64,000 nucleotides of DNA, taken from IMG/VR virus record IMGVR_UViG_3300032240_001244, positions 23,182-87,181 of that record. The stretch is one strand, 5' to 3'. This document shows, piece by piece, positions 1 through 64,000 of the stretch (positions are counted from its first letter, which is position 1; each line of letters opens with the position of its first letter). The position numbers and the translations under genes are program-made. The notes below the pieces were generated by a model. That model was not told the origin of the DNA and ran no database searches. It was given only the letters and a program-made list of their open reading frames with translations. The stretch is from a virus.

Positions 1-22
1 TAAAGATTTTAGTAGCGCTTAT

Positions 23-553
23 TTGAGGGCATTTCCACTTGCTGCGTACGATGCAAATAGAAAAATAGACTATAGAAGAGACAATATGAATAACCCAATA
101 GTATTAACTAAGGTTATATCTGAAATGTCTCTATATAAAGCCATGGGATCCGTCAATTCCGAAGTAGGTATGGCGTTTAATAATGAAGCCAATAAAGTTA
201 TAAGCGGAATACAAACCTATATAATAAATCCAGATCCTACTATATCTGTATCCAAAGCATCTACCTTAGATAAGCTTATATGGTATCCTGTGTTTACCAG
301 AGCTGGTGAGGCAGCTGCAACGACTGGGAATGTGATTGGATCTATTTGGGAGTGGGTAAAAGGAAATGGATTTAACTATGATAGTAACATATTAAATGAT
401 AGGAATTTTATATATAAGAGAAATGAAACAGTAAATACAACTATCTATAAAATAGATGTAGATCGTGCTATAGATGTAAATACTGGATTATTAAAAGGAC
501 CTATTACTAGTTTCTTTATTAGTGGGTATCAATATACAACACCTTCTTATTAA
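23..553 (+). CDS. hypothetical protein, probably the 3' part of a gene starting before the window
   Basis: Open frame ending just before the next gene; true start unclear. Confidence 0.5.
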   Translation: MRAFPLAAYDANRKIDYRRDNMNNPIVLTKVISEMSLYKAMGSVNSEVGMAFNNEANKVISGIQTYIINPDPTISVSKASTLDKLIWYPVFTRAGEAAATTGNVIGSIWEWVKGNGFNYDSNILNDRNFIYKRNETVNTTIYKIDVDRAIDVNTGLLKGPITSFFISGYQYTTPSY

Positions 554-561
554 AATTAATA

Positions 562-1077
562 ATGTATTACCCTAAATCAGAAATAGCATTAGTATCAAGT
601 ACCACAGGTACACAACTTCTTGTAAAAAAGACTAAGAAACCATATACAGGGGATTACTATATAACTAATGATGGTAGATTTTTTTCTGGTAAAGAGTATA
701 CAGTTACTACTCAAGAATTAGTACCAATAATAAAAAACTCTATTAAAAACAATGATGTTAAATCTTACGACTTTCACTACGCAATGCCATCTGATGATGA
801 TTATAATAAAGGATTCTTTATTCGATATACAATAAAAAGAGTAAATAGTGGATTTGAAACTATACTAGAAGTAGACCAAACAGAGTATGAAAGAGCTGTT
901 AAAGATCCCTTATATTCAGCAGTAAAGTTTTCCTGGAAATTAACAGGACCATTGTACACAACCCAACAAGGAATTCCAGGAATTGTAAACACCAATCAAA
1001 AAACATTAGAAGGATTGGAAAAATCCATACCGGGCATAACAAATTATTTTACAAATTTGGCACAGTACGCAAAATAA
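562..1077 (+). CDS. hypothetical phage protein
   Basis: 171 aa ORF, ATG after A-rich leader. Confidence 0.7.
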   Translation: MYYPKSEIALVSSTTGTQLLVKKTKKPYTGDYYITNDGRFFSGKEYTVTTQELVPIIKNSIKNNDVKSYDFHYAMPSDDDYNKGFFIRYTIKRVNSGFETILEVDQTEYERAVKDPLYSAVKFSWKLTGPLYTTQQGIPGIVNTNQKTLEGLEKSIPGITNYFTNLAQYAK

Positions 1078-1088
1078 CCTTATCTTTG
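1056..1088 (+). promoter_or_regulatory. Bacteroidota-type sigma70 promoter (-33 TTTG, -7 TATCTTTG)
   Basis: TTTG 1056-1059, 21-nt spacer, TATCTTTG 1081-1088. Confidence 0.7.
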
Positions 1089-1104
1089 TACAAAGGTTAT
1101 AAAA

Positions 1105-2442
1105 GTGTATTACATAATAGAGACTGAAGAACAACTTCAGAAGTTTTCTACATACGATTTTACTAATTGTTTCATTGATGTAATTCCATCAAACGACAAC
1201 TGCCACCCTAAACTGGCAGACATTTCCTTATTATACATAAAGCCTTTTAGATCCAGAATGGGATTTATTCTATCCCTAGATCACACAGAAGCGTTTTCAT
1301 TGTCTAAAGACTCTGTAGAGGCCTTTATAATCAATAAGCTTGGTAATATTTACGCTATTGATGGAAAGAGGATGAGATACTTCACCAAAAGAGATAACGC
1401 CTTATATTGTCTTAAAATGGCCAAGTATTTAGCTACTGGAGAAGTTATAGACGAGTCTAAATTCAATACAACAGCGCACAACTTCTTTTGTCAGAAGTAT
1501 GAATATCGTTCTGACATAAATAAGATTATCCCGATAGCTAAACATTTTGAAAAGTATGAAAAGCTAGTTGCTTCTATTAAGATAGATCAGGCTTGGTTAA
1601 AAACTAAGTACTATAAACTGTACGGAGATATAGCCCCTAGACTATTTAATTCCATCGAATCTAATGGAATTAGTATAAATAATGACGTATTTTTCATTCA
1701 CTATACTCCAAAAGAGGCCTTAATGTCGGTTAAATCAGACAAAACCTATACTCAATATAACCTATATACAGCTACAGGCAGACCATCAAATGCATTTAAT
1801 GGTATCAATTATGGAGCCATTAACAAGACTGATGGTAGCAGAAAGTCTTTTATAGCCGGCAAAGATAGATTGGTTGAGTTTGATTACAGTTCGTATCATA
1901 TTCGTATATTAGCGTATCATATCGGATATGCTTTTGACGACGAAGACATCCATACTCATTTAGCCAAATACTATTTTGACAGTAAAGATATTACTAGATC
2001 TCAGTATGAAGAGAGTAAAGGATTGACTTTCAAACTTTTGTACACGGATTCAATTACAGAAGAGGTAAAAGATATACCTTTCTTTGCAAAAGTAAAAGAG
2101 TTTAAAGATCATTTATGGAGTGTTTATAAAAAACAGGGATATATTGAAAGTTTTTTATCAAAAAGACCAATTAGGGGTATAACTTCTAAGACCCAGGTTC
2201 TTCCTTTTATTTTACAAAACTATGAAACTGAGAGAAATATTCTTGTTTTAAATGATATTTTTAAATATCTTTGCGATAAGAAGTCTAAATTGATCCTGTA
2301 TAACTACGACTCTTTTCTTTTTGATTATAGTAAAGAGGATGGAAAACAGGCACTTTGTGACATACAGATGATTCTGGAACAGGATGGGTACAAAACATCT
2401 TGTAAATATGGCCAGAACTATCAGGAAATGAAGAATTTATAA
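1105..2442 (+). CDS. divergent family A DNA polymerase-like protein (short, degenerate exonuclease region)
   Basis: TATGRPS, motif A-like EFDYSSYHIR, motif B-like KGLTFKLLY, motif C-like YNYDSFLFD. Confidence 0.75.
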   Translation: MYYIIETEEQLQKFSTYDFTNCFIDVIPSNDNCHPKLADISLLYIKPFRSRMGFILSLDHTEAFSLSKDSVEAFIINKLGNIYAIDGKRMRYFTKRDNALYCLKMAKYLATGEVIDESKFNTTAHNFFCQKYEYRSDINKIIPIAKHFEKYEKLVASIKIDQAWLKTKYYKLYGDIAPRLFNSIESNGISINNDVFFIHYTPKEALMSVKSDKTYTQYNLYTATGRPSNAFNGINYGAINKTDGSRKSFIAGKDRLVEFDYSSYHIRILAYHIGYAFDDEDIHTHLAKYYFDSKDITRSQYEESKGLTFKLLYTDSITEEVKDIPFFAKVKEFKDHLWSVYKKQGYIESFLSKRPIRGITSKTQVLPFILQNYETERNILVLNDIFKYLCDKKSKLILYNYDSFLFDYSKEDGKQALCDIQMILEQDGYKTSCKYGQNYQEMKNL

Positions 2443-2472
2443 AATTTTACCGTTTTTATTAGATATTTATAT

Positions 2473-2907
2473 ATGCACAATAATATTTTTGATTTAACTT
2501 ACGATTACTTGAACAAGCTTTTTTGCACGTTTACAAAAAAAGAAGACTTAAATGTCACCATATCTGATATAAAAACCAGATATGAAGTAATCTATTCTAA
2601 AATATTCATACTAGAAACGGACAATGACAATGAATATGTGTGCACATATAACATTGACAGCGACAATATCAATAAGAATAATGTCCTTCCTAACACAATC
2701 CTTATGCACCGCCGTAAAGAATGCAATGTTCTTTATACAATAAACTCTCTGAATAAGCTTATAGAATCTCTTAATGGCGGAGTTAGGGATAATAATTACA
2801 AGGTTAACTGGAAAGACTATGAAAATAGCATACTGCTTACCCAGAAAGACCAGTTCGTACAACTTAAGACTAAGATCCACGATATAGTTAATGTGGATAA
2901 AAAATAA
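2473..2907 (+). CDS. hypothetical phage protein
   Basis: 144 aa ORF preceded by GATATTTATA motif. Confidence 0.75.
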   Translation: MHNNIFDLTYDYLNKLFCTFTKKEDLNVTISDIKTRYEVIYSKIFILETDNDNEYVCTYNIDSDNINKNNVLPNTILMHRRKECNVLYTINSLNKLIESLNGGVRDNNYKVNWKDYENSILLTQKDQFVQLKTKIHDIVNVDKK

Positions 2908-2938
2908 TTTGGAATAGTAAATATATTCCTTACTTTTG
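2908..2938 (+). promoter_or_regulatory. Bacteroidota-type sigma70 promoter
   Basis: TTTG 2908-2911, 19-nt spacer, TACTTTTG 2931-2938. Confidence 0.7.
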
Positions 2939-2964
2939 TTCTTCACTTTTAAAAAAAACAAGTT

Positions 2965-3837
2965 ATGTCCAAGATTGATTTGATCAAAGAAAGACTGAAT
3001 AAGCTACAGTCTAAAAACTCAGGCTCTGCATTTGAAAAGATTGATTTCACAACAATTTTCTGGAAACCAAAGTTAGGTAAGCAAGTAGTTAGGATCTTAC
3101 CTAGAAAAACAAACAAAGACTTCCCATTTTCAGAAGTAAGCTTCCATCAGTACAACATTTTCAAAAAGAATGTTTACAGTCTTGAAAACTTCGGTGAGAA
3201 AGATCCGGTAGTTCAATTGATGCGTGAACTTTATGATGAGAACACAGAAGAAAGCAAAGACTTGGCTCGTAAGCTTAGGCCTCGTACTAAATTCTTTGCA
3301 CAAGTATTAGTTCGTGGTGAAGAAGGTTTGGGTGCTAGACTTTGGGAGTTTAACAAAACTACCTACGAGAAATTGCTTAGCATCATGGCTGATGATGATT
3401 TCGGTGATGTATCAGATGTAACAGAAGGTACTGATCTTACTGTAGAAGGTTACAATGATGTAATTAAGATTGGTAAGCGTGATGTAAACTATGTTGCCGT
3501 TAACGTAACTCCAAAGAGAAACATTTCTTCTATTTCTGAAGATGCTGCTCTGGTACAAAAAGTACTGGAAAATCAAAAAGAGATTACTGAAATTTACAAG
3601 AAGTACTCTTATGATGAAATTAAGAAGATGCTTCATGATTACATTAATCCACAAGAAGCACAATCTGAAGAAGTCTCAACTCCTACAGTAGAGGCAGCAG
3701 CCCCTGTTGCATCAAATGATGATGAGGATACTCCACCATTCGATGGTCCTTACAAATCAGTAACTCCTGAAGCAACAGCTCCAAAGCCTAGCTCAGTAGC
3801 GTCTAAGTTTGACGATTTATTTGGAGAAGAAAATTAA
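2965..3837 (+). CDS. single-stranded DNA-binding protein, T4 gp32-like
   Basis: FWKP...VRILP motif, acidic C-terminal tail (FDDLFGEEN), position before recombinase. Confidence 0.75.
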   Translation: MSKIDLIKERLNKLQSKNSGSAFEKIDFTTIFWKPKLGKQVVRILPRKTNKDFPFSEVSFHQYNIFKKNVYSLENFGEKDPVVQLMRELYDENTEESKDLARKLRPRTKFFAQVLVRGEEGLGARLWEFNKTTYEKLLSIMADDDFGDVSDVTEGTDLTVEGYNDVIKIGKRDVNYVAVNVTPKRNISSISEDAALVQKVLENQKEITEIYKKYSYDEIKKMLHDYINPQEAQSEEVSTPTVEAAAPVASNDDEDTPPFDGPYKSVTPEATAPKPSSVASKFDDLFGEEN

Positions 3838-3849
3838 AAAAAATAACAT

Positions 3850-4968
3850 ATGGCAGATTCAAAGAACATTAAAGGTGCTGTAGCAAGCGCTTTAGGTAAA
3901 GGTGTATCCTTTAATTTAGAGAATTTTAAGAAATCAAAGAATTTAACTGAAAATATCGCCTATAAGAAACAAGAATGGATTCCATTATCAGAAGCTTTTC
4001 AACAGGCAATAAGTTTGCCAGGACTTCCTCATGGGCACGTTATTAATCTTAGAGGTCATAGTGATACCGGAAAAACTACAGCACTTATCGAAGCAGCTGT
4101 TAGCGTGCAGAAGATGGGCAAACTCCCAGTCTTTATCATCACTGAGATGAAATGGGATTGGAGTCATGCCAAGATCATGGGATTTGAAGTAGATACTAAA
4201 GTGAATCAAGTAGTAAATGAGGATACAGGAGAAGTTACTCAAACAATATCTTATGAAGGCAACTTTATTTACATAGATAAGGATAGTATAACTACCGTAG
4301 AAGATGTAGCTGCCTTTATCATGGATTTACTTGATGAACAAGCAAAAGGAAAGCTTCCCTATGATCTTGTATTTCTTTGGGATTCAGTAGGATCCTTACC
4401 ATGTAAGATGTCTATAGAATCTAACAAAAATAATAATGAGTGGAACGCAGGAGCTATGTCTCAACAGTTTGGAAATTTTATAAATCAAAGAATTGTTGGT
4501 TCTAGAAAAGAAAGCTCTAAGTATACAAACACGCTTATTGCTGTAAACAAAGTATGGGTAGAAAAACCAACTACATATGGTGAGATGCCTAAGCTAAAGA
4601 ACAAAGGAGGAAACACAATGTTCTTTGACTCTACAATAGTAGTAACTTTTGGTAATTCTACTGGAGCAGGTACCAACAAGATCAAAGCCACTAAAAATGG
4701 TAAAGATGTTGAGTTTGCAAAAAGGACTAAGATTGCAGTGGACAAAAATCATATCAATGGTGTAACTACCACTGGTAAAATTATTGCAACTCCCCATGGA
4801 TTTATCATAGATGATAAAAAATATATTGACGCTTATAAGAAAGAACATTCAGCAGAGTGGTTGAAAATTCTTGGAAGCGAAGACTTTGATATAATAGAAG
4901 AAATAGATAATGGTGATATGATAGATAATCATGGAGATGCTACCATTAATAATTTAGGAAATGAATAA
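3850..4968 (+). CDS. RecA/UvsX-like recombinase
   Basis: Walker A GHSDTGKT, Walker B-like FLWDSVGS, GG...F and KNH/DKN C-terminal RecA features. Confidence 0.85.
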   Translation: MADSKNIKGAVASALGKGVSFNLENFKKSKNLTENIAYKKQEWIPLSEAFQQAISLPGLPHGHVINLRGHSDTGKTTALIEAAVSVQKMGKLPVFIITEMKWDWSHAKIMGFEVDTKVNQVVNEDTGEVTQTISYEGNFIYIDKDSITTVEDVAAFIMDLLDEQAKGKLPYDLVFLWDSVGSLPCKMSIESNKNNNEWNAGAMSQQFGNFINQRIVGSRKESSKYTNTLIAVNKVWVEKPTTYGEMPKLKNKGGNTMFFDSTIVVTFGNSTGAGTNKIKATKNGKDVEFAKRTKIAVDKNHINGVTTTGKIIATPHGFIIDDKKYIDAYKKEHSAEWLKILGSEDFDIIEEIDNGDMIDNHGDATINNLGNE

Positions 4969-5998
4969 GGATAGACTCCTTGACATATTTTCTAAACTCA
5001 AAAACGATGAGAAGCCTACTAATCTACACTACAATAGTAAAGTGTTGATTATAGATGGGATGAATACATTCCTTAGAAGCTTCGCAGTTGTTAATAGGAT
5101 AAACCTAGCAGGTAATGATGTAGGTGGGTTGATTGGATTTTTGAAATCACTTGGACATGCAATAAAACTGTTATCCCCGACTCGTGTAGTAATCGTCTTT
5201 GACGGTGAAGGCGGGTCGGGAAACAGAAAATATCTTTACAGCCAATACAAAGGAAATAGAGATACCGGGAGAATTATGAACTATAAATCCTTCCAGACAA
5301 AAGATGCAGAAGATGATTCCAAATACAACCAGATAACCAGACTGGTAGACTATCTACATTTTTTACCTGTGTCTTTACTATCTTTTGATAAGCTTGAGGC
5401 AGATGATGTAATGGGATATTTAGCAGGAAGAATCTATAAAGATTATAAGGATTCTCAAGTATACCTCATGTCTTCAGACAATGACTTTATGCAGTTAGTA
5501 AACGATAGAGTTAAAGTATATAGTCCAACAAAGAAAAAGATATATGGGGTTGAGAATGTGTTAGAAGATTTTGGTATACATCCAGACAACTTCTTATTGT
5601 ACAAAGCTCTAGTAGGAGACACATCAGACAATATACCTGGAGTAAATGGATTAGGTGAAAAGAATGTAGTGAAGCTTTTTGAATTTATATCAAAGCCAGA
5701 AAGAAAAACATTACAGGACGTTTATCAGGTATGCGAAAATCCCCCTAAGAAGTCAGCACTATATGAAAGAATATTGAATGTTAGTAAGCAAGTAGAAATT
5801 TTCTATAAGATTATGAACATCATGGAACCTAATATATCTGAAGATACGATTGTAGAAATTATGGAAAAATACCATACTAAGGCTCCGGCTTTGAATAAGT
5901 ATGATTTCATGAAACTATATAATCATGATAAAATGGGAGATGCTATACCGCATTTAGATCTATGGATAAATTTATATTCCACATTGAACAATTATTAA
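4961..5998 (+). CDS. 5'-3' exonuclease / flap endonuclease (PolI N-terminal / T4 RNase H family)
   Basis: LIIDGMN, VFDG, YKGNR, EADD, SSDND, GDTSDNIPGVNGLGEK motifs. Confidence 0.9.
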   Translation: MNKDRLLDIFSKLKNDEKPTNLHYNSKVLIIDGMNTFLRSFAVVNRINLAGNDVGGLIGFLKSLGHAIKLLSPTRVVIVFDGEGGSGNRKYLYSQYKGNRDTGRIMNYKSFQTKDAEDDSKYNQITRLVDYLHFLPVSLLSFDKLEADDVMGYLAGRIYKDYKDSQVYLMSSDNDFMQLVNDRVKVYSPTKKKIYGVENVLEDFGIHPDNFLLYKALVGDTSDNIPGVNGLGEKNVVKLFEFISKPERKTLQDVYQVCENPPKKSALYERILNVSKQVEIFYKIMNIMEPNISEDTIVEIMEKYHTKAPALNKYDFMKLYNHDKMGDAIPHLDLWINLYSTLNNY

Positions 5999-6005
5999 AT
6001 AAGTT

Positions 6006-7358
6006 ATGACGCAGCAAAGATTGACAAGTTATGGACATCAATTTCAAATAAAAGTTCTATACTCCTTACTAAACGACAAACAGTTTCTTCAAAACATAGC
6101 AGATGTGATCACAGCTGAGTATTTTGAATCTCCTGCTCACAAGTGGATTATTGGGACTATTCTTGAGTATTATAGCAAATATCATACGTACCCTACTATG
6201 GAAGTTCTCAAGATAGAACTTAAGAAGGAGAAGAATGAAGTATTACAAATATCAATAAAGGAAGAACTTAAGCAAGCTTACACAGCAACTCAAGATGATA
6301 TTGATTATGTAAAAGAAGAGTTCTTCAACTTTTGTAAAAACCAAAAGCTTAAGGATGCACTATTATCATCCGTAGACCTTCTTACAAGCGGAGAGTTTGA
6401 AGGAATCAGAAAGATCATTGACGAAGCACTGAGAGCAGGTGCTACAAAAGAAATAGGACACGAGTACGATAAGGATATCGAGTCCAGATTTAGAGAAGAA
6501 GAAGATAGGAAGATCCCATTCCCATGGAAAGTATTTAACGATATTACAGATGGAGGAATAGGTGGAAGTAATCTAATGCTTCTGTTTGCACCTCCTGGTA
6601 TTGGTAAATCTACTGTGGTTTGTAATATTGCATCTCACTGTCTTAAGATGGGATACAACGTAGTGTACTACACATTAGAGCTGGATGAAAGATATGTAGG
6701 CAAAAAAATTGACTCTATTCTTACTGGAGTAGAAGTTAAGATGCTAAAGTTTCACCGTAAAGAAGTAGAAACTGCCGTTAAAAACCTTAAGGGAAAGATT
6801 GTGATTAAGGAATATTCACCTGGCAGGGCCTCCCTAAGCACTATAGAATCCCATATAAAGCAATTAGAAGCCAATAATGACTTCATCCCTGATTTGATTA
6901 TAATAGACTACCCAGATCTTTTAAAGCCTCGTAAATCGAGGAAAGAAAGCAAAGAAGAACTAGATGACATCTACACTGATCTAAAAGGAATGGCTAAAGA
7001 TCTTAAGATCCCATTTGTATGCCCCTCTCAGATTAATCGTATGGGAGCCAAGGATGAGATCATTGAAGGAGATAAAGTAGCCGGAAGTTTCCAAAAGATG
7101 ATGATTGCCGATCTAAGCGTATCATTGTCTAGGCGTAGAAAAGATAAAATAAATGGCACTGGAAGGTTCCACATCATGAAATCCAGACTAGGTCCAGATG
7201 GACAAACTTATGCCGCCAAAATAGACTTGAACAAAGGGTTTATTGATATATCAGAAGATCTTTATGAGGAAGAGTCTGATGGTGAGGACGTTGGGTCCAA
7301 AGGAGACTTTAGTTCAGATGATATGTCTTTGCTAAAGAAAAAGTTCCTTAAAGCATAA
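6006..7358 (+). CDS. replicative DNA helicase, DnaB/gp41-like
   Basis: Walker A APPGIGKS, YTLEL, IIIDYPDL, SQINR, KSRLG. Confidence 0.9.
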   Translation: MTQQRLTSYGHQFQIKVLYSLLNDKQFLQNIADVITAEYFESPAHKWIIGTILEYYSKYHTYPTMEVLKIELKKEKNEVLQISIKEELKQAYTATQDDIDYVKEEFFNFCKNQKLKDALLSSVDLLTSGEFEGIRKIIDEALRAGATKEIGHEYDKDIESRFREEEDRKIPFPWKVFNDITDGGIGGSNLMLLFAPPGIGKSTVVCNIASHCLKMGYNVVYYTLELDERYVGKKIDSILTGVEVKMLKFHRKEVETAVKNLKGKIVIKEYSPGRASLSTIESHIKQLEANNDFIPDLIIIDYPDLLKPRKSRKESKEELDDIYTDLKGMAKDLKIPFVCPSQINRMGAKDEIIEGDKVAGSFQKMMIADLSVSLSRRRKDKINGTGRFHIMKSRLGPDGQTYAAKIDLNKGFIDISEDLYEEESDGEDVGSKGDFSSDDMSLLKKKFLKA

Positions 7359-7466
7359 TCTCATAAGCATCAAAAAAGTGGCAAAAAAAAAGCTGAGCAA
7401 GTCAACTTTTTTTCCATTTTCAGTGGGTATTTATTTTTACCTTTACAAAAATTTAAAACAAAAAAC

Positions 7467-9320
7467 ATGGAATTAGGATCGGAGATACTAAGTCAAATTA
7501 CTATTTTTTCAAAGTACGCCAAGTACATCCCTGAAGTAAAAAGAAGAGAAACATGGGAAGAAATAGTAACTAGATATGAGGTTATGTTAATGCAAAAGTT
7601 CCCAACTTTAAAGAAAGAAATAATGGGGAACGCTAGTTATATAGTGGATAAAAAAGTACTCCCATCAATGAGAGCCTTACAGTTTTCAGGAACAGCAGCT
7701 GAAGTAAACAACGCACGTATATACAACTGCTGCTACCTTCCAATGGATAGCGTGCATTGTTTTTCAGAATCTATGTTTCTATTGCTTGGAGGTACCGGAG
7801 TAGGATATTCCGTACAGTTTCAACACGTAGAAAAGCTACCAGAAATTATAAAGCCAGTAAAACAAAAAAGATATTTAGTACAGGATAGTATTATTGGATG
7901 GGCTGATGCTGTAAAAGTATTGATGAAATCCTATTTTGGTAAAGGAGCTAAACCCACATTTGACTACAGAGATGTACGTCCTAAAGGAGCTAGGCTTATT
8001 ACTGCAGGCGGTAAAGCACCTGGACCAGAACCTCTTAAGATCTGTCTTACGCATATAGAAGCTATCTTAGATCGTAAACAAAACGGTGAGAAGCTGACTA
8101 CCTTAGAAGTACACGATATCATGTGCCATATTGCTAATAGTGTATTATCAGGAGGCATTAGAAGGGCTGCTATGATTGCATTGTTTAGCCACGATGATGA
8201 AGAAATGCTTACTTGTAAATACGGTAATTGGTGGGAGCTGAATGAACAAAGAGGAAGGTCAAATAACTCTGCAGTATTGGAAAGAGGTCAGATTACAGAA
8301 GAACAGTTTAAAGCTTTGTGGAAGAAGATAGAGTTGAGTAATTCTGGAGAGCCAGGATTCTATTGGACAAAGAATGCTGAGTGGGGAACTAACCCATGCT
8401 GCGAAATAGCTTTGCGTCCATATCAATTCTGTAACCTGTGTGAGGTTAATGTATCTGATATCAAAGATGAACAGGATCTATTTGATAGAGTGCGTGTAGC
8501 TGCGTTCTTTGGAACTCTACAAGCGTCATTCACTGATTTCCACTACCTCCGTCCTATATGGCAGAAAACTACTGAAAAAGATGCATTGCTTGGAATAGGC
8601 ATGACAGGTATAGGAAGTGGTGAGATCCTTAAATACGATCTTGAAAAAGCTGCTGAGATTGCAAAAGAAGTAAATGCAGAGTACGCAGATCTTATAGGTA
8701 TTAACAGAGCGGCTCGTGTAACTTGCATAAAGCCATCAGGAACAACATCTTGTGTATTGGGTACTGCTTCTGGAATACATGCATGGCATAATGACTATTA
8801 TCTCAGAACAGTAAGATTTAATAAGAGTGAAGATATTGCTAAGTATCTTATTGCAAACCATCCTGAGATGTGTGAAGACGATGTGTTGAGATCTCATGAT
8901 ACATTGTGTGCAAGAATCCCTATCAAAGCACCAGAAGGATCAATAATGAGAAGTGAAACTCCAATAGAGTTGTTGGAAAGAGTAAAGCACTTCTCAGTTA
9001 ATTGGATTAAGAGTGGCCATAGGAATGGATATAATACTCACAACGTATCAGCTACCGTATCTCTTAAAGAAGATGAATGGCTGCCAGTAGGAGAATGGAT
9101 GTGGAAAAACAGGGAACATTATAACGGTTTGTCAGTACTACCTTATTGGGGAGGTACTTATCAACAGGCTCCTTTTGAAGATATTACTAAAGAGGAGTAT
9201 GAAGAAAGAGTAAGCCGTCTTACTTCTATGGACTTGACTAGTATTGTAGAAGAAGATGATACTGTAAACTTTGGGGCGATCGCAGCTTGCAGTGGTGCCA
9301 ACTGTAGCGTAGAACAGTAA
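7467..9320 (+). CDS. nrdJ: class II (adenosylcobalamin-dependent) ribonucleotide reductase
   Basis: PSMRALQF, YNCC, GGIRRAA, TNPCCEI, KPSGT, C-terminal CSGANC cysteine pair; no beta subunit adjacent. Confidence 0.88.
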   Translation: MELGSEILSQITIFSKYAKYIPEVKRRETWEEIVTRYEVMLMQKFPTLKKEIMGNASYIVDKKVLPSMRALQFSGTAAEVNNARIYNCCYLPMDSVHCFSESMFLLLGGTGVGYSVQFQHVEKLPEIIKPVKQKRYLVQDSIIGWADAVKVLMKSYFGKGAKPTFDYRDVRPKGARLITAGGKAPGPEPLKICLTHIEAILDRKQNGEKLTTLEVHDIMCHIANSVLSGGIRRAAMIALFSHDDEEMLTCKYGNWWELNEQRGRSNNSAVLERGQITEEQFKALWKKIELSNSGEPGFYWTKNAEWGTNPCCEIALRPYQFCNLCEVNVSDIKDEQDLFDRVRVAAFFGTLQASFTDFHYLRPIWQKTTEKDALLGIGMTGIGSGEILKYDLEKAAEIAKEVNAEYADLIGINRAARVTCIKPSGTTSCVLGTASGIHAWHNDYYLRTVRFNKSEDIAKYLIANHPEMCEDDVLRSHDTLCARIPIKAPEGSIMRSETPIELLERVKHFSVNWIKSGHRNGYNTHNVSATVSLKEDEWLPVGEWMWKNREHYNGLSVLPYWGGTYQQAPFEDITKEEYEERVSRLTSMDLTSIVEEDDTVNFGAIAACSGANCSVEQ

Positions 9321-9345
9321 ATTTTTTAAATAATGCATTTTCAAA

Positions 9346-9525
9346 GTGTCGAACAGTAAATTACAAAAAGGGATTGATTATTATATAGATGAGCAGACTG
9401 GGTACATCGTACTCACTGCTCTCTATCTTTCCCAAAGAGGAGTATGCTGTGGTAACGGTTGTAAAGAATGCTGTTATGATCCAAAATGGACAAAAGGAAA
9501 TAAAAATTTGATACAACAAGAATAA
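9346..9525 (+). CDS. small Cys-rich protein (RGxCCGNGCxxC, DUF5522-like)
   Basis: Read by hand, not in ORF track: GTG start, SNSKLQKGIDYYIDEQTGYIVLTALYLSQRGVCCGNGCKECCYDPKW..., TAA 9523-9525. Confidence 0.7.
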   Translation: MSNSKLQKGIDYYIDEQTGYIVLTALYLSQRGVCCGNGCKECCYDPKWTKGNKNLIQQE

Positions 9526-9537
9526 TATCTATATTTG
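9507..9537 (+). promoter_or_regulatory. Bacteroidota-type sigma70 promoter
   Basis: TTTG 9507-9510, 19-nt spacer, TATATTTG 9530-9537. Confidence 0.65.
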
Positions 9538-9551
9538 TTAAAATTAATGTT

Positions 9552-9749
9552 ATGACTATATACATTGTCTTTCTTGTTTTAAATCTTCTCGGAATGGGTT
9601 TTCTTTTTTTTGTATATGAAAAACAGAAACAAATAAACACAGAGTTTTTAAAAAATGCAATTATTCATAATGCTGTTTTAGAAATGCTAAAAGAAAAAAC
9701 AGATGAGTTAGAAAAGCTTATAGCTGATACAAATAAAGATAAAAAATAA
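9552..9749 (+). CDS. small membrane protein
   Basis: N-terminal hydrophobic helix then coiled-coil. Confidence 0.65.
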   Translation: MTIYIVFLVLNLLGMGFLFFVYEKQKQINTEFLKNAIIHNAVLEMLKEKTDELEKLIADTNKDKK

Positions 9750-9756
9750 AAAGGTT

Positions 9757-10182
9757 ATGCTAGTAAAAATAAAAAAATTACATCCAGAAGCTGTAATTCC
9801 TTCCTATGCAAAAGATGGAGATGCTGGAATGGATCTGGTAGCTGTAAGAAAAGAAGATCTATCTCCTACTCAAGTAAAGTATTACACAGGTCTTGCAATT
9901 GAAATCCCTTATGGATTTGTAGGATTGATATTCCCAAGATCTTCCATCTTTAAAGCAGGATTATCATTGAGCAATGCAGTTGGAGTTATTGATAGTGGGT
10001 ACAGAGGAGAGATTATGGCGGTGTTCAATAAAAAGTTTGGTATGAACTTAACTAACTATGAAGTCGGAGATAGAGTAGCACAGATAATGATACTGCCATA
10101 TCCAGTGGTAACTTTTGTTGAATCAGAAGAATTGACAGATACAGATAGAGGATCCGGTGGTTTTGGCAGTACAGGAAAATAA
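9757..10182 (+). CDS. dut: trimeric dUTPase
   Basis: AGMDL, PRSS, GVIDSGYRGE, RVAQ, RGSGGFGSTG. Confidence 0.95.
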   Translation: MLVKIKKLHPEAVIPSYAKDGDAGMDLVAVRKEDLSPTQVKYYTGLAIEIPYGFVGLIFPRSSIFKAGLSLSNAVGVIDSGYRGEIMAVFNKKFGMNLTNYEVGDRVAQIMILPYPVVTFVESEELTDTDRGSGGFGSTGK

Positions 10183-10197
10183 AATAAAATAAAGGTT

Positions 10198-12504
10198 ATG
10201 AATGAAAAGAAGTATGTCACGGTAGACACACCGCAGACACTAAGAGATATGGTTAAACATATCAAAGCATTTGATATAATAGCTTTTGATACAGAGACTA
10301 CAAGTTTAAATCCAAGAAAAGGAAAGATAATAGGATTGTCAGTATCAGGAGAAGTAGGAGTAGGATACTATATGCCAACAATGGTATTCAAAGATGGCGA
10401 ATTAAAGGATGATGCTATATACGGAGAGAGTTGTCATGAGTTAGCTAAAAAAGTGCTTACTATTTTATGCAGTAAGAAATTGATAGGGCACAATCTTTCT
10501 TTTGATTCTAGGTTTGTAAAGGAGTTTTATGGTATAGATATTGTTCCTTCTATATATGCAGATACAATGTTACTAGTCCATACAGTAGCAGAAGAAGGTG
10601 CAGGAGATGGATTTGGCAGTTCTTTTGGTCTTAAAGACATTGCTAAGGCTATACAAGAACATATTGGGTTAGACATGGAGAAAGAGGCCAACGAAGAACA
10701 AGTAGAGCTTAAAGAGTCTATAAAATCCAATGGAGGCACTACCACTAAAGAAAACTATGAGATCTGGAAGGCAGACCTGCCTATACTGTCCAAGTACGCT
10801 TGCGCAGACACAGACCTTACACTCAGAGTATATAACTACTATATAGAGAAACTAAAATCAGAAAATTTAGAGAAATTCTTTTTTGAAGATGAAGTAATGC
10901 CTTTGTATAAAGAAGTTACTATTCCAATGGAAAGTAACGGTATGATGCTTGATATGGATCTTATAGTACAGTCTAGAGAAGAAATTATAAAAGACTTAGA
11001 AGAATATAAAAGCCTTGTTATTAAAACTCTACTTAAAGATCCTAGAGTAAAAGAGTGGGTAATTGATAAAGCTTTAGAAAAGTTTCCTCCTACACATAAA
11101 GGTAGCTACGCACAGCAACTAATAACTGAATCAGGATATACTTTACCAAAGTCTGAAAAGACTGGTAAGTATACAATGAATGCTGCAACTCTTAAGACTT
11201 TACAAGAAGGTTCTATTAAAGAATTTTTAACAACTGGCAACATGGATGTTCTTGATGCTGATCTAGCTGTTAAAGTTAGCATGAAGCTATGGAAAGAAAG
11301 CCAGGATGGAGATTTTTTTAATATACAGTCTAAAGATCACTTAGGCAGTATTGCTTTTACAGCTTTGGGAATGGAACCTATATCTGCTACAGATAAAGGA
11401 AAAGATAAGTTTGATGATGACTTCATTCAGTCTATTGCGGAAAAACATGAGTGGGCTAAGAATCTTCGCATTTATAATAAATTGCTAAAGATAAAGTCTA
11501 CTTACATGGATAGGTTCCTGGATAAACAGGAAGACGGCATGTATTATTTCTACTACAAACAACACGCAACAGTATCAGGAAGGTACGGATCAGATGCACA
11601 ACAACTTCCCAGACCTAAAGAAGAAGGAGAAGAGGATCCTATAGTATTGAAATATAATAATATGATTCGTGCGTTCTTTGTTTGCAAACCGGGAACAGTG
11701 TTTATAGATTGCGATTATGAAAGCTTGGAACCAAAAGTATTCTCTCACGTGGCTGATGATGAAGGATTAAAAGACATCTTTAGAAATGGATGGGATTTTT
11801 ATTCTACAATCGCTATAAAAACAGAGAAACTGGATCAGTACTCTCCTGACAAGAAAGCCCCTAACTATTTAAAAAAGATGGCTAATAACATAAGACAGAA
11901 AGCTAAGGCTTACTCTCTTGGAATTCCTTACGGAATGGGCTCATATGCATTAGGTAAGAATATAGATGTATCAACTAAAGAAGCTCAAAAGCTTATTGAT
12001 GGATATCTTAATGGGTTTCCTAATTTAAAAAAATGGATGGAAGATTCTAAAGCTTTTGTAAAAGAGCATGGATATATAAAAACACAGGTAGGGAGAATTC
12101 GCCATTTACCAAAAGTTTCATATCTTTACAAAAAGTTTGGAGATTCTTTATTACAATGGGATTTTCAAAATAAATTGGAAGATCAGCTTGGAAAAGAGTT
12201 AGTATCCAATATGTCTAAAGATTATAAGAATGGACTTAACAATTCACTTAACGTACAGATACAGGGACTAGCTGCATCTATTGTAAACAGGGCTGCTATA
12301 TCCATAAACAGAGAATTTAAAAAAGCTGGTATAAAAGGACAAGTAGTAGCTCAAATTCATGACCAATTGGTTATGGAAGTAGAGGAGGAAAGGTCAGAGG
12401 AAGCAGCAGCTATTGTTAAAGATAGGATGGAGAATACTACAAGATTGTCTCTTGATCTAGTAGCACCACCATCTTTGGCACACAATTTGAGAGACGGACA
12501 CTAA
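10198..12504 (+). CDS. polA: DNA polymerase family A with 3'-5' exonuclease domain
   Basis: Exo I DTETT, HNLSFD, YACAD; motif A DYESLE, motif B RQKAKAYSLGIPYG, motif C QIHDQ. Confidence 0.92.
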   Translation: MNEKKYVTVDTPQTLRDMVKHIKAFDIIAFDTETTSLNPRKGKIIGLSVSGEVGVGYYMPTMVFKDGELKDDAIYGESCHELAKKVLTILCSKKLIGHNLSFDSRFVKEFYGIDIVPSIYADTMLLVHTVAEEGAGDGFGSSFGLKDIAKAIQEHIGLDMEKEANEEQVELKESIKSNGGTTTKENYEIWKADLPILSKYACADTDLTLRVYNYYIEKLKSENLEKFFFEDEVMPLYKEVTIPMESNGMMLDMDLIVQSREEIIKDLEEYKSLVIKTLLKDPRVKEWVIDKALEKFPPTHKGSYAQQLITESGYTLPKSEKTGKYTMNAATLKTLQEGSIKEFLTTGNMDVLDADLAVKVSMKLWKESQDGDFFNIQSKDHLGSIAFTALGMEPISATDKGKDKFDDDFIQSIAEKHEWAKNLRIYNKLLKIKSTYMDRFLDKQEDGMYYFYYKQHATVSGRYGSDAQQLPRPKEEGEEDPIVLKYNNMIRAFFVCKPGTVFIDCDYESLEPKVFSHVADDEGLKDIFRNGWDFYSTIAIKTEKLDQYSPDKKAPNYLKKMANNIRQKAKAYSLGIPYGMGSYALGKNIDVSTKEAQKLIDGYLNGFPNLKKWMEDSKAFVKEHGYIKTQVGRIRHLPKVSYLYKKFGDSLLQWDFQNKLEDQLGKELVSNMSKDYKNGLNNSLNVQIQGLAASIVNRAAISINREFKKAGIKGQVVAQIHDQLVMEVEEERSEEAAAIVKDRMENTTRLSLDLVAPPSLAHNLRDGH

Positions 12505-12519
12505 ATAAAATAAAAAAAA

Positions 12520-12816
12520 ATGAGTACATTAGTTGCATTACACGACAAAGTCATTCTTAAAAAGATTGACACAGAAGACAAAATGGTAGGTGGCATTATT
12601 GTGCCGGATATGGGGGCTGAAAAATCTAACTACTTTGAAGTAGTAAGCGCAGGTCCTGGCATGTATGATACGCAAAATGGTAAGTACTTTCCTATGCATG
12701 TAGAAGTGGGAGACACAGTAGTTGTCCCAAAAGCAGTAGTAACACAGATCTTAGTAGACAGGGACGAGTACTACGTATGCCGTGAAGTAGAAATCCTTTC
12801 AATTATTAAAGATTAA
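12520..12816 (+). CDS. groES: co-chaperonin GroES
   Basis: LHDKVILK, GGIIVPD, VVSAGPG, VEVGDTV, EILSII. Confidence 0.9.
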   Translation: MSTLVALHDKVILKKIDTEDKMVGGIIVPDMGAEKSNYFEVVSAGPGMYDTQNGKYFPMHVEVGDTVVVPKAVVTQILVDRDEYYVCREVEILSIIKD

Positions 12817-13067
12817 TGGATATAACATATTCTATAACAGAATTTGTATGGGTTAAAAAAGATAATTCTTTTTATGCCGATGCGGATAGATTACATCCCG
12901 AAGGAGATTACAAGTGTACTTTCCCAAATGGTAGGAAGAAGTTTTATATTAAAAATAATAATACAAAAGGATTTAGAAGATTTATATTAAATAAGGAATG
13001 CGGTACCGTTTTACAGTTTATAAGTGAAGATGGTATATTATGTAACATACAAACAAAAACAAAATGA
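12816..13067 (+). CDS. hypothetical protein between groES and groEL
   Basis: 83 aa ORF overlapping both neighbours (TAATG, ATGA junctions). Confidence 0.65.
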   Translation: MDITYSITEFVWVKKDNSFYADADRLHPEGDYKCTFPNGRKKFYIKNNNTKGFRRFILNKECGTVLQFISEDGILCNIQTKTK

Positions 13068-14716
13068 TAAAGACAGAATTTGGAACAGATCTTAAAAAAA
13101 GACTCTTAGACGGAGTAAACAAGATTAATGCCAGTGTTTCATCAACACTAGGTCCAGCAGGTAGGAATGTGATCATTAGAGGTTCTGATGGTGCTATTAA
13201 GATTACTAAGGATGGTGTTACTGTAGCACAATCTTTTACTAAACTTGAAGATCCTATTGAAGATATCGGAGCACAAATGATTAAAAGCGTATCAGTTCGT
13301 TCAGCAGATAAAGCTGGTGATGGTACAACTACATCAACACTTTTGGCATCTGTAATGGTTAATGAAGGTATTAAAGCTATCACGCAAGGATCAAATGCAG
13401 TAGAAGTTAAGAAAGGTATTGATAAAGCAGTATCAGTTGTAGTAACTGCGCTAAAAGGAATATCTAAAGATATATCCTCAGAAGATCAGATCAAACAAGT
13501 AGCTACAATTTCAGCCAATAATGATACTGAGATTGGAACATTAATCGCCACTGCTTTGGATAAAGTAGGTACTGATGGTGTAGTGGCTATTGAAGAATCA
13601 AAGTCTGGTGAGACTTCTTTGGAAGTTGTAGAAGGTATGATGTTTGATAGAGGATTTAAATCTCCATACTTTGTTACAGACAATTCAACAATGCAAGCTG
13701 TGTTTGATAAACCATTAATTTTCTTGTATGATGGTAGACTTACAAGTACTGCACAAGTGCTCCCTCTTCTTCAAGCAGCTCATGCTGAAAGTCTTCCTTT
13801 GCTTATCATTGCTGAAGACATTGAACACGAGGCTTTGGCTATCTTAGTAGTAAATAAAGCAAATGCTACAATCAAAGTATGTGCTGTAAAGGCTCCTGAC
13901 TTTGGTGATCGTAGAACAGCAATTCTAGAAGACATTGCAATCCTTACTGGCGGTACTGTTGTATCTCCTACCAAGGGTAATAAGATTGATAAGATGAAGC
14001 CTGATGAGTTTAAGCCATTGTTTGGTAAGGCTCGAATGGTGAATGTATCATCTAAAGATACTACTATCATTGATGGTAAAGGATCAGTAGAAGGAATTGA
14101 GCAAAGACTGAACGATATTAAAACTCAGATTGATATAGCCAAGTCTAACTTTGAAGTTGAAAAGCTTCAAGAAAGATTATCAAAGCTTACTGGCGGTGTT
14201 GCTATTATCAATGTTGGTGGTATGAGTGAGATTGAAATGAAAGAAAAGAAGGATCGTGTAGATGACGCACTACACGCTACTAAAGCTGCCTTAGATCAAG
14301 GTATTGTTCCTGGTGGTGGTATGGCTTTGATTAACTGTATAGAGTTGCTTAAAGAGGCTGTATTGGATTGTGACAACGATGATCAAGAGCTTGGTGTACG
14401 AATTGTCACTAAAGCTTTATACGCACCGTTTAAAACTATTCTTACCAACGCTGGTATTGAGAATGCTTATGAGATTTTAAGCAGTGTTAAGAGCTATTCT
14501 CAAGATGAAGATAACTCAGATTGGTACGGATATAATGCTAAGACGGGAGAGATCCAAGATTTTCTACAAGCAGGTATTCTAGATCCAACCAAAGTAACTA
14601 GAACAGCTATTGAGAATGCTGCTAGCGTAGCCGGTACTATTCTAACTACAGAGTCAGTAGTATACTTTACTGGAGATGATAAGAAAGAAGATATAGATTA
14701 TAGTCAATTCATGTAA
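13064..14716 (+). CDS. groEL: chaperonin GroEL
   Basis: [41 protein letters not shown]. Confidence 0.97.
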
Positions 14717-14729
14717 TAAAAAAATTAAT

Positions 14730-14996
14730 ATGCAACAACAAAATCCGTTAGCAAATGTAAGGTTTGATCAAACTACAGGAGTAGTTTGTGAAAAATGTGG
14801 CAATAATGTATTTACTGAAGGTTTGTACCTTCGTAAGGTTTCTAAATTTCTTGTAGCCGCTAGTAGCGATAAAGATCAAGTGATACCAGTACCAACATTT
14901 TACTGTGTTAAATGTCAACATGTAAATAAAGAGTTCTCTCCTATAGGTATGGAAGAGGAACAAGAGACTGATAAAGGAGTTGATCGTATCTATTAA
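14730..14996 (+). CDS. zinc-ribbon protein
   Basis: CEKC ... CVKC pairs. Confidence 0.7.
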   Translation: MQQQNPLANVRFDQTTGVVCEKCGNNVFTEGLYLRKVSKFLVAASSDKDQVIPVPTFYCVKCQHVNKEFSPIGMEEEQETDKGVDRIY

Positions 14997-15008
14997 AAAA
15001 TAAATGTT

Positions 15009-15203
15009 ATGACCCTTGATGAAATCAATGAAGGCATAGAAAACTGTAATAAGAAATTAGACGATTACAATATTCAAATAGAAGCTTTATCTAGTAAAGA
15101 AGATTTAATGTCTGAAGAAGTACAATCACAGTTTGATTACTTGATTAGAGAGATTGAAAAAACAGCAGAAGAGCTAGAAGATTTGATAAAAAAAATAGAA
15201 TGA
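15009..15203 (+). CDS. small coiled-coil hypothetical protein
   Basis: 64 aa ORF in operon. Confidence 0.6.
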   Translation: MTLDEINEGIENCNKKLDDYNIQIEALSSKEDLMSEEVQSQFDYLIREIEKTAEELEDLIKKIE

Positions 15204-16144
15204 AAGAAGCAATAGCTTTATCAGAAAGTATAGCTCCTAAGATTAGAACAGAGAAGAGAGAAGGACAAAAACAAATATCCTTCTCTCAATACTCTGTTTA
15301 TGAGTCATGTCCCCATCGTTGGTATCTTACCTACGCCAAGGGGCATTACTTGTTTACAGCAAGTATTAATACTGTTTTTGGAACCGCTATACATGAAGCA
15401 ATACAAAAGTATTTGGCTATATTATTTAATGAGTCTGTTAAAGCATCCGATGCTTTTGATATGATAGAACACTTTGAGAAGGTATTCAAAGAAGAGTACA
15501 TCAAAGAAGTTACTAACAATGGTGGAGCTCACTTCTCTACAAAACAAGAGATGGCAGAGTTTTACCAGGATGGAGTAGAGATATTGAATTATTTCAGAAA
15601 GAAGAGAGTAGCATACTTCTCAACTAGAGATATGGAGATGTTGGGCATGGAAATACCCATCCTTACAGAGATCAGAGATGTAGCTGATAATTTTTTATTT
15701 CACGGCTATATAGATTTAGTTCTTAGAGATAAGACTGATGGTACTATATACATTGAAGATTTTAAAACATCTACTAAAGGCTGGAAGGATTATGAAAAGA
15801 AAGATGAGACTAAACAAGCTCAAATTCTTTTATACAAGAAGTATTTTGCAAAGCAGTTTGGAGTAGAAGAAGCTAAGATAGTTCCTAGATTTAGAATACT
15901 TAAAAGAAAGCTGTATGAAAATGCAGACTTTCCACAATCAAGAGTGCAGGTACACGAACCAGCTAATGGAAAATCTAAGGTACATCAAGCTGGTCAGCGT
16001 CTTATAAACTTTATAAATGAGTGTTTTAATGAAGACGGGACTGCAAAAGATAAAGCGCATACTAAATTATTTTCTGGAAATAACTGTAGATTCTGCCCAT
16101 TTAAAGACAGGCCGGATCTTTGTGATAAAAAAAATATAAGATAA
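15200..16144 (+). CDS. PD-(D/E)xK nuclease (RecB/Cas4-like exonuclease)
   Basis: SFSQ..CP, GTAIH, GYIDL, EDFKTS, Q..LY, C-terminal CRFCP..C. Confidence 0.85.
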   Translation: MKEAIALSESIAPKIRTEKREGQKQISFSQYSVYESCPHRWYLTYAKGHYLFTASINTVFGTAIHEAIQKYLAILFNESVKASDAFDMIEHFEKVFKEEYIKEVTNNGGAHFSTKQEMAEFYQDGVEILNYFRKKRVAYFSTRDMEMLGMEIPILTEIRDVADNFLFHGYIDLVLRDKTDGTIYIEDFKTSTKGWKDYEKKDETKQAQILLYKKYFAKQFGVEEAKIVPRFRILKRKLYENADFPQSRVQVHEPANGKSKVHQAGQRLINFINECFNEDGTAKDKAHTKLFSGNNCRFCPFKDRPDLCDKKNIR

Positions 16145-16192
16145 TTTTAATTTTAATGTAATTTTTATATATTTATTATATATAACTATATT

Positions 16193-16387
16193 ATGAAAGA
16201 TAAATTAAAATTAACAAGTGTTAAAATACACAAAGATCTATCTGAAAATTTCAAGATAGAAAGTGCAAGGACAGGCTTATCTCTACAGAAATTTGTAAAC
16301 AGGACCATTCATTTGTACTTAACTGATCCCGAATTTCAAGTTAAAATGTTGACTTATAACAATTTAGCAACTAGTGGAAGTTTATAA
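16193..16387 (+). CDS. small putative DNA-binding protein (ribbon-helix-helix-like)
   Basis: LTSVKI strand followed by two helices. Confidence 0.55.
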   Translation: MKDKLKLTSVKIHKDLSENFKIESARTGLSLQKFVNRTIHLYLTDPEFQVKMLTYNNLATSGSL

Positions 16388-16397
16388 ATTACTCAAT

Positions 16398-16730
16398 ATG
16401 AAAAAAATAATAGAAAAATTTGCATTTTGGATATTAAGAAAAAAGTACATTTACAAAGGAACAAATTGTATTATATTGACAGATGCACCTTTATCTGAAC
16501 GTTGCCAAAAGATAGTATCTGTTAACATAAGCGATGACTTTAAAAAAGAAAAAATTAAATTTAACATAAATAAAACTATGTTAGATATGATAGAAAAGCA
16601 TAAAGGTACAGTAGAAGACGGTAAATGCTTTTTGGCTTCTGAGGATTTTGTTCTTGGTATAGATGAAGAAGGAAAAGTAAAAACATTAGTAGATTGCAAC
16701 GGAGATAAAACAAAAGTTTCGGTAGTATAA
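16398..16730 (+). CDS. hypothetical protein
   Basis: ORF; ATG at 16398 preferred over upstream GTG. Confidence 0.6.
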   Translation: MKKIIEKFAFWILRKKYIYKGTNCIILTDAPLSERCQKIVSVNISDDFKKEKIKFNINKTMLDMIEKHKGTVEDGKCFLASEDFVLGIDEEGKVKTLVDCNGDKTKVSVV

Positions 16731-16744
16731 AATAAAAATAAAGA

Positions 16745-18184
16745 ATGAAAGCAGGTTACATTAAAAAAGAAGACAGGAAAAAAATCCTATTCATAGGGGA
16801 TGATATTAGGTTTTTCTCAGGGATTGCAACCATATCTAGAGAATTGGTGTTAGGAACATCTCATGCATTTAACTACGCTTGTATAGGTGGTGCCATAGAT
16901 CATCCGGATAAAAACAAAAGAATGGATCTATCACAGTCTACAAGTGATATAGCAGGCATACCAGATGCTTCTGTTATACTATACCCTACTAATGGATATG
17001 GAACTCAAGATTTAATAAGGCAATTAATTAATATAGAAAAGCCTGACTTGTTAGTGTTCATTACGGATCCTAGGTACTATGAATGGTTGTTTAGATTAGA
17101 ACAAGAGATCAGAAAGACCATTCCTATGGTATATATAAACATTTGGGATTGTGAACCAGCTCCTCTGTATAATAAAAACTACTACAGATCTTGTGACACT
17201 CTACTGTCAATATCTAAACAAACAAAGATATTAAATGAGGTAGTATTGGGAGAGTATGCTAAGGATAAGACTATTAAATATTTTCCACACGGTATTAACG
17301 AAAACAACTTCTACCCAATAAGAAAAGGACATGATCTGTATCCAAAACTACAAGCATTTAAAAACAATCTTCTTAAAGATAAGGATTTTGATTTTGTAGT
17401 TTTATTCAATAGCAGAAACATTAGAAGAAAGTCTATACCAGATACTATACTAGCGTTTAGACACTTCTTAGAACAATTACCTTCAGAAAAAGCGGATAAG
17501 TGTTGTTTAGTATTACATACTCACAGAGTAGATGATAACGGCACAGATCTACCAGCAGTAATTGATTTATTTATGGGAGATAAAAAAGATCAAATAATAT
17601 TTTCAAATCCTGGGGAAGGAATTGAGTATATGAATTTGTTGTACAATTCTTCTGATGCTACTATACTTCTATCTTCTAATGAGGGATGGGGATTATCTCT
17701 TACGGAGTCTATGATGTGCGGTAAAATGATTATTGCAAATGTAACTGGTGGTATGCAAGATCAAATGAGATTTGAGGATGAAAATGGTAACTGGATTGAG
17801 TTTGATGAGTCGTTCTGCACTAATCATTTGGGAAAATATAAAAAATGTGGAGAGTGGGCTATTCCAGTATTCCCCTGTGGAATTAGCATACAAGGATCAC
17901 CACCCACTCCATACATCTCAGATGATAGAGTAGATTTTAGAGATGCATCTAAAGCTATAATGGATCTGTACAATATGGGTGTAGAGGAAAGAGATAGAAA
18001 AGGATTAGCAGCTAGAAATTGGGTAACCTCTTCAGAATCTATGATGAGTGCAAGAGCTATGTCAGAAAATTTTATTGCAGCTATAAATCACACTCTGGAT
18101 AATTGGAAGCCTAGAGAAAGGTTTCACATTAAAAAAATAGAAGAAAGACCATTGAAAACTATTAAACATTATATATCTTTGTAA
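16745..18184 (+). CDS. glycosyltransferase, GT-B (GT4-like)
   Basis: PHGIN, NSRNIRRK, SSNEGWGLSLTES, NVTGG. Confidence 0.85.
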   Translation: MKAGYIKKEDRKKILFIGDDIRFFSGIATISRELVLGTSHAFNYACIGGAIDHPDKNKRMDLSQSTSDIAGIPDASVILYPTNGYGTQDLIRQLINIEKPDLLVFITDPRYYEWLFRLEQEIRKTIPMVYINIWDCEPAPLYNKNYYRSCDTLLSISKQTKILNEVVLGEYAKDKTIKYFPHGINENNFYPIRKGHDLYPKLQAFKNNLLKDKDFDFVVLFNSRNIRRKSIPDTILAFRHFLEQLPSEKADKCCLVLHTHRVDDNGTDLPAVIDLFMGDKKDQIIFSNPGEGIEYMNLLYNSSDATILLSSNEGWGLSLTESMMCGKMIIANVTGGMQDQMRFEDENGNWIEFDESFCTNHLGKYKKCGEWAIPVFPCGISIQGSPPTPYISDDRVDFRDASKAIMDLYNMGVEERDRKGLAARNWVTSSESMMSARAMSENFIAAINHTLDNWKPRERFHIKKIEERPLKTIKHYISL

Positions 18185-18193
18185 TCAATTGTT

Positions 18194-19459
18194 ATGAATA
18201 AACTTACTTGCGTTGTTTCTTGTCCAATAGATATTATATCAGGTTATGGATCCCGTAGTCGTGATTTTGTAAAAGCTTTGATAAAAGCTAAAGGTGAAGA
18301 GTGGGATATTAAAATACTATCTCAAAGATGGGGAGAGTGTCCATATGGAGCTTTAAGTAGTGATATACCGGAAGAGTTAGACCTCATTAATAGAGTTATA
18401 CCTCAGATGCAAAGTCAACCTGATATTTGGTTTCAAATAACAGTAGCTAATGAATTTGAGCCTGTAGGAAAGGTTAGCATAGGAGTATCCGCTTTAGTAG
18501 AAACTACAATACTCCCAGCTGAACTATTGGAAGGTTTGAATAGAATGAATTTTAATATAGTGTCTTCTAACTTTGTAAAAGATGTAGCAGAGAAGACTAG
18601 CTTTGATAGGATAGATCAGAATACAAACCAAAAGCAAGGTACTGTAAGGTTGAGTAAACCTATTGAAGTTTTGTTTGAAGGCGTTGATACAAACAAGTAT
18701 AAAAGATTAGAAAAGTCTAATTTTGATTTATCCGAAATAAAAGAAGAGTTTTGTTTTTTATCTGTAGGACATTGGTTAACTGGTGAGATCGGGGAAGATA
18801 GAAAACAATTAACAACTTTAATCAAAGCGTTCCTCACTGCATTTAAAGATAAAAAGAAACGTCCTGCTCTTATACTTAAAACAAGTTTAGCAGGTTTTAG
18901 TATTATAGAAGAAGAAAAGATTTTAGATAATATAGATGCTATTAGAAAAACTGTTGGAGGAGATATGCCAAACATTTATCTTTTATACGGTGAATTAACT
19001 GAGGAAGAGATGAACAACCTTTACAACCATGAAAAAGTAAAAGCCTTTGCTTTGGTAGGTAATGAAGGGTTTGGAAGACCCTACTTAGAGTTCTCCGCAG
19101 CTTCTAGCAAACCTGTTATAACATCTCCTTTCAGTGGACATATTGATTTTTTAAACGAAGAGTTTAATATCTTTGTACAAGGAAAAGTAGAACAGCTGCA
19201 CCCATCAGCCGCTAATCAGTTCTTGATAAAAGAATCAAGTTGGTTTAAAGCAGATCCTAAGTCAGTTGAAGATAGTTTAAAAGCTGTGTATGAAAACTAT
19301 AACAAGTACGTAGACAATGCAAAGAGACAAGGACATCAATCAAGGACTCAATTTAGTTATGATAAAATGGTAGAGAGGTTATCTGAAATACTAGAAAAGA
19401 ATGTTCCTAAGTTGAGTGTACCTCAAATGATAAATTTGCCAAAGCTTAAAACTTTGTAA
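18194..19459 (+). CDS. glycosyltransferase, GT-B (GT4-like)
   Basis: SGYG, EGVD, RK, NEGFGRPYLE, SGHIDF. Confidence 0.85.
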   Translation: MNKLTCVVSCPIDIISGYGSRSRDFVKALIKAKGEEWDIKILSQRWGECPYGALSSDIPEELDLINRVIPQMQSQPDIWFQITVANEFEPVGKVSIGVSALVETTILPAELLEGLNRMNFNIVSSNFVKDVAEKTSFDRIDQNTNQKQGTVRLSKPIEVLFEGVDTNKYKRLEKSNFDLSEIKEEFCFLSVGHWLTGEIGEDRKQLTTLIKAFLTAFKDKKKRPALILKTSLAGFSIIEEEKILDNIDAIRKTVGGDMPNIYLLYGELTEEEMNNLYNHEKVKAFALVGNEGFGRPYLEFSAASSKPVITSPFSGHIDFLNEEFNIFVQGKVEQLHPSAANQFLIKESSWFKADPKSVEDSLKAVYENYNKYVDNAKRQGHQSRTQFSYDKMVERLSEILEKNVPKLSVPQMINLPKLKTL

Positions 19460-19460
19460 T

Positions 19461-19597
19461 ATGACAAGTAAAGAATTCCGCCTAATAAAGGCATACCTCA
19501 ATCGGAAGAGGTTAAACAAAAAATAAGTGATAGCAAGAAAGGAAAGCCGTGAACAGAGGCAAGAAGATTAGCTCAAAAAAATAAAAAACAAAAATAG
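19461..19597 (+). pseudogene. remnant of NUMOD3-motif homing endonuclease
   Basis: From 19481: PNKGIPQSEEVKQKISDSKKGKP*TEARRLAQKNKKQK*, with an in-frame TGA at 19550 and no in-frame start. Confidence 0.6.
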
Positions 19598-19598
19598 C

Positions 19599-19904
19599 AT
19601 GGATAGCAAAAGTTTTATAAGTTGGCTAAAGGGTTTTACAGAAGCCTGTCCAGAATTTCATCCAACTCCTAAACAGTGGGATAGATTAAAAGAAGTGCTG
19701 AACGAAGTAGAAGACCATGAAGAAGATAATGGATTAGTTTGGGAAATAGATGATTTTGAACCTGAGAACCCTGAGCCTTCTCCTCAATCTCAGTATCCTT
19801 TTGATCCACAACTATATCGTAATCCTAAAGGATTTGGATACTATACAAATAGCACACTGGATAAAACAACTCCAGAAGAAACAAAAAAACAATTATTAGA
19901 TTAA
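19599..19904 (+). CDS. hypothetical protein
   Basis: 101 aa ORF, FISWLKGF N-terminus. Confidence 0.7.
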   Translation: MDSKSFISWLKGFTEACPEFHPTPKQWDRLKEVLNEVEDHEEDNGLVWEIDDFEPENPEPSPQSQYPFDPQLYRNPKGFGYYTNSTLDKTTPEETKKQLLD

Positions 19905-19905
19905 T

Positions 19906-20349
19906 ATGCAAGATCAATTAACAACCTGCAGAAAATGTGGAAGTCCTCTTTGTTACGAAAGACATATAGACGGTACTATTAGCTGGGACTGTTTGCAATG
20001 TGGATTCACTACAAACACACTCCTCTTAGAAAACACAGAGGCTGTAATGTCTTACGAATCTATGATACCTAATTTATTTAGAGATATAAAATACATAGAC
20101 AAAGATGGTTTCGTATGGTACCCAACAACTATCACTAAAGATGGAGTAGGTATTGTATTTGCTGATGGTACTTCTAAAGATAATTGGAAGTGGGCGTTTG
20201 CTCCACACATACCAGTAGCTGAGGAAGAAAAAGAGAGATTTAAGAAGACGGACGGCACTTACCACCAATATAAAACAGATATGAAGCATGTCCTTCATTT
20301 CGATCAAGAATATTTTTCAAGGGCTTTAGAAGCCGCAGGACTAATTTAA
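19906..20349 (+). CDS. zinc-ribbon hypothetical protein
   Basis: CRKC ... CLQC. Confidence 0.7.
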   Translation: MQDQLTTCRKCGSPLCYERHIDGTISWDCLQCGFTTNTLLLENTEAVMSYESMIPNLFRDIKYIDKDGFVWYPTTITKDGVGIVFADGTSKDNWKWAFAPHIPVAEEEKERFKKTDGTYHQYKTDMKHVLHFDQEYFSRALEAAGLI

Positions 20350-20354
20350 ATGTT

Positions 20355-20978
20355 ATGGTACCTATATCATATTGTATAACAACTCATGACGAAGGAGCAG
20401 CTTATATAAAACCCCTTCTAGATAGATTGTTGAAGCATCTTCAACCAGAAGATGAAATAGTAGTAGTAGATGATTTTTCCACGGAAGAGTCTACAGTAAA
20501 CGTATTGAACGAGTATAGAGATAGAGTTAACCTATACTTTAATTCTTTGAATAATGATTTTGCTGCACACAAAAACTTTGCTAAATCAAAATGTACAAAA
20601 GACTACATCTTTTTTATAGACGCAGATGAAAATGTACATGAGAATCTTTTGCTGACAATTAAAGAAATACTGCTTAATAATTCATCAGTAGAGATGTTTT
20701 TAGTGCCAAGAATCAATGTTGTACCTGGACTGACTCAAGAGCATATTAATAAGTGGGGGTGGCAGGTTAATGACAAAGGGTATATAAATTATCCAGATCC
20801 ACAGACTAGGATTGTTGTAAATAATCCTAATATACTATGGGAGAATAAAGTACATGAAAGGTTAATAGGGCATAGCACACATGCTATTTTACCTTTTGAA
20901 ACAGAAGACTATTGCTTATTACATATCAAAGATATTAAAAGGCAAGAGGCCCAAAACAACTTCTACAATACATTATAA
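20355..20978 (+). CDS. glycosyltransferase family 2
   Basis: ISYCITT, VVDDFS, FIDADE, VHE. Confidence 0.88.
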   Translation: MVPISYCITTHDEGAAYIKPLLDRLLKHLQPEDEIVVVDDFSTEESTVNVLNEYRDRVNLYFNSLNNDFAAHKNFAKSKCTKDYIFFIDADENVHENLLLTIKEILLNNSSVEMFLVPRINVVPGLTQEHINKWGWQVNDKGYINYPDPQTRIVVNNPNILWENKVHERLIGHSTHAILPFETEDYCLLHIKDIKRQEAQNNFYNTL

Positions 20979-21892
20979 TGAACATACTATTTCACTCCAA
21001 TCAGTTAGGAGTAAGAGGGACTGAAGTGGCTCTATATGACTATGCTCACTATAATGAAACTATTTTAGGAAACGTATCTTATGTAGCAGCTCCTGCTAAT
21101 TCAGACATGACCGCTTTAGGAAAGTTTAAGACTAGATTTGGAGATAGGATTATACTATATAATTCTTTTGAGGAACTATACTCTTTACCTATAGAAGCAG
21201 CCTATTTTATAAAAGCTGGGTTTAATGATGGCCTTTTAATTCCAGGAGTAAGAAACATAGTACATGCAGTATTTAATGCATCAGATAAACATGGGGAAGT
21301 TTATGTAGCAGTTAGTGAGTGGTTAGGTAAAATACATAATGTAGATCATCTTCCTCATATAGTATCTCTTCCAGATATAGCAGCGGACTTTAGGGAGTTT
21401 ATTCGAGCTTCTAACAATGACATAGTATTTGGAAGGTATGGTGGGTTTGATCAATTTGATGTACCTTATTTAGGAGACGCTATAAAAGCTGCTGCTGATA
21501 AGGGAATAAAGTTCTTATTCATGAATACTAAACAACTGAACTTCCAACACCCTAATGTAATGTATTCTGAAGCTAATACAGATATTGCTACTAAAACAGC
21601 ATTTATTAATACTTGTGATGCTATGATCCACGGTAGAAATGAAGGAGAGTCTTTTGGTTTATCTATAGCAGAGTTCCTGCATCAGAATAAACCTGTGCTA
21701 ACTAATATTCAATGTAGGGATAGGAATCATATTCATGTATTAGGGGATAAAGGCTTTTATTATAGCAACGGTAATGAGTTGTATGCTATGTTGACTTCTT
21801 TTGAAAAGAAAGAATACAATGTTAAATCTTTAGTAGATAAATTTAGACCAGAGATAGTAATGGAAAATTTTAAAGGTTTAATATATGAGTAA
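20978..21892 (+). CDS. glycosyltransferase, GT-B
   Basis: RGTEVALYDYA, GESFGLSIAE. Confidence 0.78.
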   Translation: MNILFHSNQLGVRGTEVALYDYAHYNETILGNVSYVAAPANSDMTALGKFKTRFGDRIILYNSFEELYSLPIEAAYFIKAGFNDGLLIPGVRNIVHAVFNASDKHGEVYVAVSEWLGKIHNVDHLPHIVSLPDIAADFREFIRASNNDIVFGRYGGFDQFDVPYLGDAIKAAADKGIKFLFMNTKQLNFQHPNVMYSEANTDIATKTAFINTCDAMIHGRNEGESFGLSIAEFLHQNKPVLTNIQCRDRNHIHVLGDKGFYYSNGNELYAMLTSFEKKEYNVKSLVDKFRPEIVMENFKGLIYE

Positions 21893-22802
21893 TTTTAAGA
21901 TAGCTTTTATATTCGCACATCGATCCACAGACGTTTGGAATACACCATTAAGTGTAGTCAAAGAGTTTGAATCAAGGGGATGGGAAACTAGAATATATTC
22001 TTTGTTTGATATCTACGATAATTATGTAGATACAAATATACAAAAGCTTATAGATGATAGTAAGTCAAAAGAATTTAATCCTGATATTGTAATGTATATG
22101 GACTGGGGTAGATTTGATTCTCCTTTGTTAGATATGAAAAATATACCAGGAGCTTTTTGGGTAATGGAGTCTGGAGACGATCCACAAAACTTTGAAAGAA
22201 ACTCTAGCAAGGCCTCCAAGTTTAATCTCGTATTAACCCCGGCATATGATTCTTATTTAGAGTATAAAAAAAGATATATAAACGCAGAGTGGTGGACTCA
22301 CTTTGCAGATAGCAATATACATAAACCATATTCAGGGTTTACTCCTTTTGATGAGTTGCCAAAGGTAAGATCAACTAGAGGGCCTGGAGGATCTAATCTT
22401 ATGGACTACTTAAGTCAGATAATGCCTGATAAGTTTATAAATAGGAATGGGCTATCTGGTATGGAATACGGTGACTTTCTTAACAGTGGAGTTATAGTAT
22501 TTCAACAGAGTAGATGGAGAGAGATAACTAGAAGATTGTTTGAAGGAATGGCTTGTGGAAAGTTAATTATAACAGATAGGCTTCCTATTCAAAGTAATAT
22601 AGATGAATTGTTTATAGAAAATGAAGATATAATTTATTACGATAGTTTAGGAGATTGTATTTCCAAAATAAACTACTACCTTAGCGAAGAAGCAAAATCA
22701 GAAAGAGAAAGAATTGCTTTGAATGGTTACAATAAAGTTATCAAAGATCACACACAAGTAGAAAGAGTAAATACTATTATAAAAAAGTTTAAAGAGTATT
22801 GA
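21885..22802 (+). CDS. glycosyltransferase (CgeB / Glyco_trans_1_2-like)
   Basis: RLFEGMACG..ITD, ERIALNGY..V...HT...R. Confidence 0.78.
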   Translation: MSNFKIAFIFAHRSTDVWNTPLSVVKEFESRGWETRIYSLFDIYDNYVDTNIQKLIDDSKSKEFNPDIVMYMDWGRFDSPLLDMKNIPGAFWVMESGDDPQNFERNSSKASKFNLVLTPAYDSYLEYKKRYINAEWWTHFADSNIHKPYSGFTPFDELPKVRSTRGPGGSNLMDYLSQIMPDKFINRNGLSGMEYGDFLNSGVIVFQQSRWREITRRLFEGMACGKLIITDRLPIQSNIDELFIENEDIIYYDSLGDCISKINYYLSEEAKSERERIALNGYNKVIKDHTQVERVNTIIKKFKEY

Positions 22803-22804
22803 TA

Positions 22805-23464
22805 ATGTCTAGAAAATTTTCTATTATAATACCTACAATGTTCAAATGTCCGGACATTACAAATGAACTTTTGGCTAATTTGTATGAAGATCCTGCTGTA
22901 TCTGAAGTAATACTAATAAATAATACAGAAGAGCATAATAACGTTACTAAAATAAATGTTAACGGAAAACTTCAAATACATTCAAAAAATAAAAATTTAT
23001 ACGTAAATCCTTCTTGGAATTTAGGAGTGTCTGTTGCTAAAGAATCTTATCTGGGCATCCTTAATGATGATATTATTATTGCAGAGGGGTTATTTTCTGG
23101 GCTATCTAAGGTAGCTATTGAAAATTTAGGCGTAATAGGGGCGTCACATGGATCAATTATGGGATTAGATAAACCGGAAAGATTTTTGGCAACAGAGTTC
23201 CATATTGTAGGTATGCCAGAAAGAACGTGGGGATTTGGTGTTTTTATGGTTATTTATAAAAATCACTACTCGCAAATACCCGAAGACATGAAAATATGGT
23301 GCGGAGATGATTACATATACCACCAGAATAGAATAGCAGGTAGACAAAATTGCGTGCTAATGTGTCCAATAAAAACAAAAATGAGTATGACTTCTAATAA
23401 TTCCGTATTTGAAGAGATAAAAAATAATGATATAGAAGTGTACAATTCAAAATATAAAGTATGA
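22805..23464 (+). CDS. glycosyltransferase family 2
   Basis: FSIIIPT, INN, WNLG, LNDD, WCGDD. Confidence 0.8.
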   Translation: MSRKFSIIIPTMFKCPDITNELLANLYEDPAVSEVILINNTEEHNNVTKINVNGKLQIHSKNKNLYVNPSWNLGVSVAKESYLGILNDDIIIAEGLFSGLSKVAIENLGVIGASHGSIMGLDKPERFLATEFHIVGMPERTWGFGVFMVIYKNHYSQIPEDMKIWCGDDYIYHQNRIAGRQNCVLMCPIKTKMSMTSNNSVFEEIKNNDIEVYNSKYKV

Positions 23465-24102
23465 ATATAACAGAAAAGTATGGGTTTAAGATGTTTGTGA
23501 ACCAATTTGGAGCCGTTATACCAGAAAACTTCTACGATGAAAGTGAAATAATATTGATAGAAGCTTTTGAAAAATGTATTTTAGATTTAAAAAATAAAAA
23601 TAAAAATCTTTATACTATGATAGAATTGGGAAGCAATCAAGCTTACTATTCTATGTTATTTAAAGCCATTCTAAAAGGACAAGACACTCTTAATTTAATG
23701 ATAGAACCTACAGATGAATATATGGCAAGAGGTAAACATCATTTTAGTATAAATAACTATGATGGTATTTTCATAAATAAGTGCATAGGAAAAAGATGGA
23801 TAGCACATAGTTACGACTTTGAAAAAAAAGAAACATCCGTAGATAAATTAATAGAAGATTACAAAATAGAAAAACTAGACGTACTACACTCTGATATAGA
23901 CGGTGCTGAGTTTACAATGCTAGAAGGGGCTACAGAATCTTTAAAAAATAAAAAAATAGAGTATGCCTTTATACTCACTCATTATTTAGGAATGCATGAA
24001 GAGTGTTTAAAATTTATAACACAATTTGATTACGACATACTACTCGATCATAGAGAAGAGACCGTAGGAGGTGATAGACTTATAATAATTAAAAGTAAAT
24101 AA
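23461..24102 (+). CDS. FkbM-like SAM-dependent methyltransferase
   Basis: IELGS..AYYS, IEP, LHSDIDGAE..ML. Confidence 0.75.
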   Translation: MNITEKYGFKMFVNQFGAVIPENFYDESEIILIEAFEKCILDLKNKNKNLYTMIELGSNQAYYSMLFKAILKGQDTLNLMIEPTDEYMARGKHHFSINNYDGIFINKCIGKRWIAHSYDFEKKETSVDKLIEDYKIEKLDVLHSDIDGAEFTMLEGATESLKNKKIEYAFILTHYLGMHEECLKFITQFDYDILLDHREETVGGDRLIIIKSK

Positions 24103-24103
24103 T

Positions 24104-24733
24104 ATGCAAAGGTACGATATTATAAACAGATTTATAAAAGAAAGAGGGTATAAAGATTATTTAGAGATAGGAGTTTATACCGGACAATGTATGAGAGAGA
24201 TAGTAGCAGACAATAAGACTGGGGTAGATCCTGGATCTGAAGGTCACGTAGCTACCGAAGTCACTCATGTAATGACATCAGACGCTTTCTTTGATAGTAT
24301 TAAAGAATCTAATAAAGTATATGATATTATATTCATAGACGGGTTACATCATTCTTATCAGGTAGATGTGGACATAGAGAACGCTTTAAAATATCTTAAA
24401 GATGGAGGGGTTATAGTAATGCACGATTGCAATCCTGAACAAGAAGTTTACACACTTATTCCTAGGGTAAGTGGTATATGGCATGGGGATGTTTATAAAT
24501 CAGTACTAAGGTTTAGGTCTAAGAACTTACACAGTTTTTTCACAGTAGATACAGACTGTGGATGTGGAGTTATATTTAAGGATTACAAAGGAGACTCACA
24601 AAATAATATAGAAGATTATAAAAAAGCACTATCTTCGTGGAATTATTTCTTTGATAACAAACAAAGACTTTTAAATTTAATCACCGTAGATGAATTTTTA
24701 AATACAAGTTATAATGAGGTGGGACATAATTAA
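24104..24733 (+). CDS. class I SAM-dependent methyltransferase (Methyltransf_24-like)
   Basis: YLEIGV, GVDP, TSDAFF, DIIFIDGLH, VMHD. Confidence 0.85.
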   Translation: MQRYDIINRFIKERGYKDYLEIGVYTGQCMREIVADNKTGVDPGSEGHVATEVTHVMTSDAFFDSIKESNKVYDIIFIDGLHHSYQVDVDIENALKYLKDGGVIVMHDCNPEQEVYTLIPRVSGIWHGDVYKSVLRFRSKNLHSFFTVDTDCGCGVIFKDYKGDSQNNIEDYKKALSSWNYFFDNKQRLLNLITVDEFLNTSYNEVGHN

Positions 24734-25310
24734 TTACTTAGTAGATCAAAATAAATACAGTAGATATCTAGAGATAGGAGTTCAAGAGTATTATTCTAAT
24801 TGTGATAAAATAAAAGCAGAGTATAAAGTAGCAGTTGATCCAGCTCCCAAAAGCAAGTGCGACTTTATAGGAACTTCAGATGCTTATTTTAAATCTATAG
24901 ATAAAGATGTTTTGTTTGACATAGTCTTTATAGATGGACTACATCAAAGTGATCAAGTGTTAATAGATATAGAAAATTCTTTAAATCATTTATCTGAAGG
25001 CGGCACAATTGTAGTACATGATTGTTTACCAGAAGCCGAGTATCAGCAAGTTAGAGAAGATAATCACAGAGAGTGGACTGGAGATGTATGGAAAGCTATT
25101 GCATTCCTAAAAGGAACTAGAAGTGATTTAGATATAAAAGTTGTAGATCATGATTGGGGATGTGGGATTGTACAAAAAGGTAGACAAGAGCTAGGCAAAT
25201 ATAAGACAGTAGAAGAGCTTAACTGGACAATATTTGAGTCTAATAGGAACTCATTGATGGGAGTTATATCAGTAGATGAATTTTTAAATACATACAAAAA
25301 TGAAGCTTAA
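24714..25310 (+). CDS. class I SAM-dependent methyltransferase, paralog of upstream gene
   Basis: YLEIGV, AVDP, TSDAYF, DIVFIDGLH, VVHD, WTGDVWK. Confidence 0.85.
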   Translation: MRWDIINYLVDQNKYSRYLEIGVQEYYSNCDKIKAEYKVAVDPAPKSKCDFIGTSDAYFKSIDKDVLFDIVFIDGLHQSDQVLIDIENSLNHLSEGGTIVVHDCLPEAEYQQVREDNHREWTGDVWKAIAFLKGTRSDLDIKVVDHDWGCGIVQKGRQELGKYKTVEELNWTIFESNRNSLMGVISVDEFLNTYKNEA

Positions 25311-26019
25311 TCTGTCAGTAGGCATACTAACTTGGAATTCTTATAACACCTTACAAAATACTTTAGAAAGTTATAAACAATCTGGATTACTGGATATGGT
25401 AAATGACGTTTGTATTTTTGCACAAGAGGGTAAAGATATAGATTATAAAATAGCTGCCAAGTATAACACAGACGTAATACTAAGCCCAGATAATGTGGGT
25501 ATAGGTAAAGGTTTAAGTACATTAGCCCACGCAGCAGAGACTGATACTATACTACTACTAGAAAATGATTGGGTAATATTAACTGATTTTTTTTCTATAG
25601 TATATGAGGAACTTAAGAAAGGAATGGATATGTTAGAGTCAAATAAGGCAGACGTGATTAAATATAGAAGTAGAAGGGTTCCTGGAGATCCTTTATATAC
25701 TTTGCAATTTTCAAATCGTGAAATGGATAGCCCTAAACATTTATTTGAATGCGTACATTGGAGAGAAAACCCAGACGTAGATTTCCCAGAATATATAAGT
25801 AAGGACAAGGACACAGGATTGTATTATGCTAAATCAAAATATGCTAATCAAACTAACAATCCATGTTTATATAAAAAAGAATTTTACACTAAAAACATAT
25901 CTCCCTTTTCTGGAGAAGGTAACGAGTTAGAAGGAAAGATAGATGGTTGGTGGCAAGAACAAGACTTTACAGTTGCACATGGGGAAGGATTATTTACACA
26001 TTATAGATTAGACCGATGA
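25300..26019 (+). CDS. glycosyltransferase-like protein (GT-A fold)
   Basis: SVGILTWN, NVGIG, LLLENDW. Confidence 0.65.
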   Translation: MKLNLSVGILTWNSYNTLQNTLESYKQSGLLDMVNDVCIFAQEGKDIDYKIAAKYNTDVILSPDNVGIGKGLSTLAHAAETDTILLLENDWVILTDFFSIVYEELKKGMDMLESNKADVIKYRSRRVPGDPLYTLQFSNREMDSPKHLFECVHWRENPDVDFPEYISKDKDTGLYYAKSKYANQTNNPCLYKKEFYTKNISPFSGEGNELEGKIDGWWQEQDFTVAHGEGLFTHYRLDR

Positions 26020-26648
26020 AAAAATTATTATTTATTACATTAGGATTATTAGTAAGTTTTTATGTTTCTGCACAACATACGGTGGCACTAAAGCACAAAC
26101 AGTATCAAACGGTATTTGACACAGTACTTAAATATCCAATAGAAGTAAGTTGGGTATTGACAAAGGAATCTGTAGATTGTAAAAACAAATATACCAGAAC
26201 AAATAAATTTGTTGCAGACCCTCTATTACACAAACAAACAGATTTAGAAGATTCTTATGCTGGGTCTGGCTATGACAGAGGTCATAACTTTCCAGCTGCT
26301 GATGCTGCTTGTGATTCTACATCTATGATAGAATGTTTTTATTTTTCTAATATGACTCCACAAGATCCTACTGTTAATAGAGGTGATTGGAAACAACTAG
26401 AAGAATTAGAAAGAAATCTTTCTATAAAATACGACTCGGTAAAAGTATGGTGCGGATCTTGGGGATCAAAAAAGAAAATAGGACAAGTAACAGTCCCTAC
26501 AGATTGTTGGAAAGTTATTTATATAGTAAAGACAAAAGAGTGGACGGCATATCATTTTTATAATAAGAAATCAAATTCAGCAGGGACAAAGTCACATGAA
26601 GTACCTTTGTCTTTTATAGAAAAACAAACACACATAAAGTTTAAATAA
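26016..26648 (+). CDS. secreted DNA/RNA non-specific endonuclease (NucA/EndoG family)
   Basis: Signal peptide MKKLLFITLGLLVSFYVSA, YDRGH, SNMTPQ...NRG.W..LE, VPT..WK. Confidence 0.88.
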   Translation: MKKLLFITLGLLVSFYVSAQHTVALKHKQYQTVFDTVLKYPIEVSWVLTKESVDCKNKYTRTNKFVADPLLHKQTDLEDSYAGSGYDRGHNFPAADAACDSTSMIECFYFSNMTPQDPTVNRGDWKQLEELERNLSIKYDSVKVWCGSWGSKKKIGQVTVPTDCWKVIYIVKTKEWTAYHFYNKKSNSAGTKSHEVPLSFIEKQTHIKFK

Positions 26649-26655
26649 AAAAAAT

Positions 26656-27498
26656 ATGGTTTTTGATTGCTTTACATTCTTTAATGAATTAGATCTACTG
26701 GAATTCAGATTAAAACTGTTATCAGATGTAGTTGATAAGTTTGTCATTTGTGAGTCTAATTACACTCATAGCGGTAAGTTAAAGCCTTATTATTTTGAAG
26801 AAAACAAAGATAGGTATAGTAAATGGCTAGATAAAATAGTATACCTTCCAATAGAACAGTCTATAGAAGGTTTGAATTTTGATACAGTAAATAGCTACAC
26901 TCCAACAAATGGATCTTGGATATTAGAAAATGAACAGAGGATGGCTCTTCTATACGCAGGAGAGATCATGAGAGATGACGATCTTGTACTTGTAGGAGAC
27001 CTAGACGAGATACCAAATCCGGGAGCTCTGGTAGCTATATTGCAAAATGATATGCTACATAAAAACAACGTAGCAATATCTTTATCTCTTTTGTTTCATT
27101 ACTATTATTTTAACTGTCAAATGGAAGGGTTTGATAGAATATGGAATGGTACAGTGGTTTGTTTAGCCGATTACTTTAGGTCTAATAACCCTCAGTATCT
27201 TAGAGATAATAGAAATAACTTTACCAGATTGCCTAATGCTGGGTGGCATTTTTCATATCTTGGAGGAATAGATAAAATCAAAAAAAAGATAGAATCTTTT
27301 GCACATACAGAATTTAATAGACCGGATATAACATCTGATGAGAATATTAAAGATGCTATAGAAAATGGTAAGGACATATTTAAAAGACAGGGTGTATCAT
27401 ATAAAGTAGTGCCTGTAGCATACTACCCAGAACCTATAAGATCATTAATGCTTGAGTATCCACAATTTATTAAAAATGAAGTTACGTTCCATAGTTGA
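26656..27498 (+). CDS. glycosyltransferase family 17-like (beta-1,4-GlcNAc transferase-like)
   Basis: DCFTFFNELDLL, ESNYTHSG, ENEQR, DLDEIP, GWHFSY. Confidence 0.82.
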   Translation: MVFDCFTFFNELDLLEFRLKLLSDVVDKFVICESNYTHSGKLKPYYFEENKDRYSKWLDKIVYLPIEQSIEGLNFDTVNSYTPTNGSWILENEQRMALLYAGEIMRDDDLVLVGDLDEIPNPGALVAILQNDMLHKNNVAISLSLLFHYYYFNCQMEGFDRIWNGTVVCLADYFRSNNPQYLRDNRNNFTRLPNAGWHFSYLGGIDKIKKKIESFAHTEFNRPDITSDENIKDAIENGKDIFKRQGVSYKVVPVAYYPEPIRSLMLEYPQFIKNEVTFHS

Positions 27499-28306
27499 TA
27501 AGTCTTGTTACGCAACCATAGCCACCATTACTGAAGATAGCTTTGATAAGTTAAATTTTTTCTTACAGTATAACGGAGAGTTTATAAAACAGTTCCCACA
27601 CGTCATTATCTCCACAAATAGCTTAGAAGATACTCCTATACGTAAAATTAATCAATACCATAATACATGGCGTAGATTAGCCCCTAATTGCGTTATACTG
27701 CATTCTGATAAAAATAGAGGTCATATGTTTGGAACCATAGACTTGGAAGAGAGTATATTAAAGCACATTAAAAGTCATTTGCCTGAAATTAAATATTTAT
27801 GGAAGGCAATGGATGATATTATTAGTACAACAGATCTTCTAGATTTAGAAGTAGAGGAGGCAGAGTTTTACTATCTTCCAGGGTTTAGTTACGAATCTAT
27901 ACAGAAAGCAGGAGGAAAAGAAAAACTATATGAGATATACGAAAATTTTGAGAGCAATTTTTGGACTCCTCAAACTCCTTTTTTTATTCTCGATATCACT
28001 AATATTGATAATCTTTACGGGACTGATGTCGATACTAAGATTAGTATTTATGAGGAAGTTAAGGCACGGAATCCGTCTGTAAAGCCATGGGAAGTGCCAT
28101 TCAATCTTAAGTTTGATTGTGAAACTCATCTAGGAAGAACTACTAAGGATCTAAAAAAATACTGTCTACTTAAGGATCAATTCAAAGATCTCCTCGATAT
28201 GGTAGAGATAAATAAGATAGGGGATCCATCCCACAAGAATATATATTTTGAAAAATTGGGAGTCTGCCATTATCATTTCTATAAAGATTTGATATATAAC
28301 GTATAA
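27476..28306 (+). CDS. hypothetical protein, possibly glycosyltransferase-related
   Basis: ORF at end of GT cluster, NRGH...MDD motif. Confidence 0.55.
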   Translation: MKLRSIVDKSCYATIATITEDSFDKLNFFLQYNGEFIKQFPHVIISTNSLEDTPIRKINQYHNTWRRLAPNCVILHSDKNRGHMFGTIDLEESILKHIKSHLPEIKYLWKAMDDIISTTDLLDLEVEEAEFYYLPGFSYESIQKAGGKEKLYEIYENFESNFWTPQTPFFILDITNIDNLYGTDVDTKISIYEEVKARNPSVKPWEVPFNLKFDCETHLGRTTKDLKKYCLLKDQFKDLLDMVEINKIGDPSHKNIYFEKLGVCHYHFYKDLIYNV

Positions 28307-28336
28307 TGATTATCTTTGCTATAGATATTTATATGC

Positions 28337-29128
28337 GTGAGAAACTTACTTAATTTACTACTAGAAGCACCTATAGATGCAGCCACTATCCAGAAAATGA
28401 TTAATTCTGGTAAGCAGGTATCTATATACTATCAAGGAGACGATAATAGCAAGAAAGGTTGGAAAAAAGTAGAACCTGTTAAGGTTGAAACTGTTGATGG
28501 TAAGGAGACTCTTATTGCATATGAGATAGAAGGTTTAGGAAAAAAACCTATTAAAAAACAGTTCACTCAAGAAAAGATTACCAACTGGAACGTCCTAAGC
28601 ACTGTCACAGCTACCACTGCAGCTAAGGAAAAGGAGAAAGAAAAGAAATTACCAAAAAAACCTGGAGCTAAGCCTCCTACCCCAAAGCAAAGAAGTTTGG
28701 GGTCTCAAGGAGATGACTTCTGTGATGCTATAACTAATAAGAGAATAGTTAAAATGTACTATAAGGGAGACGAAGAAGAGGCTCCTGGATGGCGTACAGA
28801 TGTACAGGCGGTGTGCTACGGATCTCGTAAAGGAGTTAAGTATGTAAGAGCTTGGGTAGGGTCAGGCAAATCAGTTAGCGCAGATAAAAATCCACAAAAG
28901 AAAGCATTACCAGGTTGGAGATTCTTTCGTCAAGATAGAATACAAAAGTGGGAAGTAGACGCTACAAAAACTTTCAAAGCACCGCCTAAGGCAGACTTTA
29001 ATCCTAAAGGAGACAAGTTAATGGATACCATATTATGTATATCAGATTTTGCACCAGATGCACCGCCAGCAGCATTACAAGAAGGATCAATACTTTCAGC
29101 TATAAAGGAGGCAATCAAAATCTTTTAA
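28337..29128 (+). CDS. protein with two WYL-like domains
   Basis: Two repeats: I...K.V.[IM]YY.GD....GW...V.P/A....L/V.AY/W ... F..[ED][KR]I..W.V; second has GWRFFRQDRI. Confidence 0.65.
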   Translation: MRNLLNLLLEAPIDAATIQKMINSGKQVSIYYQGDDNSKKGWKKVEPVKVETVDGKETLIAYEIEGLGKKPIKKQFTQEKITNWNVLSTVTATTAAKEKEKEKKLPKKPGAKPPTPKQRSLGSQGDDFCDAITNKRIVKMYYKGDEEEAPGWRTDVQAVCYGSRKGVKYVRAWVGSGKSVSADKNPQKKALPGWRFFRQDRIQKWEVDATKTFKAPPKADFNPKGDKLMDTILCISDFAPDAPPAALQEGSILSAIKEAIKIF

Positions 29129-29138
29129 AACTAGGAAG

Positions 29139-29477
29139 ATGAATCAGAAAGGAAAGAAGCAGTCGGTTAAAAAAAGAGTTGTGCCTTTTCTGAACTACAC
29201 AGTGAGAAACTTCTCAGACTATAATGAAATATCGGATATGGCAGAGACTCAAAAAATTATATTCGATAATCTTGTAGAAGCTATAAACTTTAGTGTAAGT
29301 AAAAATAAAAACCAAGCAGACATTTTTAAATTAAATGAAGATGTTTGTGTAACTTTGGAAAAAGAAAAGTGGGCAACATCTCTTAAAAAAGCTATAGAGT
29401 TTTACTCTTCAACTGAGGTGGAAGACTACGAAAAATGTAAACAGTGTAGAGATATTATTGAAAAAATAACGTTATGA
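29139..29477 (+). CDS. hypothetical protein with C-terminal UVR-like helix (EDYEKC..CRD)
   Basis: 112 aa ORF. Confidence 0.6.
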   Translation: MNQKGKKQSVKKRVVPFLNYTVRNFSDYNEISDMAETQKIIFDNLVEAINFSVSKNKNQADIFKLNEDVCVTLEKEKWATSLKKAIEFYSSTEVEDYEKCKQCRDIIEKITL

Positions 29478-29887
29478 AAAAAGACTTCGACCCAGATAAT
29501 AGCCACGATCAAAATGTAAAGATTGCAATAGATAAGATCATTGGACAGGAAACTTCATTTAGGAAGCTAAAGAAAACACAAGAAGACCACAAAAGGATTC
29601 TATTTGTTAGAATAATAGAGTCCATAATAAATGCAGAAGAAAGAGCAATAGGGTTGGATGAAGGATTTCAAATGGATATGACCAAATATAATCAACTGTT
29701 CTTTGATATTATTACAGACTTCTTTTCATTTACTTTCAATAAACAACAGGTCAATCTTATTAACTTCTACTTGTACGACAGATACGCTGCGGATGGATCT
29801 GTACTTGATTTAATAAACGATGATGAGACTGTAGTACCATTACACACACCAAATGATCTTTGGTATCTATTGAACAAAAATGAATAG
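29474..29887 (+). CDS. hypothetical protein
   Basis: 137 aa ORF, ATGA-coupled. Confidence 0.7.
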   Translation: MKKDFDPDNSHDQNVKIAIDKIIGQETSFRKLKKTQEDHKRILFVRIIESIINAEERAIGLDEGFQMDMTKYNQLFFDIITDFFSFTFNKQQVNLINFYLYDRYAADGSVLDLINDDETVVPLHTPNDLWYLLNKNE

Positions 29888-29889
29888 TT

Positions 29890-30591
29890 ATGCAAATCAA
29901 ATCTTTCAAAAAAGAGAAATCTAATAGAGGGCAAGACCTTAATATAGAAAGGCAAGCTATTGAAAGAGCTATGAGAGATACTATGTCAAACAAAGCTGCG
30001 GCAAGGTTCTTAGGAGTATCTTTTAAAACATATAAGAAATACGCCCAGATGTACCGTAATGAAGATGGTATAACCTTATATGAGCTACATAAGAACCAAG
30101 CTGCTAAAGGTATTCCTAAGTTTGGCAAGAGGAGGCATGACAAGGCTTCCATCATGGATATCATGGAAGGGAGAGTCCCTAAAACATTTGTATCAATTAA
30201 AATATTAAAACATCAAATAATACAGCATGGAATCTTAAAAGAAGAATGTTGTAGGTGTGGATTCAAAGAGCAGCGTGTATTAGATTACAAGACCCCTCTT
30301 ATAATGAATTTTAGGGATGGAGATAAAAAAAATTGGGCTTTAGAAAACATAGAATTTCTATGCTATAATTGTTTTTTTCTTTGTGTAGGAGAAGTTTTTA
30401 CAAATAAACAACTGTCTGTAATGGAAGATTTTACAGATTTAAGATCTGTTAAAATAGATCTAGACTTGCCAGTAAAACATGAGGAAGCCATAAAAGAATC
30501 AATTAACCTGGAAAATAAACATATTTATAGTAGTGAAGAAAGGCCAGAGGATTACGGAGATGATTTAATATCAACATTCAGAAGACGATGA
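29890..30591 (+). CDS. HTH plus degenerate HNH-like zinc-binding protein
   Basis: NKAAARFLGVSFKTYKKY (HTH); CCRC ... NFRDGDKKNWALENIEFLCYNC (HNH-like, catalytic His replaced). Confidence 0.65.
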   Translation: MQIKSFKKEKSNRGQDLNIERQAIERAMRDTMSNKAAARFLGVSFKTYKKYAQMYRNEDGITLYELHKNQAAKGIPKFGKRRHDKASIMDIMEGRVPKTFVSIKILKHQIIQHGILKEECCRCGFKEQRVLDYKTPLIMNFRDGDKKNWALENIEFLCYNCFFLCVGEVFTNKQLSVMEDFTDLRSVKIDLDLPVKHEEAIKESINLENKHIYSSEERPEDYGDDLISTFRRR

Positions 30592-30953
30592 AAAGAAAAG
30601 ATTACGTTGATAAAACTGCTGATGATCTTATAAAAAAGAAAGATGCTTCAGATAAGTTATTAGCGTTTGCTGGAAGAGCATCTAGTCTAACAGCGTTTTT
30701 AGTAAACAAGTCTAAGGAAGAGGTATTGATGAAGGAGGCTCATAAGAAACTACCAGCACTTAAAGAAAAGCTTGTAGAACATAAGGTATTTTTTGAAAGG
30801 AAGACAATAAAAAGTGATAATATAAGGAACTTAAACAATGAGATCACCAAGTGTGAAAAGTTTATTGAAGGGTTGGGAGAAAAAACTACTATTGAGGATC
30901 TCAAAATTATTTTGGACTGGTACTATAAAACCTCGGAGAAATATGGATTTTGA
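30588..30953 (+). CDS. hypothetical protein
   Basis: 121 aa ORF. Confidence 0.6.
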   Translation: MKRKDYVDKTADDLIKKKDASDKLLAFAGRASSLTAFLVNKSKEEVLMKEAHKKLPALKEKLVEHKVFFERKTIKSDNIRNLNNEITKCEKFIEGLGEKTTIEDLKIILDWYYKTSEKYGF

Positions 30954-31281
30954 TGCTGAAGACTTGTATATAATAGAAGTCAGTGATAAGGATATGACAA
31001 TTAAGCAAGTTCTAGTGGAACACGAAAGAGCTTTGTCTTTAGCCATAGTAGAAAAAATTTGCTACGCTATGGACAATAACTTGAAAAAAATAAACATTGC
31101 TAGAATATACACAGACTCAATTGCAATAACACTTCATACTTCTTTACCAAGTTTCCAAGAGACTTTGGAGACAAACATTGAAAATCTCATAAAGCATGAG
31201 GAGTATGAGATGTGTGCTATAGGTAAAAAACACCTTGATATCCTAAAAGAAAAACCCGATAGAAAATATTTGAATATATAA
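30943..31281 (+). CDS. hypothetical protein with UVR-like EEYEMC helix
   Basis: Likely start ATG 30943; resembles the 29139 ORF C-terminus. Confidence 0.6.
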   Translation: MDFDAEDLYIIEVSDKDMTIKQVLVEHERALSLAIVEKICYAMDNNLKKINIARIYTDSIAITLHTSLPSFQETLETNIENLIKHEEYEMCAIGKKHLDILKEKPDRKYLNI

Positions 31282-31300
31282 ATATTTATATATATCTTTG
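31269..31300 (+). promoter_or_regulatory. Bacteroidota-type sigma70 promoter upstream of lipoprotein and tmRNA
   Basis: TTTG 31269-31272, 20-nt spacer, TATCTTTG 31293-31300. Confidence 0.7.
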
Positions 31301-31320
31301 TAAATATAATATAATATAAA

Positions 31321-31515
31321 ATGAAAAAAGCATTTATTATTTTTTTGTTATCTTTGTTTGTAGTATCCTGTGGAGGATCTAATGAAAGTAAACCTGTAGA
31401 AGCTACATATGCACCAGTAGGAGTTGATAGTTCAAATATACTACCTCCACTTACGGATAGTGCTAAGATTGAATTGAATGGAGAAAAACCAAAGCCACAG
31501 TTGAACGAGAATTAA
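31321..31515 (+). CDS. small lipoprotein
   Basis: Lipobox FVVSC after hydrophobic signal. Confidence 0.7.
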   Translation: MKKAFIIFLLSLFVVSCGGSNESKPVEATYAPVGVDSSNILPPLTDSAKIELNGEKPKPQLNEN

Positions 31516-31521
31516 AAATAA

Positions 31522-32207
31522 GGGCCTAACCGGTATCGATTCGTAATCGGAGGGTAGTACCACACGCAGAGATAAGTACTAGATCTCTTTAAACTCTGTA
31601 CAAAATATAAACGACGAAATGTCTACTATGACCTTCGATGACCTTATGGCCTTCGTTGGTGCCGATGAAGCAACATTTGCTTAGTCCGCCGAGGTGTCTA
31701 CAACCTCGCTTCAAACAAAGTGGAACACAGAGTTTCCCCGATCGACTCTTTAAATAAGGACTGGGGTGGTGGAAAGCTGTCTCCGGACAACCCCTTACTG
31801 ATCAGCTTGCAGATCAAAACTACGGTGCAGATGACGGGGGATCTCCCTCTTGATTGTCAGTACTAAGCGTGTGATATGCTGGTATTATTGTTCATTACGA
31901 AGACGTGGGTTTGTGGAATCGGACCCATCTAGTAGGAATACTAGATTAAAAACTGGATGAATTGCTGGAACTCCTATGACATAGGACAATCAGCAGCCAA
32001 GCCTAAAGTACACTTTAGGAAGGTTCAACGACTAGCGGAGAGATAAAGTTCTCTTAATAACCGCACTAGCGTCCAGCACCCAGATCGGGTGATGATATAG
32101 TCTGATCCTCTTGGTAACAAGAGTTGTAGTTCTTTACGAGGCTGTCTATGAAATCTAAAGTTTCTGGATCTAACAAAAGAATACCAGTGCGAATCCCACT
32201 AGGTCCA
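31522..32207 (+). ncRNA. ssrA: tmRNA interrupted by a group I intron (exon 1 31522-31911, exon 2 32190-32207)
   Basis: Acceptor GGGCCTA/TAGGTCC-A with G3.U wobble; helix 2 TCGTAAT/ATTACGA, GTAGTACCA/TGGTATTAT, CACGC/GCGTG; PK1 AGAGAT/ATCTCT; tag frame 31613-31684; T-arm GTGGG-TT|CGAAT-CCCAC restored on splicing. Confidence 0.92.
31912..32189 (+). mobile_element. group I intron (subgroup IA-like, no ORF) in tmRNA T-loop
   Basis: P1 GTGGGTT/GACCCAT with U.G at 5' splice site; P AATTGCTGGAA, Q AATCAGCAG, R GTTCAACGACTA, S ATGATATAGTCT; P3 CTGGATG/CGTCCAG; P8 CACCC/GGGTG; P9 with GTAA loop; terminal G 32189. Confidence 0.92.
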
Positions 32208-32240
32208 CTTAAAGGTTTAGGTTAGGATTATGGTTAAAAC

Positions 32241-32271
32241 GAAGGGGGGTTTCTACCCCCTTTCTCTTTTT
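32241..32271 (+). terminator. intrinsic terminator after tmRNA
   Basis: GAAGGGGGGT-TTCT-ACCCCCTTTC hairpin followed by T-rich tract. Confidence 0.8.
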
Positions 32272-32302
32272 GTATATATTTATATTAAACAAAATAATTT
32301 AT

Positions 32303-32824
32303 ATGAAAAGTTTAATGTTAGCAGTTATTGTTTTAATTGGGATGGTTTCATGTTCTAAAGTCCCAGACAATAAAGTACACGAATCCAAAGTAGAATTAGG
32401 CGGATTTCAGTACGATCCAATAGTAAAAAAACCGGTTCAAGTTCAAGAAGAGTATTATCAAATAGCACCTACATGGGGACAGGCTTTTGATTACGCTTCT
32501 AAGAGAAGTGATCACATTATTTATACTGTACTAGGGGTGATATTCTTAATAGCTTTCGTTGCTTTATTCTATGGAAAAGCCTCAGATGCTAGCTGGCTAC
32601 CTAAGTTCCTTGATAATGAAATTATATTTGTAGCTGCTTTATTTCTTCTAGTAGCATCTACAGTTACATTTTTTACTACCCATGCTTCTGAAGTTAGATG
32701 GCAAAATGACAAGTGGGTTAAAAAAGAAGTGTACGATAAGGCAATAAAAGAAGCAGGATCTACTCAGCCAATTTGGGATAGCCTTGAGGCCAATCATTTG
32801 ATCATAGGTGGACCATGGAAGTAG
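32303..32824 (+). CDS. membrane lipoprotein-like protein
   Basis: Lipobox GMVSC plus two further hydrophobic helices; ATG 32303. Confidence 0.65.
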   Translation: MKSLMLAVIVLIGMVSCSKVPDNKVHESKVELGGFQYDPIVKKPVQVQEEYYQIAPTWGQAFDYASKRSDHIIYTVLGVIFLIAFVALFYGKASDASWLPKFLDNEIIFVAALFLLVASTVTFFTTHASEVRWQNDKWVKKEVYDKAIKEAGSTQPIWDSLEANHLIIGGPWK

Positions 32825-33186
32825 TAGAAAGTCTTATACTGTCTTTATTATTCACAGGCATCAATATCGGGTTAGCCCGGTATGATGCTTGGAGAATAAA
32901 ACATAACATTAGAATAAGACATGCAATTAATGCTTTATTGTATTGTATTTTATTAATACCTTTCTATAGATGCCTATCAATTTATAATTTGATAGGTCTT
33001 TTATTAATTAGAATACCTGTGTTTAATACCTGTTTAAATGTGTTTAGGGGGCTATCTGCTACATACATAAGCCACACTACTACCAGTATAGTAGATAAAA
33101 TAATGAATGGTGTAGTAGAAAAGCTAGGGTATTGGGTATATCATATTATAATATACATCATAGCTATAGTATTAATATTTATGTAA
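32815..33186 (+). CDS. multi-pass membrane protein
   Basis: About four hydrophobic segments. Confidence 0.65.
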   Translation: MEVVESLILSLLFTGINIGLARYDAWRIKHNIRIRHAINALLYCILLIPFYRCLSIYNLIGLLLIRIPVFNTCLNVFRGLSATYISHTTTSIVDKIMNGVVEKLGYWVYHIIIYIIAIVLIFM

Positions 33187-33226
33187 AATAAAATAGAGAA
33201 TGTTCTTCTGAATAAATTTTAATAGT

Positions 33227-33472
33227 ATGAAGAAGTTTTTTCAAGATCTATTTAATGATAATAACAGTATTAATGAGAAAGCTGTTATAGGATTCATGTC
33301 ATTTGTAATGATGTGTGTATTTGCAATTACTGATATTGTTTTAGGTACTAAAAATAAAACACTAGTTATAAATGAATATATATTTGATGCGTTTAAATGG
33401 TTAACAGCTATTTGCTTTGGAATAGCCAGTGTGGATAAGTTTATAAACAAGAGATCTGAAAAGGGAGACTAG
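33227..33472 (+). CDS. small two-TM membrane protein (holin-like)
   Basis: Two hydrophobic helices, charged C-terminus. Confidence 0.55.
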   Translation: MKKFFQDLFNDNNSINEKAVIGFMSFVMMCVFAITDIVLGTKNKTLVINEYIFDAFKWLTAICFGIASVDKFINKRSEKGD

Positions 33473-33488
33473 TATTTTTTAAAATAAA

Positions 33489-33520
33489 TTTGTTTTATAT
33501 ATACATTATATTTATCTTTG
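33489..33520 (+). promoter_or_regulatory. Bacteroidota-type sigma70 promoter
   Basis: TTTG 33489-33492, 20-nt spacer, TATCTTTG 33513-33520. Confidence 0.7.
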
Positions 33521-33536
33521 ATAAAAATTAAAAGTT

Positions 33537-33707
33537 ATGAGTAACGCAAACATCACCCCAGAACAGCAATTGATTATAGAAAAAGTTGAATATCAACTAT
33601 CTGAAATCAAAGATCAGGATCTCCTCTACTCATCTATTAGAGAAATACTTTATAGTATCCCAAACAATTACGATTTAGGAGTAGTAATCAGACAATTATT
33701 TAGTTAA
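33537..33707 (+). CDS. small hypothetical protein
   Basis: Read by hand: MSNANITPEQQ...IPNNYDLGVVIRQLFS*, 56 aa, directly after promoter. Confidence 0.6.
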   Translation: MSNANITPEQQLIIEKVEYQLSEIKDQDLLYSSIREILYSIPNNYDLGVVIRQLFS

Positions 33708-33722
33708 AAAACGCATAATGAT

Positions 33723-34013
33723 ATGGCAGAGTTTTCAAAACAATGGTGTGAAATTTGGGACCCTTCTATGCCTCATGACTTTGATATTGAGGATATTATA
33801 AAAGATATGAATAGAGATAGGTATTATCCTATAGTATGCGAAGGCTTTGGTTTTAATTGTATACATAAAGATGCGCATGGGAATATATGGCTATCTTATG
33901 GGTATGATAAAGATGGCAACAGTACTAGTTGGAGAAGATATAAGACTGTCTTGCTAGAAGAAAAGAAAAAAACACCAAATAATGAAAATTGCAGTATTCA
34001 GCGACACTCATAA
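33723..34013 (+). CDS. hypothetical protein
   Basis: MAEFSKQWC ... CEGFG. Confidence 0.65.
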   Translation: MAEFSKQWCEIWDPSMPHDFDIEDIIKDMNRDRYYPIVCEGFGFNCIHKDAHGNIWLSYGYDKDGNSTSWRRYKTVLLEEKKKTPNNENCSIQRHS

Positions 34014-34719
34014 TAAACACAAACAAGTAACTCTTCCAGAGTGTGATATTGCTATATTTGCCGGAGATGCCACTTCGGTTGGACAAAAGCACGAAGTAGA
34101 GAGCTTCCTTAATTGGTACGGTAAGCAATATCAGTGTAAGCACAAAGTCTTTATTGCTGGTAATCATGATAAGTCTTTTGATAAAAAATTCTATAGAAAT
34201 TTTGAAGACCATGATTTATTTAAAGAGAACGAGCATCTAGGAAAGCCTGGGTGGTTAGTAGATATGTTAGAGAGAGCCAGAGTTGTATTAAATGTACAGT
34301 ATCTTGAAAATCAATCTAGTATTATAGAAGGTATAAAAATATGGGGTAGTCCTATTACTCCAAGTTTCTATAAACAATACTGGGCTTTCAATGCTGATAG
34401 AAATGAAGAGGTCCGATCTTATTGGGATAAAATTCCCCAAGATACCAACATAGTTGTTACTCACGGACCTGTTCATGGTAAACTAGATTATATACCAGAG
34501 AGTGGTGAATATGTAGGATGCGTGGATTTAAAATCCAAGATAGAAGAAATAAAACCTATGATGTTTATTTGTGGTCATATACATTCTGGAAGAGGGGTAT
34601 ATAACACAGATAAAACATTGTATGTCAATTCCTCTATAATGGATAATGCGTATAATAAACAAGGAGAGCCAATGGTATTTAAAATAAATGTGGATAAGAT
34701 GTATGTAGATTTTTATTAA
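33982..34719 (+). CDS. calcineurin-like metallophosphoesterase
   Basis: SDTH, AGD, AGNHD, THGP, GHIH. Confidence 0.9.
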   Translation: MKIAVFSDTHNKHKQVTLPECDIAIFAGDATSVGQKHEVESFLNWYGKQYQCKHKVFIAGNHDKSFDKKFYRNFEDHDLFKENEHLGKPGWLVDMLERARVVLNVQYLENQSSIIEGIKIWGSPITPSFYKQYWAFNADRNEEVRSYWDKIPQDTNIVVTHGPVHGKLDYIPESGEYVGCVDLKSKIEEIKPMMFICGHIHSGRGVYNTDKTLYVNSSIMDNAYNKQGEPMVFKINVDKMYVDFY

Positions 34720-34738
34720 CTTTTTGTATCTTTACATT

Positions 34739-34750
34739 AGTTCTTTGAAA
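34739..34750 (+). promoter_or_regulatory. boxA-like antitermination sequence
   Basis: AGTTCTTTGAAA just after a TATCTTTA promoter-like octamer, upstream of the ncRNA/tRNA island. Confidence 0.45.
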
Positions 34751-34798
34751 TAAAAAAGGTCGGCATGAACCGACCTATTAAAAGTAAAAGCAATAAAA

Positions 34799-34960
34799 TT
34801 AAGCTTTCTTAGATACTACAGACCATATTGAACCAACGATAGTCATAATGCCACCAATTACTTCAATAGAAACTCCTTCGCTAACAATACCTTTTGTTAC
34901 AAGGATACCACCAGCAAAAGTAAGAATGTGTCTTACAAGGCCTAAAATTTGATCTTTCAT
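34799..34960 (-). CDS. small two-TM membrane protein, putative holin
   Basis: Read by hand: MKDQILGLVRHILTFAGGILVTKGIVSEGVSIEVIGGIMTIVGSIWSVVSKKA*; own ATATTTAT motif upstream and hairpin 34758-34776 downstream. Confidence 0.7.
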   Translation of the reverse strand: MKDQILGLVRHILTFAGGILVTKGIVSEGVSIEVIGGIMTIVGSIWSVVSKKA

Positions 34961-35031
34961 GTTTGTTTGTTTTAATTAAAAATGCGTACCTTGTGGTACA
35001 CATATAAATATCTAAAAAATTAAAAATAATT

Positions 35032-35265
35032 AGCCCGAAGGCCACGGGATCGAAAATTCAGGAATGCCTCTCTAATTGCCTTGAGATAGTATCGACTAGG
35101 ATTACGAAGCACACTGCTCCTCTAGATCGTTAGCTAGCGGTGTAAAGCAATCCCACTGGAAAATAGGATTGCAAATAAGGTTGATTGGGATGAATGCAAG
35201 TGCATCATCGGTTAGAAATGCCAATCGTAAAAGCAGGTGTCCACGCACCCATCTCCTGCTTTCCT
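35032..35265 (+). ncRNA. candidate structured non-coding RNA(s), unassigned
   Basis: GC-richer ORF-free stretch with stems ACACTG/CGGTGT, GCAATCC/GGATTGC, GATTGG/CCAATC, GATG-ATGCA/TGCAT-CATC, AAAGCAGG/CCTGCTTT. Confidence 0.55.
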
Positions 35266-35369
35266 AAAATTATTGAGAGAAGAAGACGAAAGTGATTTTA
35301 TGGTCAGTGTACATATTCCATAGATAGCTCCTGACTACTAAACTATTTAATAATTAAAACAAAACAAAA

Positions 35370-35906
35370 ATGAAAAAATTTATTATTGATCCACTGCACT
35401 CAGAAATTGGGTTTAAAATTAAACACTTAATGATTTCGACTGTGACAGGTAATTTTGGAAAATTTAACGCAACTATGGAATCGGAATCGAGCGATTTTAC
35501 AGATGCAAAAATTAATTTTACAGCAGACGTTAATGCTCTGTCTACTAATATTTCCGATAGAGATCATCACTTAAAGTCACCTGATTTTTTTGATACAGAT
35601 AATTTTCCGAATATTACATTTGAGTCAACTAAAGTTGAAAAATTAGGAGAAGAATACGAAGTTTCTGGCAATCTAACTATTAAAAGCGTAACCCTACCAG
35701 TAAAGCTTAAAGGTACATACAATGGTAATGACGTTGATGCTTACGGACAAACAAAGTACGGTTTTGAGTTAGAGGGTAAAATTAACCGTAAGGATTGGGG
35801 ATTGACTTTTAATTTAGAAGGCGGCAAGGGCAGTTTACTTATTGGCGACGAAGTTAGACTTATAGTTAGTATTCAAATGACTGAACTCCAAAAAATAGAA
35901 GAGTAG
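35370..35906 (+). CDS. YceI family protein (polyisoprenoid-binding)
   Basis: IDPLHSEIGFKIKHLMISTVTG.F, RDHHLKSPDFFD, GNLTIK, INRKDWGL. Confidence 0.92.
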   Translation: MKKFIIDPLHSEIGFKIKHLMISTVTGNFGKFNATMESESSDFTDAKINFTADVNALSTNISDRDHHLKSPDFFDTDNFPNITFESTKVEKLGEEYEVSGNLTIKSVTLPVKLKGTYNGNDVDAYGQTKYGFELEGKINRKDWGLTFNLEGGKGSLLIGDEVRLIVSIQMTELQKIEE

Positions 35907-35908
35907 TA

Positions 35909-36793
35909 ATGGATAATAAAAATAAAATACTACTGGTAGTATCGGCATTAATCATGATTACATTCTTTGTAATAAAATCATTGTCTGTATTTGAATTAAT
36001 AGAATACACTAAACGCGTACAAGTATTCGAGTACCTTTGTTTTATTTTATTCTGCCCGCCGTCATTTATTTTTGTTAAGAATTTTTTAAGAAAAAAAGAC
36101 GGAGAACATCAACGGACGGTTGACCAATTAAGTTATAAAAATACATACTTAGAACACGCTGCTAAGATACTCAGGCACGATATGCACTCAGGAATCAATG
36201 TTTATATGCCAAAGGGTATCTCAGCGATAGAAAGAAAGTTACCCGGGGAAATAATAGAACGCTATAAATTAGAAAATTCTTTAAAATTATTAAAAGAGGG
36301 TTTATTGCATACTCAAAAAGTTTATAGAGGAGTTTATGAGTTTACTAATTTGGTTAAAGAAGGTAGTGGTATTGAATTAAAACCACATAAACTTTCTAAT
36401 ATTTTAATTTCGTATTTGGATTCAACATCATACAAAGAACAAGTTATATTCGATAGTTTTAGTTTACCGACTATTAATGTAAATGAACCTTTGTTTTGTA
36501 CCGCTATAGATAACTTGATTAGAAATGGTTTAAAGTATAATGATAGTGAAACTAAAGTTGTTGCTGTATATATGTTAGATGATAATACTTTAGTTGTTCA
36601 AGATAATGGCCGAGGAATGACAAATGAAGAATTTACCTATATGTCAAAGACAAATACTCGTAAAGAAAATCAAAAAGAAACTGGTTCCGGTTTAGGATTG
36701 GGTATTTGTGTTGCAATTTTGAATGAACATGGATTTAGTGCTAGTTGTGATAAAATTGAAGAAGGAACTCAAATTAAAATTAAAATTAAATAA
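35909..36793 (+). CDS. membrane sensor histidine kinase
   Basis: Two N-terminal TM helices, H-box-like LRHDMHS, N-box DNLIRNGLKY, G1 VQDNGRGM, G2 GSGLGLGI. Confidence 0.88.
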   Translation: MDNKNKILLVVSALIMITFFVIKSLSVFELIEYTKRVQVFEYLCFILFCPPSFIFVKNFLRKKDGEHQRTVDQLSYKNTYLEHAAKILRHDMHSGINVYMPKGISAIERKLPGEIIERYKLENSLKLLKEGLLHTQKVYRGVYEFTNLVKEGSGIELKPHKLSNILISYLDSTSYKEQVIFDSFSLPTINVNEPLFCTAIDNLIRNGLKYNDSETKVVAVYMLDDNTLVVQDNGRGMTNEEFTYMSKTNTRKENQKETGSGLGLGICVAILNEHGFSASCDKIEEGTQIKIKIK

Positions 36794-36799
36794 AAAAAA

Positions 36800-37231
36800 A
36801 TGATAAAATCAATTTTATTAGTAGACGATGAAAGTTTATTTCATCTTGTTTTTGAAGATGCGTGTAGCCTATTAGACATTGCATTACATCTCCATAGTAT
36901 AGACAGCTCGGATAAAGCTGAAAAATTATTTAAAGACTGGAATAAAAATCCAAATACTCGACCAGAGTGTGTTTTTGTTGATTTAAACATAGTCGGCAGC
37001 TCTTATGATGGTATTGAGCTTATTCGTAAGATTAATTTTGAATACGGTAATGGCGTTGTTATAGGAATAATTTCATCAAGTTCGGATAAAATGGAACAGG
37101 CTAAAGCAATACAAGCAGGAGCACAATTTTGGATTGTTAAATCAGATGAAATTGAACCTAGGCTCGAGGAATTTAAAAAAGACTATAGTGCATATCTAAA
37201 TAAAACCGCTTCTTTTAAAGTTTATCAGTAA
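36800..37231 (+). CDS. single-domain response regulator (receiver only)
   Basis: ILLVDD, FVDLN..DGIELI, ISSS, GA..WIVK; no output domain. Confidence 0.88.
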   Translation: MIKSILLVDDESLFHLVFEDACSLLDIALHLHSIDSSDKAEKLFKDWNKNPNTRPECVFVDLNIVGSSYDGIELIRKINFEYGNGVVIGIISSSSDKMEQAKAIQAGAQFWIVKSDEIEPRLEEFKKDYSAYLNKTASFKVYQ

Positions 37232-37244
37232 TAACTTCTAGCTT

Positions 37245-37805
37245 ATGATCAAATTTAATGCCGAATTAAAAAAACAAATAATCGACATTTACAATAAAAA
37301 TGGTATTTTTTTAGAGGGTAATATTCTTAAACTCATAGATGCTGAAAACGATAATCAATTTAAAGATTATCTTGAGAGGGCGATTAATAACGACAAAGAA
37401 ACCAGAAAAAAAAGATTAGATGTTACAAAACAAATTCAATCTCAAAATAAAGAATTGGTTGCAGCGCAGGAAAATAATTCTAAATTAATGGCAGAGCTCA
37501 CTGAAGCTCTACAAAAGGCTGAACGTGCAAAAAAAGACGCAGAAGATGATTTAGACTTATTACAAAAGAAGACCCAAACTGAGTTAATTGGAACAATCGT
37601 TAAAGTTGCTCTTGCTATTGTTATAGGCATAGGCGTTATGACCACTCTGTTATTTGCTACTGCATTTTTTTTAAATAAAGACACTACCTTATTAGGTAAT
37701 GCCTGGTCAAACATGTTTGGAATACTATTAACAAATTCTTTTAGTATTATTGGTACTATTATGGGAGTTAAGTATGCGACTGAAAATGGAAAAACTAAGA
37801 CTTAA
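37245..37805 (+). CDS. coiled-coil protein with two C-terminal TM helices
   Basis: Long heptad region, then two hydrophobic segments. Confidence 0.7.
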   Translation: MIKFNAELKKQIIDIYNKNGIFLEGNILKLIDAENDNQFKDYLERAINNDKETRKKRLDVTKQIQSQNKELVAAQENNSKLMAELTEALQKAERAKKDAEDDLDLLQKKTQTELIGTIVKVALAIVIGIGVMTTLLFATAFFLNKDTTLLGNAWSNMFGILLTNSFSIIGTIMGVKYATENGKTKT

Positions 37806-37813
37806 TAAATTTT

Positions 37814-37934
37814 GACACGCACGGCAACCGAAAGCATACTAGACACTGCTTAGGCAATGCGAGCAATCACGAAGAATACCTCACAGTGCGTAGGTAAGCT
37901 CTAAGTTCTTCTGACCGTGGGGAAAGGCCCATCA
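37814..37934 (+). ncRNA. candidate structured RNA A
   Basis: Stems AAGCA/TGCTT, GAAGAA/TTCTTC, TACCT/AGGTA, possible pseudoknot GAGC/GCTC; ends TGAC-..-TGGG GAAAGG CCCA. Confidence 0.5.
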
Positions 37935-37937
37935 TAT

Positions 37938-38028
37938 AGTCAGGTGGCGGAATGGTATTCGTTACAATGTGGGAAGACCCCTGCAACGTTCTAAAACCAC
38001 ACTACAGGTTCGAATCCTGTCCTGGCTA
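37938..38028 (+). ncRNA. tRNA-like RNA 1 without a canonical anticodon arm
   Basis: Acceptor AGTCAGG/CCTGGCT-A, D-arm GCGGAATGGTATTCGT, T-arm ACAGG-TTCGAAT-CCTGT; 41-nt middle has no 5-bp/7-nt anticodon arm. Confidence 0.72.
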
Positions 38029-38030
38029 CG

Positions 38031-38149
38031 AGGGGAAAGTAACTTAAAGGGAGCCCCAAATGGAGAATCTGTAAAATCTTTCTAGGTTATATACAGTGCG
38101 ACCGCCGGTAAAGATCTCAGCAAGTGACACACGGGGAGAGACCCGACCA
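38031..38149 (+). ncRNA. candidate structured RNA B
   Basis: Stems GGGG/CCCC, TGGAGA/TTTCTA, GGTT/GACC; ends TGAC-..-CGGG GAGAGA CCCG-ACCA. Confidence 0.5.
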
Positions 38150-38228
38150 AGTCAGGTGGGCGTAATGCGGGATGGTTCCCAAGTCCAATAGAATGGTTGC
38201 TTATCCGGTTCGAGTCCGGCCCTGACTA
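38150..38228 (+). ncRNA. tRNA-like RNA 2 without canonical D or anticodon arm
   Basis: Acceptor AGTCAGG/CCTGACT-A, T-arm CCGG-TTCGAGT-CCGG; middle forms small hairpins GGGA/TCCC and CCA/TGG. Confidence 0.7.
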
Positions 38229-38564
38229 CGCTGTTGTTCTTTGACATATAAGGAGAATCAAATTATGGATACATTATCATTCGCTTTAGGGATTGCGACT
38301 GTGGTGGTTATTGCTATTGCAATAGTTGCTGTTTATGCTTTCTTTAAGGTAAGAGAAGTAAAACAAGACAATAGTCTTTTTATTATGGATTTAGATAAAA
38401 GATTTGAAGATTTATATAACCTTCTAGGTAGAAATGAAGAAGCAATAAATCGGAAAATATATGAAGTAGAGCGAGATGTATACTCTGCATTAGACTCAAG
38501 ATTAGATAAACTAGAAAGTAAATTAACAATTAAAAAATAAAAAATAAGTTAAAGAACAACAGCG
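38229..38564. repeat. 17-bp inverted repeat (38229-38245 / 38548-38564) enclosing an ORF; left arm contains boxA-like TGTTCTTTGAC
   Basis: CGCTGTTGTTCTTTGAC pairs with GTTAAAGAACAACAGCG (16 Watson-Crick + 1 G.U). Confidence 0.85.
38265..38540 (+). CDS. membrane-anchored coiled-coil protein
   Basis: AGGAG at 38251-38255, ATG 38265, N-terminal TM helix, coiled-coil tail. Confidence 0.72.
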   Translation: MDTLSFALGIATVVVIAIAIVAVYAFFKVREVKQDNSLFIMDLDKRFEDLYNLLGRNEEAINRKIYEVERDVYSALDSRLDKLESKLTIKK

Positions 38565-38567
38565 CCC

Positions 38568-38641
38568 GGACTTATAGCTCAGTCGGTTAGAGCATCTGAC
38601 TCATAATCAGAGGGTCCCTGGTTCAAGCCCAGGTGAGTCCA
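38568..38641 (+). tRNA. tRNA with CAT anticodon, probably tRNA-Ile2 (lysidine), otherwise elongator Met
   Basis: GGACTTA/TGAGTCC-A acceptor, GCTC/GAGC D-stem, TCTGA-CTCATAA-TCAGA anticodon arm, CCTGG-TTCAAGC-CCAGG T-arm; CCA not encoded. Confidence 0.92.
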
Positions 38642-38671
38642 CTAAAATTTATTAAACATAAAATAAAAACT

Positions 38672-38878
38672 ATGAAAAAACCAATCACCATTCTATTTTT
38701 TTTATTATTGACATTAATTTCCAGTTGTTCAGTATATGTAAAGCCTGCTGTATGGAAACTAAGGCATGGAAATAGGACTACTTATGGATACTGGAGATGC
38801 CCATCTGTAAACCCTTATAGACATCAGTTTAAAATGGTGAGAAAGAAAGCTTTTAAAATAAGACTAATTAAACATTAA
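38672..38878 (+). CDS. small basic lipoprotein-like protein
   Basis: ATG 38672, lipobox LISSC. Confidence 0.55.
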   Translation: MKKPITILFFLLLTLISSCSVYVKPAVWKLRHGNRTTYGYWRCPSVNPYRHQFKMVRKKAFKIRLIKH

Positions 38879-38882
38879 TAGC

Positions 38883-39107
38883 ATGAAAGCAACACTAGAA
38901 TTCGATCTGCCAGATGATCAAATAGATTTTGATTTTGCAACTAAAGGGCAAAAGTATTACAGCACTCTTTGGGAAATGGATCAATGGTTGAGAAGTCAGA
39001 TAAAATATAACGAGAAGCTAACTGATGAACAACATGATACATACGAAGCGTGTAGAGATCAGCTTAGAGAAATAATGAATGATAATAGTGTATCCTTTGA
39101 TGATTAA
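38883..39107 (+). CDS. hypothetical phage protein
   Basis: MKATLEFDLPDD... Confidence 0.7.
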   Translation: MKATLEFDLPDDQIDFDFATKGQKYYSTLWEMDQWLRSQIKYNEKLTDEQHDTYEACRDQLREIMNDNSVSFDD

Positions 39108-39117
39108 TAAATAGTTT

Positions 39118-39744
39118 ATGGAAAACAGTAAGTTTTATGTAAAGACTCCTTTCAAAGAAAGGTTTATAGATTTTATGAAAGGTCTATTGTTTTGGAAAGG
39201 AAGGAAGAAAGGTATGATTCATACTAGAGATATTAAGTGGGATGACATCCGTGCTGTGTTCTTTCCTAAAAACTTCTACGAGAAATACAAATACTTAGGA
39301 TCTGTGCCATGGAAGGAAGAAGGGGATATCTTTAAAGCTATGGAGCCATTAGTTATATTCATGGACTACAAGGCAAAACCATGGTGGTGTCCGAGATGGT
39401 TCTTAAGATTCTTACATTTGTTTGGTTCTGATAATTCTATTGTAAGAGTTCGGAACAGGACTCTATCTACTCTGGGACATAGGATCACAGGAGGTTACCT
39501 GATATTTGATTTTAAAACAAAATGGCAGAGTTACGATCTTAGAATCAGTGTATACGGTACTAGTCAAATGCAGGACCTATCTGACGCAATAGAGCGTAAG
39601 TTCTACGATGATGGAGTTAGGGTAGATTTGTATGAACAAATACTAGAACTAGACCCGAATACAAAATTCAGTCCAGGACATCTACCATCAGATCTAAGAA
39701 TTGAACTTGATAGATTAGAAAATTTAATTGAAAAAAATAAATAA
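39118..39744 (+). CDS. hypothetical protein
   Basis: 208 aa ORF. Confidence 0.7.
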   Translation: MENSKFYVKTPFKERFIDFMKGLLFWKGRKKGMIHTRDIKWDDIRAVFFPKNFYEKYKYLGSVPWKEEGDIFKAMEPLVIFMDYKAKPWWCPRWFLRFLHLFGSDNSIVRVRNRTLSTLGHRITGGYLIFDFKTKWQSYDLRISVYGTSQMQDLSDAIERKFYDDGVRVDLYEQILELDPNTKFSPGHLPSDLRIELDRLENLIEKNK

Positions 39745-39747
39745 GTT

Positions 39748-39909
39748 ATGAAAACATTTGGATTATTTATGCTAATATGGTTAGCATCTGTTTTGGCATC
39801 ATTTAATATATGGAAGGGTACATCCGAAAACGAAATGCTTGAAATGATATTCGCAACGCAATTTGCTTATATTATGTATAGATTAGTTAAGGAAGAAAAT
39901 AAAGACTAA
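39748..39909 (+). CDS. small membrane protein
   Basis: Read by hand, 53 aa, two hydrophobic segments, fills the gap between ORFs. Confidence 0.55.
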   Translation: MKTFGLFMLIWLASVLASFNIWKGTSENEMLEMIFATQFAYIMYRLVKEENKD

Positions 39910-39912
39910 ATT

Positions 39913-40182
39913 ATGGAGAATAATCGTAGATCATTTTTTAAAGGACTGGCAGCATTCGCAGCAGGAGTAGTATCAGCTAAGGTAGCATCTTACACTCCAA
40001 AGAAAGAAGAACCGAAAGAGTTAATGATGGTATCTAGTACAATTACTATTAAACATGGAAATGAAGAATATCATCCACTTGTAGTAAAGAAAACAGACGC
40101 AGATGGATTGGTATATGAAGAACCGAAAAGTCCATTTAGCATAAATTCAGGAACACCTAAAATTAGAGAAGCAAACGTATGA
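39913..40182 (+). CDS. small protein with twin-arginine (Tat)-like N-terminus
   Basis: NRRSFFKGLAAFAAGVVSA. Confidence 0.6.
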   Translation: MENNRRSFFKGLAAFAAGVVSAKVASYTPKKEEPKELMMVSSTITIKHGNEEYHPLVVKKTDADGLVYEEPKSPFSINSGTPKIREANV

Positions 40183-40607
40183 GCCTAAAACCTATCCATA
40201 AGTTTAACGGAGGTATAGGGGCAACCTTATGCAATTCCTGTAGAGTTATCATATCAGAAGGTCATACAGATTTTCTATACTGCAAAGAGTGCGATCCTAT
40301 ATACTACAAAGCAAAGCAGGAAGAAGAGATAGAGATTGATTATAAAGATGAATCAAAGTATAGATTGTATAGATCGGATGGACTACAGAAGAGAGGAGAA
40401 AGTGCTATGTGGGTAGAATGGAATGAAAATGGTACATTTAAAGTCAGTCATAAAGAACCGGCTGTAGGCAGGAGTCTTATTATAGATGGGAATAAATTTA
40501 CTTATACATGGTTGACAACTCCTGTAAAAGAAATTTTGGAGCAGAAAGAAAATTTCATTAGCTTTACAACTAATAACAGCCAGTATAAACTATATACGTA
40601 TGAATAA
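40179..40607 (+). CDS. hypothetical protein with N-terminal zinc finger
   Basis: HKFNGG.GATLCNSC ... CKEC. Confidence 0.65.
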   Translation: MSLKPIHKFNGGIGATLCNSCRVIISEGHTDFLYCKECDPIYYKAKQEEEIEIDYKDESKYRLYRSDGLQKRGESAMWVEWNENGTFKVSHKEPAVGRSLIIDGNKFTYTWLTTPVKEILEQKENFISFTTNNSQYKLYTYE

Positions 40608-41715
40608 CTTGGACCGCCAATACAAAGAGCTACTACTTCAGATTATACATTTTGGAGTAGATAAAAAAGATAGAACAGGTACAGGAACCAAATCAATTTT
40701 CGGTTGGCAGATCAGACACAACATGAAAGAAGGGTTTCCATTATTAACTACAAAGAAGATGGCTTGGAAAACTATAGTGACCGAACTGCTGTGGTTTTTA
40801 AGAGGTGATACAAACATCAAATACCTTGTTGATAATGGTTGCCATATTTGGGATGGTGATGCTTATAAAAATTATTGTAAAAAGGTAATTCGTGATAAGG
40901 ATATTCTAAATTATTTAAAATCATATTCGCAGGACACAGACGGTGTTCCCACTATTGAACTTTATTCTAAAGAAGAGTTTATCAATAAGATAAAAACAGA
41001 CGAGAGATGGGCAAATAGTTGGGGTGATTTAGGACCAATCTATGGTAAGCAATGGAGAGAATGGGAAATATACAATAATGATGACGGGCCACCATGGCGA
41101 GATGTAGACCAAATTGCAAACTTAATATCGGAACTCAAAACAAATCCCGATAGCAGACGTTTAATGGTTAATGCTTGGAATGTGGCAAAGTTGGACCATA
41201 TGGTTTTACCACCTTGTCATTATGGATTTCAAGTTTATACGAGAGAGTTGAGTATAAAAGAACGAATTGAATTATGGGAGAAAATACCTACTAGAAATGT
41301 TATGGATTTTCCAATTGGAGAACTCACAGAAGAACAATATCATGAGGTATTAGATAAAATTGGAGTACAAAGAAGAGCAATCTCACTAATGTGGAATCAA
41401 CGTTCAGTAGATACATTCCTTGGTTTACCATTCAACATAGCATCTTATGGATTGCTACTTGAAATCATAGCCAAAGAAGTAAACATGATCCCAGAAGAAT
41501 TGATTGGTAATTTAGGTGATGTTCATTTATACAATAATCATTTAGAACAAGCAGCAGAACAATGTTCAAGACATCCTTATGAATTACCTAAATTAAAAAT
41601 TAATTTTGATGTTGTTCATAAAGATTGGGAATGTTTACCTCCTTATAATGTTTCTGATTTCACAATAGAAAACTATCAATCACACACAGCGATCAAAGCA
41701 CCGCTGTCAAATTAA
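40600..41715 (+). CDS. thyA: thymidylate synthase
   Basis: DRTGTGT, FPLLTTK, ELLWFL, LGPIYG.QWR, SRR, LPPCH, QRSVD..LGLPFN. Confidence 0.96.
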   Translation: MNNLDRQYKELLLQIIHFGVDKKDRTGTGTKSIFGWQIRHNMKEGFPLLTTKKMAWKTIVTELLWFLRGDTNIKYLVDNGCHIWDGDAYKNYCKKVIRDKDILNYLKSYSQDTDGVPTIELYSKEEFINKIKTDERWANSWGDLGPIYGKQWREWEIYNNDDGPPWRDVDQIANLISELKTNPDSRRLMVNAWNVAKLDHMVLPPCHYGFQVYTRELSIKERIELWEKIPTRNVMDFPIGELTEEQYHEVLDKIGVQRRAISLMWNQRSVDTFLGLPFNIASYGLLLEIIAKEVNMIPEELIGNLGDVHLYNNHLEQAAEQCSRHPYELPKLKINFDVVHKDWECLPPYNVSDFTIENYQSHTAIKAPLSN

Positions 41716-41720
41716 AATAA

Positions 41721-42872
41721 ATGAGGTATAAAATAAGACCGTCGGGAGTAGGGACAAGGGTTATAGAAGAGGGAACAAGATATTATGATACTGAATATCC
41801 ACATGAGTTTCCTATAGGTAATTATTTTGTAGATAAGTTTAAGTGTCTCCCATCTTTCTTTGATAGCGGAAAGAATAAATATAAGATGGATGTGCATAAG
41901 TGTTTCCTCCTAAACAAAGACTTTGATCTAATATGGACATATACCAAACCAACAAAAGACGGTATAGATACCATAGTGCAAGTATTTGAAGGGGAAAACA
42001 TGTTAGTAGTAATTAAGTACAAAGGAACTCCTAAAAACTTATTAGGGAGCTTAAATCATTTTGAGAGCCCAGAAGAAGAGGAGTCATCACCAGACTATGC
42101 AATGGTATCAATATATCATAGCAATACAGATTTACTGAACAGTATAAATAAAAAGATAAGTAAATATGTACAAGACTCAAAAGTAAAATCTAAGATATCT
42201 TTATTGACAAGCACTCGTGCTGGATTAAGTACAGTGGAACAAAACATAAAGCAAACCGATATAGACATACCTCTAAACTACGGTGAAGGTTTTGTAAAGG
42301 TACACGAGAAGATTATAGAAAAACTGAATGAAGACAGAGGTAAGGGGTTAGTACTTCTTCATGGAGTACCTGGAACGGGGAAGACCAATTACATTAGACA
42401 CCTATGCGGAAAACTTAAAAAAGAAGTTATATTTTTGCCTCCATTCATGGCAGACAATATAGCTAGCCCGGACTTCATAACATTTCTTCTGGATCATACT
42501 AACTCTATATTGGTAATAGAAGATGCAGAGAAAGTAGTATTAGATAGGGAAGGAGATGGTAGTAGTAGACAAGGGGTATCTAACCTATTGAATATTACAG
42601 ATGGATTACTTAGCGACTGCCTATCTATACAGATACTAGCCACGTTTAATACCAGCAGAGATAGAATAGATAAAGCATTATTGAGAAAAGGAAGATTGAT
42701 TGCAGAATGGAAGTTTGATGCACTTAATGTAGAAGACACTAACAAACTATTGAAGAGCATAGGAAGGGGGGATGTATCAAACAAGCCTATGACACTGACA
42801 GAGATCTATAACATTGATGAAGAGGTTAACGTAGTGCAGGAAGAGAGAAGGGCTATAGGTTTTGGAAGATAG
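41721..42872 (+). CDS. AAA+ ATPase
   Basis: HGVPGTGKT, LVIEDAE, LLNITDG, DKALLRKGR. Confidence 0.88.
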   Translation: MRYKIRPSGVGTRVIEEGTRYYDTEYPHEFPIGNYFVDKFKCLPSFFDSGKNKYKMDVHKCFLLNKDFDLIWTYTKPTKDGIDTIVQVFEGENMLVVIKYKGTPKNLLGSLNHFESPEEEESSPDYAMVSIYHSNTDLLNSINKKISKYVQDSKVKSKISLLTSTRAGLSTVEQNIKQTDIDIPLNYGEGFVKVHEKIIEKLNEDRGKGLVLLHGVPGTGKTNYIRHLCGKLKKEVIFLPPFMADNIASPDFITFLLDHTNSILVIEDAEKVVLDREGDGSSRQGVSNLLNITDGLLSDCLSIQILATFNTSRDRIDKALLRKGRLIAEWKFDALNVEDTNKLLKSIGRGDVSNKPMTLTEIYNIDEEVNVVQEERRAIGFGR

Positions 42873-42900
42873 TATTTAATAACAATCAAAATAGACAGTT

Positions 42901-43110
42901 ATGGCAAACACAAAGAGTCAACAACAGAAGCTGTTCAATTACCTTCGCAGGACAGGTAAAATTACAGCTAAACAAGCAGAGAAGATGTTCGGTACAAAAA
43001 ACCTTCGTGCTAGGATCACTAACTTGCGTGAGCAAGGATGGGAAATTGAATCAGTCCGCAATCCTAAGAATCCTCGTACTGTTACCTATATGGTAAGGGC
43101 TACTGCTTAA
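42901..43110 (+). CDS. small winged helix-turn-helix protein
   Basis: ITAKQAEKMFG..NLRARITNLREQGWEI. Confidence 0.7.
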   Translation: MANTKSQQQKLFNYLRRTGKITAKQAEKMFGTKNLRARITNLREQGWEIESVRNPKNPRTVTYMVRATA

Positions 43111-43114
43111 TTTA

Positions 43115-43146
43115 AAAAGCCGGAGGGAGAAATCTCTCCGGTTTTA
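43115..43146 (+). terminator. intrinsic terminator
   Basis: GCCGGAGGGA-GAAA-TCTCTCCGGT followed by TTT. Confidence 0.65.
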
Positions 43147-43161
43147 ATTAAAAAAATCAAC

Positions 43162-43884
43162 ATGGCAATAATTGGAATTTTTGGTTATGCAGGATCCGGA
43201 AAAGATACTGTAGGTAAAATAATACAACATAAATTATCTCATACAGAAGTAAATATTAAGGATATACTTGAAGAACCTCTTATGCATGGATGGTGGTTAG
43301 AGGAAAAATCTGGTTGGGAAATAAAGAAGTGGGCTGGTAAGTTAAAGACTGTTGCATCTCTGATAACTGGTATAGACGTAGAAAAGTTTGAAGATCAAGA
43401 GTTTAAGAAGACTGAACTGGGTCCGGAGTGGAACACCATTAAGAAGTATGAAAGCGACGCACCTTGGATAAGCGAAGGTGGTGAAGCATATGAAGAGCGT
43501 ATGACTGTTCGTGACCTATTACAGAAATTAGGGACTGAAGCTATGAGGGAAGGGCTTCATACAAACGTATGGGTGAATGCTTTGATGGCTGATTATAAAC
43601 CAGGACCATTTTATCCTGAAGTATCTACAGAAGATCATGCTAAACTACCTAATTGGATCATTACAGACACACGTTTCCCCAATGAAGCCCAGGCTATCAA
43701 AGATAAGGGAGGGGTAGTCATAAAGGTAGACCGACCAGGAGTTAGTGCAATAAATACACACACTTCAGAGACTGCTCTTGATGATTGGAACTTTGACTAT
43801 ATTATACATAACAATGGGGATATTAACCAGTTAGAGGAGATAGTTAAGGAGTTTATCAACAGTCCTATTTTTGCTAAACTTTAA
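43162..43884 (+). CDS. deoxynucleoside monophosphate kinase
   Basis: GYAGSGKDT, RDLLQKLGTE, TDTRFPNE, HTSE. Confidence 0.88.
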   Translation: MAIIGIFGYAGSGKDTVGKIIQHKLSHTEVNIKDILEEPLMHGWWLEEKSGWEIKKWAGKLKTVASLITGIDVEKFEDQEFKKTELGPEWNTIKKYESDAPWISEGGEAYEERMTVRDLLQKLGTEAMREGLHTNVWVNALMADYKPGPFYPEVSTEDHAKLPNWIITDTRFPNEAQAIKDKGGVVIKVDRPGVSAINTHTSETALDDWNFDYIIHNNGDINQLEEIVKEFINSPIFAKL

Positions 43885-43898
43885 TATATTTATTACAT

Positions 43899-44099
43899 AT
43901 GGCATTACCAAAGAACATAACATTATTTGGCTTTGAGATATTCAAAGAAATGGAAATAGAGCTTGAAAATGTGAAGAATATATTTCCTTACTCTAACAAT
44001 AACGACTCCTATAATGCTGTAGTAAATCTTTGTATAGAGAAAATAAAAGAGTTATCAGAAAAAAAAAGAAAAGAAATAGAAGATAAGAATTGGGATTAA
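43899..44099 (+). CDS. hypothetical protein
   Basis: 66 aa ORF preceded by ATATTTAT motif. Confidence 0.55.
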   Translation: MALPKNITLFGFEIFKEMEIELENVKNIFPYSNNNDSYNAVVNLCIEKIKELSEKKRKEIEDKNWD

Positions 44100-44120
44100 C
44101 CCGCTTACTAAAATCCATTT

Positions 44121-45308
44121 ATGTCAAATAAACCAGTTACAAAAAAAGCAAAGGCTAAAAAGCCTGTTCCGTCAAAGACAGTTAAGAGCCTAGCAGAGAA
44201 AAAAAGAATACAGAAAGAAGCTGGGAGAAAGGCCGCTGAAACCAAAAGAAGAAACAAAGAACTCCTAGAAGGAGCAAAGTTCAGCACAGAAGAGCCATTT
44301 AAGATCACTGATCAGATCGTACTAAGGAGAGAGAATGCGGAAATAAAATCCTTAAAGAAACAATTAGAAGAAGCCGTAAAGGATTATGAACAACTGTCAG
44401 ATCTTTACGACATTGCCCTAGCTCTAAAAACTCAGGATATATCTAAGATAAAGTCTCCTGAGGTAAAGCCAAACAATTCTATAAAGAATGAGGCTACTGC
44501 CATAGTACAATTATCTGACACACACTTTGGTAAAATTATTCTACCTGCAACAGTAAACGGGTTAAACGAGCATAACCCAGATATCGCTAAGAAGCGTATG
44601 GATAAGTTGGCTGAGAATTTACTATCCCTAGTAAACAAGGAGAGGGCTGAAGTAAAGATCGAAAACCTGGTACTTGGATTGGGTGGAGATTTCATGGAGA
44701 ACTCCATGTTGCATGACCATAGCCAGATGGCTACAGCGTTCTCACAGATGGAAGAACTGCTATTCAGCAGGGAACTTTTGCATAAGTTCATAAAGACTAT
44801 TGCTGAGAATGGTAAGTTTAAAAAGATTATACTTCCTTGTGTTAGGGGTAATCACAGTAGGACTACTAAGAAGATGAACTCTACTATAGATTACAGAACT
44901 AACTTTGAAGCACTGTTGTACAATCTATTGAAGCAGGACTTTAATGACAGTATGTTTGAATGGTATGCACCAGACAGTGACATCTGTGAGTTTCAAGTGT
45001 TTAACAAAAGGATACGCAGCTTACATGGATGGCAAGTAAAGAGTGGAGGAGGTATAGGAGGATTGACGATTCCATTGAACAAGTACATTCTAAGGATGGA
45101 CCAAATCAGCAAGTGTGATTATAATCTAATGCACCATTACCATAGTCTATCATATCCTACAGCTAACTGTACATTAAATGGAAGCTTATGTGGCTATGAT
45201 ACATTTGCAATGCAAATAGGAGCAAGCTTCCAGAAACCAATGCAATCATTTCAATTATTAGATAAGAATAGAGGGTTTACAATTAAGGCACCAATTTTCT
45301 GCGATTAA
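44121..45308 (+). CDS. calcineurin-like phosphoesterase with basic and coiled-coil N-terminus
   Basis: SDTHFG, GGD, GNH, LHG, HHYH. Confidence 0.8.
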   Translation: MSNKPVTKKAKAKKPVPSKTVKSLAEKKRIQKEAGRKAAETKRRNKELLEGAKFSTEEPFKITDQIVLRRENAEIKSLKKQLEEAVKDYEQLSDLYDIALALKTQDISKIKSPEVKPNNSIKNEATAIVQLSDTHFGKIILPATVNGLNEHNPDIAKKRMDKLAENLLSLVNKERAEVKIENLVLGLGGDFMENSMLHDHSQMATAFSQMEELLFSRELLHKFIKTIAENGKFKKIILPCVRGNHSRTTKKMNSTIDYRTNFEALLYNLLKQDFNDSMFEWYAPDSDICEFQVFNKRIRSLHGWQVKSGGGIGGLTIPLNKYILRMDQISKCDYNLMHHYHSLSYPTANCTLNGSLCGYDTFAMQIGASFQKPMQSFQLLDKNRGFTIKAPIFCD

Positions 45309-45318
45309 AATAAAGTAT

Positions 45319-45585
45319 ATGACAATGTTAGAAGCTTTGATAGAAGCACACCCAGACACAGAATTTCTTATAGCAGACGGATTTGATGAAGCTATCATAG
45401 GGTACCACCCAGGATCTGAAAGGCTTATTTACTCCACAGCAAAGGCTATACAAATATTAATCAGTGAAGGTATGGATGAAGAGGATGCCTTAGAACATTT
45501 CTACTATAATGTAGAAGGATCTTATGTAGGAGATAAAACTCCTATATGGTCTGATGACTTAAACTTATCAGTATGGTTGGAATAA
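45319..45585 (+). CDS. hypothetical phage protein
   Basis: ADGFDEAIIG ... YNVEGSYVGDKTP. Confidence 0.72.
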   Translation: MTMLEALIEAHPDTEFLIADGFDEAIIGYHPGSERLIYSTAKAIQILISEGMDEEDALEHFYYNVEGSYVGDKTPIWSDDLNLSVWLE

Positions 45586-45707
45586 TAATACTTGCAATAT
45601 CTATGCTATGTAGCCTAGTGTGGCTATGGGCTGGGGGTATAGATTATATGAAAGAGAATCATCCGGATTACAAAGGAGAAGATTTATTTGGGGAGGGGGA
45701 TGAATAG
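45573..45707 (+). CDS. small membrane protein
   Basis: Read by hand: MVGIIILAISMLCSLVWLWAGGIDYMKENHPDYKGEDLFGEGDE*. Confidence 0.6.
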   Translation: MVGIIILAISMLCSLVWLWAGGIDYMKENHPDYKGEDLFGEGDE

Positions 45708-45838
45708 TCCCTCTTTTCCTTTTGTACTTTTTGACAAACAAATCAAAAAATCGTCATTACAAATGCGGATATGTTTTTACAGCAACTTTGATTTTTTGGG
45801 AAACACAGAGGACTTTTACAACTAATAAATTAAAATAC

Positions 45839-46204
45839 ATGTTTAAGAAATTTAACGATTACATTGCAGATAGACTATCTTATATACTATCTATGATGAT
45901 TACTTTCTATGTCATAGTATTATTAGTATCTATACCCTTATTTTATTCACAGCCATCATCAATAGTAGCATGGGCTTCTTATCTATGTTCTGTGGTATTT
46001 CAGGGCATAGCCTTACCGGTATTAGGATACACTGCCAGAAAAACTAGCGATAAAAGTGAAGATCTCATGGCTCAGATGTATTTAATGACAAAGAAGATAG
46101 AACGTATGGTTAGTATTATAGAGTCTCAACAAGAACATTTAAGTCAAGACATAGATGCTATACTAGACATAGAAGAGAGGGAAAACAATGCCAATAAACA
46201 ATAA
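45839..46204 (+). CDS. membrane protein
   Basis: Two TM helices plus coiled-coil; ATG 45839. Confidence 0.65.
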   Translation: MFKKFNDYIADRLSYILSMMITFYVIVLLVSIPLFYSQPSSIVAWASYLCSVVFQGIALPVLGYTARKTSDKSEDLMAQMYLMTKKIERMVSIIESQQEHLSQDIDAILDIEERENNANKQ

Positions 46205-46595
46205 GAGATATCAAATAGGAAACTATATACAGGATTGGCAAAAGAAGATCGCCATGGTCAAAGAAATAGACCAGAGAGGTATCCTTGCCCAATATGCAGA
46301 AGAGGCTACCTATAAACTAGAGTGGCATGATATCACTCCGTTAAATATTAAGGTAGACCTCCTCCACGAAATGGGATTTGAAACAATAAAACAAAAAGAA
46401 AATCCCTATCATAGGGATCTCTCTTTAGCTACTAGAGTAAACGGAAAATTCTACAACATCAGAGGCATAGTGTACGATGATAAAGCTATCTGGGTTTTTC
46501 AAGGAATAACTGTGTTGTATGTGCATCAAGTGCAGAATATATTATCTATTATAGAACCTACCATAGATCTTGATATTCATCTAATGAACCTATGA
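46188..46595 (+). CDS. hypothetical protein
   Basis: IGNY ... YVHQVQN. Confidence 0.65.
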   Translation: MPINNKRYQIGNYIQDWQKKIAMVKEIDQRGILAQYAEEATYKLEWHDITPLNIKVDLLHEMGFETIKQKENPYHRDLSLATRVNGKFYNIRGIVYDDKAIWVFQGITVLYVHQVQNILSIIEPTIDLDIHLMNL

Positions 46596-46725
46596 TATTA
46601 TTCCTCCACCATTTTCTGAACTTGGAAGATGGTTTAGTCTTAGGTATAATGTACTCTTCTATTAAAGCCAATAACGTAAATAAACTAAATACTGTAGCAA
46701 TAAAGATAAATAAAATAAAAAGCAT
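46558..46725 (-). CDS. small membrane protein at the strand switch
   Basis: Read by hand: MLFILFIFIATVFSLFTLLALIEEYIIPKTKPSSKFRKWWRNNIIG..., 55 aa. Confidence 0.55.
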   Translation of the reverse strand: MLFILFIFIATVFSLFTLLALIEEYIIPKTKPSSKFRKWWRNNIIGSLDEYQDLW

Positions 46726-46735
46726 ATTGTTTTTT

Positions 46736-47377
46736 TTAAATGTTATGCCAATAATCTATATCAAATAAATTTGACGTGTATTCTGTAGGATCGTCTTCTC
46801 CTATTATCTTAAACTTATTGTTTGATATTATACCTATCCTTGATAAAAAAGGTATGATCTTTTCGTAGTAAATTCTATGTGCAAAGTTTCCATGATTCTT
46901 ACTTATGATCCAAGCCCATTCATTTATAGGATGGTTTCCATCTTTTATAATAGCCATGCAAGTAATACATTTTATCTCATATAAAGAACTAGGAACATGT
47001 AGTTTAGTTCTAGGAGTGAACATAGTAGCTAGTACACTAAAGCAGTATGTAAACATAGACTTGTTTGAAAACACTCCCCTGGGAACTTTTCTGTTATGCC
47101 CAAACCTTTTAGTATCAAGATCAAAAAAAGTATTATATGGCCAAACATAATTAACTCCACTATCCACAAGGTAGACATGAATCCTAATTAGTATATCTGT
47201 ACCAAACTTTCTATCCTTAACAACTTCAATCCTGTATCTACCAAAGTAACCATTGTCATCTAACAGTTTACTTACAGATACTACATTAGGTTTGTAAGGT
47301 CTTCCAAACAATAACTCATTTAACGATACTGAATACTTGTCACTTTTAAACTCATCATCTATCAGTATATTACTCAT
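46736..47377 (-). CDS. hypothetical protein
   Basis: 213 aa ORF. Confidence 0.65.
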   Translation of the reverse strand: MSNILIDDEFKSDKYSVSLNELLFGRPYKPNVVSVSKLLDDNGYFGRYRIEVVKDRKFGTDILIRIHVYLVDSGVNYVWPYNTFFDLDTKRFGHNRKVPRGVFSNKSMFTYCFSVLATMFTPRTKLHVPSSLYEIKCITCMAIIKDGNHPINEWAWIISKNHGNFAHRIYYEKIIPFLSRIGIISNNKFKIIGEDDPTEYTSNLFDIDYWHNI

Positions 47378-47379
47378 AG

Positions 47380-47712
47380 TTAGTTAAGGTTTATACATAT
47401 CTCATCAATGATAGCGCTGTCAACTACTTTGTTAGCCTTAGCTTCTAGTTCAATAACTAGTGATACAATCTTAGCTATTTTACGGTAGTCCTCTACCGCT
47501 ATGTAATATGTGTAACACAATCTAATGTTGAATATAGCTACATCTAAAAGCTCAGGCTTGTCTTTGATATTTCTACCTAAGAATAGAAGAGACTGTAGGG
47601 ATAGAGCCATGTACTCTTCTATAGTCTGCTGTGACTCCTCTTGCTCCAGATTCTTCTTGCCTATCTCTATAGCTTCTTCAAACTCTGCTCTGTCAAATTC
47701 TAAAATCCTCAT
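47380..47712 (-). CDS. hypothetical protein
   Basis: 110 aa ORF. Confidence 0.6.
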   Translation of the reverse strand: MRILEFDRAEFEEAIEIGKKNLEQEESQQTIEEYMALSLQSLLFLGRNIKDKPELLDVAIFNIRLCYTYYIAVEDYRKIAKIVSLVIELEAKANKVVDSAIIDEICINLN

Positions 47713-47727
47713 ATGGTTGGTTTTTGT

Positions 47728-48105
47728 TTACGTAAAGATAATTAAAGGTTTGTTGTCATTGTCAATTATTTCTCCAATTGTTTTAAGGATTTTACTATAC
47801 CATTGGAACTTGTCTAACTGTTTCTGTGACATTATCCAGTTGTTATCCACTACCTCTTTAAGAATCTCAGTCAGTTTAAATAAAAGAAAGTCTTTGAACT
47901 CCTCAATAGATTTAGCACCCTTTAAACTATTACATTTCCTACAGGCGAAGACTTTGTTGTTAACCAGAGTATTCCCTTCCGATACCGGAAGGAAATGATC
48001 TCTAGTTATTTCTTCGTAAGGAGTGTTGTTCTTACAATAGTAACAACACCCTCCCTGCTTCATGTACTGATCATTAAGTTGTTTACTAAATTTTCTTTGG
48101 TTCAT
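47728..48105 (-). CDS. HNH endonuclease
   Basis: CYYC ... TRDHFLPVSEG ... N.VFACRKCN..KG. Confidence 0.85.
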   Translation of the reverse strand: MNQRKFSKQLNDQYMKQGGCCYYCKNNTPYEEITRDHFLPVSEGNTLVNNKVFACRKCNSLKGAKSIEEFKDFLLFKLTEILKEVVDNNWIMSQKQLDKFQWYSKILKTIGEIIDNDNKPLIIFT

Positions 48106-48107
48106 AT

Positions 48108-49232
48108 TTAAAATGGTAAAAATACAGTATTATCTACTGTCTTATTTGTTGACAAAGATACATCCATTCGGTATAAATCATCGTTAATCCTCTCTAATAA
48201 TTCAATAACTTCAACACGTAGTTCTTTAGATACTAAAGAGTTTCTTTTACCAAAGAGCTGACTAAACTGTAATTTACTCTTTGGTTTATTATCATCTATA
48301 TACAAACCTAGAGTTGCTTCTTGACCCTTCCAACTAATGTGGTATGCCAAGTAGCTACCATTATTTATACTACTCCAGTAGTTAGTATACACACAATGTT
48401 GCATTTGACTTCCTTCAGTGAACACCCTCTTCTGAGTAGTCAAAGGTTCAAATAACTCTGGGGTATAAGGTGCCAGTCTTTCATATAGATTAATATCTAC
48501 TTCCTTATCCGGTATGCTTGTAACCTCTACTGCCATGATCTCTTTAGTCCAGTTAGTATGCTCTTCATCCATTCTTTTAGATGACCACTTAAAATCAATC
48601 TTCCTATCTAATATCTTAGACTGGTTTATTAAGTCATCTAAATGATTAGAAATTATAGCACCGTCCAATAGAAACTCCAGGTAATGATTAACATCCTTAG
48701 CAGAATAAGCACCACGAAGAAATGTAACTTTAGTTAGTCTTTGTTTTTTACACACAGAGTAGAGTAGTTTAGGTGAAGCATTTATACGAGATAGTTTAAG
48801 ATACCCACTCAAGTAATCTATAGGATTAGTTATTTTACCTGTAATAACTTTTTCAAATAGAGTCTTGGTCATAAAAGGCCACAGCCTCTCCTCCTCATTT
48901 GTAAACCAATCTATATTCAATGCTCTCAAAGCAGTAGAGAAATGTGGATTAGATGCTATATCTGATCCGTACCATACTCTAAGTTTGCCTTTCTCATCTA
49001 CAGTAAAACCCTTTTTACTCTTGAGTTTTACATAATATTTCTTACCCTTCTTAATCTTGTAGCAACTGAGGCCATAATGTATCTTACCATCATCAGTCTT
49101 TATAAGATCAGATTCTACAAACTCTCTGTTGTTAATATTTCTGTTGTATATAATATTTTTATATACACCATCTTCCATTGCCAGGAAGTCATCTATATCA
49201 GTAGGCTTAGTGTTTATTATTATCCTCTCCAT
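48108..49232 (-). CDS. PcfJ-like domain protein
   Basis: C-terminal EG..MQHCV..Y ... ATL ... Q.FG.RN. Confidence 0.7.
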   Translation of the reverse strand: MERIIINTKPTDIDDFLAMEDGVYKNIIYNRNINNREFVESDLIKTDDGKIHYGLSCYKIKKGKKYYVKLKSKKGFTVDEKGKLRVWYGSDIASNPHFSTALRALNIDWFTNEEERLWPFMTKTLFEKVITGKITNPIDYLSGYLKLSRINASPKLLYSVCKKQRLTKVTFLRGAYSAKDVNHYLEFLLDGAIISNHLDDLINQSKILDRKIDFKWSSKRMDEEHTNWTKEIMAVEVTSIPDKEVDINLYERLAPYTPELFEPLTTQKRVFTEGSQMQHCVYTNYWSSINNGSYLAYHISWKGQEATLGLYIDDNKPKSKLQFSQLFGKRNSLVSKELRVEVIELLERINDDLYRMDVSLSTNKTVDNTVFLPF

Positions 49233-49380
49233 TATATTTTTCTTGATGAATGAATATTTTCATAGTCCTTCCCTCATCTTGTATTGAGATGTTGACTATG
49301 TTATCTTTATTCCAATTAACATATGATCTTCCATTCTCATCTATAACTTCTACTCTTACTACTCCTTCTTGGTATTCCAT
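49207..49380 (-). CDS. small hypothetical protein
   Basis: MEYQEGVVRVEVIDENGRSYV...QDEGRTMKIF; true start 49380. Confidence 0.6.
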   Translation of the reverse strand: MEYQEGVVRVEVIDENGRSYVNWNKDNIVNISIQDEGRTMKIFIHQEKYNGEDNNKH

Positions 49381-49390
49381 TGTTATTGTT

Positions 49391-49618
49391 TTATAATACA
49401 ATACCTTTAAAGTCTTCTGGTGTGCCATCAATGATCTCCGCATGAGGTCCGTAGTACCACTCATCATTCCTATCTTTTTGAAACTTGAGTACGTAGTTAC
49501 TAAACGCAACTTCCCGGTAACCTCCTTCGTATCCAGGAACAAGTACAACTAAGTCTGGATCTACTGTCTGTAATTTTTCTATTAGTTCTTTTACTGTTAT
49601 CATGTTATTAATTTTCAA
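49391..49618 (-). CDS. hypothetical protein
   Basis: TVKELIEKLQ..DPDL.V...GYEGG. Confidence 0.65.
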   Translation of the reverse strand: MKINNMITVKELIEKLQTVDPDLVVLVPGYEGGYREVAFSNYVLKFQKDRNDEWYYGPHAEIIDGTPEDFKGIVL

Positions 49619-49895
49619 ATTGTTTTAAATCGTTCAAACAATAGAGTAAAGTTTCTAGCTCCTCTATGTGCAGATCAATCCGCTTACTGATCTTACCTGT
49701 CTCAAAGCTAATGTCAAACCCTTCGCCATTAGACCATGCAGTTACTTTACAGAACACATCACACAATCCTTTAAATTCGTACTCAACTGATTTGGATTCA
49801 CCAAACTTTTTAGGTAGATAGTCTGAACCATTATCTATAACATCTGCTTCTGTGATCTTTAGCCATTTAGCAATCTTCTTTTTAATGTTCATCAT
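49608..49895 (-). CDS. hypothetical protein
   Basis: 95 aa ORF. Confidence 0.6.
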   Translation of the reverse strand: MMNIKKKIAKWLKITEADVIDNGSDYLPKKFGESKSVEYEFKGLCDVFCKVTAWSNGEGFDISFETGKISKRIDLHIEELETLLYCLNDLKQFEN

Positions 49896-49954
49896 GTTGT
49901 TCTTTATTATACTTTTCTCCGTCCTAATCTATCCGATGTGGCATAGTTATTATT

Positions 49955-50932
49955 TTAAAGCATTACCACAGCCTGATCGAATGCCTTAGCAATCTTATCA
50001 TTAGCATATCCATAGTTCATATCCTTCATCTTCTGATCAGCGTTCTTATAATCCTTAAGGAAGTTATAGTAACCGGAGACACCATTGTACGCTCCCCACA
50101 ATGTTCTGTAAGCAGCTTCAGTAGTCTGAGTAGGATGAGTGATAGCAAAAGAGTATACCTGATCTACTAAGTTCTTCATCCTAGTAGAAGCATCTTTATC
50201 TGATTTATCTTCTTTCATTGTAGTCTTCATTACAGTCTCAATGAAATACTTCATCTCCAAGTCAGACAGCTTTCTGGTAGTCATACTCTCGAATGTCATG
50301 TTCACTTCATCCATGTACTTAGAAGCTATTCCCATGACCCTAGAAGCCTCTTTTAATCTACTCTCTGCTGATGCAGTGTGTGAGATGCTGACCTTATTGT
50401 CAAGGTTCTTAAGAGCTGCTGTGAGAGTATTATTACACACTACTCTGATAGGAGTAAAGCCTGCAATGATAGTGCTGGTACCATCATGAGAGTTAGTAAG
50501 CATGATATACTTCTCTACCTTCTCACCCCTAACCAACATATCTTCTGGAAGCTTAGCTGTTACAAAGATCCTCTCACCTTTACCCAAAGCTCCTGCTGTC
50601 TCAAAGATAGCCTCACCCTTGTCAATGATAGTGTCAAAGAATCCAAAGGCATCCTTGTTCTGTACAATACGATACCTACCTTTTACAATACCCAAGATCT
50701 CATTTGTGTCTGTCCTTACATTACCGTAATGGCCTTCTGCTTCTACCATTGTACCAGCCCAACCCGGTGCATAGAGAGGACGCTTCTCTACTGTGTAGTT
50801 CAATCCACCAAGTTCAATAGCTTGTTCTGAAGTCATTGCTTCCGATACATACTGTCCAAGACCATGCCATGCTTTCTCTCCACGAGCTGCAAAAGATACC
50901 TTACCGTTTGTTTCGTTTAAATTGTGTGCCAT
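49955..50932 (-). CDS. DUF932/DUF945-type phage/plasmid protein (TIGR03299-like)
   Basis: MAHN, AWHGLG, VQN..AF.FFD, ETAGAL..G, NSHDG, TPIRVVCNNTL, TLWGAYN. Confidence 0.85.
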   Translation of the reverse strand: MAHNLNETNGKVSFAARGEKAWHGLGQYVSEAMTSEQAIELGGLNYTVEKRPLYAPGWAGTMVEAEGHYGNVRTDTNEILGIVKGRYRIVQNKDAFGFFDTIIDKGEAIFETAGALGKGERIFVTAKLPEDMLVRGEKVEKYIMLTNSHDGTSTIIAGFTPIRVVCNNTLTAALKNLDNKVSISHTASAESRLKEASRVMGIASKYMDEVNMTFESMTTRKLSDLEMKYFIETVMKTTMKEDKSDKDASTRMKNLVDQVYSFAITHPTQTTEAAYRTLWGAYNGVSGYYNFLKDYKNADQKMKDMNYGYANDKIAKAFDQAVVML

Positions 50933-50944
50933 AACTGTTTGTGT

Positions 50945-51181
50945 TTATTGTTTGTTTTGTTTTAAATTGTTGATATAATCATTAGCAAATTTAATTTTCC
51001 AATCCCCCGTATGACCGTCTTCATCTAGTGCATACATGATAGCATCTTTGATTTGTTGTTCTTCCATTGCTTTGGCTTGTTCAATAACTTCTTTTGGAAT
51101 ATCAATTCTAATGTTTTCATTATATGGTAATGGATAAGAATATCCATTAATTTGTTGAATCAACCATTGTACTGCTGTCAT
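50945..51181 (-). CDS. hypothetical protein
   Basis: TAVQWL ... EQAKAMEEQQIKDA. Confidence 0.65.
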   Translation of the reverse strand: MTAVQWLIQQINGYSYPLPYNENIRIDIPKEVIEQAKAMEEQQIKDAIMYALDEDGHTGDWKIKFANDYINNLKQNKQ

Positions 51182-51192
51182 AGTAATTGTTT

Positions 51193-51570
51193 TTATTTAA
51201 TCATACAATATAATCCATAGTCAATACTGATAATAGTATTGAAGGCTTCTCCATCAGCTACATCACCTTTGTACACCCAGTTAGGAGTCTCTCTAGGATT
51301 ATACTTAACTCTCTCATACCCTTCATCCTTAAGGAAGTCATTCTGTTTTACAAACAAATTCTCACACAATACCCAAGCACACACAGACTTATTAGCACCC
51401 TTATAGATCTTCTCAGCCACACTACGATAGTTCTTTAGTTTGCAATTACTCATTATTAACTGCACTTCTGTAATGTCGTAATACGCCACAGTTTTATCAG
51501 GGTACTCTACCTTCCACTTCATGTAGTTCTTACCTCTAGCTAGATTGAATCTTACTCTTATGCTTTTCAT
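51193..51570 (-). CDS. hypothetical protein
   Basis: 125 aa ORF. Confidence 0.65.
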   Translation of the reverse strand: MKSIRVRFNLARGKNYMKWKVEYPDKTVAYYDITEVQLIMSNCKLKNYRSVAEKIYKGANKSVCAWVLCENLFVKQNDFLKDEGYERVKYNPRETPNWVYKGDVADGEAFNTIISIDYGLYCMIK

Positions 51571-52046
51571 TCTGCAAATTTTATTTCAGTATACTTGTCA
51601 GTATCTACCTCATCATTCTCATCTAGGTATACCTCCTTCTGGAAATCAGATACTACTGAGGCTGGGAGATATCCTACTGCATCTAATAAGGCTTTTGCTG
51701 TTATAGAAAATTTACCCTCAGTTGCTAATTCCCCTGCAACATCATAGTCATAAACAAAAGTCTCTTTCATGTCCTGATCAAAGAACCAGTCTATAAAAGA
51801 TCCACGATCAATTAACAATACCTTGCCTTCTTCTTTAGCAGGCTTGATTATGATATCTTTGTATGAATTTATAAAGTCTACCATACATTCATATTCCCCC
51901 TTGTCTGGATCATTATACAAAGAATCTTCAAAATCTGAATGCAACTTTTGTAAGTCTCCAAACAACATATCGTAAGGAGTTGGGTCGTTAGGATTAGCAA
52001 CAGTGTAAAGCTGACTGAATAGAAAAAAAGAATAATTCTCTGTCAT
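51567..52046 (-). CDS. hypothetical protein
   Basis: 159 aa acidic ORF. Confidence 0.65.
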   Translation of the reverse strand: MTENYSFFLFSQLYTVANPNDPTPYDMLFGDLQKLHSDFEDSLYNDPDKGEYECMVDFINSYKDIIIKPAKEEGKVLLIDRGSFIDWFFDQDMKETFVYDYDVAGELATEGKFSITAKALLDAVGYLPASVVSDFQKEVYLDENDEVDTDKYTEIKFAE

Positions 52047-52252
52047 GTTGTTTGTATTTGTTTGATTAATAATTCTTTATGGTGTTCTGGAAGGTCTGTA
52101 CATTTAACTGCTTCTTCTCCTTCATATTTACAATCCTCTAGTGCCGCATCTAGATCCCCGTAAATTACTATGTCTCCTGATTCGCTATACTTTGCCACCC
52201 AGTCTGTTGACTTGTTGTAAATAACATAATCTGTTTCAAATAAATTTTTCAT
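52043..52252 (-). CDS. hypothetical protein
   Basis: Start ATG 52252 just downstream of TATATTTG (52266-52273). Confidence 0.6.
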   Translation of the reverse strand: MKNLFETDYVIYNKSTDWVAKYSESGDIVIYGDLDAALEDCKYEGEEAVKCTDLPEHHKELLIKQIQTT

Positions 52253-52290
52253 ACTTTTTATTTTACAAATATAATAAACTCTTTTTAAAT

Positions 52291-52321
52291 AAAAAAACCC
52301 AGAGCATAGAAATACTCCGGG
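52291..52321 (-). terminator. intrinsic terminator
   Basis: Minus strand CCCGGAGTAT-TTCT-ATGCTCTGGG then T7. Confidence 0.7.
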
Positions 52322-52347
52322 ATCATTAACCACAATTAAACAGAATC

Positions 52348-52578
52348 TTACATGCCAGCTCTCTGGAAGTACAGCTTCTCCAATACTCTTTGATAGAAAG
52401 CATTGGGAATGAATACGTCATCATCCTCTAGCATGACTAGCTTATCTGGGATAACGAAGTCTAACTTCTCTGTTTTGATCCTGTAAATGCCTGGCATCAT
52501 ATCATTCTTAAATACGTTCTTTCTCTTGAACTTAATACGAGCTGTGCTGTCGTATTTAAAATAAAGATCTTGTACCAT
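52348..52578 (-). CDS. hypothetical protein
   Basis: 76 aa ORF. Confidence 0.6.
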   Translation of the reverse strand: MVQDLYFKYDSTARIKFKRKNVFKNDMMPGIYRIKTEKLDFVIPDKLVMLEDDDVFIPNAFYQRVLEKLYFQRAGM

Positions 52579-52580
52579 AG

Positions 52581-52793
52581 TTATTTGTTTTGTTCTTCAT
52601 TATAAATTTTTAAACAATCAGGACATCCTATCTCCTGAACCTCTTCTATCTTAGCCCAGTTCCTACTTAACATAGGAGTATCACATAGTGTTGTACCGTG
52701 GAATCCTGACTTAAATATGTGAGCTGTATTGTTCCATACATTACCTTTGTTTCCAAACATATAGTAATTTTCTTTTAATTCTGATACTTTCAT
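52581..52793 (-). CDS. small His/Cys hypothetical protein
   Basis: AHI...TLC ... CPDC. Confidence 0.6.
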   Translation of the reverse strand: MKVSELKENYYMFGNKGNVWNNTAHIFKSGFHGTTLCDTPMLSRNWAKIEEVQEIGCPDCLKIYNEEQNK

Positions 52794-52805
52794 GATATTT
52801 GTTTT

Positions 52806-53528
52806 TTATTTTGAATAACCTTTGATACCTTTCTTTCTTAGATTGCCTAGAGCTACAGATGCTTTTGATCCTTTCTTCTGAGATCCATGGATCAGTAGAC
52901 CAAAGCTTTTCTTCCCATTGTATGCATGACTGTCATCGTGATCTAACTCCAGTTTAAGTTCCATAGCCTGCTCCTCTGTGAATAAGACCTCTGCATACTT
53001 AAGATTGTTAAGCTCAATCAACTCATCTGATCTACCTCCCTTAGAACTCGTAAGGTTAAAGTTCTCAGGAATAGAATCTTTCCTAGCTAACCAATAAGGA
53101 ATACTCTTGGTGTAAGCATAGAACTTCTTAGTGTCAAACAACCTAGCCACAGCCATCCAAGCATCAAAGTAGATCTGTGAAAAGAAGTCTCCTGATACGT
53201 GAACTCTAACCGTAGTAGCTTTGGGGGGAAGACTGTCTACAATAAGATCAGTCATCTTGCCGACTGTCTTAAGGCTCTTGAGTAGATCATAGTTGTGCCA
53301 CCTAGCAGATCTAGTGTTAGTGTACAATGCTTCTTGTGAAGCAGCAAAGCATCGGAACACTTGGTCTTTACCGTCCTTGATCTTTCCTGTAGATCGATCC
53401 GCGGAAGCCTTACATTCAAATGCAAATGGACAACTGTGCCCTGCTGGAAGTGAGAACGTGTAAATGTCTTTTGAAAGCTTGGCATTTCCCCTGCCAAACT
53501 TTAGCTTGTCATTCTTTTGTTTGTTCAT
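52806..53528 (-). CDS. phage Gp88-like protein (radical-SAM-related fold)
   Basis: GNAKL, FSLPAGHSCP...C, CFA, RVHVSGDF, YAYTK. Confidence 0.75.
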   Translation of the reverse strand: MNKQKNDKLKFGRGNAKLSKDIYTFSLPAGHSCPFAFECKASADRSTGKIKDGKDQVFRCFAASQEALYTNTRSARWHNYDLLKSLKTVGKMTDLIVDSLPPKATTVRVHVSGDFFSQIYFDAWMAVARLFDTKKFYAYTKSIPYWLARKDSIPENFNLTSSKGGRSDELIELNNLKYAEVLFTEEQAMELKLELDHDDSHAYNGKKSFGLLIHGSQKKGSKASVALGNLRKKGIKGYSK

Positions 53529-53820
53529 ATATGTAGTGGTTTATTCTATCTTCTGCTTTCTTAGCACGGTACCTAAAGTTATCATCGGTATCATATAAGT
53601 TTCTATACACCTTGAGTCCATTCATAACTGTGGTATGATCCTTACCAAGAGCTCTACCTGTTGCTACTTTGTTTAATCCTAATCTATTTAAAGTCTTATA
53701 AAGAGTATGCCTAGCTCTTACGATATCTTCCGTCCTCTTTATCGACAATAACATTTCAGTAGTTATGTCAAACTCTTCTGATATTATCTCAATGATCCTT
53801 TCGAACTGTTCTTGTTTCAT
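53509..53820 (-). CDS. DnaA C-terminal (domain IV)-like DNA-binding protein
   Basis: I...SEEF.I....L.S.KR...IV.AR ... GRALGKDHTTVM. Confidence 0.75.
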   Translation of the reverse strand: MKQEQFERIIEIISEEFDITTEMLLSIKRTEDIVRARHTLYKTLNRLGLNKVATGRALGKDHTTVMNGLKVYRNLYDTDDNFRYRAKKAEDRINHYIYEQTKE

Positions 53821-53830
53821 GTTGTTTATT

Positions 53831-54379
53831 TTAATCTATCACAAAGAATGCTGTGAATTTCTCCATGTCTACAGGAGATTCAAACTCACAAGAGATAACA
53901 TCACCAGCCCAAGATCCTACATTAATATCATCATCATCTCTATAATCTCCACCACCTCTGCCATTGCCTGATGACGTTAGGATAGACAAGGGATGGATCT
54001 TCCACCCCTCCTTCCAATCCTGTTCATGTTTATCCCCACAATCAGGAACTTCTAATAAATCTAAGTACATGTTTTTAGTATGGTTTACTATGTACCTAGT
54101 CTGAGGTCCGTCTACAGTAGGATGATCTGAAATATTTTCAAACTCATCCGAAGCCAAGTCGTACAAATTACGGCTATCATCATCAGTAAATAAACCTTGG
54201 TCTGAATAGTCTCCTGTCCATACAATCCTTGTTTTGTGCCAAGAATTTCCAGGAGATAGTAACTGTTGTACTTGTAGCATCTGACCATTGTTGACCCAGG
54301 AATGTTCCATTAGTTTTGCACCGAAAGGATGTACACACTGTTTCTTATCTATTGATGCTGCTATATAATATTGTCCCAT
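53831..54379 (-). CDS. hypothetical phage protein
   Basis: MGQYY, KLMEHSW, IHPL..LT..GNGRGGGDY, GSWAGD. Confidence 0.72.
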   Translation of the reverse strand: MGQYYIAASIDKKQCVHPFGAKLMEHSWVNNGQMLQVQQLLSPGNSWHKTRIVWTGDYSDQGLFTDDDSRNLYDLASDEFENISDHPTVDGPQTRYIVNHTKNMYLDLLEVPDCGDKHEQDWKEGWKIHPLSILTSSGNGRGGGDYRDDDDINVGSWAGDVISCEFESPVDMEKFTAFFVID

Positions 54380-54381
54380 AG

Positions 54382-54732
54382 TTATTGATTATTTGATTCT
54401 TCTGTATTCTTATTGATAAATTTAGTTACAGCATTGTCAACTATAGTTTCTATTTCATAGCTGTCAAAAGATACATCTGATATAGAAATCTCTACGTTAT
54501 TTCCGCTGACATCAGCGTCTATTTCAAAATCACTAATAACGTCTCTTCCGTTTCGATCAAGTTCTGATACTATCTCATGTACAATATCACTAATCACATT
54601 GTCTGATATAGTAGATGATTCTACTTCATCTATCTCTTCGATCATAGTAATCACCTCAGATACATTGATGAATACATTACTTGCTACTGTTCCTGCTGAT
54701 TTAAGTTTCTCAATTAATTCTTGCTTTTTCAT
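54382..54732 (-). CDS. acidic hypothetical protein
   Basis: 116 aa ORF. Confidence 0.62.
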   Translation of the reverse strand: MKKQELIEKLKSAGTVASNVFINVSEVITMIEEIDEVESSTISDNVISDIVHEIVSELDRNGRDVISDFEIDADVSGNNVEISISDVSFDSYEIETIVDNAVTKFINKNTEESNNQ

Positions 54733-54913
54733 TTTCTATTTGTTTTATTGTTTGATAATTGTTTCTTACAAAGTCTACTAACTCTTTTAAAGTATTGGCA
54801 TTGGATAGTTTATACACTCCTTCCCTCCATGGGAACTCCTGTTCAAATATCCAATTCAGTAAGTCGTAGTCATCTAAATGACTTATGCTTGATCTCTTTG
54901 ACATGTTACCCAA
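54710..54913 (-). CDS. hypothetical protein
   Basis: 67 aa ORF. Confidence 0.5.
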   Translation of the reverse strand: MGNMSKRSSISHLDDYDLLNWIFEQEFPWREGVYKLSNANTLKELVDFVRNNYQTIKQIENEKARIN

Positions 54914-55301
54914 ATATTATTTCGTTATAAAATACTTGCTGAATAATTACGTCTGCTGTGTCTGCATCATCATTCTCATTTATCATATCCATAAGATGTT
55001 TGACTGGAGCCTTGCACACTTTCTCATGTACATCTTTGATACTTATTGTGGAGTTCATATCTCCCTCACCTTCCTCATCTACTAGAGTAAGAGTCTTACC
55101 CATTCTTAACATCTCCATTAAAACATCCTCAAAGCATATAAACATTCCTGGGCTTTCTTTACCTAGTTTTGTCTTAGCATCACTGTAATCGTCATCTGAG
55201 AAGTCCAGACTAAGACCATAGCTTGACATATAATCTAGCCCATTACATAGTGCATTGTGAAAATACTCTTCTGATTCTTGTGGTGTTAAATTGATTTCCA
55301 T
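54906..55301 (-). CDS. hypothetical phage protein
   Basis: C-terminal DADTADVIIQ...EIIFG. Confidence 0.68.
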   Translation of the reverse strand: MEINLTPQESEEYFHNALCNGLDYMSSYGLSLDFSDDDYSDAKTKLGKESPGMFICFEDVLMEMLRMGKTLTLVDEEGEGDMNSTISIKDVHEKVCKAPVKHLMDMINENDDADTADVIIQQVFYNEIIFG

Positions 55302-55312
55302 AAATGTTTGTT

Positions 55313-55519
55313 TTATATTTTATTATTTCCAAATGTATCCCAATCCTGAGCCTCTTCATCAGCAGACATTTTATTATCAGCACCATCTGAATTGTTGATC
55401 TCAGTAAATATAGAATCTATTCTTTTTAAATCATCCTCGGAAGCATATCCAGAATCTTCATAAATAGTAAGCAGTTCACAGGCTTCATTTAATAATCTTT
55501 CAAGTTGATCTTTTTTCAT
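55313..55519 (-). CDS. hypothetical protein
   Basis: 68 aa ORF. Confidence 0.55.
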   Translation of the reverse strand: MKKDQLERLLNEACELLTIYEDSGYASEDDLKRIDSIFTEINNSDGADNKMSADEEAQDWDTFGNNKI

Positions 55520-55536
55520 AACATTTTTTTTGTTTA

Positions 55537-55737
55537 TTAATAGTCATCTTCTAAACGTTCTCCTGCGTAGGATTCATCAAAGTATCTATCCTTTCTATAT
55601 GGATAGTTGTTCTCGTAACAATCATCGCAGTAATATCCTGTTGGATATCCGTATGCATCTTTTCTTAATTCTACATACGCTTCTTCCTTGGTTGTCTCAC
55701 AACCTCTACATGGGATTTCATTCTTCTGGTGGTTCAT
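55537..55737 (-). CDS. small Cys-containing hypothetical protein
   Basis: CRGC ... CDDC. Confidence 0.6.
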   Translation of the reverse strand: MNHQKNEIPCRGCETTKEEAYVELRKDAYGYPTGYYCDDCYENNYPYRKDRYFDESYAGERLEDDY

Positions 55738-55990
55738 TGTAGTTTTGTTTTAATAACATATTTTTTCTACCTTGCCTAAGGTGGTATGTTACTGCTTTTA
55801 AATCTTTAGGCATCATCTCTGAATTTATATGGTCGGGACATTCTATCACCATATTATTCCTACAGAAGGATGCAAGGTCATCTTCTGTTACAACAATTAG
55901 ATCGGACTCTCTTAGCGAGGTTACTTCACTCTCTACCTGTTTTGTAATGATGAAGTATCTATTGTTCAGTACTTTTCTTAGAGTTATCAT
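55718..55990 (-). CDS. hypothetical protein
   Basis: 90 aa ORF. Confidence 0.55.
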   Translation of the reverse strand: MITLRKVLNNRYFIITKQVESEVTSLRESDLIVVTEDDLASFCRNNMVIECPDHINSEMMPKDLKAVTYHLRQGRKNMLLKQNYNEPPEE

Positions 55991-56253
55991 TCGTAATCGT
56001 TTATGTCATAATAGTGAATGGAGTGGTACGCTACTAAAGAAACAACTGTTTCATCTAATATCCATCTGCTTATTGATTTTAAAAACTCCTCTTTAGAATG
56101 ACAAGGGTAGTCTACTGATGATCCGTCTTTATGTTTAATGCAAATTCTAGCCATATTGTAATCCGGAATGTACCCAGTAAGTCTAGCGGTTCTATACTCA
56201 TCTTCCGTATCAAAGTCAAATATTGGATCAGGAATTAATAGTTTGTTTAGCAT
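55987..56253 (-). CDS. hypothetical protein
   Basis: 88 aa ORF. Confidence 0.55.
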   Translation of the reverse strand: MLNKLLIPDPIFDFDTEDEYRTARLTGYIPDYNMARICIKHKDGSSVDYPCHSKEEFLKSISRWILDETVVSLVAYHSIHYYDINDYE

Positions 56254-56830
56254 CTTTATTTATTTTATAGTTAACAATAGACTCTGCTTCTTTCATACAA
56301 TCTCCTCCATAATAGCCCCAACAAGAATCTATCTCTTCTCTATGTTCATGACCATGATCACAAGTACATACTTCATATATCCTGTATCCATACACATCTC
56401 CTGTAAGATATTGATCATAAGTTTCCACTTCTCCTTTCAAATAACCTTCAACGCGTTCCTTTAATTTCTGTGTAACAATTTTACCACCGTACTCTTTTAA
56501 CATTTTATCTTTTGAAATAAAGATAAAACCAATTTGTCCACTATCCCAACTACAAGCAAAAGGTGCAGTACTCATTGTTATTCCACCGTGGTCGTAAAGA
56601 TACAGAGGTAGGATAACACCTGCGTTTTCATTCTTAATGATTGCTTTTTCCATTTCTTCCCACCCATCGTAATCGCTGTGTCTGTAATCATGCTTGTCTC
56701 CTAGATTATATCTACGATGAAAGCAAACCATTGTACCAAGATTATCCCATTCTCTTGGAGATTCTGGATCGCTGTCTGGGACGATTTCTATTTCGTACTT
56801 TCCTATACGTTTTGTTTCTATGGCTTCCAT
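56228..56830 (-). CDS. hypothetical phage protein
   Basis: SPREWDNLG, LPLYLYDHGG, WDSGQIG, YLTGDVYGY, DSCWGYYG. Confidence 0.75.
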   Translation of the reverse strand: MEAIETKRIGKYEIEIVPDSDPESPREWDNLGTMVCFHRRYNLGDKHDYRHSDYDGWEEMEKAIIKNENAGVILPLYLYDHGGITMSTAPFACSWDSGQIGFIFISKDKMLKEYGGKIVTQKLKERVEGYLKGEVETYDQYLTGDVYGYRIYEVCTCDHGHEHREEIDSCWGYYGGDCMKEAESIVNYKINKDAKQTINS

Positions 56831-56853
56831 AACTAATTTTTAAATGTGATAAT

Positions 56854-56885
56854 AAAAAAGGGGACAAGATTACTCCTGCCCCCTT
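56854..56885 (-). terminator. intrinsic terminator
   Basis: Minus strand AAGGGGGCAGG...CTTGTCCCC then T6. Confidence 0.65.
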
Positions 56886-56906
56886 ACAAACAACCAACCA
56901 ACTAAA

Positions 56907-57200
56907 CTAGTCAAACACTCTTGAGATAGTTTGGTCCAAAGGATTGTACTCTACCTGATTGTAGGAATGATAGGTTCCTTTCTCAAACACCATCCTATCA
57001 TGTTCGTCGTGGGTAAGAACACCCATCTCGCTCAACATGAAGGTGATACTGTCTGCTGTTGCTTCATACTCGATCTCTTTCTTTGAGTCAAGGATGTGCT
57101 TGATCATCTGTCCTGTTACTGCTGAAACGTGTTCACCTTCACCAAGGCATAAACGTTTTGCTGTCTTAGCTGTCTTCTTGCTTGCATTTTTCTTTGCCAT
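56907..57200 (-). CDS. small His-motif protein (GE...H...THDEH...Q.EY)
   Basis: 97 aa ORF with own promoter. Confidence 0.7.
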   Translation of the reverse strand: MAKKNASKKTAKTAKRLCLGEGEHVSAVTGQMIKHILDSKKEIEYEATADSITFMLSEMGVLTHDEHDRMVFEKGTYHSYNQVEYNPLDQTISRVFD

Positions 57201-57226
57201 TTTTGTTTGATTTTGATTGTTAAAAA

Positions 57227-57258
57227 CAAAGTTAATAAATAAATTTTAATCTTTCAAA
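57227..57258 (-). promoter_or_regulatory. Bacteroidota-type sigma70 promoter
   Basis: Minus strand TTTG (57258-57255), 20-nt spacer, TAACTTTG (57234-57227). Confidence 0.7.
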
Positions 57259-57689
57259 TTATTAAATTCTAATTCTGAATCTAAGTCCCACTCTTTCATT
57301 GGTCTCAAAAGGGATAGATCAAATTCAGCCTCAGCTATATCCCAGTTATCATTCTCGTCACACATCTTAAAAAATAAATATTCACCACATATATAAATAC
57401 CTTCTGAATAAGGATTGAATGTACAGTCCTCATCAAACATGGATTCTTCTGAATCAGTATACACGACTAACTCTGCTTCTACAGGATACTTTACCTTGAT
57501 ACCGATACCTTCCGAGTTCCTACTGTCTTCACTTGTGGTGAATTCTATGTACTTTTTAATCTGAGATACGTCATAGTCACTTAGAACTATCACTACGCCT
57601 TTAGGTCTGTAACTCCATGAGTCTTCCTTAGATAGATACGGAGTTTCAAGTATAGCGTAGAAATACTTAGGTTCCTTTCTTCTTCCCAT
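57246..57689 (-). CDS. hypothetical protein
   Basis: True start MGRRKEPKY at 57689. Confidence 0.62.
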   Translation of the reverse strand: MGRRKEPKYFYAILETPYLSKEDSWSYRPKGVVIVLSDYDVSQIKKYIEFTTSEDSRNSEGIGIKVKYPVEAELVVYTDSEESMFDEDCTFNPYSEGIYICGEYLFFKMCDENDNWDIAEAEFDLSLLRPMKEWDLDSELEFNNLKD

Positions 57690-57693
57690 ATTA

Positions 57694-58440
57694 CTAGGTT
57701 TCAGAATACATAAGAGATAGATACTGTTCCTTACTGAGATGATACGGAGTAGTCTTAGTAGAGTCAGGACCTTCCTTAGCAATGATGATATCACCTTGGC
57801 GATAGATCTTCTCTGGATTCTTTATGTCAATCCGGATAGTCCAAGCTATACCTTTGACAGCATCATACTCTTTATTATCATCCCACTGCCTGAACCCTGA
57901 TTTAAGAGCCTGCTCCTCAGGTACATAGATCCAATACTCACGCTGAGTAGAAGTACACCAACATCTTACTGCAATGTAATTAGTCCGAGCCCTCCACCTA
58001 GATACGTTCTGATCATCTGTATCTTTGTACAACTCATTAGGATCAATAGAGTACAACTCATACACATCCTCGAACTCATACTCATAAGGATCATTCTTCT
58101 CATCCCATCTCATCCTCTTCTTCTTGATAACCTGCTTGTCAAGTAGCTTAGGATTAGCAGCCTTGAACAATTCAATAACTCCTATACAATCGAAGTACAA
58201 CCTACGCATCTCTGCGTTCTTCTGTTCGAAGGCTTCCTTTGTGGTGATGGGAGTAATCTCATCCCACATCTCTTGCATGAACTCACCAAAGTCTTTCAAT
58301 GCTTCTGACTTGATGACTGCCCTACGAAAATGTTCATAGGATGGGAACTTTGTTTTCCATAGACGCATTGCGTGATCCAGCGTCATGTTAGGCATACCTG
58401 ATACGGTATAGCTTGCTGTCTTAAAATCGAACTGTTTCAT
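57694..58440 (-). CDS. DUF6745-like protein
   Basis: NAEMRR, V.C.CTST.REY.I.VP, A...IAWT, RQGD. Confidence 0.62.
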   Translation of the reverse strand: MKQFDFKTASYTVSGMPNMTLDHAMRLWKTKFPSYEHFRRAVIKSEALKDFGEFMQEMWDEITPITTKEAFEQKNAEMRRLYFDCIGVIELFKAANPKLLDKQVIKKKRMRWDEKNDPYEYEFEDVYELYSIDPNELYKDTDDQNVSRWRARTNYIAVRCWCTSTQREYWIYVPEEQALKSGFRQWDDNKEYDAVKGIAWTIRIDIKNPEKIYRQGDIIIAKEGPDSTKTTPYHLSKEQYLSLMYSET

Positions 58441-58458
58441 TTGCTTTTGTTTTGTGGT

Positions 58459-59124
58459 TTATAATTGAATGTTAATTTCTTTATCGTCTTCTACGTACTT
58501 GCTGTATATAAGCTCTGTTATTACATGATATGGATTACCGTCTTCATCAACACTGAGGTCTTCTCTTCTGACAGGAGCTTCATTTATCCACAAGTCCCTT
58601 ACCTCATCTAGATCATCAAACAGTTGATTAGCAATCTCTCTCAAAGCTTTAGCAGACTTACTTTCAAAATTTATATGTTCTTTCACAACAGGTCCGTTTG
58701 TTATAGACAGTCTTACTGATGCATCGATATCGTCATCATATCCTGACATATCTACCTCTATTGTATCAAACCATAGATCCTTTGGTATTGTAAGTATTAA
58801 AGGTTTCCTGAACTTGTAAGTGAATTCCTGCTGGTCTTCATATGAGTCATTACCTATGAATGCTTTTTTCTCTACATCATATACAACTTCACCGTTAGTA
58901 TTGAAGTCTCCTGCAAAAGATCCATACCCTATCTGGTCTCCTATATAATCTATAAGGTCGTAAGTCCCATCTTTTTTATTCCAATCTATATCAGTATCTT
59001 TCTCATCAACATATAGAGAGAAAGATCCCTCATCATTACCTCCTTCCCATGTGATCCTGATTTCCTTTGCTCCTTCGGATAACAGCTTAGTTAAATACTT
59101 TTTTGCTTTTTGTTTCTGTGTCAT
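58459..59124 (-). CDS. acidic protein, WEGGNDxG family (DUF6878-like), paralog 2
   Basis: I.ITWEGGNDEG, YGSFAGDF, NGPV..EH. Confidence 0.65.
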   Translation of the reverse strand: MTQKQKAKKYLTKLLSEGAKEIRITWEGGNDEGSFSLYVDEKDTDIDWNKKDGTYDLIDYIGDQIGYGSFAGDFNTNGEVVYDVEKKAFIGNDSYEDQQEFTYKFRKPLILTIPKDLWFDTIEVDMSGYDDDIDASVRLSITNGPVVKEHINFESKSAKALREIANQLFDDLDEVRDLWINEAPVRREDLSVDEDGNPYHVITELIYSKYVEDDKEINIQL

Positions 59125-59801
59125 TGTTCTTCATTTATTGTTATGTGATATGGTTGATATTCTGTATTGTTGTAAGTAAAATCTATGCTGTCAATAATAA
59201 ACACTAGACTATCTCCATCTTCTTCAAAATCATCTCTAGCTATCATCCAATCATTATACACCCATCCTATCTCTTCATTTTTACAAGCCTCGTCTGTTTC
59301 TAGAAGGTGGGATACTGACTCTCTGATATAATTCTCCATATCCTCTTCAACCTTACTATGCTCTGGAAATACTGGTCCATTGTCTATTACGAATCTGGCG
59401 CTAGCCGTGAACTCTCCCCAACAAAAAGTTCCTTCAGTAGTTATATTAAAAAAGTCAAAATTTAAAAGCTTGGGAACTTTTACCTCAATAGATATGTCCA
59501 CCAAACATCCGCCATCTGACGTGGTGTCTTTGCCCTCACCAATGAATGCTCCCTCATCTTTATTATAATATACAGCTCCATCGGCAAAGTAATCACCAGC
59601 CCAAGATCCATAGTCAATAGTATTAGCTATAATATCTATAACGTTATCAGCCAATAGATCTCCATGGTTACCCTGTTCACCATCTACATAAAGATCATAA
59701 CCTCCTGAATCATTACCTCCTTCCCAAGTTACTTTAATCTCTCTACCTTCTGCTGCTATGGCATCAAGCCTCTGTCGCAGACTTAATTGTTTGTCCTTCA
59801 T
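59121..59801 (-). CDS. acidic protein, WEGGNDxG family (DUF6878-like), paralog 1
   Basis: IKVTWEGGNDSG, YGSWAGDY, NGPV..EH. Confidence 0.65.
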   Translation of the reverse strand: MKDKQLSLRQRLDAIAAEGREIKVTWEGGNDSGGYDLYVDGEQGNHGDLLADNVIDIIANTIDYGSWAGDYFADGAVYYNKDEGAFIGEGKDTTSDGGCLVDISIEVKVPKLLNFDFFNITTEGTFCWGEFTASARFVIDNGPVFPEHSKVEEDMENYIRESVSHLLETDEACKNEEIGWVYNDWMIARDDFEEDGDSLVFIIDSIDFTYNNTEYQPYHITINEEQ

Positions 59802-60177
59802 TTTCTTTTTGTTTTAATTCTTCTAAATCTAATTCCTTTCTTACCTTCCTAGATTCATCTGCCTTCATCATCCATGGTTGGACTTGAAGATGTTTGAGCC
59901 AGTCTTCTATGGTAGGGACAAAGCCACAGTCCTCATAGATATGATCGTAGGCAATCTGTCTTACCTCTACCATCTTACCTTCTGAGTTAGTAACATAATC
60001 TCCGAAGACTTGCTCAGCTAAGAGCATCCCGAAAGAGTTATGCAAGATAGCACGATGCTTGAACATAGGCATGTTACCTTTAGTTGAATCGAACCATCTA
60101 TGAATAGCAATGTAATCTTTAATCTCGCCGCCATACTTCCTCACTGAGGATCGGGCATGCAGTAGTGGTGTACCCAT
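59764..60177 (-). CDS. His-rich DUF6915-like protein
   Basis: P..HA.SS..KYGG...DY..IH.WFDSTK......HRAILHNSFG ... H..ED.G..PT..DWL. Confidence 0.68.
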   Translation of the reverse strand: MGTPLLHARSSVRKYGGEIKDYIAIHRWFDSTKGNMPMFKHRAILHNSFGMLLAEQVFGDYVTNSEGKMVEVRQIAYDHIYEDCGFVPTIEDWLKHLQVQPWMMKADESRKVRKELDLEELKQKENEGQTIKSATEA

Positions 60178-60189
60178 TGTGATTTGTTT

Positions 60190-60474
60190 TTAATCTACAA
60201 GTTCTTTTACTTTTTCAAACCAGGCAGTTATATCTTCAACAAACTTCTTTGCCCTATCTAAAGTCTTAGAGTAAGCAAAGAACTGACAGTACTCAGAGTC
60301 AAAGTCCATACCCTCACAGTCTACATGTTTCCGAATATACTCTTCGATGTCATAGGCACTGTCAAAATCTCTGAATCTATACTGCTCAGATATAGTTCCT
60401 GTAACAGTATACTGTTCTATGTCTTCATCTAATTTAAAGATAGTAAGCCCGATTGGATAGTTAATGTCTTTCAT
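60190..60474 (-). CDS. hypothetical protein
   Basis: 94 aa ORF. Confidence 0.62.
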   Translation of the reverse strand: MKDINYPIGLTIFKLDEDIEQYTVTGTISEQYRFRDFDSAYDIEEYIRKHVDCEGMDFDSEYCQFFAYSKTLDRAKKFVEDITAWFEKVKELVD

Positions 60475-60486
60475 AATTTTTGTTTT

Positions 60487-60723
60487 TTATTTATTGTGTT
60501 CGTAAAATTCGAATAAGAATTTATATACATCAGTTATTTTGTAAGTGTCTATAATCCTCTTTGCTACATAGACAGGTACTTTTCTTCTACGATTTTCATA
60601 GCCTTGATATTGAGTTCTCTTTATTTCTATAGAGTCTGCAAACTGATGTTGAGTTAACCCAAGTTGGTTTCTTAGATTTATAAGATTTATAGCTAATCTA
60701 TTATTTACATTATTTTTTTCCAT
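60487..60723 (-). CDS. XRE-family helix-turn-helix protein
   Basis: LRNQLGLTQHQFADSIEIKRTQYQGYEN. Confidence 0.85.
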   Translation of the reverse strand: MEKNNVNNRLAINLINLRNQLGLTQHQFADSIEIKRTQYQGYENRRRKVPVYVAKRIIDTYKITDVYKFLFEFYEHNK

Positions 60724-60946
60724 CTTCTAAATTTGATAAGTTATCATAGCACATGTCAATAATATCTTCTTCATCAAACTCATCAGGACATTCCGATACC
60801 CATGTAATTATATTAGTCAAATCCCCAGTATCATTATTATAGATTTCTTCTAATGTAAACTCAAATTCTTTACCATTAGAATCTTCTATTGTACATGCAT
60901 AGTAAGTAGTTACTGCGTACTCTTCAGTTCTTGTTACTTTAAACAT
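60710..60946 (-). CDS. acidic hypothetical protein
   Basis: 78 aa ORF. Confidence 0.58.
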   Translation of the reverse strand: MFKVTRTEEYAVTTYYACTIEDSNGKEFEFTLEEIYNNDTGDLTNIITWVSECPDEFDEEDIIDMCYDNLSNLEDGKK

Positions 60947-60964
60947 AGCTTTTGTTTTTAATTG

Positions 60965-62257
60965 TTATAGAAAATATCCGAACCTCTCTTCCTTCTCTGT
61001 AAGGAATAGATTGAACAGATGGTTTTGAAATGCTCTTGAACAATCTTTAAATCCTGTCTTAAGATGTTCATTTTCTTCTATCAATGTTCTTACTATCTCT
61101 TTCCTACCTTCTTCAAACAGTCTACTTGCTAGAAGTATCTTACCTTGGAAAGCTCTACCGAGAGTAGCCATCTCTTCAAACTCTACTATCTCAATAGGAT
61201 AGTCAACATTATACTGTGTATCCTCACAGAATTTAAGACACTCCTTCAATAAGAACTCTTGCTTAGAAGTGGCATCTACCTTCTCGAATCCAACCGCATC
61301 ACCAGAGTCATCCATACCATATATCTTAATATCTGAAAAGGACCTCTTGATCTGTTGTGCCATCTCTATTGAGACAATGTAGCAAGGTCTACTATGTTGT
61401 ATATCCATAAAGTATCCTGCTACATTATCTACAATAATAACATGGTTATCAATAGCTTCTCTCCATGCAGCACTAAGCCCTGAACATCCCCATCTCCATG
61501 GAAGTCTGGCTTCCCAATGGTTATGCACCCAAGCTTCTTTCAGTATCTTTCTAGCTACGGATACATTGTTTATGTTACCAAGATACCTAGCAGTTCTATA
61601 CTCGGCAGTATGAATGCTGTCTATCAGTCTACTTTCATTGATATCATATATGCTAAGGTCATACTGATAAAGAGATGTAACACCTTTATCAAAGTACACT
61701 CTGATACCTTTACGATACAGGACAAGAGAGTTATTCTGATCTATCTGAGGAAATATCTTACCATCTGTAGCAGAGGTAACTGTGTCTTCTCTATCAAAGG
61801 TAAAATAGCTATTCCAATTATCTAACATCTCTTTTATTGATAGATCATGCTCCACATAGAATCTTGTGTATCCATTACGACCCGAAACATTATCTGTATC
61901 TGTGATAACATTATAAGCTCCTTCATCTATACTATTAGAGACCCATTCTCTGATAGCCATCCATGGTTCCCATAGTGGTCCCATGTCTGTGGTGAGTGAA
62001 GTAGGCTGACCATCTATATGAATCCTCTTGAAAGTCATATCTCTGAACCCAACATCTTCAGTTGATATGTCTATCTTCTTATCTCCTGAAAAGATATAGA
62101 ACTTGATCCCATGACGAATCAAAGTAGCTATTGCATACTTGTTACCAGAACCAAAGAATCCAATCTTACCGGAGTCATTTCTTTTAGTAGAAGCCCCCAG
62201 CAATACGAGAGATGAAATATCTAATTCACCTTTGTTCTCAATTAATAAATGTTTCAT
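60965..62257 (-). CDS. GHKL/HATPase-like protein
   Basis: LGASTK....IGFFGSGNKYA near N-terminus, later REWVSNSIDE. Confidence 0.68.
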   Translation of the reverse strand: MKHLLIENKGELDISSLVLLGASTKRNDSGKIGFFGSGNKYAIATLIRHGIKFYIFSGDKKIDISTEDVGFRDMTFKRIHIDGQPTSLTTDMGPLWEPWMAIREWVSNSIDEGAYNVITDTDNVSGRNGYTRFYVEHDLSIKEMLDNWNSYFTFDREDTVTSATDGKIFPQIDQNNSLVLYRKGIRVYFDKGVTSLYQYDLSIYDINESRLIDSIHTAEYRTARYLGNINNVSVARKILKEAWVHNHWEARLPWRWGCSGLSAAWREAIDNHVIIVDNVAGYFMDIQHSRPCYIVSIEMAQQIKRSFSDIKIYGMDDSGDAVGFEKVDATSKQEFLLKECLKFCEDTQYNVDYPIEIVEFEEMATLGRAFQGKILLASRLFEEGRKEIVRTLIEENEHLKTGFKDCSRAFQNHLFNLFLTEKEERFGYFL

Positions 62258-62314
62258 ATTTTGTTTTTGAAGTAATTTTTATGAGGCGATTGATTTTTTA
62301 GGAAACACACAGGA

Positions 62315-62659
62315 TTATCCTTTGAAGTAGATAATGATGTGGTTCTCTTTTAATACGCATCTACTAGCTTCAAACTCTAATGCAATGTTCTTAGGAAGAA
62401 CTACACTACGCAAGTCTTCTACCTTAGACATCTTAGAAGTACGTGATGTACTACGAAGCAATCCCATTTCCTTTTTAAATTTAATAACTCTTTGAGACAT
62501 AGAAGACAAAGGACGTTTGAGTTTCTTTGCAAGCCACTCAGCATTTTCTTTGTTTGTCTTCCCATTTGTTATTACTGACCTAACTAAGTCATCCTCTGCT
62601 TTTGTGTAAAAGGATACTGATGCTCCAGGTTTACGTCCTGGTTTCTTTTTGTTTGCCAT
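62315..62659 (-). CDS. basic putative DNA-binding protein
   Basis: KKKPGRKPG, YTKAED, LAKKLKRPLSS. Confidence 0.6.
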   Translation of the reverse strand: MANKKKPGRKPGASVSFYTKAEDDLVRSVITNGKTNKENAEWLAKKLKRPLSSMSQRVIKFKKEMGLLRSTSRTSKMSKVEDLRSVVLPKNIALEFEASRCVLKENHIIIYFKG

Positions 62660-62675
62660 AACATTTGTTTTGTGG

Positions 62676-63221
62676 TTAAGAAATACGTGCTATAGTTAGC
62701 ATAGGGGTGGTGTCAAAATAAGGCACGACAATATATTTACCTTGATTTGTTTTGATGCTGATATGTCTAATAGGCTTATCTTTATTAATACGAGTCTGTA
62801 TTGTCTCCTTTCTCTTACTAAAAAAACTAGAGATAGTCTTCTCAGCACCTACACCTCTTAAGGCAAAGGTCATAACTATATTCTGTTTAAACTTAATAAC
62901 AGAGTCATACAAAGTCTCTACACACCCACAGTAATCTAAATCATACACAGCATCTTTTCTATCAGGCATCGTGTTGTTGATATCACCAAAACGATACTTA
63001 GATATACTTACATCTTTAATATCTGTAAGTTGCTTCATCATAACTCTAGGATCTTTCTCCCATATCTCATCTACTTGAAACCCATTGTCCTTACACCATG
63101 ATACATATTCATTGATGTCTGGTCCGGCTAGCCCAACTATCTTAGGCTGATTGTAATGAGAGAACACAAAGTCTCTTGCGGCTTTTTTATTCTTAGCCTC
63201 TTTGTAAGATGGTTTTGTCAT
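62676..63221 (-). CDS. hypothetical protein, possibly SAM-methyltransferase-like
   Basis: VGLAGP, WEKD, GDI, YDLDYCG. Confidence 0.5.
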   Translation of the reverse strand: MTKPSYKEAKNKKAARDFVFSHYNQPKIVGLAGPDINEYVSWCKDNGFQVDEIWEKDPRVMMKQLTDIKDVSISKYRFGDINNTMPDRKDAVYDLDYCGCVETLYDSVIKFKQNIVMTFALRGVGAEKTISSFFSKRKETIQTRINKDKPIRHISIKTNQGKYIVVPYFDTTPMLTIARIS

Positions 63222-63394
63222 AACGCTATTTGTTTAATTATTAAATCGCATAGGTACCATAAGCCCAGTATTATTAAAAACAATACTATCAGTACTCTGA
63301 TACTTTTTAAAACTAGGATCAGTAATGATATTAAAATAAAGATTCCTAGTATTGTAACCGTTATTACTAGCACAGCAATTATAAAGTGTACCAT
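63218..63394 (-). CDS. small hydrophobic membrane protein
   Basis: MVHFIIAVLV... from 63394. Confidence 0.45.
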   Translation of the reverse strand: MVHFIIAVLVITVTILGIFILISLLILVLKSIRVLIVLFLIILGLWYLCDLIIKQIAL

Positions 63395-63396
63395 GA

Positions 63397-63747
63397 TTAA
63401 TCTATTATAGGAGGCGTGTTTTGATATACTGCTACAGCAGGAGGCATATCTATAATCTCTACCCATTTACCATCCCACGGTACACCGTTGATAGATTGAC
63501 TCCTACCACCTCTAACTCTAATACTAAATCCTCCTACCTCTCTTAGTCTACTGTATGTAGTTTGAGTAGACCATCCACAGGTAGTTATGAATGTCCTACC
63601 ATCTGTAGTTCTAAATGCAATCCTGTTACCAAACAAAAACATTGATGCATTACCGTTAGCATCTATTGTAACTTTAGTGTTACCTATAGAACACTTCTTT
63701 AACTGCCTGAAATTCTCTGCGGCAGACACAGCTGTTTTTCTTGCCAT
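63397..63747 (-). CDS. hypothetical phage protein
   Basis: NTKV, LFGNRIA, GWSTQTT.SRL. Confidence 0.68.
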   Translation of the reverse strand: MARKTAVSAAENFRQLKKCSIGNTKVTIDANGNASMFLFGNRIAFRTTDGRTFITTCGWSTQTTYSRLREVGGFSIRVRGGRSQSINGVPWDGKWVEIIDMPPAVAVYQNTPPIID

Positions 63748-63759
63748 TGTTTATTTGAT

Positions 63760-63855
63760 TTAAAATTTAAGAATCCTTAAGTAACTCTCATAGGCTTCCT
63801 CATATGTAAAAGCCCATATACGATATCCATCTATAACAAATAATTGTTTTTCCAT
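63760..63855 (-). CDS. very small hypothetical protein
   Basis: Read by hand: MEKQLFVIDGYRIWAFTYEEAYESYLRILKF*. Confidence 0.5.
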   Translation of the reverse strand: MEKQLFVIDGYRIWAFTYEEAYESYLRILKF

Positions 63856-64000
63856 TACTGTTTGTTTTAGCTTCTGAAATAAAGTTCACCGTTATTTTTG
63901 TAGACATACTCCTGACCATTCTCTACGATAGTCACTAGCTGTCCGTTCCTAATACCATCAGAGTAGAACTTAGCATACGGATCATCAGATGCATCTAATA

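What the first reader, a model, noticed from the sequence alone, without database searches (positions are those of the whole stretch)
38229..38567. mRNA enclosed in a 17-bp terminal stem exactly between two tRNA-type processing sites
Seen: CGCTGTTGTTCTTTGAC starts at the first base after the discriminator of tRNA-like RNA 2. Its complement ends 3 nt before the tRNA(CAT). Between them lies a 91-aa membrane-anchored ORF with a clear AGGAG, whereas most genes here have no SD. The left arm contains a boxA-like sequence. Known: rRNA operons use boxA-containing leader/trailer helices for Nus-assisted folding and RNase III cleavage. Inference: RNase Z plus RNase P cleavage would release an mRNA with paired ends (stabilised, possibly circularisable). 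Alternatively the stem loops out an inserted gene so the tRNA operon still matures.
Basis: partly seen in the sequence, partly recalled or inferred. Interest (0 to 1): 0.7.

Follow-up and report, generated by a model that had tools for sequence, protein, structure and literature searches.

The report
Phage mRNA closed by boxA helix
A small phage membrane-protein gene is wrapped in a conserved RNA helix whose first strand copies the host's ribosomal-RNA "boxA" signal and which, inside tRNA gene arrays, sits flush against the neighbouring tRNAs, so the message probably ends up with sealed, paired ends; I found no earlier description of this arrangement.

Summary
The 17-bp stem (38229-38245 / 38548-38564, 16 Watson-Crick pairs plus 1 G-U) is one of only two inverted repeats of its class in the 64-kb window.

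The stem travels with the enclosed gene family. Hundreds of uncultured phage and metagenome contigs carry relatives of the 91-aa ORF. Nearly all that I could test keep an enclosing helix.
- The outer half covaries across 81 distinct arm pairs.
- Internal mismatches are G-U type 55 times and A-C type 3 times. The helix is therefore selected as RNA on the sense strand, not as a DNA repeat.

The inner 5' strand is conserved as GTTCTTT[G/a]A[C/t/a]A. This matches the motif I found about 120 nt upstream of 16S in 67 of 87 Bacteroidota rRNA leaders, and it matches published boxA consensus sequences.

In 41 of 51 loci a tRNA-type 3' end lies directly before the left arm. In 18 of 51 a tRNA starts 2-5 nt after the right arm. 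The remaining 10 loci have no flanking tRNA and still keep the helix.

The most likely function is an rRNA-style closing helix that fixes and protects the mRNA ends, probably with Nus-factor involvement. Processing and binding are inferred, not shown. The scan's first readers noted the same architecture on another genome.

The parts
38150..38228 (+). tRNA-like RNA 2: acceptor stem AGTCAGG/CCTGACT, T-arm, discriminator A38228. Presumed RNase Z-type 3' processing site.
   Evidence: Sequence and fold. Not called by ARAGORN or Rfam. The homologous position in L096 holds a true tRNA-Leu(taa).
38229..38249 (+). 5' (left) arm of the closing helix: 17 bp core 38229-38245 plus a 3-bp extension 38247-38249.
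   Evidence: Covariation.
38236..38246 (+). boxA-type core GTTCTTTGACA, the inner half of the left arm.
   Evidence: The phage position frequencies equal those of the Bacteroidota 16S-leader motif.
38249..38255 (+). Shine-Dalgarno TAAGGAG. AAGGAG begins 3 nt after boxA; 9 nt separate the SD from ATG. Unpaired in the folds.
   Evidence: It is exceptional in this genome: 0 of 52 other ORFs have AGGAG or GGAGG.
38265..38540 (+). ORF of 91 aa: N-terminal transmembrane helix, coiled coil, invariant C-terminal DSR-DKL core (the window reads DSRLDKLESKLT). Function unknown.
   Evidence: Synonymous variation in the motif codons is visible. 1129 cluster representatives at E<=1e-3.
38544..38564 (+). 3' (right) arm of the helix, core 38548-38564. 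It starts 7 nt after the stop codon.
38565..38567 (+). 3-nt spacer CCC, the RNase P leader of the next tRNA.
   Evidence: The spacer is 2-5 nt in 17 of the 18 loci with a downstream tRNA. The 18th reads -3 because of an over-extended arm.
38568..38642 (+). tRNA-Met(CAT).
   Evidence: ARAGORN; Rfam RF00005 71.2 bits.

Best explanation
This is a gene-specific, conserved long-range RNA helix of the rRNA leader-trailer type. It closes the mRNA of a small phage membrane protein into a loop.

Shown: the helix is selected as RNA on the sense strand. Its inner 5' strand keeps a host-type boxA sequence 3 nt before an unusual strong SD. In tRNA islands the helix begins -1 to 5 nt (mostly 0-1) after a tRNA-type 3' end and ends 2-5 nt before the next tRNA.

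Inferred:
1. The cassette is transcribed as part of a largely non-coding tRNA or ncRNA operon.
2. boxA, which emerges about 300 nt before its complement, recruits NusB/S10. This carries the polymerase through the only unstructured stretch or tethers the 5' arm.
3. When the 3' arm appears the helix forms.
4. RNase Z-type and RNase P cleavages of the flanking tRNAs then leave an mRNA whose 5' phosphate end is base-paired and whose 3' end has only a 2-5 nt overhang.
5. Such ends should resist 5'-end-dependent RNases and 3' exonucleases, and the helix keeps the mRNA from interfering with tRNA folding.
6. In the 10 loci without tRNAs, a terminator precedes the helix by about 15-20 nt, so the helix probably again sits at the 5' end of a new transcript.
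For: The helix is conserved.
- 50 of 53 testable unique flank sets from IMG/VR have at least 13 contiguous pairs enclosing the ORF.
- Duplex energy averages -30.3 kcal/mol, against -18.7 for mismatched partners and -13.2 for shuffles.
- 67 of 77 testable metagenome loci also have it.

The helix covaries. On a 41-sequence alignment, 91 cells changed on both sides against 33.4 +/- 7.2 in shuffles (0 of 500 reached it). Slid controls gave 14-30. Nine of the 12 outer pairs covary.

The strand test points to RNA. In 81 distinct arm pairs, internal mismatches are G.T/T.G 55 and A.C/C.A 3 under scoring that treats both kinds alike.

The boxA match holds.
- The phage position frequencies are G T T C T T T [G/a] A [C/t/a] A. 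The 16S-leader motif of Bacteroidota is G T T C [T/A] T T [G/a] A [A/C] A.
- That leader motif is present in 67 of 87 leaders, against 4 of 87 on the reverse complement and 2.8 (maximum 8) in shuffles. Its median position is -119.
- Published consensus sequences are GYTCTTTAANA (PMC5725501, passages) and UGCUCUUUAACA / AUGAUCUUUGAAA (PMC13753749, passages).

The helix is flush with tRNAs.
- 24 of 51 loci have an ARAGORN tRNA or tmRNA ending -1 to 5 nt before the arm.
- 18 of 51 have a tRNA within 5 nt after the right arm. The gap is 2-5 nt in 17; one over-extended arm reads -3. Fourteen loci have both.
- 16 of the other 27 have a T-arm plus acceptor 3' strand directly upstream by my pattern, and one more (L066) by eye.
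- The flanking tRNAs differ between phages (Ser/Glu, Gln/Glu, Leu/Ala, Thr/Asp, Arg/Ser, Leu/Met and others), so the geometry is kept rather than the neighbours.

No intrinsic terminator lies between the tRNA-like units, the cassette and tRNA-Met.
Against: - No transcript data exist. No RNA run holds the sequence, so no end is mapped.
- The 3' side is less uniform than the 5' side. In several loci a separate terminator or the next gene follows the right arm, so 'paired ends' cannot be the whole story there.
- boxA is buried in the finished helix, whereas in the rRNA operons I examined it stays unpaired. Binding by NusB/S10 would have to be transient.
- One clade (L030, L247, L252, L253, L258, L261, L262) has lost the boxA core but keeps the helix. 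boxA is therefore not essential.
- The window's upstream element is only tRNA-like, so RNase Z cleavage there is an assumption.
- The host is inferred (SD avoidance, boxA type), not shown.
Confidence: 0.5

Rival explanations
1. The helix is primarily an RNase III site. As with pre-16S and pre-23S rRNA, it is cut on both strands to excise the mRNA from a polycistronic precursor. The neighbouring tRNAs are incidental.
For: The architecture copies rRNA leader-trailer helices, which carry the RNase III site (PMC10250234, abstract and passages). The helix is also kept where no tRNA is near and where the next gene follows directly. Those loci need an endonuclease to make a 3' end. Helices there reach 23-25 bp with a bulge.
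Against: The contiguous helix is mostly 16-22 bp. That is at or below the roughly two helical turns usually needed (recalled). The tight 0-1 nt and 2-5 nt spacing to tRNA ends, kept across different tRNA neighbours, has no purpose if cleavage is inside the helix. No phage RNase III was found in the 87-kb record, although the host enzyme would do. My comparison of helix length between tRNA-flanked and stand-alone loci gave no significant difference.
Confidence: 0.2
2. The helix is a boxA / anti-boxA switch. While the RNA is nascent, NusB-S10 on boxA, 3 nt from the SD, blocks ribosome entry as in suhB and makes the polymerase Rho-resistant. Pairing with the 3' arm then displaces the Nus factors and licenses translation of finished transcripts only.
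For: boxA lies 3 nt before AAGGAG, compared with 6 nt in suhB, where Nus factors repress translation (PMC5725501, passages). The complement of boxA is conserved at the 3' end, unlike in the rRNA operons examined. The SD itself stays unpaired in the folds. The boxA core is present in 50 of 54 unique flank sets.
Against: Only 32 of 54 relatives have an SD. One clade lacks boxA but keeps the helix. There is no biochemical evidence, and Nus-factor behaviour in Bacteroidota is unstudied as far as my searches show.
Confidence: 0.15
3. The pairing is a hok-type lock on a toxic small membrane protein mRNA. The 5'-3' pairing keeps the full-length mRNA inert until 3' trimming activates it.
For: The product is a small membrane-anchored protein. 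PHROG hits to holin and Rz-like spanin families are weak (E 0.004 and 7e-4). The 5'-3' end pairing is the hallmark of hok-like mRNAs (recalled, no call).
Against: The protein is 80-140 aa with a long coiled coil and a conserved C-terminal motif, unlike type I toxins. The pairing does not cover the SD or the start codon. No antisense gene or conserved antisense promoter was seen, though I did not search for one systematically.
Confidence: 0.05
4. The arms are terminal inverted repeats of a small mobile DNA cassette that inserts between tRNA genes.
For: The cassette lies between many different tRNA pairs and also outside tRNA arrays.
Against: Mismatches are 55 G.T-type against 3 A.C-type. That asymmetry is expected for RNA pairing and not for DNA repeats. 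The outer termini, which a transposase would read, are the variable part, and the inner part is conserved. No transposase, no direct target duplications seen by eye, and no other cargo in the same arms. The exact left arm occurs elsewhere in IMG/VR only in unrelated coding sequence (8 loci).
Confidence: 0.03

Closest known systems
Leader-trailer (processing) helices of bacterial pre-16S/pre-23S rRNA with boxA and the rrn antitermination complex
   Same: Complementary flanks enclose the cargo. The sequence varies but pairing is kept. The length is near the more-than-17-bp threshold reported for E. coli (PMC10250234). A boxA of the host type lies on the 5' side. A tRNA follows the 3' strand, as tRNA-Ile follows 16S. 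In 35 Bacteroidota operons the segment right after boxA pairs with the 16S trailer (-28.5 against -17.3 kcal/mol shuffled).
   Different: The cargo is a 240-370-nt protein-coding mRNA, or two ORFs in L015. The element is phage-borne and sits in tRNA arrays. boxA lies inside the helix at the cargo-proximal end and is paired, whereas in the rRNA operons examined it is unpaired upstream of the helix. A strong SD follows 3 nt later.
[quoted passage not shown]
   Same: A consensus boxA lies a few nucleotides upstream of an SD: 6 nt in suhB and 3 nt here. L085 and L094 match GYTCTTTAANA exactly.
   Different: No 3' complement is described for suhB in the passages I read. The context here is a phage tRNA island, and binding is untested.
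tRNA punctuation of mitochondrial transcripts (mRNAs released by RNase P and RNase Z; PMC8601606, abstract seen in the listings)
   Same: The mRNA is directly flanked by tRNAs, so tRNA excision would define both mRNA ends.
   Different: This is a bacterial virus. The mRNA ends are additionally base-paired to each other. The helix persists without tRNAs in 10 of 51 loci.
5'-terminal stem-loop stabilisers and 5'-3' paired mRNAs (ompA 5' hairpin, hok fbi/tac), recalled from memory with no call
   Same: A base-paired 5' end with at most a few unpaired nucleotides. In hok the 3' end pairs with the 5' end.
   Different: The pairing partner is the mRNA's own 3' flank about 300 nt away. There is no SD occlusion, no antisense RNA, and the sequence contains boxA.

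Membership tests
boxA (NusB-NusE/S10 binding RNA element) | Sequence matches the boxA consensus of the (likely) host group | tested here: met
   The phage position frequencies (49 of 54 unique loci) are G T T C T T T [G/a] A [C/t/a] A. The motif in 67 of 87 Bacteroidota 16S leaders is G T T C [T/A] T T [G/a] A [A/C] A.
boxA (NusB-NusE/S10 binding RNA element) | Lies in the transcribed leader, 5' of the cargo and next to a long-range helix | tested here: met
   It lies 19 nt before ATG and forms part of the 5' arm. The rRNA motif lies immediately 5' of the leader strand of the helix.
boxA (NusB-NusE/S10 binding RNA element) | Single-stranded and available in the mature fold | tested here: not met
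   All 11 nt are paired in the MFE and centroid folds. In the rRNA operons examined the 11-mer is not paired with the trailer (3 of 35 against 3.1 expected). It would be free only while nascent.
boxA (NusB-NusE/S10 binding RNA element) | Binds NusB-S10 and modifies RNA polymerase | not testable with these tools
   Needs EMSA, ChIP or reporter assays.
rRNA-type leader-trailer processing helix | Complementary 5' and 3' flanks enclosing the cargo, maintained by compensatory change | tested here: met
rRNA-type leader-trailer processing helix | Cargo is a ribosomal RNA | tested here: not met
   The cargo is a translated ORF under protein-level selection: synonymous changes in the conserved C-terminal motif and 1129 relatives.
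rRNA-type leader-trailer processing helix | Cleaved by RNase III | not testable with these tools
   No transcript data. No phage RNase III in the record.
tRNA-punctuated mRNA | tRNAs directly abut both ends of the mRNA | tested here: inconclusive
   In the window, a tRNA-like element sits 0 nt upstream and tRNA-Met 3 nt downstream. Across 51 loci, 14 have ARAGORN tRNAs on both sides and 41 have a tRNA-type 3' end upstream: 24 by ARAGORN, 16 by my T-arm pattern and 1 by eye. Ten loci have none.
tRNA-punctuated mRNA | mRNA ends coincide with RNase Z and RNase P cuts | not testable with these tools
   No RNA holder was listed.
Type I toxin mRNA with 5'-3' lock (hok-like) | Pairing sequesters the SD or translational activator; small hydrophobic toxin; antisense RNA | tested here: not met
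   The SD and start codon are unpaired. The protein is 80-140 aa with a coiled coil. An antisense RNA was not searched for systematically.
TIR-bounded mobile DNA cassette (MITE-like) | Inverted repeats selected at DNA level (strand-symmetric mismatches), conserved termini | tested here: not met
   55 G.T-type against 3 A.C-type mismatches. The outer termini are the variable part.
Any Rfam family | Match to a curated covariance model | tested here: not met
   Only tRNA hits in 37600-38900 at E<=10, and no family for the cassette. The whole window at gathering score gives tRNA and a group I intron only.

The most novel reading that the evidence does not exclude
The cassette is a miniature pre-rRNA mimic that ties a phage gene to the state of the host's ribosome-making machinery. 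It combines three signals that a Bacteroidia cell otherwise reserves for ribosome biogenesis. The first is boxA, read by NusB and S10. The second is a leader-trailer helix. The third is a strong SD, which in Bacteroidia is read only by ribosomes lacking bS21. On this reading the gene is transcribed by a Nus-modified polymerase not coupled to ribosomes. The boxA / anti-boxA pairing then ejects the Nus factors and seals the ends. Only finished, tRNA-punctuated transcripts are translated, and only by SD-competent (bS21-free) ribosomes. A bolder side branch is that the juxtaposed 5'-phosphate and 3'-OH ends are ligated into a circle.
Probability: 0.12. Interest if true: 0.85.

Novelty: new variant of a known kind. 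Interest (0 to 1): 0.7.

Why it matters
If the reading holds, this would be, as far as my searches found, the first case of a protein-coding message packaged like a ribosomal RNA precursor. It has a boxA and a leader-trailer helix, and it would be released by tRNA-processing enzymes in a bacterial virus.

It would give a natural, compact module for making end-protected mRNAs from non-coding operons. It would extend boxA and Nus-factor biology to phages of Bacteroidota, where neither boxA nor rRNA antitermination appears in any paper my searches returned.

It also offers a simple test bed of about 340 nt, with dozens of natural compensatory variants, for how long-range helices form co-transcriptionally. 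The element is abundant: at least 383 metagenome loci and 1129 protein clusters. It is absent from Rfam and from the papers I could search.

Tried and rejected
- **Exact left arm elsewhere.** A scan of IMG/VR gave 8 loci, all inside unrelated coding sequence. The arm sequence itself is not a repeated element.
- **Known phages and genomes.** blastn of 37800-38700 against cultured phages matched only the tRNA-Met. tblastn of the ORF against 50,697 phage records gave no match. The motif-seeded scan of 185,579 species genomes found 19 stretches, none confirmed. Relatives that lack the C-terminal motif would be missed.
- **Other cargo in the same stem.** None was found in the window or in loci L010-L112. 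The only other hits were mirror images of the same cassettes and chance matches.
- **Other boxA copies in the window.** The 10-nt motif with 1 mismatch gave 45 matches against 31 +/- 4.9 expected. Exact sense-strand copies are at 4620 (coding) and 34740 (before a terminator hairpin). Neither has a partner.
- **RNA evidence.** No RNA holder was listed. I did not lay the two runs that hold 0.05 of the words. The metagenome scan returned only contigs longer than 1 kb, so contig ends say nothing about RNA ends.
- **Helix length.** The comparison between tRNA-flanked and stand-alone loci was a crude count with no significant difference.
- **Phage-encoded enzymes.** RNase III, RNA ligase, RtcB and bS21 were not found in the 87-kb record, which is 51% complete.
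- **Protein function.**
  - No Pfam family scored above its cut-off. DUF4446 and DUF948 each matched 11 of 36 members weakly.
  - PHROG hits were weak.
  - The Atlas returned only viral hypothetical clusters, with a 0.83 lead to Mu-like releasin.
  - I did not fold the protein.
- **Promoter reading.** I rejected a sigma-70 promoter reading of TTGACA in the left arm. The scan reports no promoter-like site there, and no -10 follows by eye.
- **Literature.** Searches returned no description of a boxA-bearing helix around a phage mRNA or of tRNA-punctuated phage mRNAs.
Full report
**1. The observation**

The window is part of an 87-kb IMG/VR phage record that is 51% complete. I read the sequence directly.
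- CGCTGTTGTTCTTTGAC occupies 38229-38245. It begins at the base after discriminator A38228 of a tRNA-like element (38150-38228).
- Its partner GTTAAAGAACAACAGCG occupies 38548-38564.
- CCC follows, and then tRNA-Met(CAT) at 38568-38642 (ARAGORN; Rfam 71.2 bits).

The pairing is 16 Watson-Crick pairs plus one G-U. It extends by 3 bp after an A-A mismatch. Between the arms lie TAAGGAG (38249-38255) and a 91-aa ORF (38265-38540).

The helix closes both the MFE and the centroid structure of 38229-38567 (z = -4.09). It survives when both flanking tRNA-type elements are folded with it. In the whole 64-kb window only two inverted repeats of this class exist, and the other is an AT-rich palindrome. 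No intrinsic terminator separates the tRNA-like units, the cassette and tRNA-Met.

**2. The helix belongs to the gene family and is conserved as RNA**

The exact arm occurs elsewhere in IMG/VR only by chance, inside unrelated genes. The ORF, however, has many relatives.
- 6 with the single protein.
- 164 with a profile, of which the best 80 were kept.
- 1129 cluster representatives at E<=1e-3 in the 1.84-billion-protein library.

Of 82 IMG/VR loci, 54 have unique flanks and 53 were testable. Fifty of these have at least 13 contiguous pairs between the 60 nt before ATG and the 60 nt after the stop. Mean duplex energy is -30.3 kcal/mol. Arms paired with another locus's partner give -18.7, and shuffles give -13.2. 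The exceptions are as follows.
- L015: one helix encloses two tandem paralogous ORFs between tRNA-Glu and tRNA-Thr.
- L072: my ORF start was probably mis-set.
- L074: the arm is 11 nt.

In the metagenome set, 67 of 77 testable loci pass a stricter score that counts Watson-Crick pairs only. Of the 80 loci, 2 had no ORF by my rule and 1 had a short flank.

The outer 7-10 bp differ almost freely between loci and always in concert. Examples are CGCTGTTG, AGTTACCG, GACTGCTG, GGCTACTG, ACATTATCG and ACGTCGTCG. On a MAFFT alignment of 41 sequences, which misaligns about ten of them in the arms, 91 cells are changed on both sides. Shuffles gave 33.4 +/- 7.2 (0 of 500 reached the observed value) and slid controls gave 14-30. 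Nine of the 12 outer pairs covary.

I then scored G.T and A.C mismatches alike. The 39 plus 42 distinct arm pairs contain 55 G.T/T.G internal mismatches and 3 A.C/C.A. That asymmetry is what RNA pairing on the sense strand predicts. It argues against a DNA-level inverted repeat.

**3. The inner 5' strand is a boxA-type sequence**

The cargo-proximal 11 nt of the left arm are conserved. In the 49 of 54 unique loci where my fuzzy pattern places the motif, they read G T T C T T T [G/a] A [C/t/a] A. The 9-nt core with at most 1 mismatch is present in 50 of 54.

Published consensus sequences are as follows.
- GYTCTTTAANA for gamma-proteobacteria (PMC5725501, passages).
- UGCUCUUUAACA for E. coli and AUGAUCUUUGAAA for B. 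subtilis (PMC13753749, passages).
- L085 and L094 (GTTCTTTAACA) match the first exactly.

The window's genes avoid SD sequences. Three of 52 ORFs have a 4-mer core against an 11.6% background, none has AGGAG or GGAGG, and the upstream 20 nt are 51% A. That is the Bacteroidia pattern (PMC7797042 and PMC13000457, abstracts in the listing). I therefore collected Bacteroidota rRNA operons with a group-specific 16S probe.
- In 67 of 87 16S leaders, a motif within 2 mismatches of the phage core lies at a median of -119 from the 27F site.
- The reverse complement gives 4 of 87, and shuffles give 2.8 (maximum 8).
- Its position frequencies, G T T C [T/A] T T [G/a] A [A/C] A, coincide with the phage's at every conserved position.

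The boxA likeness is therefore real at the sequence level, and it fits a Bacteroidota host. The host remains an inference.

There is one difference. In those rRNA operons the segment just after boxA pairs with the 16S trailer (35 operons, -28.5 against -17.3 kcal/mol shuffled). The boxA 11-mer itself does not pair (3 of 35 with at least 10 of 11 pairs, 3.1 expected). In the phage, boxA is inside the helix.

One clade (L030, L247, L252, L253, L258, L261, L262) has replaced the core by CTCTAATTGAC, with compensating changes in the 3' arm. The helix therefore matters more than boxA.

**4. Relation to tRNAs**

Among 51 loci:
- An ARAGORN tRNA or tmRNA ends -1 to 5 nt, mostly 0-1 nt, before the left arm in 24.
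- A tRNA starts within 5 nt after the right arm in 18. The gap is 2-5 nt in 17, and one over-extended arm reads -3.
- Both hold in 14.

Of the other 27 loci, 16 have a T-arm plus acceptor 3' strand directly upstream by my pattern. L066 has one by eye. Ten have an intrinsic-terminator-like hairpin and T-run about 15-20 nt before the arm. Thirteen loci have no ARAGORN tRNA within about 1.5 kb.

The neighbours differ between phages: Ser/Glu, Gln/Glu, Leu/Ala, Thr/Asp, Arg/Ser, Asp/Gln, Met/terminator and tmRNA/cassette. In the closest relative, L096 (89% identity in a neighbouring protein), the arrangement is tRNA-Leu(taa), then a helix with nearly the same arms and an 80-aa ORF, then tRNA-Met.

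The constant features are the helix and its position at the very 5' end of what would be the processed or primary mRNA. The 3' side is more variable. It may be a tRNA, a separate terminator, or the next gene.

**5. The most likely mechanism**

Shown: a sense-strand RNA helix under selection; boxA-type sequence 3 nt from an exceptional SD; and flush geometry with tRNA ends.

Inferred:
- The cassette is co-transcribed with tRNAs.
- RNase Z-type and RNase P cuts leave an mRNA with a paired 5' end and a 2-5-nt 3' overhang.
- Such ends should escape 5'-end-dependent RNases and 3' exonucleases. That is established knowledge of RNase E/J and PNPase/RNase II/R, recalled and with no call.
- The helix also keeps the AU-rich mRNA from disturbing tRNA folding.
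- boxA, free for the roughly 300 nt of transcription before its complement appears, may load NusB-S10. That could carry the polymerase through the only unstructured, possibly untranslated stretch of the operon. It could also hold the 5' arm for pairing, as proposed for rRNA (PMC10250234, passages).

The rivals are RNase III excision, a suhB-like boxA/anti-boxA translational switch, a hok-like lock, and a mobile DNA cassette. The first two are compatible with much of the evidence. The last two fail specific tests. I put 0.5 on the end-defining and end-protecting helix with probable Nus involvement.

**6. The protein**

It has an N-terminal transmembrane helix followed by K/R residues, which suggests that the C-terminal coiled coil is cytoplasmic. 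That is my inference from the positive-inside rule. The residues D77, S78, R79, D81, K82 and L83 are invariant in 36 sequences. The codons of this motif vary synonymously, so the ORF is real. No family gives a function.

**7. Comparison with what is known, and novelty**

The parts are known: boxA, leader-trailer helices, tRNA punctuation and 5' stem stabilisers. Their combination around a phage mRNA is not in Rfam. It is also not in the papers my seven searches returned. Subscription journals and supplementary files were not searchable.

First readers of this scan noted the same architecture on another genome (e1-5908617, e1-5908624). No follow-up is recorded in those notes. I class the element as a new variant of a known kind, with interest 0.7.

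Noticed in passing
window 38249-38255 and whole window: The genome avoids Shine-Dalgarno sequences. Three of 52 ORFs have a 4-mer core against an 11.6% background, and none has AGGAG or GGAGG. The cassette ORF has TAAGGAG, and 32 of 54 relatives keep a 5-mer SD. In Bacteroidia only ribosomes lacking bS21 read SDs (PMC9976891), so this gene may be translated by a special ribosome pool. No bS21 gene is in the record.
   Followed up: partly
window 37806-38228; L096 2780-3185: There are two units of a roughly 100-130-nt conserved leader plus a tRNA-like element. tRNA-like 1 (37938-38028) scores 32.1 bits on Rfam tRNA with a 32-nt insert in place of the anticodon arm. In L096 the second unit ends in a true tRNA-Leu(taa) behind the same leader. 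The leaders start right after a TTTG, which may be a Bacteroidota -7 promoter element.
   Followed up: partly
window 35030-35290 = L096 2520-2780: A conserved non-coding stretch of about 260 nt that looks structured lies upstream of the signalling genes. It has no Rfam family at gathering score.
   Followed up: no
   Followed up: partly
window 38672-38878: A small lipoprotein-like ORF (signal peptide ending LISSC) follows tRNA-Met directly. In L096 a two-TM 56-aa ORF holds that place, so it is not conserved.
   Followed up: no
L015 2628-3384: One helix encloses two tandem paralogous TM/coiled-coil ORFs (103 and 120 aa). They lie between tRNA-Glu and tRNA-Thr, with gaps of 1-2 nt on each side.
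   Followed up: yes
L113-L232 (Bacteroidota rRNA operons): A boxA-type motif G T T C [T/A] T T [G/a] A [A/C] A sits at a median of -119 before 16S in 67 of 87 leaders. The leader strand of the leader-trailer helix follows it directly. None of the papers my searches returned describes this for Bacteroidota.
   Followed up: partly
L038 2539-2609: ARAGORN calls a suppressor-type tRNA (anticodon tta) in a related phage's tRNA island. tmRNA genes with long tags lie next to the cassette in L017, L019, L024, L025, L028, L036, L085 and L094.
   Followed up: no
window 34740-34775: A second sense-strand copy of the boxA-like core (GTTCTTTGAA) lies in an intergenic region just before a terminator-like hairpin. 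It has no complementary partner.
   Followed up: no
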